DNA of 64,000 nt from Basidiobolus meristosporus CBS 931.73 (GCA_002104905.1 MCFE01000460.1:1-64000), one strand, 5' to 3'. Counted from the first letter of the stretch, positions 1 through 64,000 are shown. Made by a program: numbers and translations. The notes: generated from the sequence alone by a model not told the origin.

Positions 1-1790
1 CTTGGGAGCTTCCTTAGCAGATCAGAAGAACTGTGGTTGATCAAGTCACTGCTGAGCTCTGCAACTCAATGAGTTGATATATTTGAGTCTGATACCAAAG
101 CACTGATGTAACTAGCGTGCAAATGCAGTTTATTTGATCAAACTTGGACAACTCTATCAGAAGTTATGATTGATCTAAGTGGATGCCAATTTTGACTATA
201 TTACTCTCAAATAGTCAAATACTCTGGACAAATGATGTCAGGAGGTCTTTTATGCTCAAACACACTGTGGTCCTACCTGTAAGGAAGTCCAAAACCATCC
301 CACAAAAGTAGTTTCCCTTGGATCATCAGCAGAAAAAGAAAAATAAGAAAAACTGGAAATACTACTACAGCAAATTAGGGTACTTCCTAAATGAAGCCAA
401 AACCTATGTAGGCTGTATTTGGACTATCTAGCTTTGCAGATATGTTCCATGGAGCCTTGTGTACCCTGTTTCCAAGCCAGAAACCCCAGAAGAGCTTTGA
501 CACTTCAAAAGGATCTGTCAGATGCTGTAGTATATATCAGAGCAGATTATTTAATGCAGAAGTCTTGATGTCTGCTTTCTATGGATCTGAAAGAAAAAGG
601 TGCAAGAATCAACCAGATGGTTTTTATGGATTCTGAAGACACTGAGAAGATCAGTTAGCCCTGCAAATCAAGCCCAAGGTTGAACATAACTATCAGGAGA
701 ATCAGGATAATCAAAGTCCTTGTTAAGTAGAATTGTACTTCCAGAAGAGCACCAGTATCTACTCTACAAGTATACTCTGATAAGACAAAAGCAGCTGTAT
801 CAGTCCAAATCAGTAGAAGCATTCTAAAAATAGCTACCAAACAGCCAATGGTAATTTCTGATACTACACTGGGTAAATCAAGAAGCAAGTGGACTTTGAA
901 TATACAGCAAGTGAAGTCAGTCCAAAGAAAATTACTGCTACTTAAGGAAGACAAATATGACCACTCTAGATCATTTTTATGGATATAAATCACTAAATAG
1001 ATGTGGTCCAAGTGGGAGCAGGCTATCCCAGCTCAGAGTTGAGCAAAATCTTTTTTTTTTGACCATGTTTGTATTTGCCACTGTGCCAGGAAATGAGGAT
1101 ATTCTTGATCAGGCATAAATGACAAAACCTTAACTTGGGCCAATATAGGTTGTTTCTTTTACCTCATAAAGAGTCTCTATGATGGAAGTAACTGTCTCTG
1201 AGCCAAATATAGACATACGGTGAAGCTGTCTAAATGAATTAGACTTTTGCCTGGTATGGTGGTGCATAAGTCCAAGGGAGAGATACGTTCAACACTTCTC
1301 AAGTGTTTTGTGTGTGGGGTGTTCACTGGGTGTGATAACCTCTGGCAAAAGCTTGCTAGGAATACTTGGGTTCTGTCTCTAATCTAATGTGAAGGGGAAT
1401 AAAGCCACAAGCTTGTCAAGGGAAAACTATTGAGCTACAATCCCCAACTTAGTTGGCGTCTTAACAAAAGTATGTGCTGGGTTCAGCATCCTTTGAGATG
1501 ACAATGTACTAAAGCTTCCAAAGTCAAAACAACTGTAAACTCCACCAGCAGGGACTTGATAAGGATGCAGCTGTGGTCAATAGTTACAAAGACAGAAAAG
1601 TATCTTTGCCTGTGCAAGAACAAACTTGGGCAAGAATCAAATATAATAAAAGATACCTACTCTGAGTATTCCTCACAAGTAGTGCCTCCAAGGTCAGTTG
1701 GCTGTCAGTGTGGTTTCCTGGGAGTGTCCTGTGGTCTAGGGTTGGAAGTTCAGGTAGCAGCAGGTAGCAGTGGTCACACTAATTAACAAG
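1..1790 (-). mobile_element. Highly degenerate LTR-retrotransposon pol remnant, probably Ty3/gypsy RT-RNase H
   Basis: AT-rich, nearly CpG-free and riddled with stops. Minus-strand translations loosely resemble gypsy RT segments (e.g. ORF 655-1011 DHIYLVIYIHKNDLE...CCIFKV...VVSE against VYLDDILIYSK...KCxF...GHVVS). No intact catalytic motif. Confidence 0.35.
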
Positions 1791-1822
1791 TTGGTATATT
1801 GAAAAAAGGGATGATGATTCAT

Positions 1823-2325
1823 TGTTAAGGGATAGCCTCCCTTATAGACTTTTCTTACTGGCTAATTGATTACTAATCATGGTGCTCCAGAAGGTTCTGG
1901 ATATCAATAGAAATCTTAATGACATCAGAATGACCTAAGAATGTTCTAAGTAGGTGCTGGAAGGTTCTAAGAGGCACAGCACATCCAATCAATCAGGAAT
2001 CAGTATTCTGAAACCTGTGTAACATAGGGATACCATATATGGTATGGAAGTGGTAGGGATGGTGATACAGGTTGATCATGTGCCACAGGTACTGGCGCAG
2101 GTACTTACCTAATATAGAAGCACTTATAGCTGGTAATCTTACATAAAGTGAGGGATAATTTATGCAATAAGGTAAGCATGTGTGATAGTCAACTGGCTTA
2201 TGGGATAGTACTGATTGGGTAAGACAAATGTGATAAAACTAAAATAAGTGCAGTAGAGATATAGGGAAGTAGAAAATAAGGGAATGAGCACATCTGTCAG
2301 TGGGTGTCACTGTCACCCCACTACA
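1823..2325. repeat. LTR-like segment of a second, unrelated family
   Basis: Bounded by TGT (tgttaaggg at 1823) and ACA (ccactaca at 2325), with gaaggttct-type motifs. Its right end joins abruptly onto copia gag sequence at 2326. Confidence 0.4.
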
Positions 2326-5300
2326 GCGCCAATAAGAAGGAAGAAGAAAATGCTTTAATAAGCAATGATAACCAACAAAGGAGATACCCAAGACCCTGCA
2401 AAGGCAACAGCAACCTATTTTGCAACTACTGCAAAAGGAAAGGACACACATCAGACCGGTGTCTCAAAAGGAGAGATTATCAGCAAAAGAAGCCTGAATA
2501 TGGAAATGCTGCAACTACTGAAGATAGACTATTCATATCTGCACTAAATATGACCACAAACAAGGATTCTCAGATGTGGTATATAGACTCTGGAGCTTCT
2601 CAACACTTTGCTCACCAAAAAGAACTTTTTACCCAATATCAAGAAATTCCAATTAAGAAGGTTTTCATGGGTGACAATAGAACACTTGATGCAGTGGGAG
2701 AAGGAACTATCCAAGTAAACCTTAGAAGCAGTGAAGGAAGCCATACACTGACCCTTAAAGAAGTACTCTATGTACCAGAAATAGCCAAGAACCTACTTGC
2801 TGTAAGCAAGGCCACAGCAGAAGGACTCAGTTTCAGTTTTGACAATTCTGGATGCAGGATCACTGATCAAAATGGTGCCCATATTGCTTTGGGCATCAGA
2901 GATCAGAATCTATACAAGTTGACTTATATTCCATCATATTTGGAAGCCAATATAAGTGACTTGAATCAAGAAACACCAATGCTTTGGCACAGAGAATTTG
3001 GACACATCAATTTTGATTATTTGTGCCAAATGATCAAAGATCAGCTAATTTCTGGAGTGAAAATTGATCCCCCAGCTAATTTGGTGCACTGTGAAGCCTG
3101 CATATACAGGAAACAAGCCAGACAACTGTTCAAGAGCTCTGGATTAATCCAAACTAAGAAAAAATTAGATCTAATTCACTCAGATCCGTGTGGAGCTATG
3201 CAAAATTTATCCTTAGGTGGGATGAAGTATTTAATCACTTTTATTGATGATTATACAAGATACACATGGGTCTACTTCATGGAGAGAAAGGAAGAAGCTC
3301 TGTCTAAGTTCAGGGTGTTTAAAGCCATGGTGGAGAGAGAAACTGGTGAAAAAATCAAGAAAATATGCTCTGACAATGGTGGAGAATTTACCTCAAAACT
3401 CTTCATCCACTTCTGCAAAACTCATGGGATAAAGCAAGAGACTACTGTATCACACTCCCCACAGCAAAATGGAGTAGCAGAACGTGCTAACAGATCCATA
3501 ATTGATATGGCAAGATCTATGATCCCTGATCAAGAATTATCCTATGATTTTTGGGCAGAATCAGTTGCCACTGCTGTCTACCTTCAAAATAGGAGTTATA
3601 ACAGAATACTTTGTGATTCTACTCCATTTGAAGCATGGTATGGATACAGACCAAGTGCAGAACATCTAAGAATATTTGGGTGTACAGCATATGCCACAAA
3701 AATGGCCAGAAATCAGTCAAAATTTGAGCCAAAAAGTGTAAAATGCATATTTTTGGGCTACTGCAATGAGAGTAAGGCATACAGACTCTACAATACCAAA
3801 GCAAAGAAGCTTATCAAGTCCAGGGATGTGTTGTTTGATGAATATTCAAAATTTTCACAAAAAATGACATCAGATGATGACAAAGATCTGCTCTCAAGTC
3901 CACCAATTGTCAGGATTGAATCAGAGCAAAACAATGAAGATTTTTCACTCCAGAGGACTCTACAACCATGGTTCAGCCAGAATCAGTGCCCAGGAATATC
4001 CCAGAAGTGATCATTCCAGTATCAAATGCCCGGAGATCAAATCGGACAAGAAATAGCCCAAAATACTATATCAATGAGGGTACAAACTTAGCCTATGCCT
4101 ATTCAGTCCATATTGATGAACCCCAGACTGTAAAAGAGGCCCTAAATAGCCCTCAGACAAAGTTTTGGAGATCTGCAATGACTGAGGAATATCAGGCCCT
4201 GATGGAAAATCAAATTTGGGACTTAGTCAAATTACCAATCAACCAAAAATCAATTGGATGCAGATGGGTCTTCAAGACAAAATACAAGGCTGATGGTACA
4301 ATTGAAAGATACAAAGCAAGACTTGTAGCCAAAGGATACTTTCAAACAAAAGGACTTGACTATACTGAGACCTTTGCACTGGTAGCCAAGTTTAATTCCA
4401 TCAGATTAATATTGGCTATTGCAGTCAAATATAAGTTTTTTATTCATCATATGGATGTAAAACTGCATTTTTGAATGGAGAACTTGATGAGGACATGTAT
4501 ATGGACTAGCCTGATGGGTTTGTTTGCCAAGATAACTCCCATTTGGTCTGCAAGCTTAAAAAGTCACTATATGGTCTCAAACAATCACTGAGAGCCTGGA
4601 ATTGCAAGATAGATTCTTATTTGGAATCTTTGAGTTTCAAAAGAAGTAATGCTGACTATAGTATATACTATAAGCCAGATAGAGAAAATCCAATTCTATT
4701 AGCTCTATATGTGGATGATCTTATCATAGCCGCCAATAACCTAGAAACATTGGAAAAGACTAAATCCAGCCTATCTAAGGAGTTCAAGATGTCCAATCTA
4801 GGAGAACTTAGTTACTACTTAGGGATTAAGTTCTCCATACACAGAAGTACCCAGACTATCACCCTAAGCCAATCCAAGTATATTCAAGATATACTAAAGA
4901 AGTACCAAATGGAAGACTGTAAACCGGCAGCTACCCCAATGGAGACAAACCTTAACTTGGTCAAAATGCAACCAAATCAAGAGAGCTTGGTGCCATCTGA
5001 AAGCCCTGACCTTCCTTATCAATCTATGATCAGCAGTCTGATGTATATTATGCTTGGAACATGTCCAGATATCTCATATTCAGTGGGAGTTGTCAGCCAA
5101 CATAATCAGAATTATGGATCTGATCATATTGCAGCAGTTAAGCAGATTTTTAGATACCTAAAAGGAACTGCTGATATTTGCTTAAGATACACTTATAAGG
5201 ACTCAGAACAAGATCTTGTGGGATACGCTGATCCCAATTGGGGACAAAATTTAGAAGACAAAAGATCCACCACAGGATACACCTTTCTTTACTGTAAAGG

Positions 5301-6048
5301 AGCAATTTCATGGAATTCAAGAAAGCAACCAACCATAGCACTTTCCACCACAGAGGCAGAGTATATGGCAGCCTGTGAAGCTACAAAAGAAGCAATGTGG
5401 TTAAGAAAGCTCTTTACAGATTTAGGCCTATGTCAAAAAATGCCTATTACTATATTTCAGGATAATCAAGGATGTATACAATTTGGTAGAGATCCAACTT
5501 TTCATGCTAGAACCAAGCACATAGATATTAGACATCATTTCATACATGAAGCTATAGAGAATAACTTAGCTAGCTTAGTTTACTGTCCTACAGATGAAAT
5601 GATTGCAGACATATTTACCAAACCATTAGCTAGTGACAAGTTTGAATATCTTAGGTCAATATTAGGACTAGTCAGTACAAACATTTAGCTGAGTGGGAGT
5701 GTTGTAAAAATTTGTATTTCCACCTAAATATTCACCTAACTTAGTCACTTAGATCATCACCTTCAAATCCTAGAGAATACTGACCAAATTCCTTGTTGGG
5801 ATTTACTTGGAATATTTTCACCAAAATACCAGGTACCCAGAACATGAAAATTCTCAAAGTTGTCCAAACAGCCCCAAACTTTGCACACATGTTCTTGGGA
5901 CCTTTCTTAACCTATTCTACATGTTTGTAATGCCAAGACCAGGTAAAAGTATAAATACTACTTTTACATTCAATAAATCATTAAGTGAAAACCACATTAT
6001 CTACTTGTTCTCCCAGTCACTTCCAATATCTCCAAGACTCTTACAACA
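2326..6048 (+). mobile_element. Ty1/copia retrotransposon copy 1, 5'-truncated and pseudogenised (gag C-terminus, PR, IN, RT, RNase H, 3' LTR)
   Basis: Contains the CNYCKRKGHTSDRC zinc knuckle, WYIDSGASQH protease, integrase SDNGGEF/NGVAER, RT YVDDL and RNase H STTEAEY/DNQGCI, in the IN-before-RT order of copia. Frameshifts near 3950 and 4465. PPT (gctgagtgggag) precedes the LTR at 5700. Confidence 0.96.
5700..6048 (+). repeat. 3' LTR of copy 1 (349 bp)
   Basis: TGTTGTAA...TTACAACA 8-bp terminal inverted repeat, with TATAAATA and AATAAA inside. Near-identical to the LTRs at 29569 and 34258. Confidence 0.95.
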
Positions 6049-6277
6049 CCTCATCCCACAACCCCATTAGTATTAGCCAATATCTCTCAGCATCAGTATA
6101 GCCAAAAAGTATATATAGTCCTATCCCCCCTTAAGTATTCCTCAGTCTGATAAACACAGGTCTTGAATAAACAGCCTTGCCTTGGAAATCCACCTTGCCT
6201 TGTTGATTCACACCTAAGCCCTTTCCTGGTCCTGCCTTGCCTAGCTCTACTCTCCTACCTTGTGTCTATTCATAACA
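6049..6277 (+). repeat. 3' portion of an unrelated LTR
   Basis: TATATA, then AATAAA, then a pyrimidine-rich tract ending in ...cataaca, which abuts a truncated copia integrase at 6278. Confidence 0.4.
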
Positions 6278-8029
6278 TCATAGATCATAGATCTTGCATA
6301 TCAATTATTGATCTGTTAGCAAGTTCTGCTACTCCATTTTGCTGTGGGGAGTATGGTACAGTAGTCTCTTGCTTTATCCCATGAATCTTGCAGAAGTGGA
6401 TGAAGAGTTTTGAGGTATATTCTCCACCATTGTCAGAGCATATTTTCTTGATATTTTCACCAGTTTCTCTCTCCACTATGGCTTTAAACACCCTGAGCTT
6501 AGACAGAGCTTCTTCCTTTTTCTCCATGAAGTAGACCCATATGTATCTTGTATCATCAGCAATAAAAGTGATTAAATACTTCATCCCACCTAAGGATAAA
6601 TTTTGCATAGGTCCACAGATATGAGTGAACTAGATTTAATTTTTTCTTAGTTTTGATTAACCCAGATCTCTTGAACAGTTGTCTGGCTTGTTTCCCATAT
6701 ATGCAGGCTTCACAGTGCTCCAAATTAGCTGGGGGATCAATTTTTACTATAGAAATTAGCTGATCTTTGATCATTTTGCGCAAATAATCAAAATGTATGT
6801 GTCCAAATCCTCTGTGACAAAGCATTGGTGTTTCTTCATTCAAGTTACTTATATTGGCTTCCAAATATGATGGAATATAAGTCAACTTGTATAGATTCTG
6901 ATCTCTGATACTCAAAGCAATATGGGTACCATTTTGATCAGTGATCCTGCATCCAGAATTGTTAAAACTGAAGCTGAGTCCTTCTGCTGTGGCCTTGCTT
7001 GCAGATAGTAGCTTCTTGGCTATTTCTGGTACATAGAGTACTTCTGTAAAGGGCAGTGTATGACTTCCCTTACTGCTTCTTAGGCTTACTTGGGTAGTTC
7101 CTTCTCCCACTGCATCAAGTGTTCTATTGTCACCCACAAAAGCCTTCTTAATTGGAATATCCTAAACCTGTCTTTCAGGCTATTCAAGATGGTTACTATC
7201 ACATCCTCATCAGTAGTTGGTACGCTCACAGATTCCATTTCATCTACCAGCAGGGTAATTCTGTAAATTGGATTTTTCATTTCTTCTACTGGCTGCATCT
7301 TTGTAGTAAAGAGTTTTTGTCTCAGATACATTTTCTTAGCAGCTGAACATGACTGGTAGGTGTCTTTTAATGCCTTCCAGGCATTCTTTGCTGTTTTTGC
7401 TCTTGAGCATTGAATTAGCAATTTGTCCTTGACATTGAGGCAAATGCAGTTAAAGGCACTTTGTTCTTTCTTCTGGTACTTTAAGGCCTCCTCTCCTATG
7501 TTTTTAGGAGGGCATTCTTCTCCCATGACAATATCCCAAAGGCCTCTTTCTTGTAGCAGCATCTTCATCTTCACCTTCCACACTTAGTAGTAAGATCCAT
7601 CCAACTTTTGAGCAGAGGGAAAAGTTCCAGTAATAGCAGTAGTAGAGATTGCAGGGAGTGACAGCTTGGGGCTCATAGCCTGTTGTAAGAGTCTTGGAGA
7701 TATTGGAGGTGATTTGGAGGACAAGTAGCTTATGTGGTTTTCACTTAATGATTCATTGAATGTAAAAATAGTATTTGTACTTGAACATGGTCTTGGCATA
7801 AAAAACATGTAGAATAGGTTAAAAAAGGTCCCAAGAGCATGTGTGCAAAGCTTAGGGCTGCTTGGACAGCTTTGAGAATTTTCATGTTCTGGGTATCTGG
7901 TATTTTGGTGAAAATATTCTAAGTAATTCCCAACAAGGAGTTTGGTCAGTATTCTCTAGGATTTGAGGGTAATGATCTAAGTAACCAAGTTAGGTGAATA
8001 TTTAGATGGAATTACAAATTTTTACAACA
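6278..8029 (-). mobile_element. Copia copy B: 5' LTR, PBS, gag N-terminus, internal deletion, partial integrase (3'-truncated)
   Basis: LTR at 7681-8029 and PBS at 7669-7680 (GGCTATGAGCCC on minus). ORFs 7086-7583, 6556-7137 and 6285-6608 match copies 1 and 3. Gag is joined directly to pol sequence near 7160. Confidence 0.93.
7681..8029 (-). repeat. 5' LTR of copy B (349 bp)
   Basis: Reverse complement of the family LTR, with both terminal inverted repeats intact. Confidence 0.95.
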
Positions 8030-8847
8030 ACTATCACATCCTCATCAGTAGTTGGTATGCCCACAGATTCCATTTCATCTACTAGCGGGGTAATTCTGTT
8101 AATTGGATTTTTTGTTTCTTCTCCTGGCAGTATCATTGTAGTAATCAATTTTTGTCTAAGATACATTTTCTTGGCAGCTGAGTATGACTGGTAGGTGTCT
8201 TCTGATACCTTCCAGGCATTCTTTGCCATTTTTGCTCTTGAGCATTGAATTAGCAATTTGTCTGTAACATTATGGCAAATGCAGTTAAAGGCACTTTATT
8301 CTTTCTTCTGGTACTTTAAGGCTTCCTCTCCCATGTTTCTTGGAGGGCATTCATCTCCCATGACAATATCCCAAAGGCCTCTTTCTTGTAGCAGCATCTT
8401 CATCTTCACCTTCCACACTTGGTAGTTAGAGCCATCCAACTTTTCAGCAGAGTGAGAAATTCCAGTAATATTTGTAGTATACCTTGCAGAGAGGGACAGC
8501 TTGGGGCTCATAACCTGTTGTAAGAGTCTTGGAGATATTGGAAGTGATTTGGAGGACAAGTAGCTTATGTGGTTTTCACTTAATGATTTATTGAATGTAA
8601 AAGTAGTATTTGTACTTTTACATGGTCTTAGCATAACAAGCACATAGAATAGGTTTAGGAAGATCCCAAGAATATGTGTGTAAAGTCTGGGGCTGTTTGG
8701 ACAGCTTTCGGAATTTTCATGTTTTGGGTAAATATTTTAAGTGAATCCCAACAAAGAATTTGGTCTGTATTCTCTAGGATTTGAAGGTAATGATCTAAGT
8801 GACCAAGTTAGGTGAATATTTAGGTGGAAATACGAATTTTTACAACA
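8030..8847 (-). mobile_element. Copia copy C: 5' LTR, PBS and gag N-terminus, interrupted by copy B
   Basis: LTR at 8516-8847 and exact PBS at 8504-8515. Gag ORFs 8296-8643 and 8002-8256 end at the copy-B LTR boundary (8030). Confidence 0.92.
8516..8847 (-). repeat. 5' LTR of copy C (332 bp, about 17-bp internal deletion)
   Basis: Family LTR with intact termini. Confidence 0.93.
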
Positions 8848-8915
8848 GTTCTTAGTTGAAAACCACAAAATTTACTTGTTCCCCAACCACTTCTAAAATT
8901 GCCAAAACTATTACA
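8848..8915 (+). repeat. Older diverged fragment of the 3' end of the family LTR
   Basis: The sequence gaaaaccacaaaatttacttgttccccaaccacttctaaaattgccaaaactattaca aligns to the LTR end gaaaaccacattatctacttgttctcccagtcacttccaatatctccaagactcttaca. Confidence 0.55.
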
Positions 8916-11702
8916 GTGTATTGTCCACCATCTCAGATTTATCTTGTCATACTCCCCAGAGCTTATAGGTATAGAGATCATATTTGAGTCTTTATTCTTG
9001 ACAGAAACTTCACAATCCAACATCTCAGAGGGTTATAGCACCAAAATCCCAAGGTTGTCTTACTGGACTACTCCCGGACTCTAAGTTTACAAGTCAGCAC
9101 CCAACTGAATTATACAATATTTACTTCGGAAGTATGTGGGGATATATGTGTATATCATGGGATTTTAGACAGTAATTAAGAACCTATTGGCGCTTCTATA
9201 GATCACAATAATTGCGCCCATGGAATAATGGAATTAATTAGAGATATTAAGGAAATATTGATATATTTATGGTTTGGAGCTAAACTAATTATTTGCCAGG
9301 CATTACCATATCGCACACACCATCATTTCACTATATTGGTCGAGTTAACCATGCCAACATAGATGCCATGAAGTGCCGGATAGTAAATTGGATGCTAGCT
9401 TATGTGGATATTTTAGCAGTATCCAGAGGAATTGGAAACACCCTCACTTCAAGCTCAACGTAACAAGAGTATCTTGTACACTCGCAACAGAGCTTTACCA
9501 GGCAAACATAGGCTGTGCCGCACTAAAGTACCAACCTGGGCTGAGGATTCACTTCAACCGAGCAAAAACCCAGGTTTAGTCACTGATTAATATGTAAATC
9601 GGTTAAAACAGTCTGTGCTGAATAATCGGAAATTCCTTAAGCTAGCAAGAGACAACCTAGGCTGCATATAGAGCAATGAGCGCTTCAAGGCTATTTATAT
9701 TAATATTACTCTAGTGAGACGAGGGCAAACCTACAAGATTCATTTACTGGGCAGTTATAGGGCGATGGTGAATTATACTTCGAACCTGCGCGGATACCTT
9801 ATTAAATCATTGATCAATATGTAGCGTTATTGGATTGAACATTGGTCACTCTTTTATCGAGAGGAATCCTATGAAGCAAATCGAATGCTTCATCATTGTA
9901 GCAACCCCACTCGGCGGCAGCATAGTGGTGATTCCAAAGTGGTAATGATCCAACTGGGATACGATGGTATATATCTACGACGCAAATGCTTGATGAAACT
10001 TCGGCTTTTGGGGCTGCATCGGACGACTCTGTAGGCGCCCAAATCCCCTCGCCTACAGCTCAGCCGCACCAACTGATGTTGACGAAACCCTCTGACAAGT
10101 ATACGTTGAAGGATTTCAGCAGCGCGACGGCAGGCATGATTGAATGAGGTATGCAGAATGTCTTGGTGATGCCATGAGAAACACCACCAAGAGGCATCTG
10201 GTTTCTGGTAAACAGATGATCCGATGTCTGGGAAAACGCTGTGATGCGTATGATCGGATCAGCATTGCAGAAACCTTCAGATGCAGCAGGGACGAGAATC
10301 ATCTGAACACAATACTAACGCAGCACATACGATTCGGTGACTCGTTGCACAACGGGTGGTCGGAAATCACAAAAGCGCTTTCCCATCTAGAATGGCCATT
10401 TGTTGCGAGCACTCCAGCCACTCGCCGGGAAACACTGGTTAGCACGACAATGAAGAAACCACCGGATGACAAGCCGGGCATTGACTTGGCCACACAGGAG
10501 CCCACCAATGCATTCATTTCAGAAGCTTCAAGGCTTCAGCCACATGAGCTGCGCGCATGATCTCCGTCATTCCAGATAAGCGCCCTTGAAGTACCCGAGC
10601 ACAGAAGCCTTCTGGCCGACCTGGATCACATATTGGAAACCGAGTGAGAGTTTCCTAGCATCGGTTGAGGCGTGGTTAAATCTTTCCTCTTCTGGGCATC
10701 TGTATGCCCTATTATGGCTGGCGAAAACGGATGGCCACCGCTGCCCTGTGTTCTGTCGCCGGAGCTTCGCACAGAGGCTGCATTGCTTCATGGAGTATCG
10801 CGCGCCGCGAGGCCATTGGTCCAAGTTTGCCATGATGTTGGCCAGGGGGATGCTGGAATGCTTGGAAGTGCGTTGCACCGGAACACAAGCAGGGTGATGC
10901 ATGGTGGAACCTCCGAAAACCTTCTTCACCCATTCCTCGACCGCTTGTCCGATCTACCAATCCAGTGGTGGTTGGTGTCTTCGAGGGCTTGGTTTCCGAT
11001 ATTGGCGCATCCCCATCGATATCGCTCAATTAAAGTTAAACCAGAATTTTCATTAAGCTACTCAAAGCTTATCACGGTTCCAGTGTGTAACGGTTCTTTG
11101 GAAGCCCGCAACACTCCGCGAAGTGTTAATGATGATTAAAGTCGCCAACCCGCCGCCCATTGGCCCGAGAGATGGGGAATAAGGGAGCCTGTTCAACAAG
11201 CCTAGCCAATCCCCGCGGAATCAGGTTGTCGGCAGCAGAATATAGCAACCCAGCAACTCTGCTAGGCAAAATGATGCAGGAATAATCCAAGTTATATTAA
11301 AATCCCGGGCCAAGAATGGTGATATTGGATAGATCGGTACAATAAAGATCCTCTACAAAGAAAGCAAATCAGCAAAGCCGGCACCAACAAATCTGGTGGC
11401 CAGAATCCCTTTTGGCAAATCATGTAGATTCCAATGAATTTCAATCGGCTTCCTTATTCCTAGGCGCCATTTCTATGGATAGGCTGCTGCTGCTTGTGCA
11501 AGGGATCACAAGCCCAGGCATATTTCGGGCAATCCACCAATCGCTGGCTCGGTGCGAGGGGGGTCAGATTTTGGTATTTGTTGGGCCCTCCGGCTCTTGC
11601 TCAGCATATAACTCTCGACTTGCTCGCCTTTGTGTTTGGCTTTATCAGTGTATATTCCTCGACAACTCTCCTAATCACCGACTTCTTTCGAAACCTAGTA
11701 TA

Positions 11703-12194
11703 ATGGCTGATATTTCTCCCTTCTGCCCTGTTTATGCTCCTTTCTTCGGCTCCATGGGCTGTGCCGCCGCCATCGTTTTTGCTTCCTTTGGCGCTGCCTA
11801 CGGAACTGCCAAGTCCGGTGTGGGTCTCTCTGCCATGGGTGTCCTTCGTCCTGATCTAGTCATGAGAGCCATTGTTCCAGTGGTCATGGCTGGTATTATT
11901 GCTATCTACGGACTTGTCGTGTCTGTATTAGTATCCTCTGGTCTTACTTACAAGATGTCCCTGTTCTCCGGATTCATCCAGCTCGGCGCTGGTCTCTCTG
12001 TTGGTCTCTCCGGCCTTGCCGCCGGCTTTGCTATCGGTATTGTTGGTGACGCAGGTGTACGTTCCATTGCCCAGCAGCCTCGCTTGTTCGTCGGTATGAT
12101 CTTGATTCTCATTTTCGCCGAAGTCTTGGGTCTCTACGGCCTTATCGTCGGTCTTATCTTGAACACCAAGGCTGACAGCACAATGTGCACCTAA
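11703..12194 (+). CDS. VMA3: V-type H+-ATPase proteolipid subunit c (163 aa, intronless)
   Basis: [20 protein letters not shown]...[10 protein letters not shown]...[16 protein letters not shown], with four TM helices and the conserved proton-binding Glu. The ATG is at 11703; the longer computed ORF starts at a non-ATG codon. Confidence 0.97.
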
Positions 12195-14329
12195 GCAACC
12201 TTCTCCGCCAAACTGAATTTCTTCCAGCATTTTTACTAATATAAGTTCAACCAAGAAGTACATTTTATTATATTGCTTCTACTTTCATCGGATATCTTGA
12301 TCTTCTAGACTCAAAACCTGATATCAATAAAATCCATTTCTAAATGACCTCCTGGCTGCTGTCCCTTCTGCGCGACCATCTGTGCGCCCGATCCCCAGTC
12401 CGTCGACGCCCTCACGCTGTCAAAGTCGAGGACCAGTATTTGTTACACGAATGCGGTGGTGACGAAATCTGCACTTCCCCATATCGATCGCTCATGCGGC
12501 GAGCTGGCGAGAACCGGTTTGGGTAACACAATCTCGACCTGGGACATGATTGGCCGCAGATCCATCTGGCTGATGACGAACTGTAGATGAATCATCCTTT
12601 TGGGCAGCTAGGAAGGCGAGGAAAAATAGAATGTTCAGTGAATGCGAAAAACGTACAATTATGGTAGCCAACCAGCGGCGTGAATCCGTATTTACGCTTC
12701 TAGAAATATCTGCTTGAAAGACGTACACCAAGGGGATCTAGTGGCCCTTGGTATCCTACGTGCTTAGTGTGTATCAGTCGGTGATGAAGTAAACACACAG
12801 CTAACCAAATTCAATCCAGTCATCGCCTCCGCCAGTTTGAGACTCGCAATGCATGATTGGCCGGCCTCAACAGGATGGTTGATTGATATGCTTGTATATT
12901 TCTTCAGTAGGCCACTGTAGAGGATTCATTGTGCCCAATGTCGAATGATTCAGCCCTTATACAGTCTATATCGACTTTGATATTGCAAATGCAGCTGTAT
13001 CCCGAGTGCTGTGTTTTGGCGAGACCATTGAAACATAGCATGCATTCAAGTGGTTGGGTGTGATCCTTCGGACTGCGGTCTTTCTTGGTATGTTCTTGTT
13101 CTACAGTACGTGTACATCTCAAGCATAGATGCGGCATGTAGACAGCACACCTGTACTGTTTTGGCATCTTGAGGTGGCTATACATCCCGCTGAGATCAAT
13201 CCGGCCTACGCCACAGCGCTTATCGTACAGTGGCCATCAGCAGTGGGAATTCAATTTCTAATACAGCACTTTGGATTCTGAAGAATCCTCCAGCTCGAGA
13301 AGCTCATTGGCAACAACACCTGAGGAGTTGCTAAAACGACACGAACCCAGGATATGGTCCTACTTCCTGCTGCAAATAGCTGGTGTTACACGCACATCAC
13401 GACCCCCTCAATTGGTGCAGGCTTGTACTGAATTTCTCGGTGTAACCTATTCGTAACTGATTTTCGAGATCTCCGAAAATTCATGGAGTAAGCTAGAGGT
13501 TGAAAATTTTTCGTTCTACCCCGATTGACCCTAACCACACTACAAACTTGGATTCCCATTCAACCTTATTATTGGTTTCACAAGCTCCTACAGATGTATC
13601 CTATTTCTGGATTGCCAATCGACTAACCGCTGAAGAGCAAATGTTCCGAGCCCAAACACCATTCATAACCACGTTGAGTATAGCAGATAATGGGAGTGTA
13701 TTCTCACTGTTGTAACAGGTGCAATACTCAATGTGCCTCTATCCACTCCAAAATTATCCACTGACCTAGATACATTGTCAACCTTTACTTGTCTGTGCGC
13801 CTGTGAAATACCCGTACTTCTCAGGGTATGTTCTTCTATTGCCGCTTCAAAATAAATTTCAGAATTCGTTGTCTTCGAAAAAATATCCGTATTGACTAAA
13901 TCATGCATCACCCCATGCTGCACTGAAAAAACTATTTTCATGTCGTGCTAGACAACCTCGTACTAATTCTTCTATGGTTCTCTGTCTTTTCCCACAAGCT
14001 CTTGGTGGTATACCGCTGCACTTACATCCTCACATTTTGTACCACTCATACCTTATGATATATAGTCAGTGGCTGGTTTTTATGATTTGCTTATTGAGAT
14101 GGCATTTCAAGGCCTATATTCTGCATGTAGCACTAAACATGATTATGGCCTCAAGCTCTGATACTTTAAAACTACAAGCTGAATCTGTCTCAGGTAATTA
14201 GCTTTTCACCTGCCTACTCTATTCATACATGTGATATATAAAGTACTTTCTTATGATATTGGTGGTGTTTACTCTGAGATGATTTGGATAATAGTTCTCA
14301 AAACTAGTGAAGATGTTGAAGAGTTGTCA

Positions 14330-14530
14330 GATATTTAAAGTCTGAAGATACTGAAGAACACTGAATACTGCACACATCTTTCTGGAATCTTTGCCAAAAT
14401 ATACCTACCATTACTTTACCGAGTTTAGGCAAAAGTATAAATGCCTTATTTGAGTTCAACAAATTGATCAGTGAAATATCACACCTAGCTGCTCCAAGTC
14501 ACGTAAAAGTCCTGTCACTTTCTGTATATT
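14330..14530 (+). repeat. Possible ancient LTR remnant
   Basis: The sequence ggcaaaagtataaatgccttatttgagttcaacaaattgatcagtgaaa resembles the LTR segment ggtaaaagtataaatactacttttacattcaataaatcattaagtgaaa. Boundaries are approximate. Confidence 0.35.
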
Positions 14531-15243
14531 TTCAATTCAATTGGAGCTTTTGTCAATGTCCATACGGTATTCTGCTAGTGTTTATCGAATATTCATACTG
14601 GGGCAATGTCTTGAGTTGGTCTACTCAGGCTTCCGCAATTACATATTTTTACTCTTGAAAAACTCTACTAGTTGGATATTGCAGTGACTACCCTTCAAAA
14701 GATTCACAAGTATTACTCAGTGATCACCATTGATGCTACAACACCAATATTGCTGATGGATAAAAGACAAAAAATGAATGTATGTATCATTACCAGTATC
14801 ATAGATAATATATACTTAGTATTCAGACATATCACTTTAATAGCAACATAACACCGTTAGTGTATAATTAACCTGAAGTCCCTGTATTCCTGGCTATAGT
14901 TCACTGTTACATTTAAACTGAGTTGCCCATATATCGTGAGGTTAATCAGGGTTAAGGACCTTCTGCCTTGCTAGAACCACAAAGCATCGAACCTACCTCT
15001 ACTATAAATAACATTTCTTCATTTTCCATAACCCTGATCATGAAGGACTTTACCATCACATGGTGGGCGATGTTAATCTGGGAGTTATTTAACCACTGAT
15101 TAAAAAATCAATTAAATCTAGGCATGCGTAGGGAATTGAATGCTTTAAACATCAGAGGTGAACGGATTGATTTTTTTACGATATTATACACTTTATAAGC
15201 TTTAGCTCATTTATTGTGCAAGTATTTCAGTCTGCGAGTCAAT

Positions 15244-17746
15244 ATGAAGGTCGCGGTCGAAGGTTGTTGTCATGGTGAGTTAGATAAGATCTACGCTACC
15301 ATTGAACATATACGAGAAGTAGAAGGAATCACTATAGATTTATTATTGATATGTGGCGATTTTCAGGTAAGCTATGTCAAGCATAAGGCAGAAAGATCGG
15401 TCGAGTTGCTTGAAGTATACATGTCGAACTGAAGTAATTTAGCTTTCTCTTTGTTTTCACGTAGGCGATTCGAAATGAAGCCGATATGGATTGTCTTTCT
15501 TGCCCCCCAAAATACCGACAATTGGGGACTTTTTGGGAATACTATACAGGCATAAAAACCGCCCCAGTACCGACAATCTTTATAGGAGGAAATCATGAGG
15601 CTAGTAACTACTTAACTGAACTGTAGGTATCACGTTTTTTCAATTGCCCTCCAAATACGTGATCACTCTCCGTCGGGGGTTGCCAAGTGTGTGTCGTTCT
15701 CATCTTGTACCTTTTAGCTACCATGGTGGTTGGGTTTGCAAGAATATTTACTACCTGGGCACAGCTGGGGTTATAAATTTCGGCGGTGTACGAATCGGAG
15801 GGCTTTCGGGAATTTACAAACGTGAGGATTTCTTTAAAGGTAAGTGCCTGGGCTTTGCTTCGACTTTTTACGATATCCTTGTTGAAGCATGGTGAGCTAA
15901 ACACCATTCATCGGAATGTTTGAAATCTAGGCCACCACGAAGTTCCCCCCTACACAGCCCAAGATCTTAGAAGTGTTTATCATGTTCGGCGCTACGATGC
16001 TGAAAAGCTTCTACAGGTTGGCTCCTTATATTCGGTATTGACTTCGGAAGGTTGGGTCGTTGATGTTCTTTGATTGTCAGATTAAGAAACCACTGGATAT
16101 TTTCCTATCGCATGATTGGCCTAGAGGAATCGAGCAGCATGGAGACGTTCATGCACTGCTACGGAAGAAGCCATTTTTCCGTGACGAAGTAAAGACTGTT
16201 TGTTTTCTTAAAATAGAACCACTGTTCTAATCATGAATTCATTTCGAAGGTAAGAACGAATACCTTAGGGAGTCCTGTCAATGAAGATATCTTGAATAAT
16301 GTAAAACCAAAATTCTGGTTCTCTGCCCACTTGCATGTTAAATTTGCAGCCATCGTTCGACATCAAACACCTGGAAATGCGCACCCGCCAATCTCTCAGC
16401 CAGTAATGACAAAAGTGCATCAGGCTCAACAGCTCACCCATGTTCACCAAAATCCCGACGAGATTGTCTTGGATGACGAACTGGGTATGCCAGAGCAAGT
16501 CACAAACCCAGATGAGATTGTCTTGGATGATGAGCTGGATATGCCAGAGAAAGTCACCAACCCAGATGAGATAGCTCTGGACGTAGAGTTGGATGTTATT
16601 CAAATCAGCAACCCAGATGAAATATCTTTAGATCAGGACATGGACCTGATTGATTCTAGTATAGAAGAGCTAGTTTCCGATAAGCAGCCTACCACAGCAG
16701 AGACTGGAAATTCCGAGGAAATCCAACTCGAAGATATTCTCGACGATCCCGTGATACCCAACATTGGCGCAGGTCCAGAGGTGGACGTTACTGAGGAGAC
16801 CGCTCGTAAAGAGGAAAGCAATGCTCATCAGAAAGAGCATGATGTGGTGATGAATCCTGATGAAATCAACTTGGATGAGCTAGACGATGATCGAGTTGAA
16901 TCCAATTCAACACAGTCGCGTTCTGTCAATACATTTTGTTATGAAGCTACAAATGCACAACCCCAAACAACTAGATTTCTCTCATTAGATAAATGTCTTC
17001 CGCGACGTGATTTTCTCCAGGTATGCAACCTATGATTTTGATACTATTTCGACTGATTTTAAGCTGTCCCCATGCTGCAGGTGGTTGATATTCCTAGCGA
17101 TCCTAATATCCCTAAAGAATTCCGCTACGACCCTGAATGGCTGGCTATTACCAAGAGCACCCAAGAATACTTAACACTCTCTAGGTATCAGGCACCTATG
17201 CCGGATCGAGATGCGTTAAGCCAAAGTATAGAAGAAAATGCCACCTGGATACGGGAAAACCTCAATGCCAACACACTGAAGATACCAGATAACTTCGAAA
17301 TTGTTGCCCCACCCTACTCGCCCATGAAACCATTAGCTCACCACAGTGCTGAACGAGTTGATTTACGTAGGCATTCTCCCTTTGGAACGATAAATGTATA
17401 CTCACTAATGTAAACCTGCTTCCAGAGCGAGTATTTGATAATCCTCAAACCGAAGCATTCTGCAGGTTGATCCAAATTGAAAACAAGATTGCTAAATTGG
17501 CAGGTAGGCCTCACTGCAGTTTCGTAATTGAGTACATCCTCTGACCTGTTTCTACTAGTGATTGACGAGCCCTACGATCCAGAAGCTGAGATGATATCAT
17601 TGACACCCTTATCCGCCCCGCCTATTAACATGCCGTCACCATCATACTCTGGACTTACAAACCCAAGCCAACTCGACATGCATCCTCTTACAGGTGCTCT
17701 ATCCACCCCCACCAATGCTCCCCTAGACGATGTGTACATTCCATGA
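15244..17746 (+). CDS. DBR1: RNA lariat debranching enzyme (multi-exon)
   Basis: [80 protein letters not shown] and NPQTEAFC motifs, separated by short GT-AG introns (first intron 15367-15464). The last exon is inferred. Confidence 0.95.
16451..16632 (+). repeat. Coding tandem repeat in DBR1 (54/54/51-nt units, NPDEIxLDxE)
   Basis: Units start at 16451, 16505, 16559 and 16610. Confidence 0.9.
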
Positions 17747-20409
17747 ATCTACATCGTGCCTTCAATAAGGAATTTTTACTTCGTTTACCCTCTTTTCGCA
17801 ACATCACAACTACATAGCTATGACTTGGCCATAATTTCCCAGACGACCCAGCCAAGAAGAGTTTGGCACAAGCCTGAAATCTTAATTTGACTCATCGGGA
17901 TAAACCCATACAGTGACCTGTTGACTATGGTCGACTATATCGAATTCTGTAGATTCCCTCGATGATTTTAATAAAATACGTTTGTAAACGATAATGGTAT
18001 TCTAGGTTGGAAATTACAATCGTACACGTGACATTATTGCGGGTAAGCCTGGCGCAAAAGCTATGCATACAAAACCACAACCTGCAATGCCAACGATGTT
18101 GCAGAATAGGCACACAGCAAAGCAGTGCCACAACACTTCACAAGTCAGTTATCACATGACCCTGGGCTAAACTTCATGCCCAGCATTCAGATTAGCCCTC
18201 ATGCTATTAACCCCATACTTTAGCACCTTTGATATTTGTACAAAATTCTAGTGGCCTGTTATCTTGAAATCAGAGAGTAAAAGCCGTGTAACCCGTCGGC
18301 ACTGAAACCAGACACCATTCTAGGTTATGGGCAAGTCTAATGTCTACACTGAACCTTGTATCCGGTAACACTCTTGAAACAAGTCACCAATAGAAACTCT
18401 GAGATTGAATTGTATGTTGTCATAGCCGCTCCTATAACCTAGTCAAAGTTCTGGGAATATGATAAGAGAAGTCTACTTTTTCACTCAATCAACGAATGTC
18501 ACCTTTCACACATGGCGAATAAAATGTATAGCTTCACTCCGGACGGCCAAAGCCTCCCCGTCATATGTAAGTAGCTGATCCAGTATCTTGTCTTATAGAA
18601 GAATAGAGAATTCTAAGCTCCATATTTCCTTTCCTTATAAGTCACTCAGACCTATATTTCACCACTTACCCATATGTGCTCGGCAACAAACAGAGAAAGT
18701 TTTGAATCGAGTTTGAAATAGAATGTCCCCTAATTTGGACGCGGTTTCAAGCTCCGCGATTGGATCACGGATACAAATCCACCACCGCTTACTATGAAAC
18801 AAGATTCTCGACCACGCAATAAGTCAGGAATGAAACCAATAAACTCAATCTATCAGAGTGGAGCTTCTGAAACCTTATCGCGTCCCACCCTCGAAAGCCC
18901 AATTACCGTATTTGGATTCTGAGTGGGAAAACATGACTTGCTATAGCGATTACATTGATAGTGATCGGTGACTGATGTTTTTGATCTGAACGCATATTAT
19001 GCGGGATGATGAAGTTTCTCATAATGGGCTGGTCCCGGCAAGTGGCAGCTTGTGTCTATGGTTGAATTTGGGATGGAGATACACATATATCAAGTGGATT
19101 TGAAACAGCGGTCTTATGGAGGCTTTACGGACTACAAAGTCGGAAGGGGCATTTTGAGAACATTTGTGGCTAGGCATTTTCTCGCGGCGGGATTCAGACT
19201 TGTGACAAACACCCATTGACATTTGGTGAGATATCATTATTATTATTATTAGTATTATTCTAACTTTCCGCACGACCAACTTGCTAACTAGATCTACGTC
19301 TATCGATCAGTTTTGGTTATGCTCATATTTGGCCATTCTGTTTATCGTAGATCACATTGGCATTTGAAACTCTATTGCAAGTGATGAGATCGTTACCACG
19401 ATTCCTACTAATTAGGGAGCATCACAAATAAATAGATCAATGAACTCATCAACCATATCGATAGCCTTGAAACCTATGTACAGATATGGCAGTCGCTCAA
19501 GAAAAAAAACAAGGAGTGGTGCCTTCTTTGTCCATGTGTATTAAAGGCTGCGAGGGTATCAATGTCTTTCCGGAACCAAGGTTTAGTACCACCATCCGCG
19601 GTTTACGGATTAGGAAGGAGGTTTCAGCAAGCGATAGCAAATGTAAATGATACTGAATATAACCACGACATGCAGGATATAGTTACTTAACACCCAAAAA
19701 TAACTGAGTTTATACTGATAAATAAATGCGACTTGCGGCATGGTTGGTGGTGCGGATATACTAGACACTCAGATGTCGGTGTGTGAATGAGGGCTTATCG
19801 ACCATTATCAACAGTCACCAATGTGTTGCGCAAACGATCACTGGGTTGGGATGAAGCACTTGAAATTATGTATCTTTGATGGCACGCGACGATTCGCAGC
19901 CTGACAAAAGTATTGAATGCATAATCATGATGCCTGTGTTCAACTTGGATGCATCGAGTTTTTTCCTGGTAAGAGTTGTGTCTATCGAAGCGTTTCCAAC
20001 ATTTTTTCAATCGCGACAGATGATTCGAGTGTAGAAAGGGGGCTTTATCTTGAGGCCTAGCAAAGACTAGTCTTTTTCACCTAATGCATGCTATAATAAG
20101 CCAGGTCAACCATTACTTTTTGAACTGAGACCATTACCAGATATGGAGGAAATTGACTAACTCAACATAGATGCTTAGTGTAAAATTCCACCTGAAATGG
20201 GATCATTCGTCCATATCAAATCCAATTATGTCAGAGGCTACTGGGGATGTTTCTCCTTAACATATTTTTATAAATTCCATACAAGTGGCTCAAATCTTGA
20301 GCAATATAAAAGTACCAAGACTGCCTGGCCAAACATTTCATTCGACTTTCAATAATTCATCACTTAGAGTTTTCAAGCTTTTTTAAACTTGTTCTCATTT
20401 GACCATAGT

Positions 20410-21144
20410 ATGGAATTTTTCACACAAACATTTTCGATCTTCCCAGTGAACCCTAGCAACCTTTCAGATGCTCTGCGACCCAAAAGACGGCAGGTGAAGA
20501 ATGCCTGTATCAACTGCCAAAAGGCCTGCAAGAAATGTGATGAAGGTCGGCCCTGCCAAAGATGCATCAAATACGGACTTGGTGATACTTGTCGTGATTC
20601 AACACGAAAAGAGCGTAGAAAAGGGGAAAGAAGGGGTCCATATCTCAAGAAAGAAACCAAACCTCGTTATACCACTCCGCATAACGAGCCCCATTTTTCG
20701 GTCATCTCCCCAAACACCACCGTATCGAAAGTTCAAGCATTACCAAGGAACATTGAGCAACAACAACTGATGCAGAAGAATGAAGCGAGTACTAGGTCCG
20801 CATCCCCTGCCTCTTCTGCCGATTCTCAGTCAGATATTTTGAAAACACCACCACCAAGCCCCCTCTTTGATGGGAATACTAATACCGATGTTGAGGACAT
20901 GTCCTATGACAGCTATTCATCGAAGATCCCTCTCATGTTCAATGATTATATCCAAAGTTCAAAACCATCGGAGATATATACACCAGTATTACCGGAACTT
21001 CCATCGTTGCCTTCTCTACATACTCAAGGTATCAACTGTTCTTACAACAATTCCTGGATGGAGTCCAACCTTCAACTGCCACCGCTAAGTAACAATACGC
21101 CATTGCCGTCTATTCGCGAGGTTCTTTCGTCCATCAATTGCTAA
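20410..21144 (+). CDS. Zn(II)2Cys6 transcription factor (Ert1/AcuK-like cluster, no PAS domain)
   Basis: RRQVKNACINCQKACKKCDEGRPCQRCIKYGLGDTCRDSTRKERRKG, followed by a Ser/Pro-rich tail ending LPSIREVL. First ATG at 20410. Confidence 0.9.
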   Translation: MEFFTQTFSIFPVNPSNLSDALRPKRRQVKNACINCQKACKKCDEGRPCQRCIKYGLGDTCRDSTRKERRKGERRGPYLKKETKPRYTTPHNEPHFSVISPNTTVSKVQALPRNIEQQQLMQKNEASTRSASPASSADSQSDILKTPPPSPLFDGNTNTDVEDMSYDSYSSKIPLMFNDYIQSSKPSEIYTPVLPELPSLPSLHTQGINCSYNNSWMESNLQLPPLSNNTPLPSIREVLSSINC

Positions 21145-22735
21145 ATCTGAATGTCCATAATGTATTATATTTTGTATCTCATCCACACTGTACATTTCCA
21201 ATCAAAGTTTCACCCGACATTCATAAAATGGAACATATTCAAGAGTCTGTTCAATTGGTAATAAAGATGCCCAACATACAAGCAATTCACAGGCACACTG
21301 TGGTTAGTACCGTGGAAATTCGGCATTTTTACAACCGTCCCGCATAAACAGGATATACAATGTTCCCTTTGGTGTAGCCACGGTATAATAGGGTAGTCGA
21401 TGCTCAACCGGAGTCGAAATGAATTGCAGCCAGCCGAATCAACAAACAATATTAAAATGATGAGATGTGTTGTAACAAATATGGTATCAGGCGTGAACTG
21501 AAGCCTGAACGCCCTTCACTCCTGCAGAAAATCATATGAATAGATCAGCCAGTACAAACTCTAGGCAATAACCGGTTGGCAAAGTCAAGCTGCAAATGCT
21601 TAGTCACGATACTGGCATATTTAGGAGATGGTTTATGATATTGGGGTGTCTCAGATTAGCAACCACCTACATTGATTGTGCCGATAAGCAGACCAGCGAA
21701 TTTCTAGGCCACTATGCTACGACATCCTACATATATCATAGTGCATTCTTCGTAGCATTTATGAGACCAATGGCCAACTCCATGTGTAGAAGTGAAACCT
21801 GGCAACACCCTGAACGTTTTGGTTGTCAATGACATAACCAAAGTTTATCTCAATTCTAATTCCACTTGGGGCCCAACCACAACGCTTCGCAACACACCAT
21901 TGCCACACACTGTTCGCCGCTCAAGGATTGTGTGTGTTCTCGATCAGCCAATCCCTGACAATCGAATCCATGTTTCTTCAAGTCACGAGGTGGTAGAGAG
22001 AAACCTCATCTAGTACAGAACCGAGGCCCGCTGTTTAATGGGTGCTAGCTGGCCACACTAGCTTGTGGCTATTGCGTTTATTATTGTTCCTTCCCGCTGG
22101 AGCCGTCCAAAACCTTACTGTGTGAGGTTAGGGCAGTCAGGTTGAGCGCGGCCCCTTTCAACGCAATAATGAAGCGCTGTTTCGTGTGACGCACGGGAAT
22201 GTGATTATTTGAGAGAGGGTTCTTATTTCAGAGCTCGCCCAGGGCAAGCGGAGATACTATGAACTATCGTTCACCGTCGTTCGGTTGGCTGCCATATCCG
22301 CCACGTTACACCTTGCCTCGTAACCGAAAGCGCACCGGCAGCTTTCAAACTCAACTGTGGGACACGCTCTCGAAAACAAGTCCCGGAATATTGGTTGTGC
22401 CAGTGAGTACACCATTGGTTGGCGTTGGATAAGAAGGATGATCATAAAAATGTTCAGAGGCGCCAGGGTATTTGTCGAAGCGCCCGCGGTGATGCTTCAA
22501 ACAACCGTGTAGAACACAACGTGCTTCAGTACGTACACCCCTTGGAGACTCGGATATCAGCCTGGACAGCTATTGGGACCTGGTCATCAACGGGAAGCGC
22601 GTTCGTGGCCTCACCTATCCTATTGGTGGTGGGGGGAGGCAACGGGGCTCGCGAGCCCAGAAGAATACAACGAAGTGGTTTCTTAAGATAGTGGGGTTTA
22701 TTCGAAAAATTCCGGTACAAAATGGGAATACAAAA

Positions 22736-23065
22736 TCAGAGGTTCAGCTCCTCGCAAGCCTTCTTGGCCTTCTCCTTGTCCTTGGCGCTCACGGAGTTCC
22801 CAGAGCCGGTGGACTGAAGGGAGCATGTGGCGCAGTCTTCGAAGTTGTCAAAATACTTGCTTGTACACAGGCAATCCTTCAGCGCCTTGCGGGACAGCGC
22901 GGTGTTGGTGCTGGCCTTCTCGATTTTGCTCTTGCACCCGCCGCCCAACGCCTGGAAACATCTGCTGCACTCCGGGGACGAGGTGAACTTCAACCCGCTC
23001 GAGATGGTAATCATGGAGAATATCAAAAGGGTGGCTAGGATGAGGAGGAATTTGGAGAAGCCCAT
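22736..23065 (-). CDS. Small secreted cysteine-rich protein (109 aa, 8 Cys)
   Basis: Hydrophobic N-terminal signal peptide, C-x2-C-x7-C-x20-C-x-C-x10-C-x2-C-x22-C pattern, GC-rich third codon positions, and TATAAA about 65 nt upstream. Confidence 0.8.
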   Translation of the reverse strand: MGFSKFLLILATLLIFSMITISSGLKFTSSPECSRCFQALGGGCKSKIEKASTNTALSRKALKDCLCTSKYFDNFEDCATCSLQSTGSGNSVSAKDKEKAKKACEELNL

Positions 23066-24080
23066 GGTCGATCAGTATTATGCTAGTGGTGGAGTGTTTG
23101 CTGTGGTGGTGTAGGTCTTGGTGTAGCATTTATAAACCTCCAACATCCCTGCGAGGATGACCAGGAATCTTCTTTCCTGCAGTCCTTCAAATTAGTGATG
23201 GTTCTAAGGAGGCTGCAGACGCCTCAATGGTATGCGATTTCATGACCTGATCTGCGTATATTCCATGAACCCTTGATTGAGATCCATCTCGTCTCGTTGT
23301 CTTGGACGAACAAAGGTTGGATTTTCCTTTGTGGAAAGCTCGAATCAGTTACACCACATGCCGAAATGAATCTTCTCAGCGCATCGATATGCAAGGGAAT
23401 TTGACCAAATCTTCACCGAAGATCCATGGGGACCTCCTGATTTCTCTCTTGAACCTGCTTCGGCTCCGTGAAAGATCCCATCAAGCATTGGCAATTTGCT
23501 GGGATCCTGCAGGACGCTGCGCCGAGAGGAGGTTAATATGCGCGGCTACGCTGGATGCTCAACGACCAACCGTGACCCACTCCTCTCTTTGTGTCTGTTG
23601 AATGCTCATTTGGCCATTTGCGTACATCCTCATGAAGGCAAAATTCATTTCACTGCAATACGACGTATCTGTATGCAAATCTACTGTATGTGTGCCGAGC
23701 AACCAAATGATCTAACGAACTGCATCCCGCATACTCTTCGAGTGGGAACGGCGAGCACCCACAATTCGAGGCTGTCATGCGTCCGTGTGCCGAAAAGAAA
23801 ATCGCTGGAGCTTCTTCGGTCGTGGTCGAGTTCCCTGCCCTCTGTAGGCCACCCAAAGATTGCTCGTTGCCCAGGTGAAAAAGGCGGATCATACCAGGTG
23901 CTCCCCTCACCCTGATCCCCAAGAAATAACAATCGGTCCTTCATGTTCATTATAATAAACCACTTTAATCAATAGAGCATTATCTAAAATATATCCAGCT
24001 AAGCTATGGTCACTACGCTGTGTTCAAGGGAGAAGAAGCATCGGCAGTAACGCCGCCCAGTAAAGGGCGCTAAATACAGG

Positions 24081-24459
24081 CTAGTGTTCCATTTCCTCCT
24101 CCACACCGCGGATGTACAACACATTGTTGCATCTATAGGGGGAGAGTTAATGATCAGAGGTCGGGAGCGTAGGAACAAGGGAAAATATACCTGATCAGAA
24201 CTTCGCCAAGGGCTCCGGTGGAGGCGCCGTCGGTGAACTCCTCGGTGTTGGCCAACTGGATGTTCATGTAAGAATCCACGGAAACCAAGAATCCCTTGTA
24301 TTCAGTGCCCCATTTGAGGTGAACGATGACCGGCTTTCCGGTGAGTTCTTGTAGGTAAGGACGGGGGTTGACTGGAGCGAACTAGAAACAGAAGAAGTAC
24401 ACGCTTAGTTTCACGAGCGAACCGTTCTCAAGGATCAACGTGTTCCTTACCGAGGCCAT
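24081..24459 (-). CDS. SMX3: Small nuclear ribonucleoprotein F (SmF), 3 exons
   Basis: Spliced product MAS|[49 protein letters not shown]...LGEVLIR|[16 protein letters not shown]. First intron 24382-24450 is GT-AG. Too short for the ORF track. Confidence 0.95.
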
Positions 24460-25197
24460 GTTTTGAAGAGGAGAGAACGATTAAAGTAAGCTTAGATTGA
24501 ACGTAACTTGTACGTAGGGAAATCCCCAATCACCTCAAATATCACTTCAGGCGCGTAATCCAAACTTCGCCATTTTTGGCTTGGTGATGAAAAAAAATGA
24601 AAAATTTCTGATGATGCGTCTGTGTAAATCGGTTTAGTTCGATATGGGGAACTTGGTGTTAGCTTGTGGGTTGCTCCCATGGAATGCTTAAGTAGTGGAT
24701 TAAAATTATGCAGGTTACATTAGGGTTGGCCATGCTTCCTTATAACTTCTCGATGCACTAATATCATTTGGCAATAAGTGAAGGCCCGCTGGATACTTGG
24801 TGTGACTGAAGCAACGTGCTGGCTCCTTTACGGTGGCTTGCCTGCTTCGCTTGTCTATTCCTCTTGCCCCCGTGAGCACTTCGGCCAACTGTTTTACGCA
24901 TTGGAGGCGAGAAAAGATTGTGTGATGCGTGTACCGCAAAGCGGTGTCTTAGCAGGGGGCTGCTCCTTTTCAAGACGAAATTCCTTACGGGAAACGTATC
25001 CCCTCGAGAGGAACACTTGTATGTCATTCTCATTGACTTTCCTTTAATGATTATTTGAGATGATACTGAATCAGCTATCTTGGATAGTAAGAAGGATGAT
25101 ACACTGAGGTCAAGTGTTTACGCGGATGGTGGTACATTGATTACTATATTCAACTTGGATGTGACTAAGCATTTACAACAGCGGACGTACATAACAC

Positions 25198-25881
25198 TTA
25201 GGAGGTACTGGCTGATAGTTCTGAATTCGTGGTGGCAGTTAGCGAGGAGGTTTCGGAGTCAGTGTCCGTGCCCACAACCTTCTTGTTGTAGTAGGTTTGC
25301 TGGCTCTCGTTCAGTCTCTCCAGTATGATCCTAATCTCGTAGACATTGCCCAAGCTGAGCCTTTGCTCTTTCAAGGAGGCTTCCCAGCGTTTGAATAGCT
25401 CGACCATCTTTTTCCAGTCGCTTTTTTGGTAGCTCATCATCTCACCAAGCTCCTTGCCATGCTTCAGCCAAAACCCTTTCCACTTCTCCCCCAATAAGCC
25501 TGTGAACCTCTCTCGCTTCAGCTGGTACCGCTCACGATCCGTGCAGATGGAGAAGTATCCGCTCTCGTGCAAGCCGAAGGCTTGAGGAGATCTTACAATC
25601 GACAGTGTGATCGAGGTCAACAGGGTGAATCGGGCGGTGACACTCAACTCAGGGGAATGGAATTGCTCATACCAAGCAACCAGCTGATCCACTTCCTGAG
25701 TGACACGGGGGTTCTGCCCAAAACGTTCAGTCGAATAAAGAATGAGCTGCCGAATGTCAGCGTGCTTGTTGCTGGCCTTGATCAGTAATATCTCTAACTG
25801 TGCACGGGGAAGCTTGCTGATCCGATTCAATATCTGGCTATTTAAAAGGAGGTTTTTTTCCCCTTCATTTAGCAAATCCAT
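25198..25881 (-). CDS. Hypothetical protein (227 aa, intronless)
   Basis: ATG-initiated long ORF with helical, protein-like composition. No family recognised. Confidence 0.65.
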   Translation of the reverse strand: MDLLNEGEKNLLLNSQILNRISKLPRAQLEILLIKASNKHADIRQLILYSTERFGQNPRVTQEVDQLVAWYEQFHSPELSVTARFTLLTSITLSIVRSPQAFGLHESGYFSICTDRERYQLKRERFTGLLGEKWKGFWLKHGKELGEMMSYQKSDWKKMVELFKRWEASLKEQRLSLGNVYEIRIILERLNESQQTYYNKKVVGTDTDSETSSLTATTNSELSASTS

Positions 25882-27364
25882 ACTTTGTGTTCACCTGGTG
25901 TCGAATTGGTGAAGGGGTCTCTGCTGGACTTCTCTCCTGGGTAGCCTACGTTGGTCTAAATCCAGCACTGGGGTGTTGAGCAGGTCAAGTCGGCGGGTCT
26001 ATGTCGCGGCGGTTGCTCGTTGCGGTGGGCTATGATACGCTTCTCTAGGTGGTGATGGTGTAGCGGTGTTCTATAGAAATCTTGACCTACAGGAAGTGAC
26101 AACGGGTAACCTCTGGTAGTGGTGTCAGAGCCAGACAAAAAGAGAAGATCGAGAGTTGGGAGTAGCGATGGCCAATATATATGGGGGAGAATCTCGCATC
26201 ACTCTCGTCCCTAACTTTCTGAATGGCGTAATGAATAGGGGATAAGTCTGAGCTGGATCGACTGCCAAATCCAGTTGTGGAGTCACATCAAGGTAACATG
26301 GAGATGGCGTTCCTACATATCATTTCCTTATACCCATCCCAGAATGTTCCAAATCATGGCCCTGCATCTGACCGGTAATGAGCCGCGTATCAGAGGAGGT
26401 CTGATAGAAAACACCACCACAGACGATAATGTGTCTAAGGCTCTGGTTGGCATCATGGCCGCTGACGCTTCTTTCAGCGGATACAGTTGGACGGGATGCT
26501 ACGGTAAGCTTGCCTGCCGGCCATCGACTCGGACAGAGCGCTCCTGTGTCCCCGGATACATATTTCTCACGTGCAAGTATTCAATCCAGCTGATGAGGAT
26601 AGTCTGTCTAATTTGTTTCACGAGAAGGTGGTTGGTGGAGCTGACGGGTGAAACAGCGATGTCAAATTGATCCGACACAGCATTGCACCTAATCCTTGCC
26701 CATTCTCGCAACAACCCTTACGATTCCATTTGGCCGAAGCCTATTTTATGTAAACGATCCAAGTAGGCCAGTCAGCTTATCGAGCGATACGAGTGACACC
26801 CCGATATAAGATTCTCTTGGGCCAATCCACACACATGCATGATGAAAGCTTGCGATATATCTGCATCTCAATCTCACTCAGAGCACCACGTTTGCCACCC
26901 CTAGATCCCACACGGCTCGCTCGATCGAGGAGGGATGGCGCCACCACTCACATCAGCTGGAGCTACCTGCTTGCTTCTGTGTGTGCGAAGCGCTGGATGT
27001 TCTAGCATGTGAGACTTGAATGGCTTGGATCGAAGCAACATCCGCCATGCCTCTGGCAAGTGCTTTTCTGAACATTGTGCAGGTATGTATCGGTCTGCAT
27101 CATGCAAAGCCCCGACGAAGGGAGCCCGAATACCACATTTATTGTATACTTCATTCTCCGTCAGAGACTCGACTCCCTCCTATGAAACAATACACCACCG
27201 TTGCAAATCTGTTTCTTGCGGATTTATTTCAAACCTTGAAGGAGAGCCGGGTATCTCGCAGGAGCAGTGCCGAACGTTTACTAACGTTCGGCGTCACAAT
27301 GAAATCGGGGTTATGCGCAAGAAATGTGGTTGACAGGTGGTGGCAGCCGCTCAGTACAAGAACC

Positions 27365-28104
27365 TCACTTCAGGTGGGCCAGCCTAACTCTGCTGAGAAG
27401 CCCCAGCAGGATCAGAGCAACCACTGGATACCACACCCACGATTGCTGGAAATGGCTGACCATCCAATCGGATTGAGTGCCAAGCAACGAGTTTATCCAC
27501 AGGATGGATAATATAAAATATCCGAGGAGCCTGTGTCGTTTGTACAATTTTCTCGCTCTCCCCTGATTTCCAAACAGGGCTGGGAACGAATGTAAGGCCA
27601 TGCCGAAAATGATTTGGCCGAGAATCAGCAGCACCGCACCCAAGCCAAGCCTGCCATGCCATGATGTAAAGTGTGGCTTCGAAAAAAGCATCTTGTTAAT
27701 GAAGATGACCGCCACCCCGGTAACGCCCAGAGCCCCTCCCCCAAGCATAATATACCGATGCCATATCGTCGCGCCAGGCTTACTCTGAGAATTGGTCTTT
27801 TGGAGCAGTAGTACGGCTATTTCGGGTCAGAGGGAATCAAGTGGGTTAGTCGATGGAGCCGCTGGACGGGGATGTGGGGTGACCTTCTCTTACCTTCGGA
27901 TACAAGCACCAAGGCCAGGGACATCAGGATTGGGTGCCATGAAAAGAGAATCCATTTAGCGTTCGCTATGATTCCCCCAATACCAACAAGGAAGGTGAAT
28001 AAGAGAAGCTGGATGCCTGAAAAGGTCCAGCCGAACCTCGTAGGGCTCTCAGCTACGCCGGGAGAACCCAGCAAAGGTGTGGAGGCTGAAGCTTGCTCTG
28101 CCAT
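27365..28104 (-). CDS. Cytochrome b561 domain protein (CYB561D2-like), 2 exons
   Basis: FSWHPILMSLA, WHRYIM, PHFTSWHGRLGL and HRLLGY give four heme-ligand His in TM helices. One GT-AG intron near 27828-27893. Confidence 0.88.
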
Positions 28105-29568
28105 ATCTTCAAAGCTTTCTCCAAAGAGCGGAATCAATCAGATATGGGGAAACAACTGCTTCCCCTCTGAATTTAAGTTCTTATTCACTTGCACCCACCA
28201 AAAATCCTCATCCATGCATTGTTCATGACTAATTCAATCTGAATTTTTCCGGGCTTGAAATACGTAATTTGGTAGGGATTATTTGCAATCTGTCCAAATT
28301 GGCCTCTTGATTCGCTTGAAACGCTGCGCTGTCTCAGTGGATCGATCCTGCTTGAACGTGGATTATCAAATGTTGCTAGGTGGGTATTGAGCCGAGCAAT
28401 CAAGGAGCTAGAGAGCCTCGCGAGACCAGCCATATGTAGCGGAGGGTGCATAGGAAGGAAAACAAATATGTGCTCTCCTTCAGATTGCTGGAGGGTGCAG
28501 AAGCCTCGGAGTTGTAGCCCTCTCCAGTGTGTTTCAACTGGAATTGGAAGTTCGTTGTAACACGCAATACTGAAGAGTTCTGGCAACATCAGAGACTTGC
28601 ATCATTACTCAGAATGCCAGCAATTTGGTGGACATGCCGAATCAGCGGTTGGCCAATCATGCTTTACAATGGGGGATGCTGGGCATTTTCGCTGAAACGA
28701 CGCCATACATGCAAAAAACCCGTGACAACCCCTCTGCTGAGCGGAGATTCTCATTGGTTTAATCCTTTCAGACGCAGATCTGGTAAAGGTGGGAGGCCAC
28801 AAGGCCAATATCTGGGATACGGTTCGGATTGCTTATCAAGCATAGGTATGAAAGCTAACAAATCTAAAACCTACTATGTCCGGGGCATTCGTAAATACAT
28901 GCAAGCGATTCGCGCACCCGAAATCATTCAATAAATGGGTAGTTCAGCGTTCGGAATGCTGCGGACTATGTTTGATGGCATTCGATACATTGCATCGAGT
29001 CTTTCTTGAATAGCTCATAGTATTGGCTCCGTAGGACACAAGGAATCTCGACGCAGATGGCTCCTCTTGAGGCCTGCTCCCCAGTATCTTGAATATGCGT
29101 TATATCACCTTTTCAATAGGCCATACGAAATGATTTGCTTCATTCATACATTTGAAATACAACGCTGAGGGTTCCGAGGGCGAGTATATGGGCAAGTGGG
29201 ATGGAGCTTTGACGACTTACCCAATGCTTAACACCAAAATACTCTAAAGAACAGAATACAGAGACAATTTTTTCAACTGAGCTGGCGATAGGCAAATGCC
29301 TTCGGACGGAGACAAACTCTTCGATTTTCCTGCCCCTTCGCAAATCTGTACCTTGTTGGAGTCTAGTATAGTGTGTTGAACAAATTTCTTTATACTAAAT
29401 TTCTGCTAAATTTCCCTTTCTGTGGGAGCAAACAGCAAATTAAAACGATATTATATTTACAAGTATCGCTAGTTCTAGCTAAGAACATACTTTGCCAACT
29501 CAAAGTAGGATGGAAAACCAGAAGTTTGGAGATTCTTTGACCTCCACAAGCTTCAAGCACTCATATAC

Positions 29569-29917
29569 TGTTGTAAAAATTCGGAATTCCACCTAAATAT
29601 TCACCTAACTTAGTCACTTAGATCATTACCCTCAAATCCTAGAGAATACTGACCAAATTCCTTGCCAGGATTTACTTAGAATATTTTCACCAAAATACCA
29701 GGTACCCAGAACATGAAAATTTGATAAGTTGTCCAAACAGCCCCAAACTTTGCACACATGTTCTTGGGACCTTCCTTAACCTATTCTACGTGTTTGTTAT
29801 GCCAAGACCAGGTAAAAGTATAAATACTACTTTTACATTCAATAAATCATTAAGTGAAAACCACATAATCTACTTGTTCTCCAAATCACTTCCAATACCT
29901 CCAAGACTCTTACAACA
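29569..29917 (+). repeat. 5' LTR of copy 3 (349 bp)
   Basis: Terminal inverted repeats intact. About 14 mismatches to the 3' LTR by eye (about 96% identity). Confidence 0.96.
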
Positions 29918-29929
29918 GGTTATGAGCCC
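29918..29929 (+). promoter_or_regulatory. Primer-binding site complementary to the anticodon stem-loop of initiator tRNA-Met
   Basis: GGTTATGAGCCC directly after the LTR. It is the reverse complement of GGGCTCATAACC in fungal tRNA-iMet and the same type as the Ty5 and Drosophila copia PBS. Confidence 0.9.
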
Positions 29930-30084
29930 CAAGCTGTCACTCTCTGCAATGTCTACTACTGCTATTACTGGAATTTTCCCTCTGCTGAAAAGCTGGATGG
30001 ATCTAACTACCAAGTGTGGAAGGTGAAGATGAAGATGCTGCTACAAGAAAGAGGCCTTTGGGATATTGTTATGGGAGAAGAATG

Positions 30085-30434
30085 TGTTGTAAGAGTCTTG
30101 GAGATATTGGAAGTGATTGGGAGAACAAGTAGATTATGTGGTTTTCACTTAATGATTTATTGAATGTAAAAGTAGTATTTATACTTTTACATGGTCTTGG
30201 CATTACAAACACGTAGAATAGGTTAAGGAAGGTCCCAAGAACATGTGTGCAAAGTTTGGGGCTGTTTGGACAACTTTGAGAATTTTCATGTTCTGGGTAC
30301 CTGGTATTTTGGTGAAAATATTCTAAGTAAATCCCGACAAGGAATTTGGTCAGTATTCTCTAGGATTTGAAGATGATGATCTAAGTGACTAAGTTAGGTG
30401 AATATTTAGGTGGAAAATACAAATTTTTACAACA
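30085..30434 (-). repeat. Solo LTR of the same family inserted in reverse orientation into gag
   Basis: 350-bp LTR flanked by the 5-bp direct repeat GAATG (30080-30084 and 30435-30439). Gag continues on both sides. Confidence 0.96.
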
Positions 30435-33400
30435 GAATGACCTTCTAAAAACGTGGGAGAGGAAGCCTTAAAGTACCAGAAGAAAGAACAAAGTGCCTTT
30501 AACTGCATTTGCCTTAATGCCAAGGACAAATTGCTAATTCAATGCTCAAGAGCAAAAACGGCAAAGAATGCCTGGAAAGCATTGGAAGACACCTACCAGC
30601 CATGTTCAGCTGCCAAGAAAATGTATCTGAGACAAAAATTCTTTACCACAAAGATGCTGCCAGGAGAAGAAATGAAAAATCCAATTAACCAAATTACCCT
30701 GCTGGTAGATAAAATGGAATCTGTGGGTGTACCAACTACTGATGAGGCTGTGTTAGTTACCATCCTCCATAGCCTGACAGATGAGTTTCAGGGCCTTGTA
30801 TCAGCCCTAGAGTCCAGAACTGAAGATTTGACCTTAAATTACATATATGGAAGGCTCCTGGATGAAGAATTAAGAAAATTAAGCGCCAATAAGAAGGAAG
30901 AAGAAAATGCTCTAATAAGCAATGATAACCAACAAAGGAGGTACCCAAGACCCTACAAAGGCAACAGCAACCTGTTTTGTAACTACTGCAAAAGGAAAGG
31001 ACACACATCAGACCGGTGTCTCAAAAAGAGAGATAATCAGCAAAAGAAGCCTGAATATGGAAATGCTGCAACAACTGAAGATAGACTATTCATATCTGCA
31101 CTAAATATGACCACAAACAAGGATTCTCAGACGTGGTATATTGACTCTAGAGCATCTCAACACTTTACACACCAAAAAGAACTTTTTACTCAATATCAAG
31201 AAATTCCAATTAAGAAGGTTTTCATGGGTGACAATAGAACCCTTGATGCAGTGGGAGAAGGAACTATCCAAGTAAACCTTAGAAGCAGTGAAGGAAGCCA
31301 TACACTGACCTTTAAAGAAGTACTCTATGTACCAGAAATAGCCAAGAACCTACTCTCTATAAGTAAGGCCACAGCAGAAGGACTCAGTTTCAGTTTTGAC
31401 AATTCTGGATGCAGGATCACTGATCAAAATGGTGCCCATATTGCTTTGGGCATCAGAGATCAGAATCTATACAAGTTGACTTATATTCCATCATATTTGG
31501 AAGCCAAAAGAAGCAACTTAAATGAAGAAACACCAATGCTTTGGCACAGGAGATTTGGACACATCAATTTTGGTTATTTGCACAAAATGATCAAAGATCA
31601 GCTAATTTCTGGAGTAAAAATTGATCCCCCAGCTAATTTGGAGCACTGTGAAGCCTGCATATATGGGAAACAAGCCAGACAACTGTTCAAGAGCTCTGGG
31701 TTAATCAAAACTAAGAAAAAATTTGATCTAATTCACTCAGATCTGTGTGGACCTATGCAAAATTTATCCTAGGCGGGATGAAGTATTTAATCACTTTTAT
31801 TGATGATTATACAAGATACACATGGGTCTACTTCATGGAGAGAAAGGAAGAAGCTCTGTCTAAGCTCAGGGAGTTTGAAGCCATGGTGGAGAGAGAAACT
31901 GGTGAAAAAATCAAGAAAATATGCTCTGACAATGGTGGAGAATATACCTCAAAACTCTTCATCCACTTCTGCAAGATTCATGGGATAAAGCAAGAGACTA
32001 CTGTACCATACTCCCCACAGCAAAATGGAGTAGCAGAACAAGCTAAAAGATCAATAATTGATATGGCAAGATCTATGATCCATGATCAAAAATTATCCTA
32101 TGATTTTTGGGCGGAATCAGTTGCCACTGCTGTATATCTTAAAAATAGGAGTTATAACAGAATACTTTGTGATTCTACTCCATTTGAAGCATGGTATGGA
32201 TACAGACCAAGTGCAGAACATCTAAGAATATTTGGGTGTACAGCATATGCCAAAAAACTGGCCGGAAATCAGTCAAAATTTGAGCCAAAAAGTATAAAAT
32301 GCATATTTTTGGGCAACTGCAATCAGAGTAAGGCATACAGACTCTACAATACCAAAGCAAAGAAGCTGATCAAGTCCAGGGATGTGTTGTTTGATGAAAA
32401 TTCAAAATTTTCACAAAAAATGACATCAGATGATGACAAAAATTTGATCTAAAGTCTGCTAATTGTCAGGATTGAATCAGAGCAAAACAATGAGAAATTT
32501 TTCACTCCAGAGGACTCTACAACCATGGTTCAGCCAGAATCAGTGCCCAGGAATATCTCAGAAGTGATCATTCCAGTATCAAATGCCTGGAGATCCAATT
32601 GGACAAGAAATAGCCCAAATTACTATATCAATGAGGGTACAAACTTAGCCTATGCCTATTCAGTCCATGTTGATGAACCCCAGACTGTAAAAGAGGCCCT
32701 AAATAGCCCTCAGACAAAATTTTGGAGATCTGCAATGACTGAGGAATATCAGGCCCTGATGGAAAATCAAATTTGGGACTTAGTCAAATTACCAACCAAC
32801 CAAAAATCAATTGGATGCAGATGGGTCTTTAAGACAAAATACAAGGCTGATGGTACAATTGAAAGATACAAAGCAAGACTTGTAGCCAAAGGATACTCTC
32901 AAACAAAAGGACTTGACTATACTGAGACCTTTGCACTGGTAGCCAAGTTTAATTCCATCAGATTAATATTGGCTATTGCAGCCAAATATAAGTTTTTTAT
33001 TCATCAAATGGATGTAAAAGCTGCATTTTTGAATGGAGAACTTGATGAGAACATGTATATGGACCAGCCTGATGGGTTTGTTGACCAAGATAACCCCCAT
33101 TTGGTCTGCAAGCTTAAAAAGTCACTATATGGTCTCAAACAATCACCAAGAGCCTGGAATTGCAAGATAGATTCTTATTTGGAATCTTTGAGTTTCAAAA
33201 GAAGTAATGCTGACTATAGTATATACTATAAGCCAGATAGAGCAAATCCAGTTCTATTAGCTCTATATGTGGATGATCTTATTATAGCTACCAATAACCT
33301 AGAAACATTGGAAGAGACTAAATCCAGCCTATCTAAGGAGTTCAAGATGTTTAATCTAGGTGAACTTAATTACTACTTAAGGATTAAGTTCTCCATAGAC

Positions 33401-34257
33401 AGAAGTACCCAGACTATCACCCTAAGCCAATCCAAGTATATTCAAGATATACTAAAGAAGTACAAAATGGAAGACTGTAAACCGGCAGCTACCCCAATGG
33501 AGACAAACCTTAATTTGGTCAGAACTCAACCAAATCAAGAGAGCTTGGTGCCATCTGAAAGCCCTGGCTTTCCTTATCAATCTATGGCCAGCAGTCTGAT
33601 GTATATCATGCTTGGAACACGTCCAGATATCTCATATTCAGTGGGAGTTGTCAGCCAACATAACCAGAACTATGGATCTGATCATATTGCAGCAGTTAAG
33701 CGGATTTTTAGATACCTAAAAGGAACTGCTGATATCTGCTTAAGATACACTTATAATGATTCAGAACAGGGTCTTGTGGGATACTCTGATGCTGATTGGG
33801 GACAAAATTTGGAAGACAGAAGATTCACCACAGGATACACCTTTCTTTACTATAAAGGAGCAATTTTATGGAATTCAAGAAAGCAACCAACCGTAGCACT
33901 TTCTACCACAGAGGCAGGGTATATGGCAGCCTGTGAAGCTACAAAAGAAGCAATGTGGTTAAGAAAGCTGTTTACAGATTTAGGCCTATGTCAAAAAACA
34001 CCTATTACTTTATTTCAAGATAATCAAGGATGTATACAATTAGGTAGAAATCCAACTTTTCATGCTAGAACCAAGCACATAGATATTAGACATCATTTCA
34101 TACGTGAAGCTATAGAGAATAACTTAGTTAGCTTAGTTTACTGTCCTACAGATGAAATGATTGCAGACATATTTACCAAACCATTAGCTAGAGACAAGTT
34201 TGAATATCTTAGGTCAAAATTAGGACTAGTCAGTATGAACATTTAGCTGAGTGGGAG

Positions 34258-34606
34258 TGTTGTAAAAATTTGTAATTCCACCTAAATATTCACCTAACTT
34301 AGTCACTTAGATCATTACCCTCAAATCCTAGAGAATACTGACCAAATTCCTTGCCAGGATTTACTTAGAATATTTTCACCAAAATACCAGGTACCCAGAA
34401 CATGAAAATTCTCAAAGCTGTCCAAGCAGCCCCAAACTTTGCACACATGCTCTTGGGACCTTCCTTAACCTATTCTACATGTTTGTAATGCCAAGACCAG
34501 GTAAAAGTATAAATACTACTTTTACATTCAATAAATCATTAAGTGAAAGCCACATAATCTACTTGTTCTCCAAGTCACTTCCAATATCTCCAAGACTCTT
34601 ACAACA
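34258..34606 (+). repeat. 3' LTR of copy 3 (349 bp)
   Basis: Follows the PPT ctgagtgggag. Termini intact. Confidence 0.96.
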
Positions 34607-34685
34607 AGGGAAAGTTTGAAAATTACAGATAACTTCCTAGACTCATGGATTTTCAGAATTGGTTTACATCAGTTGACCTAAATCA

Positions 34686-34878
34686 TGTTGTAAGAGTTTT
34701 GGAGATTCTGGAAGTGATTCAGAGAACAAGTTGATTATGTGATCTCACTTAATGATTTGTTGAATGTAGGAGTAGTATTTACACTTTATATGTAGACAGA
34801 GTTCTCCAAGATTTGTAAAAAGTAATCCAAGTGACTAAGTGAGGTGTATATTCCAGTGTAGTTACAAAGTTTACAATG
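34686..34878 (-). repeat. Short diverged LTR variant (about 190 bp)
   Basis: Both LTR ends are recognisable (tgttgtaagagttttggag... and ...aagtgactaagtgaggtgtatattccagtgtagttacaaagtttacaatg), but the middle is missing. Confidence 0.65.
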
Positions 34879-34904
34879 CTGCCACTCAACTAAGTACTCA
34901 TATT

Positions 34905-35251
34905 TGTTGTAAGAGTCATGGAGATATTGGAAGTGACTGGGAGAACAAGTAGATAATGCGGTTTTCACTTAATGATTTATTGATTGTAAAAGTAGTATTT
35001 ATACTTTTACATGGCCTTGGCAAAACAATATGTAGAATATGTTTACAAAGGTCCCAAGAGCATGTGTGCAAAGTTTGGGGCTGATTGGACAACTGTGAGA
35101 ACTTTCATGTTCTGGGTACCTGATGTTTTGGTGAAAATATTCCAAGTAAATCCCAACAAGGAATTTGCTCAGAATTCTCTAAGATTTGTAGGTAATGATC
35201 TAAGTGATCAAGTTAGGTGAATATTTAGGTGGAATTCCAAAATTTACAACA
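34905..35251 (-). repeat. Solo LTR of the copia family (347 bp)
   Basis: Full reverse-complement LTR with intact termini. Flanks ATATT and TTGTG do not form a TSD. Confidence 0.92.
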
Positions 35252-36199
35252 TTGTGCCCGAGTAAGTCTGCTAGCAGCTATGGTAACAGTCAGCTCACTG
35301 GTTCTAGCAATATATGCACCTGTACATCTCCACCTCTGTAGAAAACCATTTCCAGAGGACGATTATCTCAGCTCTAACCCAAATTCAGTGGAATCAGAAA
35401 ACCGTGGGTCTGTGTTGACACTGATGCGGTTGTTCTTGGCACAAAAGCTTGATTTGTGTAACTGGTTGGTAGAATTCCGTAGTTTGCCGCGAAGCCCTAA
35501 TCAAGGTAACTCACCCAAGGAGTGGTTATTGCTTGGTAGAAGCCAAGTTGGTAATAATGATCAAGCGGTGAGTGTGATCAATATTCCACTGTGCAACGAT
35601 CGAAATGCCTAATTGGTGCCAACCTAATTAGTTGTTCAATCAGTTTTTTGAGCGGGGGCGATGCCCAATGAGAGCTCACCGAGGTCTTGGAGATGACTTA
35701 CCGACAAACAAATAGAGGATTGATACCGACTATGCTGTCCACATCCCAATACCGCTGTGCATATTAACCTACCAACTATGTCCTTCAGCTAGCCTTTTTT
35801 CATCGATCTGGTCGGTACACAACCATCCCGGGCCATTAATTAATGTATCGTTTGTATATAATCTATATACACCATGCATTGTTATGCATCAGTGTTGATA
35901 GCCAATACTTTGCACAAAGCAGATGTGCCAATGTGCACCAAACCAGAACAAACCCCATTTTGTGATACCCATATCCATGCACGGAGAGGATTCTCGAGGA
36001 TCATCCAAGCTCCATGTCGAAGCCCACATTCGCTTTCCTGATGATCCCACATGAAAATCCACGCATTTACAGGGCCTGAATGATATCATCAGTGATCCGA
36101 CTCTTTTCTATTTAGAACATTACGGTTGCGTTCGTGGAATCCACACAAATGCTTAAGTTGCGAGGAAGCCGGATCATCAGTTGGTCGTAGTGATCATTG

Positions 36200-36520
36200 T
36201 GTGCTCTTTGGGAGGCGTGAGTTCACCACAACACAGTCATTGGTTGCCCTAGTAGACAGTACAAAGATAGGTGATGCCCCTTAGGCCTTGCCAAATCCTG
36301 TATTGGTTCCTTTAACTGCCAAGCCTCGTGCTGCATTGACCTGAAGGCCATACAGTACGGGCCCTGCTTTGGCACTTGGCATATGGATCAGAGCTTGCCA
36401 GGCTGTATAAGGCCGCCCATAGCTCACCGGTTCACGAGGCGCACTTGGCCTCCACTGAACGGCCAGAAAATGAGACAACGTGAGGCTATGGAGATCCAAC
36501 CTTTTATTTGTTATCGCGGC
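36200..36520 (-). pseudogene. Decayed MDR-family (NADPH:quinone oxidoreductase-like) gene fragment
   Basis: YTAWQALIHMPSAKAG...NAARGLAV resembles LTAWQAL...KAGQRVLIHAAAGGVG. No intact ORF. Confidence 0.3.
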
Positions 36521-37592
36521 CTTGACTCCAGCTGATTACAAATCTCTCGCTCTTACCAGTCATGATTCCTGATGTATGATTACATCAATGGTACTGTTGC
36601 ATCAGCCAGCGAATCATGATCTAAGATTGCCAAGAAACAAGGTGCTCAGGGAGGTGTCTTAAATCTACCACCAGGAAACTACGGCGTCCGCCTGGGAGTT
36701 GGTTGCCATCGCTGTAGCGCAGAGACAGCGAAAGTGAGTGATCCGATCAGCGCTCTACCCAACTGAGATGGATCGGATCGTGTGGGTCTGGATCTTCGGC
36801 GGCCTGGATGCTTGGCACAACAAGGTCAAGAAAGACAGATTCCGATTCATGAATCTAATAGCTCTCATGCGGTACATAATGTAGGCCTTCATCAATTCAC
36901 AAATATGGTCGTGCTATTTGGTGTTTATTACCTGCATGAGCATGTGGATCTGCTAGCTTCTAATCTCCATGGGCGTGTAAATCCGCCACCCTAACCAAAC
37001 CCACAGCATCCCATTCACACACAAGTCCGATCATTGCTCGGCAAACAAGAATCGCAGGCTAGCAAACATCCCACAGCCTCGGCCTTCCGTGATGGCTTCG
37101 TTACCCACCAAGGCGTGGAATTATGCTCCTGGTGTTGTCCTGATTGATTCACTCTGGTGTTAGCTGAGCCAGGAAGTAGGTTTCGAGATCAATATATGCT
37201 GGTGTCACACACCTTCATTTGTCGTGTTCAGTAGGAATCAATATATTTACATCATCAATGATGGATAAGGAAACCCATTAATGCCCAAAATGCACATTAA
37301 AAGGGGAGTACGCTCGTGCATTCGGAGCTTGTCAATCCCTCGTGAACACTCTTCTGAACTGGCTGAGTCAACGTGTTTTTTTGCTTGGACAGGCTCCCAT
37401 TCTATCGCTAACAGTGAATATTTAAATACTCTGAGTGCTAAACTCTTGCTGCTCTTAACAAGCCATATTCGATCTTCTCACCTTTGATTCGCACAGCCCC
37501 ACCCCTTAGCTTAGGCCCAACGTCGCTTCCCTTTTTTCCTGCTTAGTAGCCCACCACAGAGCAAGTTCAAATCATTCCAAGAGAGACTAGCC

Positions 37593-38903
37593 ATGGAGGT
37601 AGGAAGCCCATCAAGCCTTCGCACCCCCGTCACCAAGAAAGCTACTTTGAAGGGCACATTGCATCTTTGGTGGGAGGTTCTCATTGACCACCAGATAGGT
37701 AAGGCGTCCTGTATCTCTCATATTTTCAGACGCAACCTAACCAGACTCTACAGAGTTCCCACTGATCGTCATTCTGGGGATCATCATCGGAGATATCCTG
37801 CGTATCCCCTTGGCTGCCAAATTTCTTAGGATCCAGTATCGGGTGCCTGGCGACGAGGGCCTCTATGCAAGCGGCATGGATGATCTGTATTTTGTGTTCT
37901 TCTGGGTGAACGTGTTCACTTTCCTACGTGCCTCCGTCATGGAGTATGTGCTGAAGCCTGTAGCCAAGCACGGCGGGATTCGTAGTAGCCGTTCCCAACA
38001 GCGGTTTCTGGAGCAGAGTTGGCTATTCTTATACTACACGATCTCATGGTCCATCGGATTAGTAAGTAGACTCCTTTGCACGGTAGCGACCTGCCGCGCG
38101 CATTCCAAACTAACGCGATTCAGTATATAATCTATAACAGCCCGTACTGGAAGAACACCGCCCACTTCTGGATTCATTACCCGCACAAAACCGTCCCTCA
38201 TCTGTCGAAATGGTATTACCTGGTTCAGACTGGGTTCTGGCTGCAGCAATTCTTCGTCTTGCATGCGGAGAAGAAGCGGAGCGACTACCCGCAAATGGTT
38301 GTCCATCATGTGGTGACCAGCTTGTTAATTACCCTGTCGTACATGACCTACTTCACCCGCATTGGAACGTCGGTGCTGTGTATTATGGACTCTGCGGATA
38401 TCGTTTTGTCGGTAAGTCGGTGATTCTCGAAGCAAGGACACACTGGACTCTCTAATAATCGATTGACACTACCTCCCCCTAGCTGGCGAAATGTCTCCGG
38501 TATATGAAGTTCCAAAAAGCATGCGACTACGTCTTTGGCAGTTTTGTACTTGTCTGGGCCTACACACGGCACTACCTATGCCTGAAAATCATGTGGAGTA
38601 TCTGGAAAGAGGTCGACCTCTATTTGCAGGTTGATTGCAAGCCTTCCCAAGGGAGGTTCCAATGCCGCGAGTTGCAGTACTTCTTCATCGGCCTCTTCGC
38701 GGTTCTCCAGATATTGATGATCATCTGGTTCGGTCAAATTTTGAAAGTGATCTGGAGAGTGCTTACTGGTGCGAACGCTGCGGATTGTCGAAGTGATTCT
38801 GAAAGGTTGGTTGGTTTTGTTTGGCCGATGGCTCGTACGCTTTCCTGCATATCTCTAAACCGTTCGAATTTGTAGTGAACAACTGAAACACAAGCAGGCA
38901 TGA
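37593..38903 (+). CDS. LAG1: Ceramide synthase (TLC/Lag1 domain), 5 exons
   Basis: GMDDLYFVFFW, RFLEQSW, KWYYLVQTGFWLQQ, EKKRSDYPQMVVHHVVT (Lag1 motif with paired His), MDSADIVLS|LAKCLRY, DCRSDSE. C-terminal KHKQA is a KxKxx ER-retrieval signal. The LAG1/LAC1 paralog cannot be resolved. Confidence 0.94.
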
Positions 38904-40874
38904 AGCTTTTGGAGGGGTTTCTCGCATCCTAAACATCGATTATTTACTGTACTCACCATGTATATATATCGCATCTGTTCGTTTTAACCTTATTTAATCA
39001 TATGTCTATCACATAAAATCAGTCAACCCTAGAATAGTCCCCCTCCTCTGTATTAACACCTCTAACCACAGAAAATAAAGAACAGCTTGTCCAGTATCTG
39101 TACAGTGTGTTGGGCCTTTAGGGGGCGAGTGCTCCTAGCTACCGGAGGTTAATTCTCCCGACCCATTTATCCCGTGCTGACCATCCGGATGAAGTTGTGC
39201 ATTCGACCCGCCTGCCTCGTGGACTGCCAATGATGTGATTAACCTTTGGAAATTAAGGTAATAGCCGTTGATTTTCAGCGCAACATCAACTTCACTCATT
39301 CCCACTTTTCGCATCGAATGTGTTACCTTCGATTCACGTGAGAATACCAGTTGAAGCCTTCCTAGCCATGTGCCAAGATTAAATCGATCATCAATCAGAT
39401 CATTGGCTTGGTATTATGGCCAACCATTGAGGTAAGAGTGACAAGAAACGTGAGTATGAAGTCATTACTACCATCCGTGGCAAACCAAAGGATCGATCGT
39501 TCTGGTGTATCTTTCAATAATCTGTGCAATGTAGCAGTATTCTGTTGGAAACTTGGGCTTCGAGCAACAATACTATCACATCACTCATAGCACACTTTAG
39601 TAAGCGTGAGTATTTCCACACCTAGTCGTCATTGTTGGATAAATGTTACGGAAATGCCGCGTTTATTGATAACTCAGCGCCTGCATATCAGCTGAGGATC
39701 TGGGCCAGCAGATCTCTAAAACGCACCTGATATTCGAACCCTGGCCCAAGAATTGAAGATAGTTGGATAGAGCCCTTGCGTTTCGGCGATCCTTGATGTT
39801 GATTCGAAAGAAGTTGGTTTTTCATGTGCTAGTATATTGAGCGGGAATAGAATATATGTAGCGTAGACGATGACCCCAACATCAAATATGAACGGACTAG
39901 GTGTGTGCAATGTTTCCATCTTCGTAATGGTCTAATGATACTGAAGGATCACTAAGCTCTTGTTCAGCAAATCGGCCTAACATATGGTGCATATATATCA
40001 ACGAGCCGCGGCAATATTGGTTATTTGTGATGATGAGCAGGGTAGATTTTGGGAGCACTCCGAAAATTCTATTTTCCAGTATTTTATCTATTCTTCAGTA
40101 TTGTCAAATGCGACGATCCTCAGAGCTTGAGCTCTACACGGGATATTCCTACCCAATCACTACAATATCATCAGCACTTGTATGGAAAAGATATGAATAC
40201 CATCGAACCGTCCAAGAGAAATCCAATTTAAAATTTCTGATGGTAGCCTCAATCAGGATATATTTATACCAGATGAGTTGGTGTGGTTCTTAACTATTTT
40301 GTGTGTACTTCGTGTAAAGTTGATGCCAGAACAATGCCTTGATGGTAATAAGGAACCCCCCCCCAATACTTAGGCAACCAGAATTAGGGCTCTGTGGTAT
40401 TTTGGCAATGTTAGATGATGGCATGGTTTGTTACCAGATTTTATAAGGATCTTGGTTGTGATAGGAAGAACCAGAAGATCATGTGGTATTCACCTAATAA
40501 TTCATTGAATGCAAAAGTGGTATTTATACTCTACAAATTCTTGGCAAACAAGCGTACAAAAATACCCTATGAAAAATCTCAAACTTGGAATTCATCTGAT
40601 TTTCAGCTGGTATTCTGCTGCTATTCTAGTGGTATTTTGCTGGTATTCAGATGGTATTTTTCCTTCACATTTTTAGTTGCAATTTTTGGTGGAAGTAGGA
40701 AGCAGCTGATTACCAAATTTAGTATGAATGTTAGTTGGCCTAGTCTACTACTGGAAAATATGTCTGCTTGTCTGCCCAGCAGCTAGTACCTGCGATATTC
40801 AGAGCTGTCAATTTTAAGATACTTGGGATTCAGCTGATGTTATGATGGTATTCTGCTGGCTTTTTCTTGATTTT

Positions 40875-41060
40875 TTCTTAGGGATATGTCTAGGAAAGTC
40901 CCAATAACGTGGGTACAAGGCTTGGGGCGTTTTGGACAGCTTTGAGAAATATCGCATTCCTAGTATCAAACGTCTTGGTAAAAAAATGATTGGTAGATCC
41001 CAACAGAGAATTCGGTTAGGAAATAGTACAGGTTGTAAAATAGGATCTAAATTGCAAAGC
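40875..41060 (-). repeat. Ancient diverged LTR remnant
   Basis: ggaaagtcccaataacgtgggtacaaggcttggggcgttttggacagctttgagaa...gatcccaaca aligns to the LTR reverse complement ggaaggtcccaagaacatgtgtgcaaagtttggggctgtttggacaactttgagaa...aatcccaaca. Confidence 0.5.
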
Positions 41061-43219
41061 TACAATAAATATACGAATTCAAACCATCATTTTCCATGCA
41101 GTTCAATGGAGTAGAGGGAAAGGACTGACTTGTTAGGGTATTCCGAGAACAAGTCGAGTAATATGGCATGAGTGCATACTTTATCTTTTCAATAACTTTG
41201 CAACTCAAGGGAACAAGCCAAATTAAGTACAACGTGAGATTTTGGTCCAGACAAAAGAATGTACACGTAGTTTTTATGAAGGCATTTAATACTATTCACA
41301 GATATGCTTCTTGAACCATTCTCTCTCCATTGGTTAGTCAACTAGTTGGATATTCCTCTTAGACATCCAGGGTAAAACATACACCATCACTTCATTACAT
41401 TCAATACATAGATTTAGACACTGGGGGATGAGTGGGCATATACATAGAAAGATGATTGAAAGCGTTTAGAGCCATGAGAAAGCCTGATTTCCACTTGATT
41501 AGGTTCACTTGGTTGAAATATAGTACTTGTGCATTTGTGAGACATTGCAGAAGCAACATTCAGAGAGTTTTGAAGTGGATTTCAGGAACTTCAGCAAGGA
41601 TGCATTATTGGGGATCAACTGGACAAGTATAGGATGTCAGAAATTTCCGGAACTAGAGTTTGTTCTGGACTAAACCATATTATCTAATATCATAATGTTC
41701 TAGTCGTTAGCCAAGAGACGCATCATACTGTGTGAACAATCATAGTGCTGAACTAGTAAATGGCAACAATCCATTGGTAAGAATGTTTGCTTGGTGGGAA
41801 TACCGGCATTCTTGCCTGACGAATTTGCGGATCAGAAATCAATGTCGGATGATCCAGAAACAATATTTGAGATCATGAATCGGAGCATGCTTTGTGAACT
41901 GGTATTTTCAATGAGGTTACCTAAAGGCACTCCACCACAGTTGCAACACACCACACGCTACGGTGCTGGAACAGAGTCCCCCACTGTTCCTGATTCCCCT
42001 GGGCTGGAATTCTTCATATGATATAAACCCAAGGTCAGTGGAATTTGTCATGTCAGAGGCTCGTCGAATGCTCCAGGGACTCCGGAAAACTAGGAGGTGG
42101 GGAGGGGTATACAGAACTAACGTGTAGAAGAGAGATTTGTTGAACGTGACCAGTTTGCCACCACAAGGACTGGGCTGATTTGAATCCCATTTTGAGGCTT
42201 CGCCAGAGAGTGATCAGATGATCCTTGACTGCAGGTTGGCTCACCATTAGGATTGAGTCCAACCAAAGCATCGATATCGGTTTCTCCACCTTTGATAGTA
42301 TGACATCATATGTGGGCCATGTAGCGACCAAACAAAAGGTAACCTAGTGTATCAGCTACCCAGAATGTGAATCAATCCCTACCCACTGAAGCGCTACGAT
42401 GCGACCATTTTTGTGGTGGAGAAATCGATTAGAATTTTGGCGAACGTTGGTGCGCCGCCATTACGCGTAAGCTTCGAGAGGCTTCCAAAGCATTACAATT
42501 CCTCCTACGGCTGGTGCATGGCCTAAAGCCCAACTCCTTCACCAAACCCCATCCAGCCCCCTTACGATGACCCACTCGACATGCAGACATGTGAGGAAAT
42601 ACCGTCTGGATCTTGGGTGAATGGAGTTGGCTGAATGCATCCCTAATCAAGGGAATGAACAACCACCCGGCATCGTAAATCCCAAATAGCGACTCACCAC
42701 GAGGCCCATCTAAGGTCAACCGTCAATGGAATTGACAGTTCCCAGACTGTCGTGACATCTGCACCTGTGTGAGCATGGCGGTTCCGGGCTCCACCAGATC
42801 CATCGTGGTGAATGCAGGTGGCGGATACGGAATTTCACCACCTCCAAACTAGGCGCATGATCCCATAGGGGATGATGGTTTCGATGCCTCTAATCTATAT
42901 TGAGGCAAGCGAAAGTAGCACCACGTCGACACTACCCTTGCCTCTAGGAGCTCTTACCACTTTTGGCCTAAGCGACCAGGATGCAAGATCGATGCAAGAT
43001 AGCATGCGGTGTGTCAGCCACACCGATCTATTCGGGAAACGGATCACTGATGATGGATATGGATTTACTAGTCACGGTCTAAACGAAAAATTTTAATCTT
43101 CGGGAGTTCCATTAGGGTTGACTATACTATAGGATGCTACGCAAAGGTTGAATTCTACAAGCTACCACTGATGAATGAAAGTGCAGGGTGGAATGGTATT
43201 AGAAGGGTGTTTGATGTAG

Positions 43220-44463
43220 TTAAAAGTCAATTCTTTGTCCGATCACTGGAAGGATATAGTTCACTCCCAAGTCATTGGTGGCTTTCAGCTCGCGCTCAAT
43301 AGTAAGACGAACGTTGTTGGTGGTGTTGGTGATATCTGGCTTGGTGTGGGTAATGACCACATTCAATCCTCGGAGGGGATTCCTTCCGCCAACGAGGCCG
43401 GCCAATACAAGGAGCTCTTCACGGATGTAGACTGGGGTGAGATGACCGAAGAGGAGGTTGCCTGGGCGAGAAGAAGTGTAGGAGGATTCAATGAAGATAG
43501 CACGTAGTTTTTTGCTGCGAACAAGAGGAGCGGCATGCTTCCACACATCAATAATGCGAGGTAGGGGACCAATGGAGTCTGGTCCAACATCGCCAAAGTA
43601 AATAGCCTCGTCTCCGTTGGCATCATTTCGAATGAAGAAAGCAGTGGAATTGAGTGGTGCTGGTCCGACAGTTCCATGAGTAACAGGGAATGCTGTAGTA
43701 GACATGTTGTTGGGCAAAGGATAGTACTTGCTGTTATCAATAGTCTGATAAGTATATTGCTTAATAGCATAACTGCCTTGGTCACCCATATTAGGCCAGG
43801 CATAGTTGTTGAACACGTTGCTAGGGTTGAAAATTACGGGTCAATAACGGACAGAATAACAATTCTAATGCGAGAAACTTACTTGATGATACTGGATGTA
43901 GTATCATTGATACCGTAAATCGTCTTGCCGCCCTTGTCACCGGCAGTACCAATAACAAATCCACTCATATGATCCAAGTGGCCATGAGAGAACATATAGC
44001 CTTTGATATGGTCACGCATCAATGTACCAGCTGCCACAATGCAGTCCTGGTCAGCATAGGTGCATACAGGGGCGTTAGCGATGCGGCGGAACGCGCCACG
44101 TTCGTAACCCTTTTGGATACCGTGCATTAGGGTTCCAGCTTCAACTGCCATCCAGCCATCGGATGAAGAACCTGCGTAAGGCTTGAATAGGTAACCACTA
44201 ATGTCACTCTCCACTGGACCACCCTCAGAACCAAGCACAACAACTGTGAAACTTGGTTTTAATCCTGAGTAAGCGAGTGGGTCTACCTCGTCAACATCAC
44301 GTTTCAAAAAGTGATTGTTTTCGTGGACTTCGGTCGTGGAGTCAAACACGCCAGCCACATAAAGGAGTCCGGCACCTAGCAGGACATTCATTGCAATACT
44401 GGCAGTGGAGAATGAGAACCATTTGCCACTGCGTTTGGAGGCTCGGGTGTTGGTAGGAAGCAT
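43220..44463 (-). CDS. Class II (metallo-beta-lactamase fold) 3',5'-cyclic nucleotide phosphodiesterase with N-terminal signal anchor, 2 exons
   Basis: FTVVVLGSEGGP, EAGT, FSHGHLDHMSG, VFNNYAWPN, FGDVGPD, AIFIESSY, LFGHLTP and ITHTKP motifs. Intron 43821-43882 (62 nt, GT-AG). ATG at 44463. Confidence 0.93.
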
Positions 44464-45804
44464 GTCAATAATGTTTGTTGGCGTCAGTACCAAGCGCGAT
44501 AGATAGAGGCACTTCAGCGGAATGTGGATTAAGGTTGATTCAAGTTCAGCTCGAATATATATGGAAGCCGGGGTCGATTATCAGTATGTTGATCTGTCTC
44601 GACAAACTATAGGTGGGTTGCTATGCTGAAACCTAGCAAATGAACAGTCCCCAAACCTTGGCAAGAATTGGTTCTCGATGCATGTAAATAACAATGAAAT
44701 GATCTTTGTGCCTGAGAATTCCCTAGATTGTTGATCTACCTTCCTTTTTTAGTAATAGGTCTGTACTGTTGATGATTTGTTGCAACTACGCAGTAGTGAG
44801 GAAAAGGGAATTATATATAAAAGTAGATGAATAGTATCAACAAAGATACATAAATGCTTGAAATAACCAGGCAAGATGACTCAAGTTGTCAAAGTAGAGA
44901 TGGAGCAAGTTGCACGTCTTCTCGATCATCGATGAATTGGAAATTCTGTGTAGCGTACGGAATGGTGGATACGTTTTCAGGTCGGTTTTCAAGCATATGC
45001 GGTGCTTCAGGATAACACCACCTTCCATATTCCACCGAGTTTTCCTGAATACCATCAGTCCGTTGTTCACCAATGGACCCTTTCGGACATATAATGTGAC
45101 CATCATCTGTGGAAACTAGGGCGTCGAATAAAATGGCTGGGATCTCAGTGTAAACTATCATTCAAGTTTTGCATAATCACTGGAATTCCACTTTCACCAG
45201 ACAAGTCACTCAACATTGCAAATCGCCACTATGATGAATCACGTATTAACTCTATTGGCTTTACAAAGTGGACAACGGCTGGAGGGTGATAGTTTTTCAA
45301 CGGTAGCCTTAAGTAAATGGCAACTCTCATAACTTCTCGAGCAGCTATGATTCCTATCGGTGTTCCAGGTTCCATCATTCACGCATATATATCCACGTTG
45401 ATTTTTTAAATGTAACATTTTTTTGGATTGAACATTTAAATCTCACTACTAGATGGTATCTTTTTTCATATCGTTGGAGCGCATCCAGACATCAGCGTTT
45501 AAGAGTTCGTTCTCATTTATAGTATCGTGGATCCATCTGCCAACTTCATTAGCCAATCATCAATGTGTATTATATCTATCTTGTGTAACCAGCGGTGGTA
45601 CCTTCGGATCTTCAATCCCAAGTAGTACACATTCCTGATTTTCCTCATGTCACTAGACTGGTAAACACTTCCCGAAAGATACCATCAACTGGAATATGGA
45701 TATTCATTCGGATAGCATATGCGGCTATTATGGTGAACTCTATACAGTTGGTTGTTTATGAATGAGGCAACAGAATACAGGGGAATAGCTGAACAGGAAC
45801 CATA

Positions 45805-47180
45805 TTAATAATAATAATCGAAATCATAAGGCTCATAATAGGAGTCACATGATGCAGCCAGGTCTACTGATGCGGTATCGGACATGCGTCGATTGTATTC
45901 AACCATTCTAAGATGCTCAGTGTATTCATCGTAATCCGTACCGTCAAACTCTTCCTCTGACGCAGTGATGAAAGGATGTTTGAGTGTCTCGATTGCGCTG
46001 GGCCGTGCTTCGGGATCCGTGGCTAACATGGATTTTAATAGGTCGGCAGCATGGTATATGATCTCTGGATACAGTTTTTGCTCACGGTTGAGCAACAGTT
46101 CCTCCAATGATTCACAAATCATTTCCGTAGTTTGTGCTCTGACCAAATTACTACCAAGGTAATTGAGCTGACAATCTGGAAGGTAGGCCTCAAGCATTTC
46201 CCCAAACAAAATTCCTGCACTATACATATCTGGTTTTGTTCCTTCCGCATTCCCTTCGTACACTTCTGGGGCAATGTATCCTGGCGTACCACAGGGCTCA
46301 TGGGGTTGACCAGAGCAACGACTACACAACCCAAAATCGATGACAACTAGGTGTCCTTCTTGATCTACCATGAGGTTAGCCGGTGTTAGATCCATATGAA
46401 CAATGCCATCTTTGTGCAAGCCCTCAAGAGCCTAGATATATCGATTAGTGAGTGCTTGTGTTTAGGTAATCACAGCCGTACTTCGCCTACCTCCAGTAAA
46501 TCTCGGATCAACCTTTGAATGTCGCGTAGGTTGCGCCTTCCAATCTCCAGGTCTTTTAGTTTGGGAAGTACTATTACAAGTTGACCTTTGTCGTCAAGGT
46601 AGCTATCCTCTATGTGGACTACATGTGGGATGTGACTCACTTGCTGGAGGACTTCGATTTCTTTTTCGGCTAGTTGGCGAGAGGGTACGGTCTTGAAAAC
46701 CACTGGAAAGCAATCAACCAAACGCACACCAAATTCGATTAAGGATAGCTCAGTCTACATATGGGTGTACTGGTTAGACCTGACATGCTGTCGTGAAATC
46801 AATGATAATCTTACCGAAAGCTTTCTAATATTATCATTAACTAAGTATTTTTTCTGATCACGACATGGGAAACGTTCGCAGGGTGCTTTGTATACGTAAT
46901 CATTATCATCTGTACACTTTTGGTCTTCGGGAGAACTTGATTCTTCTTGATTGCATATGATCGGTGAGACTGGCAAATTGGTAGAAGTAGAACGGGAGTG
47001 AGCAAGCTTATGTCGGAGGTTGCGGAAGAGTTTTCGAGAGCTTCTAGGCGACTTTTCAACACTTTGATGGGTGGTAGTGAATTTCTCCTCCGAGAGAGTT
47101 TTCGAGCGACATAGCGGTGGCCTTTCTATACTCGGCATTCCATGGAAGGAGGGGAGATGTATGGACAAGTGACGCAGCAT
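45805..47180 (-). CDS. Atypical protein kinase-fold protein, 3 exons
   Basis: VVFK, EKEIEVL, HMDLTPAN, VIDFG, CGTPGYIAPE, DMYSAG and DPEARPSA. A 60-nt intron (gtaaga...ctaac...tag) removes the apparent stop at 46755; a second intron lies near 46430-46490. Confidence 0.88.
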
Positions 47181-49585
47181 TGTGGTTGACCTGAGGTTTA
47201 TTATGTGGATAGGAGATTGCGATCGACCTGATGGTAAACAAATCAACGGAGATAACAGGGCGGAGAGGTGGGCGAAAGTAGCTTTTATACTAGTAAATGG
47301 TAAACGCGGGCAGCTGCAGGCCGAAAGTTATGAAGTTTGAGTTGTAGATCGTAGGCGAAATAAATAAAGGTTGATGAAACGAAGCGTGGAGATGGGGAAT
47401 GAGCCAGGAAGTTTGGTTGAAACTCTTTGATATGCAGAAGCAGGCCGAAAATTCGTATATCAAACCTGGTGCTGGTAGGGACAATGAGTTGCGATTATGT
47501 AGTGTTTCATACTCGCTCAGCCGATGGGTACTTATATATTTGGGAAGGTGGAGTAGTTTGTATTGATAGGTACACTCGAAATCACCAAATCAGTATAACA
47601 TCAGTCAACCTAATTGGCTATCCATCAACATGAATGATTGTTAAACCTCCCAATGGCTGTTGGATGGTGTCTGGGACCCAACATGCGAAATTATAATATG
47701 AATCCATTAATTACTCATAAGTATCTGGCGATAAGGTCTTGGATTTTGATTAGCCGCAATAGGGTTTATTGTGAAGAATCAAAGAAACCTGAATGCCCCT
47801 GCAAGGGATGAAGATCACACCAATCGCGAACTTTAAATTTTGTAATTCACTATATATCAGAATGAAACCAATCTTCATTTATGGTTACATATCCAGCCAT
47901 TACCTAATGTTATTTATAGATACAGGCTTCACTGTGTATTGCATGATGCTACCTCATTCCACGAACGGGCAATTCGAAATTTCCGAGACATTAATTCCTT
48001 GCATGGTATTCAGCACCCCAAGATGTGTATCGATGTGTTGATTGAACATATGTATCAGAATTAGTGAGTGCATGCGTATCGGTAATCCAATACGGAACAC
48101 AGAATAAGCATGATCTGATGTGCGGCAAATATGTTAATTAGACGCAATACCAATGTTAATGTTTCGATGCTCCTTGAGTTGTTTTTCCTATCCTCCTGTA
48201 TGCATGATGACGTCTATTTAATGATGAAGATAAGGCATTTATATATTTATGTTTGCTACCAAGTATTTGCACACAGGTAAGCTGATACACATTTCAAGCC
48301 TATTTTTATGGCTCAAGGTCAAGCGTGGTTGCTACACTATGGATGCTATCACCTGGAGAACGAAATGAAATCATCAAGGCTAAATTCGTCTTGAATCAAG
48401 TGTTGGGGGTGTAACATTATAGCATTGGCTAAGTTCACACCTTCCAGGGTCCATTTATGTCAAGAGCGGCATCGCTTTAGTCCATATGAAACCAAGGCTC
48501 GTAACCAGTAGACATTACATCTAACTAGAACAATCATTTCCCTGTAGGCTCTTAAAATTCCATAGTGTTGGTTACCCTCAGTCAAATGTGACATCAATCG
48601 CGCATTAAAAATAGGCGTCTCAAACAATTTATAGATGTATATATACAAAATTCACAGGATCTAGCGTTCATTGCCTAAATTGGTCCTTATAGGTAGCATT
48701 GGTGAACTACTATGGCTCATGTGCCCCAGATATTGCCATTCAAGTAATGATCTTCAAGCGGCAGTACCGTATGGGACGCAAAGGTTGAGCGTGAATTGTA
48801 TTTCAAGTGCAGGTCATATGAATCATACTTTGATTGGGATTCAACACAGGCAACGTATCAATAACGAAGCTGAGAAACTCAGCCTTCCTTTGTTTGGTGT
48901 ATGGATTGAGGAGTCAATGATATCATTCTTGCAAAATCTTCATCGATGGTTATCGAATAAGACGAATGACTGCCAACTGTCAAACTGAGTATGATGTTAA
49001 TATCGGTGAACTAGAGGCATGTGATGTGCATTCGATGAATAGCAGAGAGCCATCCATTCTCATGTGTGGTTTCGACAACTCAACAATGACCTAATTAGAC
49101 ATGTGGTCTTTACCTTTTAGAGATGGTTCTAGACTCCATTGACTATGATGGTAAACAATAGTGTGATCACTTTGATTAATGAATCTAGATGGTTTATAGT
49201 TACACGTCACTACTTTTTCTGCACAATCAACCCTTCAATTCATATCTCAAATTAGTAGAAATTGGAGCCTAGCTTCCACCATGTAAAGTGATTCTGCTCA
49301 TTCACTAGTATATTAATGAATTGTATCAAGCAGATATTTTAAGCGTGGTTTTACACTCTAGTTGCTTAAATTCATGCAATCCGGCATAGGAGGCACCAAT
49401 CCAAAATTCAATGACTCAATAGCAACTACAGGCGGAATTCGGGTTTGAAAAATCTCCAATTGATTCATTGTATGGTTTGTTGTTTGATGATAGCCAAGAA
49501 AAATCAAGCAGTGTAGTGCTTATATTTTTCTTAGCCTTGGGGACGGTCTTGTCTATATATCAACATAACAAAGGGATCGTCAGCC

Positions 49586-51451
<1,866 letters not shown>

Positions 51452-51866
51452 TCTCGCCCGTGTCCTTTTGTTGTGTGGTACTGATTGGTATCAATGTGTT
51501 GAGAACTATTAAATGTCCCCCCGTAAATGAAAGAAGTTGGCCATCATTTCGACCTGCTAAGGGTAGAAGATTATTGCCCTATATATACAATTACACATTT
51601 TTTGCCCCAATAATGTTGTACCTGCCTTCTTGTAAGCTATAATAAATCATTTATTCGAGGGGTGCCCACTTGCAAATGATGTTGGTATAGAGTAACAATG
51701 AAATGCCATGTAAAGCATGCAGTTCGCTGAGTCATTGATAATTGGAAGGGATTTGGACGAACGGTTAGGATGATGTAATAAATTACGCAATTATCTAAGG
51801 CATTTGAGAATAAAACTAATAATAAGACAAATATACATGGTCCAAAAAACGCGCAACTATAAGTAC

Positions 51867-54800
51867 TCAAGCGGAGGTAGAGTTCTTCAGGTTTGCATTG
51901 CTCATCTTACGACGAAGCGATGAGAGTCTGTTAGATATGAAGCCAATGACTAGAAAACATGTTAGTTGAGATGTAGATAGAATGGTCATATATGGGAAAT
52001 GGCTACATTTGGTGATGGTTCGACGATCTTCCTCATCCATGGCATTATCCTCGTCCACAGTTAATAATGCCGACAGTATCCAAATTGCAGTCTGATACGA
52101 TCGCTCGCAATCCGTCAGATTTTCTCCTACAAGCTCATCAACTGCAGCTGCTCGGCTCTACTCACCAAAAAGGCACAATCAGAATGTAGTGTTAAAAACT
52201 TAAAGGCTGAGTTCGAATTACCGTCTCCAAAGCATAGTCATACATAAGTTTTTCAACGCAAATACTGTGTTCCTCGTCTATGGTAACTTTCAGTTTTATA
52301 AACTCTGCTTTCTCAAGACTTTCGTTGAATTTATCCCGCATCCACTGGACAGCTGAAAAGTTCAATCCGTGTTTAGTAGCATTGTTTACAAAGGTAAGCT
52401 GGTCTGGAAGAGTACCATCATTTAATCTAGATGATGTTGTCTTGACTCCAGTATGGTTGCGATCTACGTTGTCCCAGTATTTTTTGGCGGCATCAAGGCC
52501 GGCTTGTAGAAGCGAGAGGGTTTTGAGGTACAGAGCGAACGCTTCGCCACCTATTTTCTCCACTTCCTCTTCGCTTAAAGGGGTTTCACTATCTTTGGTG
52601 GACTCCGGATGGGGTGGGGTTAATTCTAGAAATTTCAGATTGGCCAAATGAAATATTGCATGCGCTTTGTAAGCCGAGCTCTCAATTCCACTGATAATCA
52701 GGTCCTTTGTATTCGTAACGTGTTTAGGGACCGGGTATTGATGGGATTTCCATACAGTATAGCTTAATTTACCTCTTCTTTGCTAGCTTCTGAGTTACGT
52801 TGGTCACCCTTGGAGAACGATAGATCACGGTGTGGTGGTGAATGGCTACCTGTACGACCGAGGAGTCGAGCCGAAGCTGTGGAAATTGCCTTGGCCAGAG
52901 CAGATGGTGTTGCTCCGCTGGCCCACCCGGTAGTAGGGGGGGCACCACGATCTCGAGAGCCGAGCGCTGTGGTGGGGCTATCATATTCCATTTTGTTGAT
53001 GGTTGGAGTCGACTCGGCCCTTGCAAGGTAATAGAGAGCAGTGCCTTCGGGTTTTCGGAAAGGGGGTGGGATTGTTGTAGAAGATGAGGATGCCGGGTTT
53101 CGTACCGTCTGGTTGGTAAGTCTGGGAGACGCAGCCAGCTCTAAAAGAGTAATGTTAACGGAATCCTGGGAGACACATACTCAATTAACTTACCATCAGC
53201 CAGAGCATTCACTTCTACAGCTCGCTTTTCTATCACTACGTACTCCCTTTCAAAGAGAATTTCGTCTTCCGTCTTGTTCGAGATTGTGGTTTGATCTTTG
53301 TCTCTATTATTTTCCGTCTTATTAGCTCGAGCTCTGGGTGTCTTGAGCTTAATGTTAACAGTTGTGGGATTCAATAATAGAGAGCTTGATGGAGATGCTG
53401 GCTCATCGTGGAGCGATGGATTTCGTTGATCTGCAGTGGCGTTCCGGTTTGACTTGAAATCCATTCGAGGGTCGTATGATCTGGGCTTTGACCCCATTAG
53501 GCCAAGGGAAAACGGCCTTTGAATTCTGTACTTGGTTTGTTGAATGAACTAATGAATATATCAAGATAGAAAGGTACCTTTCCGTAGATATCTCGTATGA
53601 TGGCCTACGGAGCGCATAGCCAAGCGGTGCATATCTACTGTTCGGTAGATCGAAACTGGCGGAACGACGAGTGTTGCAAAGATATTTTGCAATCCCCACT
53701 GACCCATGTATGCCAAAATGATAAATATAATAGCCATACATTTTGCGGCTGGAAAATGAACAAACCGTTTCCAATCTCAACATTTTGCTCGGAGCTCCTG
53801 GACATTCCAATGATACACGGATGTGCAAAGAAATCCTCAAAAGACAGCCGCTCAGCTGGATTTCTCTTTAGTAGGTGGCGAATCAGATCTTTCAGCTCTT
53901 CACTGACAAGTGTGGTCTTTCGTTGGCTTGAATCGGAGTATGGTATAGATGCTGTGTTGTCATCAGAATCCCGTCTCCGAACCCTCGAATCCGAGACCTC
54001 TCCGGGAAATTTGATATGGTCGTTGCACTTTTCGATTCTTTTGAGCAATTCGACATGGTTTTGTGCTCGAAACGGAGGTTTGCCGACCACCAATTCATAC
54101 AGTACAGCACCAACGCTCCATAGATCGGCTTTTGCGTCATATTTCTCGTACCTTAAAATCTCTGGCCCCATATAGAGGGGGGAGCCACATAGAGTATCTG
54201 CCAGGGTATGTGCTGGAAGTGATCTGGCAAATCCAAAATCAGCAATCTTCAAGATGGGCAAATGCTCTAGATCGATTAATTTCTTATGTTGTTGAGGATG
54301 AGGCACCAGGAGAAGGTTCTAGTGAACGCTGATTTTAATGTGATTGAAATCGTGGTGATTGGCCTTACTGTGACTAACCTGTGGTTTAATGTCCCGATGA
54401 ATTAAATTCCTGGATCTAAGGAATTGCAACGCGGACGCTAGAATAGTACCGTCAGCAAAATGCCTAGCGCAAATACAACAGTCAATACAAACCCAGCTGC
54501 TTCAAGAAGTGCTTGACAATATACTCGTCGAGCCCGCCAGCTGGACCTTCCGCCTCAGGGATTTCTCTACGCCTTTTGATAAGAGTAGACAAGTCTCCCA
54601 TTGAGCAATATTCCATCACCAGGTGGATATGGCTCTCCGATTTCTACTTGGCAATGAAGTAGATCCCAAGATCAATAGTTATCCCTGAAATTTTCTGGTG
54701 GCCATACATACCACACAGTCGACCAGACCAACAATATTCGAATGCTTTATTCCTTTAAGGATAGATATTTCTGATTCCAAACTTTCCAGCAATTTTCGCG

Positions 54801-55023
54801 TCAATTTAGAGCGCAGGACTGACTTGATGGCAACATATTTGCCTGTTTTCTATGATAGAGCATTGCCTAGTTAGTACCAACACAATCTTACTGCTTTTGC
54901 TTGAATCAGTTGCTGCTGAATTACAGAGCACTCTCACTGTACCTTGTGCCTTCCTTTATATACAGTGGCAAACGAGCCTCTACCAATCTCTTGTAAGATT
55001 TCGTAGGGTCCCACAGCTTCCAT
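51867..55023 (-). CDS. ATG1: Autophagy Ser/Thr kinase Atg1 (multi-exon)
   Basis: [19 protein letters not shown]...[25 protein letters not shown]|[14 protein letters not shown]...[32 protein letters not shown], and a C-terminal tandem-MIT region ([39 protein letters not shown]). Confidence 0.95.
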
Positions 55024-57368
55024 TGGAATTGAACAAGATATTCACAATTAATAGTAGAGGAGAAGGGATGTGCGAAGAAGCGTCAGGTTTGCAAGGATAA
55101 TAGTGGAGCAGGCGTCACAATAGGTTTACCTCAACAATATAAAATAGTGGGGACTAACAATAAGAAGAAATACAGCACAATAAAACTAGAAACGAGGCCA
55201 GGTAATAAGGTATCCAAAAGTTCAAAAGAGACCAGTAGAAAATAAAGTAGACTGTATACAAGATAGTGGTTTAAAAGAACAAAAATTGCTTTATTATGAA
55301 AGCAGGAAAATCTTTAAAAGCGATCTGTACAGTGGCGTGGCGCTGACTGCTTCAGCATATTCATATTATTAGCGGTCTAAAGGGTATATGTTTCATAGTC
55401 TTTCATATTAGGGAATAGGCAGTCCTATGATCCGAAGGGCATAACAATTCATGTGACTTGTACTGGGAACGTGATCCTGAGGAGAAATATAGTCATGATC
55501 AGGCCGTGGTTCACGACTGATTTCCCTGGTATATCATTTGATCATGCCGACAGTGCTACCGTTTTAGTTATATCACCTTGTCATGGAGCAGCCCAAGACG
55601 TGATTTTTCGTTGCAATGGCTCGCCTACTAATACATTTGGTACAGGAATATACTATTCCAATCAACCCCAAAGGCTGCGGTACTGCGCTTCAATTGCACA
55701 TATGGCCAATACATTTAGGTTGTTTTGATTTACACTGTGATAGGAGTTCCACAAGGGAAACCTCATTGAAATCAGGGGCTACTAGCGCAGTGGTAAATGA
55801 TGGCACCTAATTACAGTATGAGCAATACTCACACAGTAAAGGAGTTCGCACCAGGTATGGACGAAGCTGCAAATGGCAGCGCAAGGGTCCTGGCGCAATC
55901 CGCCAATCCCATGTACAATTTACTCTTGGTGGGCAGTGCAAACCAAACAGCATTTCATCAGCCTCCAGGGATCATCCAAGAGCTTCCTGAAATGAGCATT
56001 ATTGAAGGACTGCTAAAACATAAAAATTGAGCATACCTTTGTCAGCCAATGGAAGCGGATGATATCGGCGTGATTAGATAAGGCTTCAACTCGACAAGAT
56101 CTGACGAAACAGAGTTGAATGATAGCTACCACAGAAGCTGAATCATCTGTTGAGTAATGACTTCCGAGGTGTGCGTGAAGCATGTCCAACAACCAGACAC
56201 TGCAGTTGAAGTCAAATGCGAGGCTCTAGACCATATACACGGGGTCTGACATCTTTGAGGCATGGTATATCAGGGCTGGAGTCGACCTCTGACAAACCAT
56301 GAGCCACACTGGGCAGGCGGAGTCAACTATCAATAAACATCGCATAACTATCACGAACAAGGAGGAAGATCCACCAGAGCAACTGAAGGCAAACAAACAA
56401 ATAAATGTTAGAGCAATAATGGTTGATGTAATGAATGGTGGACAATGTCGGTGGCATCTGCAGAGCTTCCAGGTCTTCCAATTAGCTGGCAGCAAGGTAC
56501 GGGCGTCAGCAGTGATTAGTGGCAGCCTATCAGACATAGGTGTAGAGTTGTAGAGTCAGTTCACCACTGGACTATTATTCCTGTTGAGATTGCTATCACG
56601 GAAGATAGGTTGGGGTTGAAGCCAATTTTCCTAGTAGTGGAGGTAGACCGCAAGTTGCATTGATTCTTGTCCGTTATGGCTATGCAACCCTAACCACCGA
56701 ATTCGTAAGATTGGGATGGTTTGATTGATTAGCCCGCATGGTCTTTATGTTCCACATGTACCAAATCTTCTATCGATCCACGTGTGTTGATCCTATTCAG
56801 CGTCATAGTATGCACATCCAAACAAAGCTTAAACTCATGCCCGACAAATGGGGAGCATACCAATCTTCTGTAAGGAGAAGCCATTTGCTATAAACAAGGT
56901 TGATACCTAGGGTTTCACACTCTTACGAGCCAGACCTGCAGACGTTATCTTGCATGCATGGCATCTGTTTGATATAGGTTCACTCTATCTCTACCACATC
57001 TCTGAGTCATCGTTAGCCCCATACCAAGCCAAATCGGTTGATAAGATGGCGTTACAATATGCTATCACTCAATGACCAAGTAACAAAGACAATTATCATC
57101 AACCCGTCTATGCTTCTACACGAATCTAGGAAAGTTCCAGGTATTCAAAAGCAATTCCCTAAACACATTAGTCATGCCTGTTTTAATACGGCGAACAATC
57201 GAAATATGGAGGTACGTGATATGCGTTAGGGACTATATCAGCAAACATGCTAGATGCAGAGTTGATGATTGAGCCATGGAGTAAGCTACTTTTTCCACTA
57301 CCCGGAAAATATAAAAGCGACACAGGAGGCAGCATCAATACGTATCATATAACTCTTTCTTCAATAAG

Positions 57369-57998
57369 ATGAAATTGCTGTTTAGCTCGTTACTCTTCCT
57401 AACCATTTTTTTTACAACCATGGCCCAAAATGCCGAGAACGATGGGCGGAGTCCAGTTTGGGATGAGAATGCTACGGAATCTATATCAGATATGAGCGCA
57501 TCACGTGGTTCCATCGGTGCACATTTGAGTGCTGAGGAAACCGAAAAGGAGGATGATGGCTTGCAGCAAACACATCTTACGAGATTTGGTAGAATCCATA
57601 GGATTGATACTGATAATGCTGTACCTGAGCCATCTGAACAGGAAAGCCCTGATGCTGATGCTAATGAAGATCCAACGCAGCCTATCGATGCCCAAGTAAA
57701 CCAGACAGATCAAGTAGACCAAACCTCAGTTCCCCCACAACCCACCAGTGATATAGAAGTCAATGATAACTCCTCTTCAGCCTCTTCTCCTACATCCGTC
57801 CTCCCCACAGACACCTCGTCTTCTGACATCGTTACTGAACCCACGATATCTTCCACTAATATTGAGTTTGTGAATACGCCGATCGTCAATCCACAGAACT
57901 GCATTGTCTTAAACTTAGGACAAGGGCCAGCATGCCTAGATCCAAAGTTATTCGGTGCCAACTTAAGTCCATCTTCCGATACCAGAGAAAAAGAATAA
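57369..57998 (+). CDS. Secreted protein A (209 aa): acidic Ser/Thr/Pro-rich body and C-terminal C-x10-CLDPK motif
   Basis: Signal peptide MKLLFSSLLFLTIFFTTMA, intronless ORF, TATAAAA at about 57310. Confidence 0.85.
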   Translation: MKLLFSSLLFLTIFFTTMAQNAENDGRSPVWDENATESISDMSASRGSIGAHLSAEETEKEDDGLQQTHLTRFGRIHRIDTDNAVPEPSEQESPDADANEDPTQPIDAQVNQTDQVDQTSVPPQPTSDIEVNDNSSSASSPTSVLPTDTSSSDIVTEPTISSTNIEFVNTPIVNPQNCIVLNLGQGPACLDPKLFGANLSPSSDTREKE

Positions 57999-58440
57999 AT
58001 ACCTTGACCACGAATGATATCCACCTGGCGATGAGCATGCTAACCCCATGTAATTCTATTTTATTTCACCTGCCTAATTGGGAAATATATATTCAAGTAT
58101 TGGGAATAAACTGCATGATCTTAGATTCTGTCAAATCCTTGATTAACCCAAGCTAGGACAGTGGCCATATGCTATGGACCAAGTTGGATGTCATACTTCA
58201 GACTCGGGCCGCTTGCGAGAAGCAAAAGGCTAGAGGGTCTATGCAAAGTGAGGTAGCTTTAGCGTGAGATCTATCCACGCATATGCAGCTATATGCGGTG
58301 ATTGATGTATGCACGTCTCGCGTGCTTCCAAGAGTGTGGATAAGCGTATTTGCAAGTCATATAAGTACGAGAACCATTGCAGTGGTAACCTTTCTAAAAG
58401 AGAACCTCTCAATCATTTTTCATATAACTGAAAGTGTCTG

Positions 58441-59040
58441 ATGCTTCGATTCATTATTTTCTCGTTCTTTGCACTCTGCTTATCGTTACTTGTAGTAGCG
58501 CAGCGCGTTGACAATGAATTTATGCAAGAAATGGATACCATGGATGACAATTCACGTATCAATGAAGAATTCGAGGAAAATGAAAGATTCAGTAGAAGGC
58601 GCGAGGCTGAAGAAGAAGAAATGGAGGACGGGAGATTAGCTAGCGTAAGGGGTGAGTTTCAGCGTCTTCCGAATAACGACGAGATAGACGACTTCCCAGT
58701 TGACCGAAATCGTCTACCTTTGCCTCAGAGAGGTAGGATTGGCCGGCCAAATCGTGGCGCCTTTGCGGATATCAACAGAGATAGGGGGGATAATATTGGG
58801 TTCAGAGGCACATTTGACAGGCAGCCAAGTAGATTTAGGGAAAATGAGCCAAATAGAGGCCAGCAATTTTTAGATAATGGAGTTCCAGAACCACACGATA
58901 TGCCTTGGAATGGAATGCCATTCATGAACAGGCCTATGCAAAACCCTAGAGATTGCATCGTTTTGACCCTAAACAATGGTGCTGTTTGCCTTGATCCAAA
59001 GTCTTTTGGTAATGGAGACCAGCCACTGCCTCAGGATTAA
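58441..59040 (+). CDS. Secreted protein B (199 aa): acidic then Arg/Gly-rich body and C-terminal C-x10-CLDPK motif
   Basis: Signal peptide MLRFIIFSFFALCLSLLVVA, intronless ORF, C-terminal motif shared with protein A. Confidence 0.85.
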   Translation: MLRFIIFSFFALCLSLLVVAQRVDNEFMQEMDTMDDNSRINEEFEENERFSRRREAEEEEMEDGRLASVRGEFQRLPNNDEIDDFPVDRNRLPLPQRGRIGRPNRGAFADINRDRGDNIGFRGTFDRQPSRFRENEPNRGQQFLDNGVPEPHDMPWNGMPFMNRPMQNPRDCIVLTLNNGAVCLDPKSFGNGDQPLPQD

Positions 59041-59355
59041 AAAAAACGTAACCCTACCATGCCATCTCTAGATGCAAATCAATTACATGGTATCACTACA
59101 TATATCCCCTGTATTCTTCTATCTCCTTGTCAGGACCCTATCGATATTAAAGTCGTAACTATGATTTAATTAGAATTCCTGCTACATCAGTGTCCATCTA
59201 TTGCTAAGCCATCTATCTGGTGCTCGGTCGAGAATACATACAGTCAGATGAATCACCAACCAATGCACGGTTTATAGTAAGGAAGATACTTCATAGTATT
59301 GGGCTCCAGGCAAGAGTTGTGTCAACAAATAGAGGTAAGCTGCTTTATATTATCA

Positions 59356-60466
59356 TTAAGCAAAGTTGGTATTCAAGTATTGAACGAATAATTCAGCAAT
59401 TCTAGAGATGTCCAAAATGGTGTGCATCTTGTTAATGTTGATGAATTGCCTACGAAGTCGTCGAAGCTCTGCCAGCGTAATGGAACGAGCAGGCAATTGG
59501 ACCTTGATCGAAGAATTTGAAATGGATACTGCATAGGAACCCAGGTTATTCTTCTGCTCCTCAAGAACCGCATTCACTATTTCTTGGGTTACTTTGTCAA
59601 GCTCATATAAATAATTGGTCTCCGTTACAGGTTTCTAAGTATAGTCGATGCCATTAGCCGACATGCGAGATTCGCAAAGTCATATTGAATGCTCCATCTA
59701 GATTTTACTTACCGACACTGTAGAAAGATTTGGAGGAGGGGCCTTTTTTAACACAATTGCACTCCAAATATCCTCAGCAGGTACGGTCGCATCTTCCCAG
59801 AGTACAGTGAATAAAGGAGAATCCCATTTGTTTTTGGCTTCAGGCTCTTCATATCTGGTTACAAGTTCATCAAAGCTATTGATGTAATAAGTTAATAACA
59901 AACTTCAGAAAACATGACATAACACAACTACATTTGTGGATCGTATCCATCCGAACGCTCACTATTCCATTGCTTTGCTTTGTCTATTGGAACACCGCAA
60001 TGTACCTGTATATACAGATCAAGAGCCAGAAAAGGTAAGAATGCATGAAGAGTATGAATCTACGAAGTTGTTGCATACCACACAATGTGGAGTACCCATA
60101 GCTCTGGCCACACAGTACATTTGATAACGGAAGCCTTTGATATAGTTCATCGCATCGGCTATAACAATGTCATCTTTGGTTAGGGAACGCTCGATGGCCG
60201 AAATTAAAGCTCCCCGAGCTTTCTTCTCTTCAGCAGCAGCTAGTTGAGAATCCATGTTTAACGGTTTGGCTCCTTCATGTATTAATCAACGCTAAACACT
60301 TACCTCTATAAGCTTCTTTACTTACATGCAAGGTCTCGTCATTGATCAAATGTATACGAAAGTTCTTTTTTTCTTGTTGACATTTCTCTTCTAAAAACCT
60401 TTTTATCTCTAAAGCACGAGTTGTTTTACCACTAGATGGTATTCCGCTTATAATAATTAAAGGCAT
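59356..60466 (-). CDS. KTI12: Elongator-associated P-loop protein Kti12 (multi-exon)
   Basis: MPLIIISGIPSSGKTTRA, IVIADAMNYIKGFRYQMYCVAR, RYEEPEAKNKWDSPLF, ELRRLRRQFI. Confidence 0.95.
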
Positions 60467-61584
60467 CTTTTCGTTGTATCCTCTGTTAAGGCGGAAATAC
60501 AGGCTCTTGTGGGTAGTGTGGACAAACGATTTGTACGGGTCTGGCTTCGATCGTAAAAAAAATCATCTAGATGAGAATTTGGATAAGAAAATCAGAATAT
60601 TTTCCAAGCAATATAACCAGGCTAAGGATTGATCGATTCCCCAAGCTGTAAAGGAGCAGCTCTTCCACAAATAATTAATCTTAACGGGAGTAGAAGCATA
60701 GGCAAATTTTGGTGCCCAGACATATGTATAGAATCGAAAAGCAGAGTACATGTAAATCAATGGAGGCTACAGTGCTTGCTACTTGCATAAGACTTGGATA
60801 ATGTTTTCACAAATCATCTCGAACCAGAGGAAAGTTCAAGTGCTAGATTATTACGTTTACAATCCTGCTTCTGTGTTGCTAAAACTGGGATAAATCGTAG
60901 CTTAGTGGCGATTACCATTACGATACTACAAATCGATAAGCCCGTTTTAAGCCAATCTATGTGTAAGAACTTGGAAAACTGAAGCATCTGAAATTAAGCA
61001 TGAATCCCTTATGGCGTCTTGATATCGACTCATGAAGTGTAGTAATATGGATAGCAAGGTCTCGGCCGGTATGTCTCAAAATTCCTGATGCTCAGCGTAG
61101 TTGGCATCTGGTTGATTTCAATGAATCCTAATGTATTGCCGAGTACTAGGGATCCAAGACACTTCAAACACATAATATCCCAAAGCTGTGATCGGTCATT
61201 GGTAAGCACTGGTTTACACAGGCATCCAGTAGTGTGAGGGTGTCGTCAACAGAACTGATGCACTTTGCACCCTCAAGCCAATGTAAATGCTTCAATCTAA
61301 TATATCTATTTACAGCATTCTGAAGATATTGATTCGTCGTCAACTAAGGTTTACGAAATGCCATGTATTTCCCCTCTATAAGCAACCCAATTGAGGTATA
61401 CTACGTTGCTGTGCAAGCCTTTGGAACCATTGATGATTTTGACGAATCAGTTGATGTAGCGCATAGAATGCCATGTTTATCTTTCATCTGGCTGGTTGTC
61501 ACCAAAGTACACTCCGATTTTCCTTTATAAAGATCCTTCTCCATCCGTGTCCAGCACCCTACGCCTTGTATACTAGTACCGATC

Positions 61585-63081
61585 ATGGATGCACTAAGCG
61601 CCTCGTTAGGAATCCCTCTATCTACTTTCAAGCTACTTGGAACCATAATCCTGGCCTATCCAGTGGCGCTCGTTTACCGCACATTTTACCTCAACCCAAC
61701 GGAGGCGAAAGGTGAAGTGCAGCGTAATTTGTACGTTATTACAACTGGTTTAGCGCTCTCTCTATTTTTCTCTGGCAAGGATATCATCCATTCTTTAATC
61801 ACAGTTACCTTTACTTGGACGGCATGTAAGCTGCTCGAAAAGCAGAGAGCTCTGGCAGTGGCGATTTGTTTTTTGTTTAATATGATATACCTACTGGGAG
61901 GTTACTATTCAAACTCATTGGAAACTTATGATATCACTTGGACTATGCCGCAATGCATACTTTGTCTCAGGATGATTGGTCTATCTTGGGATTTCTACGA
62001 TGGTCGTCATGAAAGTACAAGCAAGGTGGAGCAAAACCCCCCCAAGGATAAGGAGCCTGACTCTACACCCAGAAGTCCAACAGTCAAACAGCCATCCAAC
62101 ACTCCAGCCTCGTTCATTGATGCTGCATTGCCTACTCTTCCTCCTTATTTAGAAGTTTTGGGATATTCCTATTTCTTTGGTGCATTCTTGATCGGCCCCC
62201 AGTTCTCTTTCTCACTCTATAAACGGTTTCTCAACCTTCAGCCCCAACCGAAAGATAACCACTCTCTACCGGATGGAGCATATACTCGCACACTTCGTTG
62301 CATAGGAGTCGGCGTATTTTATCTGGCTCTGCAACAGCTAATCGGCTCGCACTATCCAATGCTATTCACCACCACCACGAAATATGCACAGCTGCCATTT
62401 CTAGACAAGTTCATTTACATGTGGATAGCAGGGAAGTTTGTGATGAACAAATATTTAGGGGTCTGGACTTTAAATGAGGGTACTGGAGTGCTATGCGGAA
62501 TATCATTTAACGGCTACGACGAGGCAGGCAACCCACGCTGGGACTGCTTGGCTAATGTGGACATCTACAAATATGAGACAGCCACCTCGCTTACACAAAT
62601 AATCGAGTCGTTCAATATGAATACAAGTATCTGGAGCAAGTTATATGTTTTTAAGCGCCTGAAATTTATGGGAAACAAAAATCTTTCAACCTTCTTTACT
62701 CTTCTTTTTCTAGCAATTTGGCATGGGGTACATGCTGGGTATTTCCTTTGTTTTGCCACTGAATTCATAGATGTCATAGGCGAGCGCATCGGTGCTCAGC
62801 TTCTTGCTCCATATGTTCAATGGATGTACGTCTCCAATAGTAGATCCACCAAAGCTGCACTGTGCCGTCAAGCTCACAAGCTTTTCACCTGGTTCTTAAC
62901 TACTTCCGCTTTACACTACGCTGTCGTCCCATTGGAGTTGCTGCTGATGAGGGAAACTCTGGTTGCTTGGAGCCATGTATACTTCTTTGGCACATTTGCG
63001 ATATTTGGCCTGATAGCATTGGGTTCAGTTAAATCACAATTGGTCAAGAGAGAGAGGAGTGCCATCAAAAAGATCAATTGA
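61585..63081 (+). CDS. MBOAT lysophospholipid acyltransferase (LPCAT3/MBOAT5-like), intronless
   Basis: TMPQCILCLRMIG, YFFGAFLIGPQF, SFNMNTSIW, YVFKRLKFMGNK, FLAIWHG (catalytic His), C-terminal KKIN ER-retrieval signal. Confidence 0.94.
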   Translation: MDALSASLGIPLSTFKLLGTIILAYPVALVYRTFYLNPTEAKGEVQRNLYVITTGLALSLFFSGKDIIHSLITVTFTWTACKLLEKQRALAVAICFLFNMIYLLGGYYSNSLETYDITWTMPQCILCLRMIGLSWDFYDGRHESTSKVEQNPPKDKEPDSTPRSPTVKQPSNTPASFIDAALPTLPPYLEVLGYSYFFGAFLIGPQFSFSLYKRFLNLQPQPKDNHSLPDGAYTRTLRCIGVGVFYLALQQLIGSHYPMLFTTTTKYAQLPFLDKFIYMWIAGKFVMNKYLGVWTLNEGTGVLCGISFNGYDEAGNPRWDCLANVDIYKYETATSLTQIIESFNMNTSIWSKLYVFKRLKFMGNKNLSTFFTLLFLAIWHGVHAGYFLCFATEFIDVIGERIGAQLLAPYVQWMYVSNSRSTKAALCRQAHKLFTWFLTTSALHYAVVPLELLLMRETLVAWSHVYFFGTFAIFGLIALGSVKSQLVKRERSAIKKIN

Positions 63082-63737
63082 TGAACTACTATATACATCC
63101 TAGGTATTCGCCTCTGATGCATTATCTTTCTACTAATATTCTATACTCGTTTCACCCTTATGACCAATGGATATAAAGTTACCATCCTCATTCTCGATGA
63201 TCATTTCAGAGCTTACGCAGTAGTAGTATGCTGTGTTGTATGAATTCGCCATAAGCTCATTATGCTGAAAACAGTCACTTGCTGATACCTATAAATCCAG
63301 GCCAATAAATATAGCTCTAGCAAGACAGTATAGCAAATAACCGTGCTTTTGGCACTGCATAACTCAGATTCCATCAGATCTTGAAGTATTGTGAATTGTA
63401 TTACGAGTAATCAGCTTGGAACCTAATTGTTCATAAAGCTTAAAGTACTTTCTTGCCTATGAGATCAATGCTCATCTATTGGGAAAAAATTTCACATCGT
63501 ATTCACTGATTCTTGGAAATAACAAAAAAACTGAAATTTATCAGATTTTTCTCACTCGCCCAAAAGATACCATATTTTGCACATAACTTCCTATGGACTT
63601 CCTCTGAGCATTTTGATGATATGCTTTTTAAAGCTCACACTGAAGTGCAAGTATCTTGTTTCAGCTCTATTCATCTGGTGGTGAAAAATCACAATCACAA
63701 ATACTTCAAATCGCCTTCTTGATCACACTGCCCCCTA

Positions 63738-64000
63738 TGTAAAATAAGAGTCTTGGGGGGGGGCAGGGTTAGGGGGGAGACAGTCACCAACAGGTGAAAT
63801 CTTTATTTCAGTTGAAACAAAGAAGCCAGCACTACTGTTGTAGCTTTGGTACAAGAGTGTGTAGCTGAGGGGAATTTGTAGGTAAGTTAATAAGAAGTGA
63901 TGATAGTTCTTCAGTGCTCAAGACACTGTTCAGTGGGAAGGGGGGTAGCAAGAGAGGTAAGAATGACTTGTGAACAACATTAATGAGGGGAATGTGATAA
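63738..64000 (-). repeat. LTR-like sequence running off the window
   Basis: Starts tgtaaaataagagtcttgg (family LTR end reads tgttgtaagagtcttgg), has AATAAA on the minus strand, and contains no CpG. Confidence 0.45.

What the first reader, a model, noticed from the sequence alone, without database searches (positions are those of the whole stretch)
43220..44463. Signal-anchored, Kex2-cleavable class II cAMP phosphodiesterase: a fungal ecto-PDE?
Seen: a basic N-terminus (RASKRSGK), a hydrophobic helix of about 20 aa (STASIAMNVLLGAGLLYVAGVF), a short stalk ending FLKR-DV, then a compact class II PDE domain with intact HxHLDH and a single intron. Established: Dikarya Pde1 enzymes are cytosolic, whereas Dictyostelium PdsA and Vibrio CpdP are extracellular or periplasmic class II PDEs; KR is the Kex2 site. 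Inference: a type II membrane protein whose catalytic domain is released outside the cell. It could scavenge or shape extracellular cyclic nucleotides, or interfere with host or bacterial signalling. By eye its motif spacing resembles bacterial CpdP more than yeast Pde1, so horizontal transfer with intron gain is possible.
Basis: partly seen in the sequence, partly recalled or inferred. Interest (0 to 1): 0.7.

Follow-up and report, generated by a model that had tools for sequence, protein, structure and literature searches.

The report
Membrane-anchored outward-facing fungal cAMP phosphodiesterase
This Basidiobolus gene encodes an intact cAMP-degrading enzyme tied to a membrane by an N-terminal anchor, so that it should face outside the cytoplasm; this layout is shared with chytrids and some amoebae, was lost in yeasts and mushrooms, and was not borrowed from bacteria.

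Summary
A two-exon minus-strand gene (44463..43883 and 43820..43220, 62-nt intron, 393 codons) encodes a class II cyclic-nucleotide phosphodiesterase (PF02112). All catalytic residues are intact. A 71-residue N-terminal extension precedes the domain: a basic tail, a hydrophobic helix (about residues 15-40), and an acidic disordered stalk with K54-R55.

The deposited B. meristosporus model starts at M25, inside the helix. Comparison with B. ranarum supports the longer model. The ATG is shared, M25 is Leu there, and codons 1-24 have dN/dS 0.21.

The type II (N-in, catalytic domain out) reading is supported, though only by inference. All ten complete non-Dikarya eukaryotic relatives that start at Met carry an N-terminal hydrophobic segment. 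These are four chytrids, Olpidium, two amoebae, one unidentified eukaryote, Cavenderia and Acrasis. No Dikarya Pde1 does.

Bacterial transfer is not supported. The protein groups with Protostelium and Luapelamoeba (100/96) inside a eukaryotic clade beside Dikarya Pde1, and it shares two eukaryote-type indels. Kex2 shedding is plausible but untested.

No RNA run was listed. Location, substrate and cleavage were not shown. I class it as a new variant of a known kind, of moderate interest.

The parts
43883..44463 (-). Exon 1 (193 codons plus 2 nt): N-terminal extension and first half of the class II PDE domain
   Evidence: ORF and translation. PF02112 hit at 27.6 bits. Residues 25-193 are identical to the deposited protein P0001.
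43821..43882 (-). Intron, 62 nt, GTAAGT...TAG, phase 2
   Evidence: Sequence. The position is shared with B. ranarum while the intron sequence has diverged with indels that are not multiples of three. P0001 spans the junction as ..SSII-N-NVFNN...
43220..43820 (-). Exon 2 (1 nt plus 199 codons plus stop): second half of the PDE domain
   Evidence: PF02112 at 122.5 bits, E 2.8e-35. Identical to P0001 residues 172-369.
44422..44463 (-). Start codon and basic cytosolic tail (residues 1-14, net charge +4)
   Evidence: This is the first ATG after the in-frame stop. The ATG is conserved in B. ranarum, and similarity collapses immediately upstream. Codons 1-24 have dN/dS 0.21 with dS 0.75.
44344..44421 (-). 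Hydrophobic segment, residues 15-40: predicted signal-anchor transmembrane helix
   Evidence: Kyte-Doolittle maximum 1.87 over 19 residues. 23 of 26 residues are identical in B. ranarum, dN/dS 0.09. AlphaFold2 predicts a helix at residues 21-40 in the ortholog P0151.
44389..44391 (-). M25, the start codon of the deposited 369-aa model; probably internal
   Evidence: P0001 starts here. B. ranarum has Leu (CTA) at this codon.
44251..44343 (-). Acidic stalk, residues 41-71, with no Met
   Evidence: Low pLDDT and no regular structure in the models. 20 of 31 residues are identical in B. ranarum, dN/dS 0.25.
44299..44304 (-). K54-R55 dibasic site (F-L-K-R then D): candidate Kex2 cleavage site
   Evidence: Sequence. 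FLKRD is conserved in B. ranarum. It lies in the disordered stalk. Cleavage was not tested.
43969..43986 (-). H160-G-H162-L-D164-H165, the class II PDE metal-binding signature
   Evidence: Sequence. These are invariant columns H136, H138, D140 and H141 of P0001 across 64 homologs.
44633..44683 (-). Candidate 16-codon upstream ORF inside a conserved block 110-330 nt upstream of the ATG (about 44575..44754)
   Evidence: The B. meristosporus/B. ranarum DNA alignment shows the same ATG, the same TAG and the same length in both species. The transcription start site is unknown, so its status as a uORF is inferred.

Best explanation
This is a vertically inherited eukaryotic class II (Pde1/PdsA-type, metallo-beta-lactamase fold) 3',5'-cyclic-nucleotide phosphodiesterase.

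It is made as a type II membrane protein. A short basic tail stays in the cytosol. One helix (about residues 15-40) acts as an uncleaved signal anchor. The complete catalytic domain (residues 72-393) is translocated into the secretory pathway and ends up at the cell surface.

From there the domain may be shed into the medium by Kex2-type cleavage after K54-R55 in the flexible stalk. Outside the cell it would hydrolyse external cAMP, and perhaps cGMP, either for scavenging or to shape an external signal.

Shown here: gene structure, family membership, intact active site, fold, conservation and selective constraint of the N-terminal extension, and phylogenetic position. Inferred: topology, final location, cleavage and substrate.
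For: Family and fold:
- PF02112 is hit in both exons.
- All invariant and near-invariant catalytic columns are present.
- The AF2 model has pLDDT 90.3. Its best PDB match is yeast PDE1 4ojv, E 3e-26, TM 0.77.

The N-terminal extension is real coding sequence:
- The B. ranarum ortholog (87% identical, 394 aa) starts at the same ATG, has an in-frame 3-nt indel, and has Leu at M25.
- dN/dS is 0.21 for codons 1-24 and 0.09 for the helix, while dS is about 0.8-1.
- DNA similarity collapses just upstream of the ATG.

Topology:
- Flank charges are +4 and -1.
- A helix at residues 21-40 with disordered flanks is predicted in P0151.
- There is no Met between the helix and M105, which lies beyond the invariant G78/G81/G82. 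A cytosolic isoform from a downstream start would therefore lack part of the core.

Comparative evidence:
- Chytrid, Olpidium, Quaeritorhiza and P0010 homologs have N-terminal TM segments.
- The two amoebozoan sisters have signal peptides plus C-terminal hydrophobic tails.
- All Dikarya rows lack any such segment.

Luminal-type features:
- Exactly two Cys (C134 and C141), conserved in B. ranarum.
- The Cys found in most homologs (majority IECSY) is Ser here (IESSY).
- Four conserved N-x-S/T sequons.

Origin:
- It forms a clade with Protostelium, Luapelamoeba and P0010 (100/96), inside a eukaryotic clade (99/89).
- It shares two indels with Dikarya and the amoebae.
- Synteny with an upstream kinase gene is kept in B. 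ranarum.
Against: - No RNA run was listed for this stretch, so the transcription start and expression are unverified.
- No dedicated topology or signal-peptide predictor was available. Hydropathy, charge and AF2 secondary structure are indirect.
- The location could be an internal lumen rather than the surface.
- The KR site is conserved only between two species that are 87% identical, and it is not positionally shared with chytrids or amoebae.
- The disulfide could not be checked, because no model coordinates were available.
- The sister relation to Dikarya Pde1 is weakly supported (96/62).
- An AU test does not reject placing the protein at the bacterial edge of the eukaryotic group (p 0.369).
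- Most 'bacterial' rows are unnamed metagenomic proteins, taken as bacterial from their length, signal peptides and PF12706 co-hits.
Confidence: 0.6

Rival explanations
1. The same enzyme and topology, but it resides in an internal compartment (ER, Golgi, or vacuole/lysosome-like lumen) rather than at the surface. There it would degrade cyclic nucleotides, or other phosphodiesters, that are taken up or turned over.
For: A short basic tail, one TM helix and a stalk is also the standard layout of Golgi and vacuolar type II enzymes (established knowledge, for example yeast Pho8 and DPAP B). Nothing or 72 tells surface from lumen. The class II fold is close to other MBL phosphodiesterases.
Against: The characterised signal-bearing members of this family are extracellular or periplasmic: PdsA and PDE7 (PMC11988041) and CpdP (Dunlap and Callahan 1993, cited in PMC4858519). 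The amoebozoan sisters have GPI-like C-terminal tails, which suggests surface display. No known vacuolar sorting motif was identified, and I did not search for one.
Confidence: 0.2
2. The hydrophobic segment does not lead to translocation. The catalytic domain faces the cytosol, either as an N-terminally anchored protein on an organelle (for example the mitochondrial outer membrane) or as a cytosolic protein made from a shorter transcript. It would then act like an ordinary Pde1 on intracellular cAMP.
For: The deposited model starts at M25. The tail, rich in Arg, Lys, Ser and Thr with no acidic residue, superficially resembles a mitochondrial presequence. There is no expression or localisation data. 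Dikarya Pde1 is intracellular; M. oryzae PdeL is nuclear (PMC2865543).
Against: Even the M25 model begins with a 15-residue hydrophobic, signal-peptide-like stretch. M25 is not conserved. The flank after the helix is acidic rather than basic, the opposite of Tom20-type anchors. There is no usable Met downstream before M105. The TM segment is the most constrained part of the extension. Every complete non-Dikarya eukaryotic homolog keeps such a segment.
Confidence: 0.1
3. The gene was acquired from gut bacteria (CpdP-type periplasmic PDE) and later gained an intron and a eukaryotic anchor.
For: Pairwise identity to bacterial proteins is 36-41% (Cetobacterium, Sebaldella, a Verrucomicrobia MAG), as high as to the amoebae and higher than to Dikarya and yeast Pde1. 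The compact length has no Dikarya-type inserts. AU tests do not reject a position at the bacterial edge (p 0.369), nor quite a clade with the Fusobacteria group (delta lnL 40.7, p 0.0625).
Against: The best tree puts it in a eukaryotic clade with Amoebozoa (100/96; the clade against bacteria is 99/89). The His-to-Ser/Thr loop is 7-9 residues, as in Dikarya and the amoebae, against 2-4 in all 36 bacterial-type rows. The FFIR-ND two-residue extension is likewise shared with them. A clade with the nearest bacterial group is rejected (p 0.001). It is syntenic and has the same intron in B. ranarum. Chytrids have the same architecture.
Confidence: 0.05

Closest known systems
Dictyostelium PdsA (PDE1) and PDE7, extracellular class IIa cAMP phosphodiesterases
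   Same: Same Pfam family (PF02112), with an N-terminal ER-targeting sequence. The catalytic domain is outside the cytoplasm. They are secreted and possibly surface-associated, and act on external cAMP (PMC11988041).
   Different: The dictyostelid homolog in my tree (Cavenderia P0141) groups with Acrasis on the bacterial side, not with Basidiobolus. PdsA has a cleavable signal peptide, whereas this protein has a long signal-anchor plus stalk. No PDI-type inhibitor or cAMP relay is known in Basidiobolus.
Dikarya Pde1 / PdeL (low-affinity class II PDE; yeast PDE1 structure 4ojv)
   Same: Same fold (TM 0.77) and the same catalytic residues. It shares the lengthened loop after the catalytic His and the FFIR-ND extension. 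It is the sister clade in the best tree (96/62).
   Different: Dikarya proteins start at the catalytic domain or have non-hydrophobic N-termini, and are intracellular (PdeL is nuclear, PMC2865543). Many carry large low-complexity inserts, which are absent here.
Class II PDEs of Protostelium nocturnum (P0024) and Luapelamoeba hula (P0009), transcriptome-only and uncharacterised
   Same: They are the closest relatives outside Basidiobolus (41% identity, clade 100/96). They are secretory-pathway targeted and share the N-S-[ST] sequon beside the catalytic His.
   Different: They have short cleavable-looking signal peptides abutting the domain, plus C-terminal hydrophobic (GPI-like) tails, instead of an N-terminal anchor and stalk.
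Chytrid and Olpidium class II PDEs (Irineochytrium, Phlyctochytrium, Obelidium, Chytriomyces, Quaeritorhiza, Olpidium; genome annotations only)
   Same: The same architecture: cytosolic tail, one TM helix, stalk, PDE domain.
   Different: The chytrids form a separate clade (100/97). They have the short bacterial-length loop after the catalytic His and no conserved KR in the stalk.
Vibrio fischeri CpdP and other bacterial periplasmic class II PDEs
   Same: Compact domain of about 320 residues ending ..G-x-x-x-x-F. Exported from the cytoplasm. 36-41% identity.
   Different: Sec signal peptide or lipoprotein signal, no intron, and short loops where Basidiobolus has the eukaryote-type insertions. 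They fall on the other side of the 99/89 split.

Membership tests
Class II 3',5'-cyclic-nucleotide phosphodiesterase (Pfam PF02112 PDEase_II) | Profile score above Pfam's gathering threshold | tested here: met
   Exon 1 scores 27.6 bits and exon 2 scores 122.5 bits against a cut-off of 23.7. The exons were searched separately.
Class II 3',5'-cyclic-nucleotide phosphodiesterase (Pfam PF02112 PDEase_II) | H-x-H-L-D-H signature and the other conserved metal and catalytic residues | tested here: met
   HGHLDH is at residues 160-165. Columns H136, H138, D140, H141, E281, H296 and K330 are invariant, and H218, D247, D251 and H328 are nearly invariant. All are present in P0001.
Class II 3',5'-cyclic-nucleotide phosphodiesterase (Pfam PF02112 PDEase_II) | Metallo-beta-lactamase-type fold like yeast PDE1 | tested here: met
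   AF2 pLDDT 90.3, pTM 0.86. Foldseek top hit is 4ojv, E 3.3e-26, TM 0.77/0.78.
Class II 3',5'-cyclic-nucleotide phosphodiesterase (Pfam PF02112 PDEase_II) | Hydrolysis of cAMP or cGMP | not testable with these tools
   This needs an enzyme assay.
Dikarya Pde1/PdeL (intracellular low-affinity PDE) | Groups with Dikarya Pde1 in a phylogeny | tested here: inconclusive
   The Basidiobolus/Amoebozoa/P0010 clade is sister to the Dikarya clade, but at 96/62 only. Two shared indels favour the link.
Dikarya Pde1/PdeL (intracellular low-affinity PDE) | No ER-targeting or membrane segment; the domain starts at or near the N-terminus | tested here: not met
   There is a 71-residue extension with a hydrophobic helix. 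The yeast Pde1 domain starts at residue 4, which corresponds to residue 72 here. All Dikarya rows scored 0 for a hydrophobic N-terminus.
Extracellular class II PDE of the PdsA/PDE7 kind | N-terminal secretory targeting sequence | tested here: met
   A hydrophobic segment at residues 15-40 with positive-inside flanks. It looks like an anchor rather than a cleavable peptide. No dedicated predictor was available.
Extracellular class II PDE of the PdsA/PDE7 kind | Specific relationship to dictyostelid PdsA | tested here: not met
   Cavenderia P0141 groups with Acrasis among bacterial-type sequences, across the 99/89 split from Basidiobolus. P0141 is a long branch, so its placement is unsure.
Extracellular class II PDE of the PdsA/PDE7 kind | Activity found outside the cell; DTT sensitivity | not testable with these tools
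   The only relevant features are two conserved Cys (C134, C141) and four sequons. No model coordinates were available to measure the Cys-Cys distance.
Bacterial periplasmic CpdP-type PDE (as donor of a transferred gene) | Nests within bacterial sequences | tested here: not met
   The best tree places it in the eukaryotic clade. A clade with the nearest bacterial group is rejected at p 0.001. A clade with Fusobacteria is borderline at p 0.0625. The indels are of the eukaryotic type.
Kex2-processed secretory protein | Dibasic K-R in an exposed luminal segment, conserved in orthologs | tested here: met
   K54-R55 lies in the disordered stalk. FLKRD is conserved in B. ranarum. This is weak evidence, because the two species are 87% identical and a chance dibasic site in 31 residues is not rare.
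Kex2-processed secretory protein | Cleavage actually occurs | not testable with these tools
   This needs N-terminal sequencing or mass spectrometry of the secreted form.

The most novel reading that the evidence does not exclude
The ancestral fungal (and perhaps amorphean) class II PDE was an outward-facing, membrane-anchored or secreted enzyme. Chytrids, Olpidium and Basidiobolus kept this form. The familiar intracellular Pde1 of Dikarya arose by loss of the anchor. If so, early-diverging fungi such as Basidiobolus handle extracellular cAMP, for scavenging in the gut or as a Dictyostelium-like external signal. No such system has been described in fungi.
Probability: 0.3. Interest if true: 0.6.

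Novelty: new variant of a known kind. Interest (0 to 1): 0.45.

Why it matters
Fungal cAMP signalling is taught from Dikarya, where the class II enzyme Pde1 is intracellular. This gene and its relatives suggest that, outside Dikarya, the same enzyme family is routinely built to face away from the cytoplasm, as in Dictyostelium and in bacterial periplasms.

That gives a testable entry point into two questions. One is whether early-diverging fungi sense, shape or feed on extracellular cyclic nucleotides, which is relevant to a gut symbiont surrounded by bacteria and host cells. The other is a clean case of relocalisation of a signalling enzyme by loss of an anchor.

It also corrects a public gene model, which is 24 codons short at the N-terminus. 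It removes one candidate from the list of bacterial transfers into Basidiobolus.

Tried and rejected
- RNA evidence: the look-up of sequencing runs listed no run for this stretch. The transcription start is untested.
- Bacterial and archaeal genome scan: it gave one locus only, a Verrucomicrobia MAG with 41% identity to exon 2. This is useful as an outgroup, not as a donor.
- Profile search with alignment A1 in the word-indexed database: it added almost nothing.
- Search with P0010: it did not reveal that protein's organism. Its best hits are B. ranarum and Luapelamoeba, and its contig carries a fragmented, intron-like Iso_dh gene.
- NCBIfam: no hit.
- ESM Atlas: only generic PF02112 clusters.
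- Literature searches: nothing on class II PDEs of Basidiobolus or chytrids, or on fungal ecto-PDEs.
- AU test forcing the protein to the bacterial side of the split: uninformative (p 0.369), because a basal position satisfies the constraint.
- A separate cytosolic Pde1 in this genome could not be looked for. Only this window is readable, and only a receiver-domain PDE is noted elsewhere (s1-233650, unchecked).
- The Cys134-Cys141 distance could not be measured, because no model coordinates are exposed.
- The joined two-exon protein was deliberately not assembled or typed. The exons were searched apart by reference. The database records P0001 (identical from M25 on) and P0151 (the B. ranarum ortholog) served for the alignments, the folds and, for P0151, the trees.

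Full report
**What is there.** On the minus strand lies a two-exon gene. Exon 1 is 44463..43883, the intron is 43882..43821 (62 nt, GTAAGT...TAG), and exon 2 is 43820..43220 including the stop. The product is 393 codons. Each exon hits Pfam PF02112 (class II cAMP phosphodiesterase) above the gathering score: 27.6 bits for exon 1 and 122.5 bits for exon 2, against a cut-off of 23.7. The exhaustive protein search with exon 1 returned the deposited protein P0001, named 'cyclic-AMP phosphodiesterase [Basidiobolus meristosporus CBS 931.73]'. P0001 is identical to exon 1 residues 25-193 and to exon 2, which confirms the splice junction. This also identifies the organism independently of the scan's earlier notes.

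**The N-terminus.** Residues 1-14 are basic, with net charge +4. Residues 15-40 are hydrophobic, with a Kyte-Doolittle maximum of 1.87 over 19 residues. Residues 41-71 are acidic and contain F-L-K54-R55 followed by D. Yeast Pde1 (4ojv) begins its domain at residue 4, which aligns with residue 72 here, so the first 71 residues are an add-on.

The deposited model starts at M25, inside the hydrophobic segment. The B. ranarum ortholog P0151 (394 aa, 87% identical) starts at the upstream Met and has Leu in place of M25. Several features of the DNA alignment of the two loci support the upstream start:
- The ATG is shared.
- There is an in-frame 3-nt indel.
- Third-position changes are synonymous.
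- Similarity collapses immediately upstream of the ATG.
- The intron sits at the same position but its sequence has diverged.

Nei-Gojobori estimates give dN/dS 0.21 for codons 1-24, 0.09 for the helix (23 of 26 residues identical) and 0.25 for the stalk. Over the same segments dS is about 0.8-1.0. The extension is therefore translated and constrained, and the public model is probably 24 codons short. Even the short model would begin with a signal-peptide-like hydrophobic stretch, so secretory targeting does not depend on the choice of start. There is no Met between the helix and M105, which lies past the invariant glycines G78, G81 and G82. A cytosolic isoform from a downstream start would therefore be truncated in its core.

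**The enzyme is intact.** Across 64 homologs, the invariant and nearly invariant columns are all present. These include H136, H138, D140, H141, H218, D247, D251, E281, H296, H328 and K330 in P0001 numbering; add 24 for the full model. AlphaFold2 gives pLDDT 90.3 and pTM 0.86 for P0001, with the first 44 residues disordered. The best PDB match is yeast PDE1 4ojv (E 3.3e-26, TM 0.77), followed by other metallo-beta-lactamase-fold phosphodiesterases. The full-length B. ranarum ortholog folds with a single helix at residues 21-40, disordered segments on both sides (residues 44-67 include the KR site), and the domain from residue 73.

**Relatives and architecture.** Nothing closer than about 48% local identity exists outside Basidiobolus among the representatives of about 15 billion proteins. 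These are the named relatives and their N-termini:
- Quaeritorhiza, Irineochytrium, Phlyctochytrium, Obelidium, Chytriomyces and Olpidium have a cytosolic tail, one TM helix and a stalk before the domain.
- Protostelium and Luapelamoeba have short signal peptides and C-terminal hydrophobic tails.
- P0010, an unidentified eukaryote, has a TM segment followed by I-R-R-D-V.
- Cavenderia and Acrasis carry signal or TM segments.
- The bacterial-type proteins mostly carry signal peptides.
- All Dikarya proteins lack any hydrophobic N-terminus. The named ones are Lipomyces, Pyronema, Naganishia, Tulasnella, Amanita, Sporobolomyces and Sporisorium.

On the 65-row tree the trait changes six times. One change is the whole Dikarya clade and one is a sequence flagged as partial.

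**Origin.** I built a careful maximum-likelihood tree (LG+C20, 65 rows, 329 columns), using P0151 as stand-in for the window's protein.
- Basidiobolus groups with Protostelium, Luapelamoeba and P0010 at 100/96.
- This group is sister to Dikarya Pde1 at 96/62.
- Next comes the chytrid clade at 100/97.
- All of these are split from the bacterial-type sequences at 99/89.

Two indels agree with the tree. The loop between the catalytic His-Gly and the Ser-Thr that follows is 7-9 residues in Basidiobolus, the two amoebae and P0010. It is 7 or more in Dikarya. It is 2-4 in all 36 bacterial-type rows, the chytrids, Olpidium, Cavenderia and Acrasis. A two-residue extension after FFIR is likewise shared with Dikarya.

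The AU tests give a mixed but consistent picture:
- A clade with the nearest bacterial group is rejected (delta lnL 38.5, p 0.001).
- A clade with the Cetobacterium/Sebaldella group costs 40.7 lnL units (p 0.0625).
- Merely placing Basidiobolus on the bacterial side of the main split is not rejected (p 0.369). That constraint is met by a basal position and says little.

There are three caveats. The groups were named after seeing the tree. Most bacterial rows are unnamed metagenomic proteins. Several rows are long branches. The reason is that Dikarya proteins are divergent and insert-laden, not gene transfer. The same intron and the same upstream kinase gene occur in B. ranarum.

**Mechanism.** The most likely reading is a type II membrane protein, N-in and C-out. 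Its catalytic domain is translocated and displayed at the surface, or shed there, where it hydrolyses external cyclic nucleotides. In support are the positive-inside charge pattern, a helix too long for a typical cleavable signal peptide, and the strong constraint on that helix. Other evidence agrees:
- Secretory signals are conserved in all non-Dikarya relatives.
- The mature part has exactly two Cys (C134, C141), conserved in B. ranarum.
- The usually conserved Cys of the IECSY motif is Ser here.
- There are four conserved N-x-S/T sequons. One lies beside the catalytic His, where the amoebae and P0010 also have Asn but Dikarya have Asp or Glu.

Characterised family members with export signals act outside the cytoplasm. 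Dictyostelium PDE1/PdsA and PDE7 are extracellular and DTT-sensitive (PMC11988041). Vibrio CpdP is periplasmic (Dunlap and Callahan 1993, cited in PMC4858519). M. oryzae PdeL, by contrast, is nuclear (PMC2865543).

Kex2 release after K54-R55 is plausible. The site lies in a disordered luminal stalk and is conserved in the sister species. Earlier notes of this scan also describe many Kex2-type precursors in this genome; these are unchecked leads. But conservation between two species at 87% identity is weak evidence, and the site is not shared with other lineages.

None of the following was shown: topology, final compartment, cleavage, substrate or expression. No RNA run was listed.

**Rivals.**
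- Residence in an internal lumen (Golgi or vacuole) has the same topology and cannot be excluded. I give it 0.2.
- A cytosol-facing or cytosolic form is disfavoured by the acidic post-helix flank, the lack of a usable downstream Met, and comparative conservation. I give it 0.1.
- Bacterial transfer gets 0.05.

**Novelty.** Extracellular and periplasmic class II PDEs are known, and so is fungal Pde1. A signal-anchored, outward-facing class II PDE in fungi, shared with chytrids and Olpidium and lost in Dikarya, was not found in the literature I could search. I class it as a new variant of a known kind, with moderate interest of 0.45. The bolder reading is that the ancestral fungal enzyme was an ecto-enzyme and that early-diverging fungi process external cAMP. 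I give that about 0.3.

Noticed in passing
window 44575-44754 (minus strand), with 44633-44683: A block 110-330 nt upstream of the PDE start codon is far better conserved between B. meristosporus and B. ranarum than the 110 nt next to the ATG. It contains a 16-codon ORF (MHR...IC-stop) with the same start, stop and length in both species. It may be a uORF or a promoter/5'UTR element.
   Followed up: partly
window 44389-44463: The public B. meristosporus protein record (369 aa) starts at M25 inside the hydrophobic helix. Comparison with B. ranarum indicates that the true start is 24 codons upstream.
   Followed up: yes
window 45833-47180 (minus strand): A protein kinase gene upstream of the PDE gene is syntenic with B. 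ranarum (about 70% DNA identity to L004:930-2325). Downstream of the PDE gene, no similarity between the two species was found.
   Followed up: partly
L001:10-1161: A Verrucomicrobia MAG contig encodes an intron-less class II PDE with a signal-peptide or lipoprotein-like N-terminus. It is 41% identical to exon 2 and was the only hit in the bacterial/archaeal genome collection by the peptide-pattern scan.
   Followed up: partly
P0141 (Cavenderia fasciculata) and P0144 (Acrasis kona) in the tree: The dictyostelid PdsA-like protein and a heterolobosean PDE group together (100/99) among bacterial-type sequences. They sit apart from the Protostelium/Luapelamoeba/Basidiobolus clade. Amoebozoa may therefore hold two class II PDE lineages of different origin. 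Both are long branches, so this is unsure.
   Followed up: no
window 32525-34246 (plus strand): A long ORF (573 aa) that looks like a Ty1/copia-type reverse transcriptase/RNase H. The window alternates GC-poor (about 38%) and GC-richer (about 50%) stretches.
   Followed up: no
L002:43-1221 (P0010, Logan SRR32476553): An unidentified eukaryote encodes an intron-less, TM-anchored class II PDE with I-R-R-D-V just before the domain. Its best matches are B. ranarum and Luapelamoeba, and its organism remains unknown.
   Followed up: partly
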